DNA from: Gemmatimonadota bacterium
GTDB taxonomy: Bacteria; Gemmatimonadota; Gemmatimonadetes; Palauibacterales; Palauibacteraceae
Assembly: GCA_039588275.1 (NCBI GenBank)
Contig: JBDHAC010000019.1
Span: 59,311-86,724 of the forward strand
DNA: 27,414 nucleotides
Reading direction: 5' to 3'
Below, in pieces: positions 1 through 27,414 of this stretch; position 1 is the first letter of the stretch; every line of letters starts with the position of its first letter. The notes below the pieces were generated by a model. The model searched no databases, was not told where the DNA came from, and worked only from the letters and a program-made list of their open reading frames with translations. The position numbers and the translations under genes were made by a program.

Positions 1-25
1 CCCGCCCGAGGAGGAGGATATTCCC

Positions 26-532
26 ATGAGGCGCACCTCGCTGTTCTGGAGCTTCGGCGCGGTCCTGGCCCTGGCGGCCTGCACGCAGCCCGCGACCGAC
101 ACCACCGAAGCCGTCACCACAGTCGATCCCGCAGCCGACATCGCAGCCATCGAGGCGCAGGTCGACGCCTTCCTCGAGGGCTTTAACGCGGGCGATATTG
201 CGGCCCTTGGTCCGTTGTACACGGAGGATGCCATCCAGATGCCGCCTGATGGTCCCGTCCTCGAAGGTGGCGCAGCGATCATCGCGAGCATCGAAGAGTT
301 CATCGCCGGGTTCTCGGCCACCCAGACCGCCACGGTTGACGAGGTGGGAGTGTTCGGTGATGTGGGGTTCTCGAGGGGCACGTGGAACGTCAGTCAGACT
401 CCCACGGCCGGGGGCGATGAGCAGCTGAGGAACGGCAAGTGGTTCATCCTGCACCAACGCCAGGCCGACGGCTCCTGGCAAGTGTGGCGGTGGATCTGGA
501 ACGAGGAGGGGACGGCCCCGGAAGCGATGTGA
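26..532 (+). CDS. Lipoprotein, NTF2-like (SnoaL/DUF4440 family)
   Basis: GAGGAGGA RBS upstream; signal peptide with LAAC lipobox; NTF2-like motifs 'FNAGD..LYTEDAIQMPP' and 'GKWFILHQRQADGSW'. Confidence 0.85.
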   Translation: MRRTSLFWSFGAVLALAACTQPATDTTEAVTTVDPAADIAAIEAQVDAFLEGFNAGDIAALGPLYTEDAIQMPPDGPVLEGGAAIIASIEEFIAGFSATQTATVDEVGVFGDVGFSRGTWNVSQTPTAGGDEQLRNGKWFILHQRQADGSWQVWRWIWNEEGTAPEAM

Positions 533-581
533 GGGCGGCAGCGCCGCCCCCCCGGCTGTCCCGGCCAACCGGATGACATCT

Positions 582-611
582 ACGAAAGCCCGCAACCACA
601 CGGGCTTTCGT
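582..611. terminator. Inverted repeat, probable terminator after the first gene
   Basis: 11-bp perfect stem ACGAAAGCCCG-N8-CGGGCTTTCGT; U-tract is short. Confidence 0.5.
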
Positions 612-767
612 GCATCTCAGCATGGCCACCAGCATGGCCATGGAGCACGTTCGACAGCCGCACGAGGGGCCTCTCACGCGTTCGCCTTGCTGCGCAATCT
701 TCGCCTGAACACCTTTTGCGGGGTTCGAATCGCGAGCTGATGGCTCCTCGCACGGGGCGGCGTCAGG

Positions 768-3700
768 ATGGCAACGCTCATCGATCGCCTCAGGGTGGCC
801 CTCACTGACCGCTACGCCGTGGAGCGCGAGATCGGTCGTGGTGGAATGGCGACCGTCTATCTGTCCGTCGATCTCAAGCACCGCCGCCGGGTCGCGATCA
901 AGGTTCTGCGCCCCGAGCTCTCGGCCACATTGGCCTCGGAACGGTTCCTCCGCGAGATCGAGGTCGCCGCACAGCTCGCCCACCCACACATCCTGCCGCT
1001 GTTCGATTCGGGCGAGACCGACGACCTCGTCTACTACGTGATGCCCTACATCGAGGGCGAGAGCCTCCGCGATCGTCTGAGACGCCAGACGCGGCTGCCC
1101 ATCGACGACGTACTCCGGATCGGGCGCCAGGTGACCGCGGCGCTGCGGCACGCGCACGGCCACGGCGTGATCCACCGCGACATCAAGCCCGAGAACATCC
1201 TCCTCGCAGACGGCGAAGCCGTCGTCGCGGACTTCGGGATCGCGCGGGCGATCACGCAGGCAGGTCGCGAGCATCTCACGGGAACCGGTGTGATGATCGG
1301 CACACCGACCTACATGAGCCCGGAGCAGGCGAGCGGCGAACGCGTTGACGAGCGCTCCGACATCTACTCGTTGGGGTGCGTGCTATACGAGATGCTGGTG
1401 GGGCGACCGCCGTTCACGGCGTCGACCCCGATGAAGCTGATCGCCAGCCACGCCCGGCAGGATGTTCCGCGGCTGCGGGCAAAGCGACCCGATGTCCCCG
1501 AGGCCGTCGACGAGGCGGTCCGTCGGGCGTTGAGCAAGCGCCCCGGGGATCGATACCGAACGGCGAGCGAGTTCGAGAAAGTGCTCAGGGAATCGACCCG
1601 GACCGAGGCCGGGCGCAGCGCGTGGGTGATCCCCCTGGCGCTCATCGCTTACGTCACGGTCGGTTGGCTCACGTACGAGGCGATCGACCGACTGGCGACC
1701 GACTACTTCTTGCCGAGTTGGGTGAGCCGAGGTGTGCTGGCGGTTCTCCTGGCCGGGCTCACGGTCTTCCTGCTTACCGCAATTCAGCGTGGGTTCTTCG
1801 CCGGGCGCCGCCCGGATGTCCGTGGGCTCCGATGGGCCGACAATCCCCTTTATCGGATTCTTAGCTGGAGGAACTCGATGCTGGCGGGCGTGGGTGCGCT
1901 GCTGCTCGTCGGTGCCTGGGCCGGCGGGTATCTGGCGCTGCGGGCGCTCGGGATCGGCCCGCCGGGGACACTCATTGCCAGCGGTGTGCTCGGTGAGCGC
2001 GAGCGCATCATCGTCACCGAGTTCGAGTCGGCTGCACGGGATTCGGCTCTCGCGGGCGCGGTCACCGAAGCCGTGCGAGCCGATCTCTCGCGCTCCCCCG
2101 CCGTATCCGTCGTGCCTCGTGAGCAGATCGCCGCGGTCCTGCGCCTCATGGAGCGGGATCCCACCGTGCGCGTCGGCCCCGACGAGGCGCGCGAGGTTGC
2201 CCTGCGCGACGGGGTCGAGGCGATGACCATCGGCGGGGTTAGTCGTGCCGGCCCGGGGTTCGTGCTGACGGTGAACGTGGTGCTCGTCGAGTCCGGGGAG
2301 TCGATGGCTTCGGCGCGTGAGCTTGCCACCGATTCGACACAGATCATCCGGGCCATCGAACGGCTGTCCAGGAGGGTGAGAGAACGGATCGGGGAGTCGC
2401 TCGCGTCCCTGCGGAGCCTGCCGCCGTTGAGCCGTGTGACCACGAGCTCCCTCGACGCACTCAGGAAGTACTCGCAGGCGCTGGGCGCTCAGTTTCGACA
2501 GGGCGACTACGCCCGCGCGGTGGCCCTATACGAGGAGGCGGTGGAGGAGGATTCGACATTCGCGAGCGCGTACCGACGTCTGGGTGTCGCTTACGGGAGG
2601 GACGGCGGGAGCCCTCAGCGTCGGGTCGATGCACTGACGAAGGCCTTTGAGTACCGGACTCGGACCGGCGACCTGGAGCGCTACCTGATCGAAGCGACCT
2701 ACCACCAGGTCGTGACGTGGGACATTGAGCAAGCGGCCGCGGCCTACCGTAGCGTCCTCGCGCTCGATCCCGAGCACCGCGTGGCACTGAACAACCTCGC
2801 GAACGTGTATGGCCGCCTTCGTGACTGGACGCGGGCCGAGGACATGTACCGGCGGAATATCGAACGAGGGGAACTGGTCGGGCTTCGGAACATCGCGATT
2901 GTACAGTTCGCCCAGGGCAAGTTCGACGAAGCGGCCGCGAGCCTCGCGGTCGCCGCCGATAGTCTCCCCGGGAACCCGGATGTCGAGTTGGACCGGTACC
3001 GACTGGCAAGTGCGAGTGGAGACTACGGGTCCGCGGAGACCCGGCTCATGGCGATTCGTCGGTCCCAGAGCGAGAGCCTGCGCTGGCAGGCTGAAACCTC
3101 GCGGCACCTCGGTTGGCAGGCCCGTCTGCTCGGCCGACTCGCGACAGCAAAGGGGCATTGGCGCGACGCGATGGCCGCGCACCTGCTCAGCGGATCGTAT
3201 GGGGCCTACCTGGTAGACGCGACCGAGCTCGCCAACCTCGAGAGCCTGTATCCTGGTGATCGGGCGGGTGCTTTGAGCATCGTCGACGATGCTCTGCGCC
3301 GGATTCCGCTCGACTCGGTCGCGCCGCTGAACCGTCCCTACGCGGAGCTGGCCGCGTTCTTCGCCCGGCACGGAGATCGGGCGCGAGCACGAGCCCTGAT
3401 CGATGTGTTCGGAACAGCGGCCGACCCCCGCTTCGCGGACCCGCAGGGTATTGCCCTTCACGAGGCGCGTGCATGGTTGGCGCTGGCTGAAGAACGTCCA
3501 CAGGAAGCCATCGAGCTGTGGCGGGAGCTCACCGAGAAGATCACGTGCCCCGTGTGCAATCTTCCACCGCTTGGTCTGGCTTTCGAGGTCGCCGGAGCTC
3601 CGGATTCCACGATCTCGATCTACGAGCGTTACCTGACGACGCCGTGGCTCTTTCGTCAGACCACTGATGCCCACTACAGGGCTGTCGTCCTCGAGCGGTT

Positions 3701-3854
3701 AGGCCAGCTCTACGACGAGAGGGGTGATTCCGCGAAGGCCGCGGAGAACTACGCCAAGTTCGTGGCGCTGTGGACCGACGCGGATCCTGAACTCCAGTCG
3801 CGCGTGCGGGCTGCGCAGCGGCGGCTGGCGGAAATCCTGGCGCAGCTAGGTTGA
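768..3854 (+). CDS. Membrane Hanks-type Ser/Thr protein kinase with about 3 TM helices, a TolB-N-like domain and TPRs
   Basis: GRGGMATVY, VAIK, HRDIKPEN, DFG, GTPTYMSPE and SDIYSLG motifs; three hydrophobic segments after the kinase domain; TPR-like helices (ALNNLANVY). Confidence 0.95.
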   Translation: MATLIDRLRVALTDRYAVEREIGRGGMATVYLSVDLKHRRRVAIKVLRPELSATLASERFLREIEVAAQLAHPHILPLFDSGETDDLVYYVMPYIEGESLRDRLRRQTRLPIDDVLRIGRQVTAALRHAHGHGVIHRDIKPENILLADGEAVVADFGIARAITQAGREHLTGTGVMIGTPTYMSPEQASGERVDERSDIYSLGCVLYEMLVGRPPFTASTPMKLIASHARQDVPRLRAKRPDVPEAVDEAVRRALSKRPGDRYRTASEFEKVLRESTRTEAGRSAWVIPLALIAYVTVGWLTYEAIDRLATDYFLPSWVSRGVLAVLLAGLTVFLLTAIQRGFFAGRRPDVRGLRWADNPLYRILSWRNSMLAGVGALLLVGAWAGGYLALRALGIGPPGTLIASGVLGERERIIVTEFESAARDSALAGAVTEAVRADLSRSPAVSVVPREQIAAVLRLMERDPTVRVGPDEAREVALRDGVEAMTIGGVSRAGPGFVLTVNVVLVESGESMASARELATDSTQIIRAIERLSRRVRERIGESLASLRSLPPLSRVTTSSLDALRKYSQALGAQFRQGDYARAVALYEEAVEEDSTFASAYRRLGVAYGRDGGSPQRRVDALTKAFEYRTRTGDLERYLIEATYHQVVTWDIEQAAAAYRSVLALDPEHRVALNNLANVYGRLRDWTRAEDMYRRNIERGELVGLRNIAIVQFAQGKFDEAAASLAVAADSLPGNPDVELDRYRLASASGDYGSAETRLMAIRRSQSESLRWQAETSRHLGWQARLLGRLATAKGHWRDAMAAHLLSGSYGAYLVDATELANLESLYPGDRAGALSIVDDALRRIPLDSVAPLNRPYAELAAFFARHGDRARARALIDVFGTAADPRFADPQGIALHEARAWLALAEERPQEAIELWRELTEKITCPVCNLPPLGLAFEVAGAPDSTISIYERYLTTPWLFRQTTDAHYRAVVLERLGQLYDERGDSAKAAENYAKFVALWTDADPELQSRVRAAQRRLAEILAQLG

Positions 3855-3861
3855 GTTGAAC

Positions 3862-3887
3862 GGGGCGGCGCCGGCGAGCGCCGCCCC
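3862..3887. terminator. GC-rich hairpin between convergent genes
   Basis: GGGGCGGCGC-N6-GCGCCGCCCC, 10-bp perfect stem, no U-tract. Confidence 0.5.
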
Positions 3888-3897
3888 TCGGTTCCGC

Positions 3898-4479
3898 TCA
3901 GTGCCCGAGTCGGACCTCGATGCCGAGGGAAAGCCCCCCGGCGTCACGTCCGAGCGTCAAGCTCGCGGGTGGGACGGCTACCCAGCGCTCGCTCTTGATC
4001 AGCAACCCGATTACGGCCCCCCACGCGGCGCCCGCCGCGATGCTGCCCAAGATGAGAACGTCCTCCTGGCCCTCGCAGAGGTCGAACCAAAACTTTCCGT
4101 TGCCCAACGTGCAGTCGTCCAGGGCCGCAACGGCGAGTAGCCCCATGCCCAGCCCGACGCCCGCGCCCCAGAGGGCTCCTCTCCCGGGGTTCCTCTTTCG
4201 ACCATCGCTGATCTCCAACTCGTGGATGTTGGCGCGATCGATCGACACGAGAGGTCCATCGGTGGAGCCTACTCGAATCCACAGCGAGTCGCCCGACGTC
4301 CCTTCCAGGTGCCCCACGAAGCGCGCAGCCAAGGGGACGGACGAGCCGGCGTACCCTTCCGCGTCTACCGTTCGCACCCTGACGCGGGTTCCGGCATCGA
4401 CCAAGGCGTCCTGACCTTGCGCCCCGTGGGCGGGCAACAAGGCGAGACACGCCACCAGTATAAGACCGAACCGTTTCAT
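3898..4479 (-). CDS. Exported/membrane hypothetical protein with glycine-zipper-like helices
   Basis: ATG at 4479 with GGAG RBS; signal peptide MKRFGLILVACLALLPAHGAQG; segments GALWGAGVGLGMGLL and GSIAAGAAWGAVIG. Confidence 0.75.
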   Translation of the reverse strand: MKRFGLILVACLALLPAHGAQGQDALVDAGTRVRVRTVDAEGYAGSSVPLAARFVGHLEGTSGDSLWIRVGSTDGPLVSIDRANIHELEISDGRKRNPGRGALWGAGVGLGMGLLAVAALDDCTLGNGKFWFDLCEGQEDVLILGSIAAGAAWGAVIGLLIKSERWVAVPPASLTLGRDAGGLSLGIEVRLGH

Positions 4480-4506
4480 GATCGTTTCTCCATTGTGCAT
4501 GTGTGT

Positions 4507-4755
4507 CTATAAGAAGACGGCGCCGAATCCCACGCCCAGCAGAAAAGCCAGGGCGAGGGCGAGCACCCACCGCGCACGGCCATCCGCCTCGCAAGCTTCT
4601 CCTTCCACGACCCGCATGGCCCGCCGGATCTGCTCCGGGTTCGTTCGCGGGTGACGTTCTAGGAACTCCCTGATGGCGACGTCTATATCTTCACTGAGCT
4701 CATCGATCCGCTCCGATGATCTCATAGTGCCGGGATCACTCGATGCGCCGGACAT
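4507..4755 (-). CDS. Small hypothetical protein with a C-terminal TM helix
   Basis: AGAGGAG RBS before ATG 4755; charged helical body followed by WVLALALAFLLGVGFGAVFL; fits between co-directional neighbours. Confidence 0.65.
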   Translation of the reverse strand: MSGASSDPGTMRSSERIDELSEDIDVAIREFLERHPRTNPEQIRRAMRVVEGEACEADGRARWVLALALAFLLGVGFGAVFL

Positions 4756-4836
4756 TCCCGTCTCTCCTCTCGATTTTGTGGGGCCGTGGCCAACCCGCGG
4801 CCCCCCATAAGGCACCGCGCCCTCGCTCCAGCGGCG

Positions 4837-5646
4837 CTAATGGGAGCGGAGGGCGATGTCCCCTTCGAGCGTCGTGAGTCTGAGGGTGTGTCCCCCGCTT
4901 CCCAGCGTCCCACGCAGCTGCCGGCTAGAGCCCAGGCGCGTGATGCTGAGCGGGAAGTCGGTCGAGATCGAGCCGCTCCCCGTGCTGCCCCAGACTTCGG
5001 CGTTCATGCTCGCCGGGACGCGCACGGTGACGTTCCCGTTCAGCGAGACGAACAAGAGATCTCGATCCATCGCGGCCTGCCCGATGGAGGCCGTGACGTC
5101 TCCGTAGAAGGTGTTCCCTTCGGCAAGCCCCGACGTCGAGATGTCGATGTCTCCGGACAGACTGCCGGCGACGACATCGCCGTCGAGACCGGTCGCTTCG
5201 ATGGACCCGCTCAGAGTCCCTCCGACGAAGTCACACCCCGCCGGCACCTCGACGTCGAAGGTTACCTCGACATCGTTTCTCCAACTCGATTGCTGACCGT
5301 CCAGGCCCGGCAGACACTCATTTGGCTCCCGTCCCGGCACATCTGGGTAAAGCGCGCAGATCGTCACGCCCTGCCCGGTTTCCACCACCTCGATCCGCAC
5401 GGTGGACGGATCGTCTCTTTCTCCTCGCTTGCGAGCGACGACTCGAACCATACCGTTCGCGGACTGCGAGGCTCGCACATCTCCGCTGATATTCCTGATC
5501 TCGACGGTCTGCCCCGGAGCGATCTGCCCGCTCCAGTCGAAGCGCTCCGTCTTCCCCGGTTCGTTTCCGTCAGGCCCGGTGGCATCCGAACACGCGGCCA
5601 ACAGCACCGCGATCGCCGTTATCGTGAAAGCTCTTGGAAGCCGCAT
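4837..5646 (-). CDS. Lipoprotein with DUF4097 (toast-rack/adhesin-like) beta-strand repeats
   Basis: GAGGAG RBS before ATG 5646 (alternative start 5661); LAAC lipobox; repeats ISGDV, LSGSI, LSGDI, LNGNV, GSGSI, LEGDI. Confidence 0.85.
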   Translation of the reverse strand: MRLPRAFTITAIAVLLAACSDATGPDGNEPGKTERFDWSGQIAPGQTVEIRNISGDVRASQSANGMVRVVARKRGERDDPSTVRIEVVETGQGVTICALYPDVPGREPNECLPGLDGQQSSWRNDVEVTFDVEVPAGCDFVGGTLSGSIEATGLDGDVVAGSLSGDIDISTSGLAEGNTFYGDVTASIGQAAMDRDLLFVSLNGNVTVRVPASMNAEVWGSTGSGSISTDFPLSITRLGSSRQLRGTLGSGGHTLRLTTLEGDIALRSH

Positions 5647-5795
5647 CTTCTTTCTCCTCATATCGCTCTCCCTCGGCCCTCTTCTCATCCTCTGGACGAG
5701 CCGAAGGATTCTCGGTGTCCGGTTGGCGAGTGGCCGGCCGGCTTCGCTTCCGCCTCTTTGCCCGTTTCTGCACCCGCGACTACGTTCTCGAGTGG

Positions 5796-5829
5796 ATCGT
5801 AGGGGGGACGCGTCTCACCGCTGTCTCCC
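5796..5829 (-). promoter_or_regulatory. Candidate promoter of the DUF4097 operon with direct repeats 11 bp apart (SARP/wHTH-box-like)
   Basis: Minus strand reads GGGAGAC-agcg-GTGAGAC-N10-TACGAT; lies next to a divergent SARP-type regulator. Confidence 0.35.
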
Positions 5830-5868
5830 TCAGCGTCATGTCGGGGGTTACGCCTTCATGGTCGTCTA

Positions 5869-8460
5869 GTGGCCAGCCCCAGGATCACCTTTCGGGCTCT
5901 TGGCACACCCGAGTTGAGAGGCCCCGACGGCGCCGAGCTGCAGTCGATCCTCGCGCGGCCCAAACTCCTCGGGCTGCTCTCTTTCCTGGCCTGTTCATCG
6001 CCACGCGGCTTCCAACGCCGAGACACGCTTCTGGGACTCTTCTGGGCGGAAACCGACCAGAAGCGAGCTCGCAGCGCGCTCCGGCAGTCGCTCTACTACC
6101 TGAGGCAGTCGCTCGGAGCGGGAGTCCTGGTCAGCCGGGGCGAAGAGGAGATCGGGCTCGACCCGGAGCGGTTGTGGTGCGACGTGTCGGCCTTCGACGC
6201 CGGTCTCGAGGAAGGACGACCGGAAGAGGCGCTCGAAGTGTTTCGGGGCGACCTGTTGGCAGGGTTCTTCGTCTCGGGGGCGCCGGAGTACGAGCGCTGG
6301 CTGGGAGAGCGCCGAGAGGAACTGCGTCGGCAGGCGTGCGGAGCCGCGTGGGAACTGGCTGAGCGGGCCGGGTCGGAGAACAACGCGGCCGCGGCCGGCC
6401 ACTGGGCGCACCGCGCCACGAAGATGGCACCCCTCGACGAAAACCTCGTGACGCAAGCGATCGAGCTGCTGGATCGGATGGGAAACCGGCCGGGGGCCGT
6501 GCGGTTGTACGAGGCCTTCGCCAGGCGGCTCGAGGAGGAGTTGGAGCTTCAGCCGTCTCCCGAGACGAAAACGCTGGTCGAGCGGATTCGCTCGCGAACC
6601 GAGGTCCAGACAGAGGGTGCCGCCGTGTCGACGGCGGCTGCCGAGGCTTCGCGAACGGTTGGGGAAGCCACAGATGAGCTCGCCGACATCGAGCCACCCG
6701 AAGAGGTCGATCCCTCTGGGCCGTCGCTTCGATCACCAGACGCACGCGGAGTTGCGCCGGCCGGCCCGCCGGTGAGGCGCGGCGTCGGTTTTCAACGCGC
6801 CGTTCTGATCGGGGCCGCTCTCATGATCGTGCTCGGCGTGACGTGGGCCTTGAGTTCCGGCGGAACCTCCCTGGACCCGCGGCGGGTGGTCGTCACCGTC
6901 TTCGCCAACGAGACGGGCGACCCCGATCTCGATCCGTTGGGCCGGATGGCGGCGGATTGGATCACACATGGCATCGATGAATCCGGAATCGTGGACGTGG
7001 TACCGAGCACCATCGGTCTGGCGCCCCGTCCGGACCTCACGGATCTGCAGGTGTCGAGAGCGGGCGGAGCGGCGGCTCTGGCCGAGGCGACAGGAGCCGG
7101 GCTCGTCGTCGCGGGGGCGTACTATCGCCGCGGCGACTCGGTCGAGTTTCAGGCTCAGGTCATCGACGCGCGTGATGGGCGGCTTTTGAGCGCGGTGGCT
7201 CCGGTCAGCGGGCCGGTCAAGGCTCCGTCTGCCGCCGTCGACTCGTTGCGTCACGGTGTGGTGCGGACACTCGTGGTCGTACTCGATCCCGCTCTTTCAG
7301 TGACCTCCGCCGCGACCCGGCCACCGTCCTTGGAAGCCTACCGTGAGTACCTGGAGGGGCTTCGCACCTTCCGGCGCGTTCCGCAACAGATGCGAGACGC
7401 GCTCCGCTACCTGTATCGAGCGGTCGAGCTGGACTCAGCCTTCCTCGCGCCTCGCTTTTACATCGTCATGGCGCACATGAACTTGGGCGAGCCGGCTGCG
7501 GCCGATTCCAACGCGCGCCTGTTGGACGCCGAGCGCCCACGCCTCACGGAGCTGCAGCGCAATACGCTCGATTGGTACCTGGCGGGGTTGGGCGGGGATC
7601 AGATGGCGGCGCTCGAGGCGGCCCGAGCCAGGGGCGGGCTCGATGTCGGCGTGCAGGCGCTCCGGGCGAACCATCCCGCGGAAGCGGTCGAAGCCCTGAC
7701 GACCGGGGAAGACGTCTCTGGATACTATTTTCAATGGCTCGCTCTCACCGAAGCCTATCATGTGCTCGGCGACTTTCGTCGTGAGTTGCGGGAGGCGCGG
7801 CGCGCTCGCGAGGCACATCCGGAGCGGCTGCGCATGCTCGACGCGGAGTTGCGAGCACTGGCGGCGCTGGGGCGGATCCGCGACGTGGAGCAGGGCTTGG
7901 ATGCGAGCCTGTTGCTGCCGATCGAGGAGGTCATCACCCAGGCCCACTTGATGCGAAGCGCGGCCGCGGAGCTTCGGGCGCACGGGTCGCATCAGGCGTC
8001 CTTGGATGTCGCTGACCGCGCCACCGAGTGGTTCCGCTCTCGTCCAGCGCGAGCGACTCGGACTTGGACGCACCGACTGGGCCTGGCCATCGCCCACTAC
8101 CAGCGAGAACGGTGGGAGGAGGCCCGGGCGCTCTTCGAGGAGCTGGCTTCGGAGGACGCGAGTGATCTGGACGTGCAAGGATTCCTGGGTTCGCTGGCGG
8201 CACGGAGGGGTGACCGGGTTGAAGCGGCGCGCATCAAGGATCGGCTCGACGGGTTCTCCAACCCTTATGACCTCGGGGCGGTCTCCTTGCGGCAGGCCCG
8301 GATCGCCTCGCTCCTGGGCGAGCGGGAGCGCGCGATGGTGCTTCTTCGAGATGCGTTCGCCCGGGGATTGCACTTCACGGTCTTCCTGCACACTGACATG
8401 GACCTCGAGCCGCTGCACGGCTACCCGCCGTTCGAGGAGCTCGTAAGACCAAAGGGGTGA
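5869..8460 (+). CDS. Transmembrane SARP/BTAD-family transcriptional regulator with TolB-N-like and TPR sensor region
   Basis: N-terminal 'RDTLLGLFWAE..ARSALRQSLYYLRQ' wHTH; BTAD motifs 'WCDV..F', 'GDLLAG', 'PLDE', 'ELELQPSPET'; a single TM (AVLIGAALMIVLGVTWAL); 'RVVVTVFANETGD' domain followed by TPRs. GTG start is tentative. Confidence 0.9.
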   Translation: MASPRITFRALGTPELRGPDGAELQSILARPKLLGLLSFLACSSPRGFQRRDTLLGLFWAETDQKRARSALRQSLYYLRQSLGAGVLVSRGEEEIGLDPERLWCDVSAFDAGLEEGRPEEALEVFRGDLLAGFFVSGAPEYERWLGERREELRRQACGAAWELAERAGSENNAAAAGHWAHRATKMAPLDENLVTQAIELLDRMGNRPGAVRLYEAFARRLEEELELQPSPETKTLVERIRSRTEVQTEGAAVSTAAAEASRTVGEATDELADIEPPEEVDPSGPSLRSPDARGVAPAGPPVRRGVGFQRAVLIGAALMIVLGVTWALSSGGTSLDPRRVVVTVFANETGDPDLDPLGRMAADWITHGIDESGIVDVVPSTIGLAPRPDLTDLQVSRAGGAAALAEATGAGLVVAGAYYRRGDSVEFQAQVIDARDGRLLSAVAPVSGPVKAPSAAVDSLRHGVVRTLVVVLDPALSVTSAATRPPSLEAYREYLEGLRTFRRVPQQMRDALRYLYRAVELDSAFLAPRFYIVMAHMNLGEPAAADSNARLLDAERPRLTELQRNTLDWYLAGLGGDQMAALEAARARGGLDVGVQALRANHPAEAVEALTTGEDVSGYYFQWLALTEAYHVLGDFRRELREARRAREAHPERLRMLDAELRALAALGRIRDVEQGLDASLLLPIEEVITQAHLMRSAAAELRAHGSHQASLDVADRATEWFRSRPARATRTWTHRLGLAIAHYQRERWEEARALFEELASEDASDLDVQGFLGSLAARRGDRVEAARIKDRLDGFSNPYDLGAVSLRQARIASLLGERERAMVLLRDAFARGLHFTVFLHTDMDLEPLHGYPPFEELVRPKG

Positions 8461-8515
8461 TCGCGGGACGCCTCGACCGTGGACACAACAGGGCCACGTC
8501 ACACGTAGATATCAC

Positions 8516-8549
8516 GGGGTGCAGATCTCGACAGGGGTGCAGATCTCGA
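8516..8549. repeat. Tandem 16-bp direct repeat, period 18
   Basis: GGGGTGCAGATCTCGA at 8516-8531 and 8534-8549. Confidence 0.9.
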
Positions 8550-8581
8550 TTGGGCACCTCGTTCTCCGCGGCGGTCCCGAC

Positions 8582-9220
8582 ATGAGGCGTGGAAGACTCA
8601 GGAGGCTGATGCTCCGCACGGCCCTGGCCATGGCGGCGCTCGTAGCGCTTTACCTGCTGGTGATCCGGCCGTGGCACCTGCGGTGGGGCGCCACTGACGA
8701 AGAGGTCGCTCGTCCGATGCCCGGTGACGAGATCCACCCTCGCCCCTCGTTCGACGGTACTCGTGCCGTTTCCATCCGCGCCCGCCCGGAACACATCTGG
8801 CCCTGGCTGGTTCAGATGGGATACAAGCGGGCCGGCTTCTACAGCTACGACCGGCTCGACAACGCCCGCATCCCGAGCGCCGACAGCATCATGGAAGAGT
8901 ATCAGGATCTGAAGGTCGGGGACCGGGTGCCGATGTCTCCGGACGCCTACGTGGAAGTGGAGGCGATGGACCCGGGACGATCGATGCTCTGGGTGTTCCG
9001 AGGGCACGGTCAGTGGGAGAACGCCACGTGGGCCTGGGGGCTCTACGAGGATGACGAGGGCCATACCCGCCTGATCACCCGGCTGCGGATGACCTACAAA
9101 TGGACCCGCCCGAGCATCGTCCCGATGCTGTTCGTCGATGCGGTCGAGCTCGTGATGATGCGGAAGTGTCTGCTCGGCATCCGGGACCGTGCGGAACGGC
9201 TCGCGCGGGAGGCCGCGTAG
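8582..9220 (+). CDS. Membrane-anchored SRPBCC-like hypothetical protein
   Basis: N-terminal TM; family-like motifs 'RPW..RWGAT.EE...MPGD', '[26 protein letters not shown]', 'TRLI.R', 'MMRK.LLGI..RAE'. Start codon is uncertain. Confidence 0.75.
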
Positions 9221-9224
9221 GGCC

Positions 9225-9854
9225 ATGTGGCTGACCACGCGTGTGGACCATCTCGTGAACTGGGCGCGGCGCAACTCGCTGTGGATGATGCCGTTCAACA
9301 CGGCCTGCTGCGGGATCGAGTTCATGGCCGCATGCGCCTCCAAATACGATCTCGCACGCTTCGGGATGGAGAAGCTCGCATTCACCCCCCGACAGGCGGA
9401 CCTCATGATCGTGGGCGGCCGTGTGCCCTACAAGCTCGCGCCGGTCGTGCGGCGCATCTGGGACCAGATGCCGCAGCCCAAGTGGTGCATCGCGATGGGC
9501 GCGTGCGCGTCGTCAGGGGGCATGTTCGACAACTACACGATCGTACAGGGAGTCGATTCGATCATTCCCGTGGACGTGTACGTGCCCGGCTGCCCCCCGC
9601 GACCGGAGGGGCTCATCTATGGCGTCCTGATGATCCAGGAGAAGATCAAGGGCGAGTCCCTCCGAAATCCCCGCCTCCGGGAGGAGAGCCCGGAGGCCGT
9701 GGGGCGACCGAATCTCCCTCCCGAGACGATCGAGCTGATCGCCCAACCGTTCGGGAACTCGACCAGACAGAACCGGCCGAGCGGGCTGGTCCCGACCGGC
9801 GCGATCCAACGGCCCCGCGACCGCCGCGAGAGACGCTCCGAGCACACGGACTGA
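9225..9854 (+). CDS. nuoB: NADH-quinone oxidoreductase subunit B homologue (standalone)
   Basis: [35 protein letters not shown] and [14 protein letters not shown] motifs; all four N2 [4Fe-4S] Cys ligands present. Confidence 0.95.
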
Positions 9855-9950
9855 GAGTCGCGACTACCGCATTACGAAAAGGGCCGCTCGCTCCGTAGTT
9901 TGCCCTGTCGCTGCACGATTCCAAATCCCGACCTTCGCCGGAGCCGAGAC

Positions 9951-10949
9951 ATGACACCGACAATCCCGGTGATCGACATATCCGCCCTCGACCGTCGCGG
10001 CGCAGGCGAAGGTTTATCGGACGTCGTGGATCAGGTGTCCGCCGCCTGCCGAGACTGGGGCTTCTTTCAGGTCGTGAACCACGGCGTACGCGGAGACCTG
10101 ATCGAAGCGGTGTGGGCCGAGGCGAGAAGCTTCTTCTCGCTGCCGCGGGAGGAGAAGCTCGGCATCGGGCGAACCGCCGAGAATCCGCGCGGATACTACG
10201 ATCGCGAGCTGACCAAGAACGTTCGCGATTTGAAGGAGGTGTTCGACTTCGGGTACATTGCTCATCCGGAGCTGCCTGACGATCATCCGGAGAATCGCGC
10301 CGCGGTGGACGGATCCAACCAGTGGCCGACATCGCTGGAGACGTTCAGACCGACGATGGTCGAGTACTTCGGGGCGTGCGAGGGGTTGGGGCAGAGGATC
10401 TTCGAGGCATTCTGCCTGGGCCTGGGCCTGCCCCGCGACTACCTCCAGCGTCACTTCGAGCGCCACACCAGCTTCGTCCGGCTGAACTATTACCCGTTGG
10501 AGGATCCGCTCGCACCCGAAGACTCCGCCGGGGTGACCGAGCTCGGCGACCTGGCGCTGGGCCATCACACGGATGCGGGCGCGCTCACGATCCTGCTCCA
10601 GGATGACGTCGGCGGACTCCAGGTGTTCGACGGCGAGGATTGGCTGGACGTGGATCCCGTCGAGGGCGCGTTCGTGATCAACATCGGTGACATGACGCAG
10701 GTGTGGTCCAACGACCGGTACAAAGCCGCCCTCCACCGAGTCCGACCGATGAAGAGTCGGGCACGTCTGAGCGTGCCGTTCTTCTACAATCCGTCCTATG
10801 ACACGGACTGCGCTCCTCTCCCGGCGGTCGGCGCGGAAGAGCCGCGCTACCGGCCCGTGAACTGGGGCGAGTTTCGCCGCGCGCGGACGGCCGGCGACTA
10901 CGCCGACTACGGAAAGGAAATCCAGATCGAGGATTTCCGGCTGCCGTAA
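9951..10949 (+). CDS. 2-oxoglutarate/Fe(II) oxygenase, isopenicillin N synthase-like family
   Basis: IPVIDIS, ACRDWGFFQVVNHGV, RLNYYP, HTD...H facial triad (HHTDAG, ALHRV), RLS and PFFYNP motifs. Confidence 0.92.
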   Translation: MTPTIPVIDISALDRRGAGEGLSDVVDQVSAACRDWGFFQVVNHGVRGDLIEAVWAEARSFFSLPREEKLGIGRTAENPRGYYDRELTKNVRDLKEVFDFGYIAHPELPDDHPENRAAVDGSNQWPTSLETFRPTMVEYFGACEGLGQRIFEAFCLGLGLPRDYLQRHFERHTSFVRLNYYPLEDPLAPEDSAGVTELGDLALGHHTDAGALTILLQDDVGGLQVFDGEDWLDVDPVEGAFVINIGDMTQVWSNDRYKAALHRVRPMKSRARLSVPFFYNPSYDTDCAPLPAVGAEEPRYRPVNWGEFRRARTAGDYADYGKEIQIEDFRLP

Positions 10950-12181
10950 TGACACCGAGTCGCTCCCTCGCCGATCCCGGTGGGTCCATCGTGACCCTCA
11001 CCTTGACCCGGCGCCTGGCCCGGTGCATCGGAGTCGCGATCCTCGCCGGCTGCGGTGCCCCACCCGCCTACGATGGCCGCCCCAACTCTCGAGTTGCCTC
11101 CGCCGACATCCCCCGGCCGTACGTGCCGGGGGACGTCTGGGAGCGTCGAGACCCAGGCGAGATGGGGTTCGATGCGGCGGCCCTCGCGGAGGCCATCTCC
11201 TGGGCACACGCGCACGAGACCGCGATGCCCGACGATCCCCGGCGGTACCTTCTCGATCGCTTCGAGGGACGGCCTCACCAGGAGATCGTCGGTCCGACTC
11301 GGGAGCGTGGCGGCGTCAACGGCCTCCTGCTCCGGGACGGCTACATCGTGGCGGAATGGGGAGACACGCGTCGGGTCGACATGACGTTCAGCGTTACGAA
11401 GAGCTACCTCTCCACTGTCGTGGGACTGGCATGGGATCGGGGGCTGATCCCCGACCTCGACGGGCTCGAAAGGACGCTGATCGATGACGGCGGCTTCGAC
11501 TCTCCGCACAACGCGCGGATCACGTGGCGCCACCACCTGCAGCAGCTCTCGGAGTGGGAGGGCACGCTGTTCGGCAAGCCGGACCGGGCCGACCGGCGGC
11601 GCGGAGTAGACCGTCAGCTCGAGGCGCCGGGGACGTTCTGGGAGTACAACGACGTACGCGTCAACCGGCTGGCGCTCTCGGCGCTCCGGGTCTGGCGCGA
11701 GCCGCTCCCTCTCGTGCTGAAACGGGAGATCATGGATCCGATAGGAGCCTCGGATACGTGGGAATGGCACGGGTACGAGACCTCGTGGGTCGATATCGGG
11801 GGCGAGCAGGTCCAATCGGTGAGCGGTGGCGGCCACTGGGGCGGCGGGATGTTCATCTCTTCTCGGGACCACGCCCGCTTCGGTCTGCTCATGTTGCGGC
11901 GCGGCCGCTGGGGTGAGCGGCAGCTGCTCTCGGAGGCATGGATCGATGAAGCCCTCACTCCCTCGATCCGGCCCAATTACGGCTTCATGTGGTGGTTGAA
12001 CACGGACCGCGTGCAGTTCTCCAACGCCCCCGAGTCGAGCTTCTTCGCGCTCGGGGCCGGTTCCACGTCGACGATCTGGATCGACCCGGAGCACGATATC
12101 GTGATGGTCTCACGCTGGGTGGACGGCCCCGACGTGAACGAGCTGATCGGCAAGGTGCTCGAGGCGCTGCTGGACGACTAG
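10949..12181 (+). CDS. Serine hydrolase lipoprotein, beta-lactamase-related fold
   Basis: SxxK (FSVTKS), WEYND, SSRDHARFG and YGFMWW motifs; LAGC lipobox; TAATG overlap with the upstream stop (alternative GTG at 10991). Confidence 0.88.
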   Translation: MTPSRSLADPGGSIVTLTLTRRLARCIGVAILAGCGAPPAYDGRPNSRVASADIPRPYVPGDVWERRDPGEMGFDAAALAEAISWAHAHETAMPDDPRRYLLDRFEGRPHQEIVGPTRERGGVNGLLLRDGYIVAEWGDTRRVDMTFSVTKSYLSTVVGLAWDRGLIPDLDGLERTLIDDGGFDSPHNARITWRHHLQQLSEWEGTLFGKPDRADRRRGVDRQLEAPGTFWEYNDVRVNRLALSALRVWREPLPLVLKREIMDPIGASDTWEWHGYETSWVDIGGEQVQSVSGGGHWGGGMFISSRDHARFGLLMLRRGRWGERQLLSEAWIDEALTPSIRPNYGFMWWLNTDRVQFSNAPESSFFALGAGSTSTIWIDPEHDIVMVSRWVDGPDVNELIGKVLEALLDD

Positions 12182-12357
12182 CGCGGCTCCGGGTCGATAT
12201 CTCGCCGCCCACGGTCGCCAGTTGTCACCCTCTACCGCCCGCCCAGCGTATCGCCTACTCTGCGAGCGGAGGGACTTTCGGCTGCCTGCCCGGTATCAAT
12301 ACGGAGTCCCGTCTCGATCACGAAGTCCCGGCTGTAGGTGCCGCAGGAGATCGCACG

Positions 12358-12774
12358 ATGCGCAGGTCACTCATCGCCTCCGTACTCCTTTCGCTGCTGC
12401 TCGTCAGCGCCGCCGCGGCTCAAGAAGAGTCCGACGAGTGCAGGCGTTGGTCGGTCGAAGTCCAGAACTCGGAGCGTTACGACCTCTCGGTGTATTCGTT
12501 CCGGGGTGAGCGGGTGCCACCGAAGGTGTATCAAAGCGAGCGCGGCAGACTCCGCGGCAGGTTCCTGAAGCGCGTAACCGCCCGGAGCAACGAGACCCTC
12601 GAGCTCCCGGCCGGGGAGAGCCTGATTTGGATCGAGCCCGTGGGTTCGGAGCACGAGCTACGGGACAGGGGCTGGTCGGAATCGAGCGCGATCGTCGCCT
12701 CCCCGACTCGCCGGACCCGCCTCACGCAGGTTCGTATTCGGGCCGAGTATACTTGCCTGGACGAGCCCGGGTAG
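12358..12774 (+). CDS. Secreted hypothetical protein
   Basis: AGGAG RBS; signal peptide MRRSLIASVLLSLLLVSAAAA-QEE; one Cys near each end of the mature chain. Confidence 0.7.
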   Translation: MRRSLIASVLLSLLLVSAAAAQEESDECRRWSVEVQNSERYDLSVYSFRGERVPPKVYQSERGRLRGRFLKRVTARSNETLELPAGESLIWIEPVGSEHELRDRGWSESSAIVASPTRRTRLTQVRIRAEYTCLDEPG

Positions 12775-12912
12775 CCGTTCACAAGCGCGTTCGACCCCTG
12801 AGCTGAAGACTCCCCGGGGTTGCCGCTTCGGCGCCCGGGTCTGTAGCGATACCGCTGTTTCCGGCGCCGCACGTGGCGGTGCTGTCGCTCCACCCAGCCA
12901 CAGGAGGAAGTC

Positions 12913-13380
12913 ATGCGCAAGCTCCCGCTCTACTTGGGTCTGTTGATCGCCTTCGGCGTGCCGGGCGCCGTCGCCGCGCAGGAAGAGGAGGCGCAGGAAG
13001 AAGAGGCGCCACCGACGCTCCGCCTCTCCTTCTACCAATGCGATTTGAGCCAGATGGGCCCCACCGGCGAACAGATCGAGACGATGGAGATCCCGATCTG
13101 GGAGGAGCTGGTGGACGAGGGGATGGTGGACAGCTACGGGCACTTCTTCCACGCTTGGGCGAGCGAATGGAACGTCGGAATCTACACGGTCGCCGATAAC
13201 ATCGAGGCCGTGCTCGCCGCGACCGAGGAGTTCGGAAATCGCATGCAGGAGCGCCACCCCGACGCTGACGCCGGTCTCAACCAGGTGTGTCCCTCGCATC
13301 GGGACGGCTTCTACGTCTTCGGACCACGGACGGGTGACGATGAGGACGAAGGCGAGGATGAGGATGAAGGCGGCAGCTGA
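12913..13380 (+). CDS. Secreted acidic hypothetical protein
   Basis: AGGAGG RBS; signal peptide ending AVAA-QEE; followed by a terminator. Confidence 0.8.
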   Translation: MRKLPLYLGLLIAFGVPGAVAAQEEEAQEEEAPPTLRLSFYQCDLSQMGPTGEQIETMEIPIWEELVDEGMVDSYGHFFHAWASEWNVGIYTVADNIEAVLAATEEFGNRMQERHPDADAGLNQVCPSHRDGFYVFGPRTGDDEDEGEDEDEGGS

Positions 13381-13433
13381 CGGGGCGTGAACGCCCGGTC
13401 TCCGGGGTCGCTCCCGCCCGCGGTTTGACGCAG

Positions 13434-13464
13434 AGAGCCCCGCCACGGCGGGGCTCTTCTGTTT
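13434..13464 (+). terminator. Rho-independent terminator
   Basis: AGAGCCCCGC-CACG-GCGGGGCTCT followed by TCTGTTT. Confidence 0.75.
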
Positions 13465-13579
13465 GATTAGATGTGCGCACCTAATCGTAAGTCACGTTGC
13501 GTCTTACACGAGATGATGTCGGGCCTCTTGCACGAGGTCTGTCGGCTCCGGGAGCGACCTGCGCGCGGGGTACGGGGAG

Positions 13580-15181
13580 CTAATCCGGGTCGCGGTTCTC
13601 CAGCCGCTCGAACGGACTATCGAGCCGCTCTCGCGCGTACGGCGTGAAGTCGTACGTGAGTCCGTACTGGCTGTGTTGCCACCCATCGTCGATCCCCATC
13701 TCGACCACCCGGGCATAGCGATCGCGGGCGGCATCACGCCGGCCCAGGAGATCGAGGGCGTGCCCCTGCCACAGCAGGGCGAAAGCCACATACCCCTCGG
13801 AGGCTCCACGGGTGAGGACGAACGCGTGCATTCGCTCGAAGACGTGTAGCGCGTCCTCGTACCGCTCCTCATCGTAGAGGGCGAACCCGAGCCGCATGAA
13901 GTCTCGTGCTGCGTCGAGCTGGTCGAGCCACCCCGGTGCGTACCTTGCGGCGATCACCGTGCTCCCGGCCCGACCCCAGTTCTGAGAGCGAATCGCGTAC
14001 GCGGGTGCCGCCTTACGCGCTTCGTCCCAGCTCGCCAGTTGACGCTGGTACTCGGCCAGTGCGGATGGGGTCACCTCTGGCAGGGACTCGACGAACGCTC
14101 GCAGGGTTTCGAAGAACGCCTCGGGGTCCTCGTCGTAGATGCCGTGTCCGGCGTCCCGGAACCGCTCGAAGCGCGCGTTCGGGTGGTTGCCCCTGAGAAT
14201 GTCCGGCTTTTGCTCTCCCCAGGTGAGGTCCCAATCCCCCTCGAGGATCAGGGTGGGTATCGGATTCCCCTCGAACGCTCCGGTCAGATCCACCCGCCCC
14301 GCGCTGCCGTTCATGATTCCGTTGAAGTTCTCGTCGTGGTCCCACTCGTACAGCGCGATCTGGGCGAGCCGCTCCGGCGAAGGCCGGTAGTAGTGCTGAC
14401 GCTTCCAATCCCCGTTGGAGAAGTTGTTGTACAGGAGGAGTTGGATGAACTCCGTTCGCGAGAGATCCTCCGCTTCGCGAAGGCTGTCCAACCGGACCCG
14501 CATGGCGCGCATGTGATCGCGCTCTTCCTGCGTCAGAAAGCTGCCCTGCCGCGACGGGCCCGTATCGATCCACATGCCGGGGGATGCGCCCACCAGCGCC
14601 AATCCCGCGACGGCATCGGGGTGGATCGTCGTGTAGTACTGGGCCAGGAATCCGCCGTACGAGTAGCCGAGGACGATCCACTTCTCGATCCCGAGCGCGC
14701 GGCGAATCCCGTCCAGGTCTTCCACCGCCTGCTCGACGGAGTACCCGTCAGGCCCCGGAGCCCGTTCCGACAGCCCCGTGCCACGCTGGTCGTAGTACAC
14801 GACGCGCGCGAACTCCGCCGCCCGGGAGAACCAGGGGTGGAAGTAGTGGTGCGTGCCGCCCGGCCCTCCGTTGATGAGCACGATCGGAATCGCGCCGGGG
14901 ATCGCGCCCCCCTCCGTCTCGACGTACAGCCCGGCACCGACGTCCAGTCGGTGCACCTCGAGGCTATCGAGTCGGTCACACCACCTCGCCACCGGCGGGA
15001 TTTCGGTCAGGAGAGCAGGTTCCAGGTGCACGACGCGGTCGTGGATTGACTCGCGCGCGGTGGCCGCGGTGCTCGGTCCGGTGACAGGCCGGCCCTCACC
15101 TTCGACGGAAGGACCGGTGCACGAGAGGAGAACGCCCCAAGCGACGAGGATTGCTTTCGGCGCGAGGCCTTTGGCTCGCAT
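13580..15181 (-). CDS. Alpha/beta hydrolase (proline iminopeptidase/S33-like), probable lipoprotein, with a C-terminal TPR-like domain
   Basis: AAGGA RBS before ATG 15181; LLSC lipobox; NGGPGG, YYDQRGTGLS and GYSYGG nucleophile elbow; GDWD acid and AGH His; helical C-terminal extension. Confidence 0.88.
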   Translation of the reverse strand: MRAKGLAPKAILVAWGVLLSCTGPSVEGEGRPVTGPSTAATARESIHDRVVHLEPALLTEIPPVARWCDRLDSLEVHRLDVGAGLYVETEGGAIPGAIPIVLINGGPGGTHHYFHPWFSRAAEFARVVYYDQRGTGLSERAPGPDGYSVEQAVEDLDGIRRALGIEKWIVLGYSYGGFLAQYYTTIHPDAVAGLALVGASPGMWIDTGPSRQGSFLTQEERDHMRAMRVRLDSLREAEDLSRTEFIQLLLYNNFSNGDWKRQHYYRPSPERLAQIALYEWDHDENFNGIMNGSAGRVDLTGAFEGNPIPTLILEGDWDLTWGEQKPDILRGNHPNARFERFRDAGHGIYDEDPEAFFETLRAFVESLPEVTPSALAEYQRQLASWDEARKAAPAYAIRSQNWGRAGSTVIAARYAPGWLDQLDAARDFMRLGFALYDEERYEDALHVFERMHAFVLTRGASEGYVAFALLWQGHALDLLGRRDAARDRYARVVEMGIDDGWQHSQYGLTYDFTPYARERLDSPFERLENRDPD

Positions 15182-15213
15182 GGTCCTTCGCCTTTCTATC
15201 GTGCCGGCGTCTG

Positions 15214-15396
15214 CTATCCGGGTGGTCTTCGGCAAAGGCCGTCGACATCGCAGATGAGGCCCGCACAGCAGGGAGAGTCTTCGTCGCAGGCCGTAAAGGT
15301 GCCCCCGCAACTCGGGAAGAGGAGATCCGAGCAGGCAGGCGCGCCACTCATTGTCGCGGCGAGCACGAACAAGACCACCGAAGCGAGTCGCTTCAT
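15214..15396 (-). CDS. 60-aa exported Cys-rich micro-protein with inhibitor-cystine-knot-like spacing
   Basis: Signal peptide MKRLASVVLFVLAATMSGAPA-C; C-X6-C-X5-CC-X4-C-X5-C; ends 32 bp before the co-directional hydrolase; no clear SD. Confidence 0.75.
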   Translation of the reverse strand: MKRLASVVLFVLAATMSGAPACSDLLFPSCGGTFTACDEDSPCCAGLICDVDGLCRRPPG

Positions 15397-15567
15397 ATCT
15401 ACAAGCTACACACAGGCGTGTAGGGCCGCCTCGGCTGCACGGCGGCGCGCCTGCGCTGCGACACGCGGTGCTCCCCGCGACCGCCTGTCTTGCTACCGCT
15501 CCGCGCCCCTGCCTAAGCTCACCGCCAGCCATTCGTGAGTGCTCTTCCAGTCAGTGAGGAGGCATCG

Positions 15568-18504
15568 ATGAAGCTCGACCGCTGGACGTCGATCTACAGG
15601 GAGGCGGTGGGGGTGCTCGTGGCTCTCGTCGCGTGTATGGGCCCGATATCGGCGAGTGCGCAGCAGGCGAAGACCGCGCTGGATCACGAGGATGTCCTCC
15701 GCTGGACTCGCATCGAGGATCGCGCGATTTCTCCGGATGGCCAATGGGTCGCGTACGCACTGACTCGTCTCGAGGGCGAACCCTCCCTCGTCATTGCGGC
15801 CACCGATGGATCGGGAAGGGAGCTGCGCCTCCGGGGCACCGATCCGGTCTTCACCGGCGACTCACGCTTCGTCGCGTTTCGGGTTCCTCCCAGGGAGTCG
15901 GTGCTCGATTCGCTCAAGCTGGAGGGGGAAGAGGAAGACGACCTGCCCGGTGACTCCGTTGCTGTCGTGACCATCGCCGACGCCTTCGTTACCGGGGGGG
16001 CCGCGGATGCGGGAGTCTTCCGCGCCGGACCCGTGGAATCGTTTGCCGTACCCGAGAAGGGTGGTGCCTGGCTGGCGTACCTGATGAAGAAGGAGGAGGC
16101 CGAGGAGCCCGGCGCCCCTCAGGAACAGGAAGAGGCGAAGGAAGAGGACGACGAAGAGGATCGGAAGAAGAAGGAAGATGGCACGCCGCTGCGGGTCCGC
16201 GATCTCACGACCGGCGGAGAGCACGAATTCGAGTATGCGCTCAGCTATGCCTGGGCAGAGAACGGAAGCGTGCTCGCGTACGCCGCGTCGACGGAGGACG
16301 GGAGCGCGGACGGCGCGTTCGTCGTCGAGCCGGTCGGCGGCCGGCGCCACGAGGTGGCTGCCGGTGAGGGGCACTTCAAGGGCCTCGCGCTGGATGAGGC
16401 AGGCAGTCGCTTCGCCTTTCTAACGAACCGGGACGACTGGGAGGCGGACGAGCCCGCGTACACGCTCTACGCGGCGGATTCGGGTGAGTGGAACGCCCGC
16501 CTGGTCGCGGACCACGAGACGGAGGGTGTACCAAGCGGCTGGTGGGTGAGCGAGCACAGAGACCCGAGCTTCTCGGAGGATGGATCGCGGTTGTTCTTCG
16601 GGACCGCTCCCAGACCGGAGCCCGAGCCCGATGAGGAAGTGCTGGACGAGGACCGGGTCGAGCTCGATGTGTGGAACTGGAAGGACCCGTACCTGCAACC
16701 GAATCAGCTCGTCCAGGCCGACGACGAGAAGAAGCGAACCTACCTGGCGGTCGCACACGACGGTGACGAAGGGATCGTCCAACTCGGCTCTCCGGATGTC
16801 CCGGATGTGCGTCAGACCGAGGACGGGGCCGGCGACTTCGTGCTGGGTACGACCGATGGCCCCTACAGGCAAGAGATCTCGTGGGACGGCAGATATCAGG
16901 ACGCGTACGCGATCGACGTGCGCACGGGGACCCGCCGTCGGATCGCCACGCGGATCCGGGGGTTCGGGGGCGGGCGTCTGTCTCCGGGCGGCACCTACGC
17001 GTACTGGTGGGACGGCTCGGATCGGAGTTGGAAGGCCGCCCGCATGGACGGCTCCGGAGAGACCGTGAACCTTACGGGCGAGATTCCCTTCCCGATGTAC
17101 AACGAGCTGGACGACCGCCCGCAGCAACCCGGGTCGTACGGGAACCCGCAGTGGACGGAGGGGGATCAGGCGCTGCTGGTGTACGACAAGCACGACGTGT
17201 GGCGGACAGACCCCACCGGCCGCGACGATCCCGTGAACCTCACCGACGGACACGGCCGCCGTGCCGACCTGCGCTACCGGGTCATGAGCGTGGACTCCGA
17301 GGAGCCTGCCGTCCCGAACGGCGACATCCTCCTGTCGAGCTTCAACCTCGACACCAAGCGGGCCGGGTTCGCCCGCGGACGATCCGACCGCTCGGCGGAG
17401 CCACAGGAGCTGATGGCGGCGGATGCTTCGTTCGGGGCCCCGCAGAAGGCCTCACTAGCCGACGTCCTGGTCTGGACGCGCCAGAGCTTCGTGGAGTTCC
17501 CCGACTTGTGGGCGAGCGGCCCCGAATTCAGCGACTCCCGTAAGCTGAGCGACGCGAACCCACAGCAGGCGGAGTACCTGTGGGGGACTGCCGAGCTCGT
17601 CTCGTGGACCTCGAACGATGGCACGCCGCTTCAGGGCATCCTCTACAAGCCCGAGGGCTTCGACGCGACTCGGAAGTACCCGATGATGGTGTACTTCTAC
17701 GAGCGCATGTCAGACCGGCTGCACCAGTATCGGACGCCGCGCCCGGGGAGCAGCTCCGTGGCGTTCTCGTTCTACGTCAGCCGCGGATACCTGCTCTTCG
17801 TGCCCGACATCCCGTACGAGATCGGCTATCCAGGCGAGAGCGCGCTGGATGCGGTCGTGCCCGGCGTGCTGTCCCTCGTCGAGGAGGGCTTCGTGGACGC
17901 CGATCGCATCGGCGTGCAGGGACACTCCTGGGGTGGGTATCAGATCGCCTACATGATCACCAAGACCAACCTGTTCGCCGCCGCGGAGGCGGGGGCTCCG
18001 GTATCCAACATGACGAGCGCCTACGGCGGGATTCGCTGGCAAACGGGGCTGAGCCGGATGTTCCAATACGAGCGAACGCAAAGCCGGATCGGCGGGACGC
18101 TGTGGGAGTCGACCATGGAGTACCTGCACAACTCGCCCGTCTTCTACGCCGACAAGATCCAGACGCCGCTCCTCATGATGCACAACGACGAGGATGGCGC
18201 GGTGCCCTGGTACCAGGGGATCGAGATGTTCGTCGCGATGCGACGCCTCGGCAAGCCCGCCTTTCTGTTGAATTACAACGGCGAGGCCCACGGGCTGAGG
18301 CGCGATCCCAACCAACGCGACTGGGCGATCCGCATGCAGCAGTTCTTCGATCATTACCTGCTGGACGCGCCTCCTCCGGTTTGGATGGAGCACGGGGTAC
18401 CGGCCGTCGTGAAGGGGCGGGACATGGGGCTCGAGCTCGTGACCGAGGCGACCGTTTCGCAGGAGGAGGGCGAACAGGCGCGATCCGGAGGAGGCTCGCG
18501 CTAG
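15568..18504 (+). CDS. Secreted S9 family (prolyl oligopeptidase/acylaminoacyl peptidase-like) serine peptidase
   Basis: GAGGAGG RBS; signal peptide ending ASA-QQ; propeller start ISPDGQWVAY; catalytic triad in GHSWGG, HNDEDGAVPW and GEAHGL. Confidence 0.95.
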   Translation: MKLDRWTSIYREAVGVLVALVACMGPISASAQQAKTALDHEDVLRWTRIEDRAISPDGQWVAYALTRLEGEPSLVIAATDGSGRELRLRGTDPVFTGDSRFVAFRVPPRESVLDSLKLEGEEEDDLPGDSVAVVTIADAFVTGGAADAGVFRAGPVESFAVPEKGGAWLAYLMKKEEAEEPGAPQEQEEAKEEDDEEDRKKKEDGTPLRVRDLTTGGEHEFEYALSYAWAENGSVLAYAASTEDGSADGAFVVEPVGGRRHEVAAGEGHFKGLALDEAGSRFAFLTNRDDWEADEPAYTLYAADSGEWNARLVADHETEGVPSGWWVSEHRDPSFSEDGSRLFFGTAPRPEPEPDEEVLDEDRVELDVWNWKDPYLQPNQLVQADDEKKRTYLAVAHDGDEGIVQLGSPDVPDVRQTEDGAGDFVLGTTDGPYRQEISWDGRYQDAYAIDVRTGTRRRIATRIRGFGGGRLSPGGTYAYWWDGSDRSWKAARMDGSGETVNLTGEIPFPMYNELDDRPQQPGSYGNPQWTEGDQALLVYDKHDVWRTDPTGRDDPVNLTDGHGRRADLRYRVMSVDSEEPAVPNGDILLSSFNLDTKRAGFARGRSDRSAEPQELMAADASFGAPQKASLADVLVWTRQSFVEFPDLWASGPEFSDSRKLSDANPQQAEYLWGTAELVSWTSNDGTPLQGILYKPEGFDATRKYPMMVYFYERMSDRLHQYRTPRPGSSSVAFSFYVSRGYLLFVPDIPYEIGYPGESALDAVVPGVLSLVEEGFVDADRIGVQGHSWGGYQIAYMITKTNLFAAAEAGAPVSNMTSAYGGIRWQTGLSRMFQYERTQSRIGGTLWESTMEYLHNSPVFYADKIQTPLLMMHNDEDGAVPWYQGIEMFVAMRRLGKPAFLLNYNGEAHGLRRDPNQRDWAIRMQQFFDHYLLDAPPPVWMEHGVPAVVKGRDMGLELVTEATVSQEEGEQARSGGGSR

Positions 18505-18743
18505 ATCGCCGAAAAGCAGGTCGCCGGCGCCCGTCCGCGACCTGCTTGACCGCGACGAGCTCACCGTAAGGTGGGCGTCGTCTCCGACCGCATAGATGTC
18601 TTCGGGGCCCGGTACGGCCGGCCCGCCGGTCGCCGGAAACCCTGGGCCGGCACGCGAACGACCCGATGAGCCATTTCGCCGACTCTTTGCGCGTATAGGT
18701 CGTGAAGGGAGATCCAGAAGGTCTTACAGGAGGAAGACGGACA

Positions 18744-18857
18744 ATGCGTGATCAGAGGATTCAGCCGGTCAACACATACGGGCTCATGGCGGCGGGCGTC
18801 GCGCTCCTGCTCGCGGTTCTCGCCGCGTCACCGGTACGACTCCTCTCGAAGGGGTAG
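18744..18857 (+). CDS. 37-aa small membrane protein (not in ORF track)
   Basis: AGGAGG at 18728-18733; MRDQRIQPVNTYGLMAAGVALLLAVLAASPVRLLSKG* contains one hydrophobic helix. Confidence 0.55.
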   Translation: MRDQRIQPVNTYGLMAAGVALLLAVLAASPVRLLSKG

Positions 18858-18995
18858 CTCTGATCGAGCCGTCCCTTCGCTGCTACAGGGGACGCAGGCC
18901 CCGTCGCGAAATCGTATGTTTAGGTCTCTGACGGAATCATCGTCGAGGATGATCCCATTCGAAACCGTAACGCGACCGGGCCCACCATGCATACG

Positions 18996-20135
18996 ATGTC
19001 CACAGACGTCCAGGCGCGGTTCCACGGGCTGAGACGACTGGTCGGAAATACCCCACTTCTCGCCATCGATTATCGGTTTCGGGGCGATCAGCGGACGCTG
19101 TTTGCCAAAAGCGAGAACCTCAACATGACGGGTAGCGTGAAGGACCGGATGGCGTTCCATATCCTCCTGCGCGCGTACGAACGCGGTACCATCGAGCCCG
19201 GAGCGCTGATCATCGAAGCGACGAGCGGCAACACCGGCATCGCGTTCTCCGCCATCGGACGGGCGTTGGGTCACCCGGTCCAGATCTTCATGCCCGATTG
19301 GATGAGCCCCGAGCGCGTGAACCTGATCCGCTCCTTTGGAGCCAGCATCCACCACGTCAGCGAGGAGGAGGGCGGATTCCTGGGCAGCATCCGAATGGCC
19401 GAAGAGCTCGCGGCGCGAACGGCGCACTCGTTCCTGCCGCGTCAGTTCGCGAACGAGCACAATTGCGAAGCCCACGAGGAGATGACCGGCCCCGAGCTCT
19501 GGTGGCAGCTCCAGGCGCACGGACATGTGCCCGACGCCCTGGTGGCCGGCGTCGGAACGGGTGGGACCGTCATGGGGGCGGGGAACTTCCTCCGAACACA
19601 GCTACCCGAAATCAAGGTCCACCCGCTGGAGCCCTCGAACTCACCGACGCTATCGACCGGGCATCAAGTCGGTCACCACCGGGTCCAGGGAATCTCGGAC
19701 GAGTTCATTCCGCCGATCGTCGACCTGGAGACCCTGGACCAGGTGATCGCGGTCGACGACGGGGATGCGATCCTGATGGCCCAGAAGCTGGCCGCGGAGC
19801 TCGGGCTCGGCGTGGGGATCTCGTCCGGCGCCAACTTCCTGGGCGCGGCCATGACCCAGGACGCCATGGGAAGGGACGCGGTCGTGGTGACGCTCTTCCC
19901 GGACAGCAACAAGAAGTACCTGAGCACGGATCTGTTGCGGGAGGAGCCCGAGAAGCCCGATCACCTGGCCCCGCACGTGGAGTTGCTGGGGTTCACGAGC
20001 TTCAACCGAGTATGTCGCACGTGCTATCAACCCTGGGAGCTCGAGGAGCTCGCCGCGGCCGGGGGGCCGGTGCCGGCGTTCTTCCGGGAGGCGGGGCGGG
20101 CGGTGGCCGAAGGCGAATCGGCTGACGACAGGTAG
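18996..20135 (+). CDS. PLP-dependent cysteine synthase family protein (CysK/CysM-like)
   Basis: [15 protein letters not shown] (PLP Lys), [15 protein letters not shown] and GISSGAN motifs. Start is 18987 or 18996. Confidence 0.93.
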
Positions 20136-20208
20136 TCGAAGGGGCAGGATTGGCCGTCCCCGTCCAGCCGCGGGGGCCTGTCGCGGCAGCGGGCGCCCGA
20201 ACGTAAAG

Positions 20209-20242
20209 AAAAAGCCCGCGCGGGTGATCCGCGCGGGCTTTT
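20209..20242. terminator. Bidirectional Rho-independent terminator
   Basis: AAAAAGCCCGCGCGG-GTGAT-CCGCGCGGGCTTTT; U-tracts on both strands, longer on the minus strand. Confidence 0.85.
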
Positions 20243-20267
20243 CCGAAACCGGCTCTATCGTCAGACC

Positions 20268-20330
20268 TCAGGCGATCCGACTCAGGATCACCTTCGGCCG
20301 GTTCTTCGCTTGCCAGCGTCGCTTGATCAT
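20268..20330 (-). CDS. Putative 20-aa basic micro-peptide (or sRNA)
   Basis: MIKRRWQAKNRPKVILSRIA*; AAGGA lies 8 nt upstream of the ATG; bracketed by an ECF-like promoter and a terminator. Confidence 0.45.
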   Translation of the reverse strand: MIKRRWQAKNRPKVILSRIA

Positions 20331-20392
20331 TTCTCCCATCCTTGATCTATCGTTTCAGTGCGTCCCCGATTTCCGTATCAGGTGCTCACCAG

Positions 20393-20423
20393 ATAAGACG
20401 TAGGAAACGAGGAAAAGGTTTCC
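20393..20423 (-). promoter_or_regulatory. ECF-sigma-type promoter
   Basis: Minus strand GGAAAC-N17-CGTCTTAT matches the general ECF AAC/CGT consensus. Confidence 0.5.
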
Positions 20424-20665
20424 TCGATCGCCCGCGTCGCGAGCACCCCGAAGGGAGCACGAAGCATGCCACCGGGTGATCGTCCCGGCCGCCGGGTCTT
20501 GATCGAGGCGCACGACCGCGCGAAGTTAGAAAGCGCGCGAGCGGCGAGTTGTACCTGCTGGAACGGAGCTTCCCATGCGCACCTCTCCCGCATGACTTCC
20601 TTGGGGATCGTCTCACCTCCAGCCATCCCCTCAATTGCTGTTCCCGAGCGAGTCGCGGGATAGCC

Positions 20666-21586
20666 GTGGCGTACCGAACCGCGGTGCTCGCCAGTGCCCT
20701 GCTGATCGTCGTCCCCGCCACGACCGCCGGTCAGGAGATCGGCGAACGCCGTGCCGCACCGATCTCCAGGCAAGATCTGACGCGGATGCTCAGCAGCGGG
20801 ACGTACACGCCCGAGGAGATCGTTGGGATGATTCGGCGCGCCTGCCTGAGCTTCGTTCCCACAGCCACCGAGCGAGAGCTGTATCGCGGGTTGGGTGCCG
20901 ATCGGCCCGTCCTGTCGGCGATCGACGCTTGTCTTTCGCCCCCCACTCCGCCGCGGGCCCAGCCGTCGGAGTTGCCGGCGCCGCTATCCTCGCCGCCCGC
21001 GACGTTTGCCTCCGTACGGCAAGAAAGTGGCGTGGTCCGATCGCCAGCCCGGCTTCCGCCTACCGATGAGACGCCCCGGGTAGCCTCCGATGCTCCGGAG
21101 GTGTCCGATGAGGGATCCCCGGACGTAGCGGAGCGGGACGCGCCCTCGCGCACCGATTCCGTGTCCCGCGATCCGACTCCGCGCGCAGCACCTGCCGGCG
21201 ACCCGGCGGCAGAGATACGGTCGCCTCCCGAACCGCCCCTCCGCGAGCCCGATGTCGAGGCTCCGGCGCTCGCTTCGACCCCCAACACAGAGGTCGAGAC
21301 CGAGCCTCCCGCAACGACACCCGTCCCGTCGACCGAGTTGAACCGTCCGCGTTCCAGCGCTGCGGCCAGCCACTTGAGACGGCTCGCGGCCGCAGCAACC
21401 GCACGTGGAGACGCAGGGACCGCCCTGCGGATATACAGGGGCATTGTCTCGCTCGCGCCAGATGATCCGCTCGCCTGGTTCCAGCTAGGAGAAGCGCTCG
21501 CCTCGACCGGAGATCGAGACGGGGCTCGCGGGGCTTTCATTCGTGCCGCCACGCTGGACCGAGCCAAGAGGCGAACGCGGCCCTGA
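20666..21586 (+). CDS. Exported Pro/Ala-rich protein with a C-terminal TPR
   Basis: GTG start (tentative) and signal-like segment; small domain with two Cys; low-complexity linker; TPR 'APDDPLAWFQLGEALASTGD..GA..AF'. Confidence 0.7.
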   Translation: MAYRTAVLASALLIVVPATTAGQEIGERRAAPISRQDLTRMLSSGTYTPEEIVGMIRRACLSFVPTATERELYRGLGADRPVLSAIDACLSPPTPPRAQPSELPAPLSSPPATFASVRQESGVVRSPARLPPTDETPRVASDAPEVSDEGSPDVAERDAPSRTDSVSRDPTPRAAPAGDPAAEIRSPPEPPLREPDVEAPALASTPNTEVETEPPATTPVPSTELNRPRSSAAASHLRRLAAAATARGDAGTALRIYRGIVSLAPDDPLAWFQLGEALASTGDRDGARGAFIRAATLDRAKRRTRP

Positions 21587-21757
21587 GGGTCGACGACGGC
21601 TCCCCTTCTACAGAGCGGCATGAGGGCAGTCAGATACAGTCACAGCGCACACAGCCGATTGCGCGCGGCGCCGCCCTCGACGGTTATTTGATCGGCGGGT
21701 CCGAGGGTGACATCTTCCCGTAGCTCCTTGCCACAGGGGCGAGATAAAGGTCTATCG

Positions 21758-22276
21758 ATGCGTCCTACTGCGCTCACCCACAGCGTTCTCCTCTCGCTGC
21801 TCCTGCTGGGCCCGGCGGCTCTCGCAGCCCAAAACCTGCCCGGGGGGAACCCACGAGACTATGCGGAGCGTCAGCGGCGTGCGGCGGAGGAATACCGCAG
21901 GGAGATGCTGCTCGAGGTCACGGGCACCTTCGGTCGATGGAAGAACGCTTGGGCAGAGGACGACGCCGGAGACGCGGCCGACTTCTATACCGAGGACGCC
22001 GTCATCGTCGTTCCCACGCAAAACGCCGCGTATCGAGGGAAGGCCGATGTGGAGCAGTTCCTGGAGGGCTTGCTCCCGATGGTCGGAGCGCTCTCCACCG
22101 ACATCATAGAATTCGACGCCGGGGACCGGCTCGCCTACCTCGTCGTTCACTTCTCCAGCCCTCCATCGCATGGGATCGACGGCTCGGGCGGCATGCAGGG
22201 GACTTTCGTGTCGGTCTTCCGTCTGGAAGGCCGGAACTGGAAGATCCGGTCCCAGACGTTCTTCGAGCAGGGCTGA
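21758..22276 (+). CDS. Secreted NTF2-like (SnoaL/DUF4440) protein
   Basis: Signal peptide ending ALAA-Q; 'AW...DA...ADFYTEDAVI' and 'GTFVSVFR....WKI' motifs. Confidence 0.8.
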   Translation: MRPTALTHSVLLSLLLLGPAALAAQNLPGGNPRDYAERQRRAAEEYRREMLLEVTGTFGRWKNAWAEDDAGDAADFYTEDAVIVVPTQNAAYRGKADVEQFLEGLLPMVGALSTDIIEFDAGDRLAYLVVHFSSPPSHGIDGSGGMQGTFVSVFRLEGRNWKIRSQTFFEQG

Positions 22277-22355
22277 GGCGAGCGTCAGACCCGTACCCTG
22301 GCTGCCCCCATCTGCCCGGTCTCACTCCTCGTTTCCCACCCCTTCCGACACAAGG

Positions 22356-22393
22356 CCGCCGCTAGGGACAGCGGCGGTTGAGGCGTCTATATT
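22356..22393 (+). promoter_or_regulatory. Candidate sigma70 promoter with an overlapping palindrome
   Basis: GGGACA(22365)-N17-TATATT(22388); CCGCCGCT-N6-AGCGGCGG spans the -35 element. Confidence 0.4.
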
Positions 22394-22527
22394 TGCCATG
22401 TCTGCAATCAAGGGGCACAGATGGCCGCGCCGAGCCGTCCGCCGTACCCCGTGAGGGTGCGGCCGTAGGCCCGTAGGCCGCCGAGATGACGGATCAGCGA
22501 CTTGACCGATCAAAGAGGGAGGCTCTC

Positions 22528-23775
22528 GTGAGCGTCTCACGCCGTTCATTCCTTTCCGCGTCGGCGGCGGCGCTCGCCCTGCCCGTTGCCCGATCGCGTC
22601 ATCCCGGCGGTAAGGCTGTCGAGTCGAGCAGACGCGGGCCCACGAAAGTGCGAACAGGAGCCGACCGCGCCTCGTTCGACCCCTGGCTCGAGGTGGACGA
22701 GGCGGCGCTCGCGCACAATGCGGGCGAGGTGGCCAGGATCGGTGGCAGCCGTCCCATTCTGGCCGTCGTCAAGAACAACGCGTACGGGCTCGGGATCGAG
22801 ACCGCCGGTCCAGTTCTCGACGACGTCCCCGAGATCGTCGGCTGCGCAGTGGTCAAGGCGGAGGCGGCGATCGCCCTGAGGGACGCCGGCTTCCGCAAGC
22901 CGATCCTCGTGATGGGCCTGGTCGAGGATCGCGACGCCATCGAGCTGGTCGAGAGAGAAATCCAGCTGGCGCCGTTCCACGATGAGGCCGCCGATCAGTT
23001 ACGTCGGCTGGCACAGCGGTTCCAACGTCCGATCCCCGTTCACCTCTACCTCGACACCGGCATGAGTCGCCTCGGCGTGCCCTTTCGTCGTGCGCTCCCA
23101 TGGATCCGGGGCATCGCCGAGGGTGGGCACGCACACATCGAGGGAACGTTCATGGGCTTCACCGAGGAGGACGATTTCGACCCGGTCCAACTCGCGCGCT
23201 TCTTCGAAGTGGTCGAAGCGGGGCGGGGCGAAGGGATCCGGCTGGGTAGGCTGCACGCGGCATCATCTCACTCGCTGTTCCACCGACTGGACGCGTTGCT
23301 CGACATGGTCCGGCCCGGTCTGGTGTTGTACGGAGCGTACCCAGCCGGCGCACGGGATCTGGGGCGAGCCAACCTGCGGCCCGCGTTCCGCTTGCGCGCT
23401 CGCGTCGTGCGCGTGGAGCGCCTCGCCCCCGGCGACAGCGTGAGCTACGGACGCAACTACGTGGCCGAGAACCCTACCTGGATCGCCACGCTGCCGGTAG
23501 GCCATGCGGATGGGTATCCGCGGACCGCGGTGAACGGCTGCGAAGTCCTCATCGGGGGGGCGGTGTACCCGGTGATCGGTGCAGTGAGCGCGAGCCACAC
23601 GATCGTGGAGCTGGGCGTGGAACGCCGGGTCGAGGTCGGCGACGTCGCCACGCTGATCGGCCCCGATCACGAAGCGGTCCATCCCAACACGATCTCGGGG
23701 CGTGCGGGCGTTTCCGTGTATGACGTCCTGATGCACCTGAGCGCGGCGCTGCCGCGCGCTAGACTCCCGAGTTGA
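22528..23775 (+). CDS. Alanine racemase-fold PLP enzyme with a Tat signal peptide
   Basis: GAGGGAGG RBS before GTG 22528; SRRSFL twin-arginine motif; AVVKNNAYGLG, DTGMSRLG, VRPG and VSYG motifs. Symbol alr is withheld because the active site is divergent. Confidence 0.88.
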   Translation: MSVSRRSFLSASAAALALPVARSRHPGGKAVESSRRGPTKVRTGADRASFDPWLEVDEAALAHNAGEVARIGGSRPILAVVKNNAYGLGIETAGPVLDDVPEIVGCAVVKAEAAIALRDAGFRKPILVMGLVEDRDAIELVEREIQLAPFHDEAADQLRRLAQRFQRPIPVHLYLDTGMSRLGVPFRRALPWIRGIAEGGHAHIEGTFMGFTEEDDFDPVQLARFFEVVEAGRGEGIRLGRLHAASSHSLFHRLDALLDMVRPGLVLYGAYPAGARDLGRANLRPAFRLRARVVRVERLAPGDSVSYGRNYVAENPTWIATLPVGHADGYPRTAVNGCEVLIGGAVYPVIGAVSASHTIVELGVERRVEVGDVATLIGPDHEAVHPNTISGRAGVSVYDVLMHLSAALPRARLPS

Positions 23776-26015
23776 CGGGACTGTGCCGTGGTCAAGCTAG
23801 CGGTCCTCGAGGGTTGTGTGGCCTGTTCCTCGTGGGCCTCGCGGGCTCCTCCGGCTCGCTGGCCGCGCAGGAGGTCCCCACCACCGACCGGCCCTCGGTG
23901 CGCGCGACGCGCCTCGATCCGACGCGAGACGACCGGATCGAGCTCGACGGACTCCTGACCGAAGGCGCTTGGGGGCGCGCGCCGGCGGCGACGAGCTTCC
24001 GGCAGCGGGAGCCGGATGAGGCCGCTCCCGCGACGGAGTCGACCGAGATCCGCCTCCTGTACGACGACCAGAGCCTGTACGTAGGCGTCCGAGCTCTGGA
24101 TCGGGAGCCCGACCAGGTGATCGCGAGGATTCTCCAGCGCGATCGGCTCATGGGCTCCGACTTCGGCGGCCGCCTGCAATTCGCGGGGGACGACGGCATC
24201 GCGCTCCTGTTTGACCCGTTCCACGATCACCGGAACGGAGTGATCTTCGCCACCAACCCGAACGGGGCGAAGTACGACGCCCTGATCACCGACGAGGGCC
24301 GCGAGCTGAACAGCGATTGGCGAGGTGTCTGGCACGTGGCCGCCCGGCGCACGAACGAGGGGTGGAGCGCGGAGTTCGAGATCCCGTTCCGGACGTTGCG
24401 ATATCCGTCCGGGCCCGGGGTGGCCCCCTGGGGGTTCAACGCGTTTCGCGTCATCCGCCGAAAGAACGAGGAGACGCTATGGAGCTCCTGGTCACGCGAT
24501 AACGAGGGGTTTCACCGCGTCAGCCGCGCTGGTCACCTGGAGGGCCTCACCGACCTTCCACGTCCCGGCCTCAACCTCGAGGTGAAGCCGTACGTCCTCA
24601 CGGGCGGCACTCAGGAGCTGAACGAAGTCGGTGACAAGGATGCGGACGGACGTCTGGATGGTGGCGTCGATGCCAAGTACCAGGTGCTTCCCGGGCTGGT
24701 GCTGGATCTCACGGTCAACCCCGACTTCGCTCAAGTGGAGGTCGATGACGAGCAGGTGAACCTCACCCGCTTCGATCTCTTCTTTCCCGAGAAACGCGAC
24801 TTCTTCCTAGAGAACGCGGGCGTATTCGAATACGGCGTGCGAGGGTTCGGGGAACCCCCGCCCTTCCTCCTCTTCTTCTCCCGCCGCATCGGCATCTCGG
24901 ACGGAAGCGAGGTGCCGGTCTATGGAGGGGTGCGCCTGACGGGCAGGGTGGGTGGTCAGACCGTGGGGCTTCTCAACGTCGTCACGGACGTCGCAGACGG
25001 AGCGTCGGCGGCGAACCACGCCATCCTGCGCTACAAGCGCGACTTGGGGGGCAGCGGGTACGTGGGCGCCATGCTCACCGACCTCAGACGGGGCGACTTC
25101 TGGAACACGGCAGCCGGCCTGGACGTCTCGTTGTGGCCGACCTCCGCCCTGAACCTCCAGGGCTTCCTGGCCGCCACCGCGACTTCCGGGGTTGGGGGAG
25201 ACGACGAAGCGTACCGCCTGATGGTGGACTATACGGGAGACTGGATCGGGTTCTTCGTGCAGCACCTGTTCATCGCTCCCGAGGCGAACGCCGAGCTCGG
25301 CTTCATCACGCGGACGGACATACGGAAATCGGACGGCCTCCTCCGACTCACCCCCAGACCGCAGGTGCTGGGTCTCCGTAAGATCGACCTGATGTTCTCC
25401 GGCGATCACATCGTGAAGTCGGACGGGACGCTCCAGGACTGGACCGTGAGCCCATGGGTCTCGCCGGAATGGAACAGCGGCGAATCGCTGCGGTTTTCGT
25501 ATGCACGGGGGTTCACGCGTCTGGACGAAGGGTTCGGCCTGGCGGACAGCGTGAGCGTGCCGGCCGGCGATTACGACAGGTGGGAGCTAGGCTTGGACGG
25601 CGAGACGAGCGCGAACCGCGCGGTCGCGTTGGGCGCTCACGCCTCGTATCAACGCTTCTTCGACGGCAGGCTGGTGTCGGTGGGGGGAACGCTGTCGCTC
25701 GCCCCCGGCTCCCATCTGAGCGCGGATATCGGCTTCAGGCATAACGATGTCGGAATCCCCGGAGGCGAGTTCACCGTGAACATCGCGTCCGTGCGCCTGC
25801 GGTACGCCTTTACGACGACCCTGACCGCGAACGCGCTCCTCCAATACAACAGCCTCGACCGGCGGGTATCCGCGAACGTACGGCTTAACCTCATCCACCG
25901 TCCCGGCAGCGATCTGTTCATCGTTTTGAACGAGGAACGTGGCTCCGATGATTCCGCGTGGGACTTCCGGAGCCGCGGGCTGGTCGCGAAGCTCACCTAT
26001 CTCGTGAGGCTCTAA
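23772..26015 (+). CDS. CBM9-like plus DUF5916-type probable outer-membrane protein
   Basis: Signal peptide ending LAA-QE; 'IELDGLLTE.AW', 'GWSAEFEIPF.TLRY' and 'TVNPDFAQVE.D...VNLTRFDLFFPEKRDFFLE' motifs; beta-strand-rich C-terminus; TTGA overlap with the upstream stop. Confidence 0.85.
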   Translation: MTGLCRGQASGPRGLCGLFLVGLAGSSGSLAAQEVPTTDRPSVRATRLDPTRDDRIELDGLLTEGAWGRAPAATSFRQREPDEAAPATESTEIRLLYDDQSLYVGVRALDREPDQVIARILQRDRLMGSDFGGRLQFAGDDGIALLFDPFHDHRNGVIFATNPNGAKYDALITDEGRELNSDWRGVWHVAARRTNEGWSAEFEIPFRTLRYPSGPGVAPWGFNAFRVIRRKNEETLWSSWSRDNEGFHRVSRAGHLEGLTDLPRPGLNLEVKPYVLTGGTQELNEVGDKDADGRLDGGVDAKYQVLPGLVLDLTVNPDFAQVEVDDEQVNLTRFDLFFPEKRDFFLENAGVFEYGVRGFGEPPPFLLFFSRRIGISDGSEVPVYGGVRLTGRVGGQTVGLLNVVTDVADGASAANHAILRYKRDLGGSGYVGAMLTDLRRGDFWNTAAGLDVSLWPTSALNLQGFLAATATSGVGGDDEAYRLMVDYTGDWIGFFVQHLFIAPEANAELGFITRTDIRKSDGLLRLTPRPQVLGLRKIDLMFSGDHIVKSDGTLQDWTVSPWVSPEWNSGESLRFSYARGFTRLDEGFGLADSVSVPAGDYDRWELGLDGETSANRAVALGAHASYQRFFDGRLVSVGGTLSLAPGSHLSADIGFRHNDVGIPGGEFTVNIASVRLRYAFTTTLTANALLQYNSLDRRVSANVRLNLIHRPGSDLFIVLNEERGSDDSAWDFRSRGLVAKLTYLVRL

Positions 26016-26209
26016 GGGGCCTCGAGGCTGCCGACGTCTCGCACTCGACGGCGGCGAGGAGGCGCAGCGGGGTGTGGCCGGATGCAGTGCAGACTTCTTA
26101 TCATGCAGGCAGACCCGGATCGCCCGTCCAAGGCCGTTCCCATTCCGACCCCGGAGCGTCTCGAGATTGAGACGCCCTTTTAGATACCCAGCACGGGGGG
26201 AGTACGGCC

Positions 26210-27414
26210 ATGTCGCTTGCCACGCCCATACGGATCCGCCGGACATGCTCCTTGATCACAGGAACGCTCGCTTTGGGTTTTACGGGTTGCGGTAGTGATC
26301 CAGCGCCGCTGACCGTCGAACTACCGCTGCACCTGGAAGAACACCTGGACGCCGCCACGATCGTCGGCTCCGAAGTTCCTTCCGACATCGTCGAACCCGT
26401 GGAGTGGCGGTTCGACACGCCGCAGACCGATTGGCGACCGGCCCCGTCCTGGAACCCCACGATCGACTCGCCGACGCTTTCCTACACGGAAGATGCGCTC
26501 CGCGTCACGCTGACAGAGGGCACGAGGAACCCGCGCGGGGTCCCGCGAGGAGGGATTCAGCTGGAGGTGCCGGGCTGGAGCCGGGAGGATTGGGCCTACC
26601 TCGTGATTCGCGCCCGAACGTCGGAGGAAATCAACGGCATCTCGGTCGCCTTCAACCGTCGCGAGGGCTCGGGAACGGCTGATGACTTCCCGTGGCCATG
26701 GGAGCACAGCGGCGATTTCGCTCCCATTATCGATGACGGGACGGTTCAGACGTACATGCTCCGCGCCGATTGGTCGGAGGAAGTCTGGGAAGGCGACTGG
26801 AGACAGTTGGGACTGTGGCTCGGCTCCCCCGAACCGGCCAGTATCGAGATCCTGTCGATCAGCCTGATACGCAAGGAGGCCAACTACGGCGAGGCTGGAG
26901 CAGGCACGCGGGAAGAGGTCCGGAACCGCGTTTACCGCCGTTCGATCTACACCCACACCCCGGGACGGCTCGAGTACCGGGTGCGTGTGCCCGAGGGCGG
27001 TCGACTCCGCGTCGGGCTGGGCGTACTGCGCGACGACGCGCCAGTAACGTTCCGCGTCGAGGCGCGACAGGGCGACAGGACGCATTCCCTGTTCGAGGAG
27101 TCCTACGCCGCGAAGGAGAGTTGGGGGCAGCGATCGGTGGATCTGTCGAGCCTGGCCGGGCAGACCGTGACGCTGGCGCTCGAGGCCGAATCGGAGCGCG
27201 AGGGCACAGTCGCGCTGTGGGGGGCACCGACGCTGTCCGGCGCAGGCACCCCCAGGATGCCCAACGTCATCTTCTACGTGATCGATGGCGGTGCGGCGGA
27301 CTTCATGAGCGTGTACGGGTACAACCGCCGCACCACCCCGAACATCGAACGCCTCGCGGCGGAGGGAGCGGTGTTCGAGCATGCGTACAGCAACGCCTCC
27401 TGGACGAGACCGTC
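26210..27414 (+). CDS. Sulfatase-like lipoprotein (alkaline phosphatase superfamily), truncated by the window end; absent from ORF track
   Basis: GGGGAG RBS; MSLATPIRIRRTCSLITGTLALGFTG-C lipobox; frame open to the edge; ends PNVIFYVIDGGAADFMSVYGYNRRTTPNIERLAAEGAVFEHAYSNASWTRP. Confidence 0.88.
   Translation, partial: MSLATPIRIRRTCSLITGTLALGFTGCGSDPAPLTVELPLHLEEHLDAATIVGSEVPSDIVEPVEWRFDTPQTDWRPAPSWNPTIDSPTLSYTEDALRVTLTEGTRNPRGVPRGGIQLEVPGWSREDWAYLVIRARTSEEINGISVAFNRREGSGTADDFPWPWEHSGDFAPIIDDGTVQTYMLRADWSEEVWEGDWRQLGLWLGSPEPASIEILSISLIRKEANYGEAGAGTREEVRNRVYRRSIYTHTPGRLEYRVRVPEGGRLRVGLGVLRDDAPVTFRVEARQGDRTHSLFEESYAAKESWGQRSVDLSSLAGQTVTLALEAESEREGTVALWGAPTLSGAGTPRMPNVIFYVIDGGAADFMSVYGYNRRTTPNIERLAAEGAVFEHAYSNASWTRP

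Follow-up and report, generated by a model that had tools for sequence, protein, structure and literature searches.

A candidate lipid-anchored cystine-knot mini-protein and its apparently undescribed family in Gemmatimonadota

The locus

The window, that is, the whole 27,414-nucleotide stretch of Gemmatimonadota DNA under analysis (genome G000), carries on its minus strand a short gene for P0001, a precursor of 60 residues. The features of this gene are listed below.

15214..15396, minus strand: precursor gene of P0001, 60 aa, stop codon included (translation; 80% identical orthologue, dN/dS 0.148)
15334..15396, minus strand: signal peptide, residues 1-21, with a basic n-region, a hydrophobic part, a polar T/S/G/P part and an A-P-A end directly before Cys22 (sequence reading; equal layout in the family alignment)
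15331..15333, minus strand: Cys22, likely lipidation site in a non-classic lipobox (invariant in 30 of 30 aligned rows)
15310..15330, minus strand: linker of seven residues from the anchor Cys to the knot (low pLDDT; family range 4-25 residues)
15232..15309, minus strand: six-cysteine C-C-CC-C-C domain, residues 30-55, predicted inhibitor cystine knot (PF07740 score, structure model and structure matches)
15403..15408, minus strand: TAGCTT, a -10-like hexamer 6 nt 5' of the ATG that is likely to act as promoter for a leaderless mRNA (also present in G001 and G002)

The cysteines of P0001 occupy positions 22, 30, 37, 43, 44, 49 and 55, with knot loops of 6/5/0/4/5 residues, and the mature part has a net charge of -4. 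A first-pass annotation, made from the letters of the sequence, had described a 60-residue ORF with a lone Cys22 and the spacing C-X6-C-X5-CC-X4-C-X5-C, which translation reproduces exactly. It had given the ORF without a strand; the coding strand is the minus strand, read from 15396 to 15214. The C-C-CC-C-C motif alone is weak evidence, since six-frame translation of the 4.1-Mb genome yields 20 occurrences of a loose form of the pattern, of which the 19 outside this gene resemble off-frame noise. The strict pattern occurs a single time in G000, at the P0001 gene, and five simulated genomes of 4.1 Mb contain it once between them (0, 0, 1, 0 and 0). Short ORFs that combine a signal peptide, a Cys preceded by Gly or Ala, and at least seven Cys number one in G000, again the P0001 gene, and none in the five simulated genomes.

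Downstream of the knottin gene, at a distance of 32 bp, lies an alpha/beta hydrolase gene (13580-15181, minus strand) whose product is proline-iminopeptidase-like at scores below the NCBIfam cut-offs and has a start of lipobox type and, at the C-terminus, a TPR-like region; of 60 related genomes, 17 contain close relatives of it, and most of these belong to the order's other family. A divergent gene for a secreted S9-family peptidase (15568-18504, plus strand) flanks the other side, and the intergenic region contains a conserved block with TTGCTA...TAAGCT spacing on the peptidase strand. The same plus strand encodes two exported proteins of 129 and 155 aa (12385-12774 and 12913-13380) without a Pfam match, 66-84% identical in both sister genomes, as well as a lone NuoB-like gene (9189-9854; PF01058) that is not part of any nuo operon and is flanked by the genes of an unannotated protein and of a 2OG-Fe(II) oxygenase. 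The idea that the knottin inhibits its flanking peptidases, as a trait of the family, was rejected, the flanks not being shared across the family. At all loci of the 17 genomes with a hydrolase match, a knottin ORF is absent within about 1.5 kb of the S33-like hydrolase; the sister genome G002 carries the knottin gene but lacks a hydrolase match at E<=1e-40; and outside the three genomes of this genus the divergent S9 peptidase does not flank the knottin gene.

Conservation of the gene

Orthology and selection indicate that the 60-residue ORF is a real, conserved, standalone gene, as the first-pass annotation had supposed. G002 carries the full orthologue, 80% identical to P0001, at a syntenic locus, and two more orthologues exist as database proteins; these orthologues were gene-called by public sources. 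Of the 37 base changes between G000 and G002, 21 affect the third base of a codon; dN/dS is 0.148 for the whole gene and 0.10 for the mature part; and a comparison of frames places the strongest purifying selection in the reading frame of P0001.

The contrary reading, by which the ORF is spurious (a shadow either of an antisense frame or of that of the neighbouring hydrolase) or stems from eukaryotic contamination, is very improbable and already largely refuted by these comparisons. In its favour, the dicodon score of P0001 is negative and not the best among the six frames, the exact sequence is missing from the protein collection, and the open frame of the hydrolase extends through the same DNA. 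The mirror antisense frame is open in both G000 and G002, with a dN/dS of 0.27, which is the expected shadow of selection on the coding strand. A spurious frame is nevertheless hard to reconcile with selection acting most strongly on the P0001 frame, with an identical architecture at unrelated loci of 22 genomes and with the public gene calls of orthologues, and contamination is opposed by a contig GC of 0.656, within the range of the other contigs listed, and by flanks that are syntenic in two sister genomes. DNA contigs of four sequencing runs cover parts of the window with the ORF outside them, and are neutral on expression.

All three genomes of the genus have the TAGCTT hexamer 6-7 nt 5' of the ATG (7 nt in G001 and G002). 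In G000, TANNNT motifs are enriched 6-9 nt 5' of starts, with 13, 22, 13 and 10 cases among 2182 genes at these offsets and 1-11 at the others. Conservation of the hexamer at the enriched spacing in the three genomes confirms the start codon of P0001 and suggests a leaderless transcript; a sigma-70 scan did not find a full promoter for the gene.

In G001, the corresponding locus (contig C27; L017:6001-6168) has a different form, in which the first 30 knottin codons run on, in frame, into the final 24 of the S33-like hydrolase gene. Relative to the window, where the retained parts correspond to 15396-15307 and 13657-13580, about 1.65 kb has been lost, including the knot and nearly the whole hydrolase. 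The resulting 55-aa chimera is P0005 of the protein collection, and the loss may reflect either a deletion or a misassembly.

Predicted fold of the six-cysteine domain

Profile and structure evidence agree on a knottin-type framework, in line with the first-pass annotation. The six cysteines show the knottin-compatible C-C-CC-C-C spacing by which knottins are recognized (PMC2238874). The Pfam model PF07740 (Toxin_12) scores 21.9, 24.6, 26.4 and 24.6 bits for P0001-P0004, against a gathering cut-off of 21, and it matches 11 of 30 family members at E<=0.05. The AlphaFold model of P0001 has a pLDDT of about 85-86 over residues 31-60; its structure matches are mostly knottins, with low Z values (at most 2.9), and the predicted fold superposes on ICK toxins with an rmsd of about 1.4-2 A over 30 residues. 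Among solved folds, channel toxins and protease inhibitors come nearest. The six cysteines are accordingly placed, by prediction, in an inhibitor cystine knot.

A different use of the same residues is conceivable, with the cysteines binding metal, as in a metallothionein-like or small metal-cluster lipoprotein, or forming disulfides in a fold without a knot, for example a Dickkopf/EB-like module. The knot connectivity rests on prediction, Atlas look-alikes scoring under 0.9 include Myxococcota proteins with DUF7107, Dickkopf_N or EB modules, and 4 of 30 members give a weak Dickkopf_N match. This reading is quite improbable, since the protein is exported in an organism with DsbA-like and VKOR genes, additional cysteines in the family come in pairs, knottins dominate the structure matches, and loop 1 has six residues in 38 of 41 full-knot members, a common loop 1 length among knottins (PMC2238874).

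Evidence for a lipid anchor at Cys22

An extra Cys follows the signal peptide in 42 of the 45 family sequences, and Gly or Ala occupies position -1 in 40 of these 42; the count leaves out G375, whose first knot Cys had been scored as an anchor, and both counts are biased upward because the search profiles include that Cys. A conserved Cys after the signal peptide with Gly or Ala at -1 is the layout of a lipoprotein. The lipobox itself is atypical. The first-pass annotation had called the A-P-A-C of P0001 a non-canonical lipobox, and rightly so: the classic pattern [LVI][ASTVI][GAS]C is absent from P0001 (G-A-P-A-C) and fits 1 of 41 members, while a relaxed PROSITE-type pattern, which fits 21 of 41, misses it too. 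P0001 falls outside both patterns because of the Pro at -2. The signal-plus-Cys proteins of G000, identified with heuristic gene calls, are themselves lax at position -3 and strict at -1: 265 of 301 have Gly, Ala or Ser at -1, and Pro at -2 occurs in 9 of those 265. G000 encodes Lgt, LspA and LolA, and lipidation at an atypical lipobox has been documented for Ycf48 (PMC8038367). P0001 is thus likely to be lipid-anchored at Cys22, as judged from sequence features.

It is unlikely that P0001 is instead released by signal peptidase I as a soluble knottin, with Cys22 left as a free thiol or engaged in an intermolecular disulfide, either in a dimer or in attachment to another protein. The long polar T/S/P/G stretch and the A-x-A before Cys22 do resemble a signal peptidase I site, most members lack the classic lipobox, and two relatives in another family have an equal layout without the Cys. 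Signal peptidase I has its residue preferences at -3 and -2, and the Pro at -2 in 16 of 41 members and the Met, Ile, Leu, Asn or Gln at -3 in 11 of 41 fit them poorly. Moreover, the Cys directly follows Gly or Ala at any linker length (4-25 residues), as for an N-terminal anchor, and long proteins of the same genomes begin with a similar signal and Cys.

The two relatives without an anchor Cys (L112:1498-1695 in G506 and L115:1480-1671 in G375) are six-Cys, knottin-like ORFs with a signal peptide in another Gemmatimonadota family, and they are probably a soluble, KrICK-like counterpart. Several other small ORFs of 40-83 aa with one disulfide-like Cys pair are micro-lipoprotein candidates (L069:1504-1653 in G048, L074:1498-1617 in G037, and C7, C12, C24 and C25 in G000), which suggests a wider set of tiny Cys-containing lipoproteins in the order. 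A further lipoprotein-like ORF, L114 (G383:C1:3574660-3574830), has a similar signal and linker with the pattern C-x3-C-x-C-x3-C-x2-C-x3-C.

Extent and divergence of the family

The family comprises 34 intact copies in 22 Gemmatimonadota genomes and 11 distinct database proteins (45 sequences), collected by two rounds of profile search that started from weak matches in relatives of equal layout. It is a real family and apparently an undescribed one. With a 30-sequence profile at E<=0.001, 16 of 145 genomes of the order match, or 7 of 75 when near-complete genomes are considered; in a sample of the phylum, at least 17 of 401 genomes match, 15 candidates per genome having been scored. Among the 13 matching genomes outside the order, inspection retained seven as real, five being noise and one (L114) differing in its Cys pattern. 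Of the 48 places matched, those above an E of about 1e-3 were mostly signal-peptide-only or off-frame, and G038:C103 was kept; the count leaves out G014:C78 (L126, a 31-aa fragment), and L384 and L385 are noise.

Distribution across genomes is patchy. Copy number is lowest at one, as in G000, and highest at five, in G004, and some copies form tandem pairs or triplets. Among 39 neighbours from 19 loci, neither a partner nor a modifying enzyme nor an immunity gene recurs, and neighbourhoods are common to orthologous loci only. The window likewise contains none of the marks of a RiPP or bacteriocin cluster, namely an adjacent modification enzyme, a dedicated exporter or an immunity gene; a radical-SAM-like ORF lies two genes downstream on the opposite strand in G001 and G002, and elsewhere in G000. 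In G014 (contig C64; L088:7023-7460), the third tandem copy sits in a 146-codon frame with a second signal-plus-Cys start upstream and lacks an evident start codon of its own, possibly a fusion or a readthrough product.

Members begin with a basic n-region, which is followed by hydrophobic residues, a polar segment of T/S/P/G, the Cys, a linker that often ends in G-P-x, and the C-C-CC-C-C domain. Apart from Cys, just two Gly and one Leu are commonly conserved. The Cys count is odd (7 or 9) in 41 of the 42 sequences with an anchor Cys, which implies that additional cysteines come in pairs and that one is left over. The acidic character noted in the first-pass annotation holds for P0001 and does not extend to the family, where the net charge of the knot runs from -7 to +3.

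Divergence differs between orthologues and duplicates. In orthologue pairs, pN/pS of the non-Cys mature positions is 0.21-0.51 in the four closest pairs and 0.77 in two distant pairs. On G004:C197, tandem paralogues agree at 64-87% in the conserved signal and at 14-39% in the changed mature part, the G004:C247 pair being an exception with a near-identical knot. By a crude method, 17 of the 19 pairs compared have a mature-region pN/pS below 1; the other two, at 1.07 and 1.12, are near-saturated paralogue pairs. The conserved loops of orthologues and the changed loops of paralogues fit a stable scaffold with variable binding loops.

Proposed function

The favoured model, held with about even confidence, is that P0001 is an exported, lipid-anchored, cystine-knotted mini-protein that serves, not as a venom, but as a small binding module tethered to the membrane, with a partner that belongs to the cell's own envelope. 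The gene would be transcribed from its own, likely leaderless, promoter, to which the conserved -10 hexamer points. Following Sec export, Lgt would transfer diacylglyceryl to Cys22 and LspA would cleave before it, both enzymes being encoded in the genome. The DsbA-like and VKOR proteins, whose genes are present in G000, would then form the predicted disulfides I-IV, II-V and III-VI. Transport to the outer membrane by the Lol system is probable, given LolA and the Ser at +2, the residue that governs Lol sorting in E. coli. There, the protease-resistant knot on its short linker may bind and modulate one partner, for instance an outer-membrane receptor or transporter, or a periplasmic enzyme. Orthologues that keep their loops would retain a fixed partner, and duplicates that keep the signal peptide and change the loops would acquire new ones. 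A partner in the own envelope is favoured because orthologues are conserved rather than racing and because the marks of a toxin or bacteriocin cassette are missing; small disulfide-bonded lipoproteins, T5 Llp among them, provide an analogy in its favour.

The anchored knot could alternatively face outwards, on the cell surface or on vesicles, as a member of a defence effector family with venom-like evolution that acts on a grazer's or competitor's protease, channel or receptor. Tandem duplication with a conserved signal and a divergent mature region, patchy presence with up to five copies per genome, and channel toxins and protease inhibitors as nearest solved folds all lend this reading some weight, yet on balance it is a minority possibility. 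Positive selection was not seen in the pairs described above, orthologues are under purifying selection, and no immunity, secretion or modification genes lie beside the members. Gating-modifier toxins are cationic and squash trypsin inhibitors have Arg or Lys in loop 1, whereas P0001 is acidic and its loop 1 lacks both; a fold in common, moreover, proves no function. The boldest form of this idea, a first lipid-anchored bacterial knottin family of venom style, with a conserved signal, a hypervariable knot and tandem duplication, displayed at the surface against grazers, competitors or phages, whose proteases, channels or receptors it would block, is rather doubtful. If true, the toxin scaffold would have a role native to bacteria, and the family would be a natural collection of knots folded by bacterial cells.

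Knottins are a major scaffold for toxins, inhibitors and drugs, and the bacterial knottins in the literature are, by the accounts available, a few predicted sequences without structure or function (PMC3694633, PMC5753296). Against this background, the 45 natural sequences, among them pairs of orthologues as well as tandem paralogues, make questions about bacterial knottins testable, including whether the bacteria's own Dsb/VKOR machinery makes true cystine knots, what role an unanchored as opposed to a lipid-anchored knot plays in the envelope, and whether the scaffold is ancient or convergent. The family also points to a class of lipoproteins of 60-90 aa that are mostly unnamed in sequence databases.

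Comparison with known systems

Small cysteine-rich modules occur in several contexts that resemble the present family in part. CCPGW putative bacteriocins (NCBIfam NF047792) are small Cys-rich bacterial peptides with a faint likeness around the CC motif. Against the 80-bit cut-off of that model, P0001 gives no match, the G265 copy scores 13.9 bits, 1 of 30 aligned rows matches at E 0.0088, and none of the five genomes examined has a protein above the cut-off. No fitting NCBIfam model was found for P0001 or the family. Exported Myxococcota proteins contain similar small Cys modules (DUF7107, PF23416; Dickkopf_N, PF04706; EB; Conotoxin_I2-like clusters), with Atlas scores of 0.84-0.89 that serve as leads only. 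These modules sit in longer proteins, whereas the knot of P0001 is the whole mature product. P0001 matches neither the DUF7107 nor the Dickkopf_N model of Pfam, and at E<=0.05 none of 30 family members matches DUF7107 while the four weak Dickkopf_N matches reach a best E of 0.0034. Unnamed clusters of 62-83 aa with similar modules exist in Acidobacteriota and Myxococcota, at Atlas scores below 0.9 that are again leads only. A metagenome lipoprotein (L154:1-456, minus strand) has an N-terminal knottin-like module followed by a long Ser/Gly linker and runs off its contig.

With the spider-venom ICK toxins (PF07740) and the conotoxin O-superfamily (PF08087/PF02950), the family shares the C-C-CC-C-C framework and the six-residue loop 1, as well as paralogues with a conserved signal and a variable mature part. 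It differs in the N-terminal extra Cys of P0001 in a lipobox-like context and in the lack of a propeptide, and the acidic P0001 stands apart from typical PF07740 members, which are cationic. The PF07740 match covers 21 residues and is driven by Cys spacing, so that common descent is not demonstrated, and whether the likeness reflects descent or convergence cannot be told from 26 residues. For function, phage T5 Llp offers an analogy: it is a small disulfide-bonded lipoprotein that binds and modulates the outer-membrane receptor FhuA (bioRxiv 10.64898/2026.03.26.714494). The analogy is one of function only, as Llp is phage-encoded, unrelated in fold and sequence, and not a knot.

The first-pass annotation had described the knottin framework as known mainly from eukaryotes. 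This calls for a correction: bacterial knottins, including a standalone one with a signal peptide joined to an ICK, are already part of the published record (PMC3694633, PMC5753296). KrICK of Ktedonobacter racemifer (2013) is a signal peptide followed by a mature ICK, standalone like P0001, and HoHP-ICKD of Haliangium ochraceum is the C-terminal ICK domain of an S8 protease; according to the same account, both are known only from sequence and homology models (PMC3694633). KrICK, by its published description, has no lipid-anchor Cys described and is a single example rather than a duplicated family. HoHP-ICKD, as described, is likewise a single example and is tied to a protease domain, in contrast to the standalone P0001 in its duplicated family. 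The "bacterial knottins" family of the KNOTTIN database also holds bacterial sequences, without an experimental structure as of 2017, and the available description of that family makes no mention of the present Gemmatimonadota genomes (PMC5753296). Within the limits of the search, which covered literature outside subscription papers, no lipid-anchored or Gemmatimonadota knottin family was found. P0001 is thus not the first bacterial knottin; a lipid-anchored, duplicated family with a kept signal peptide and a diverging knot looks new.
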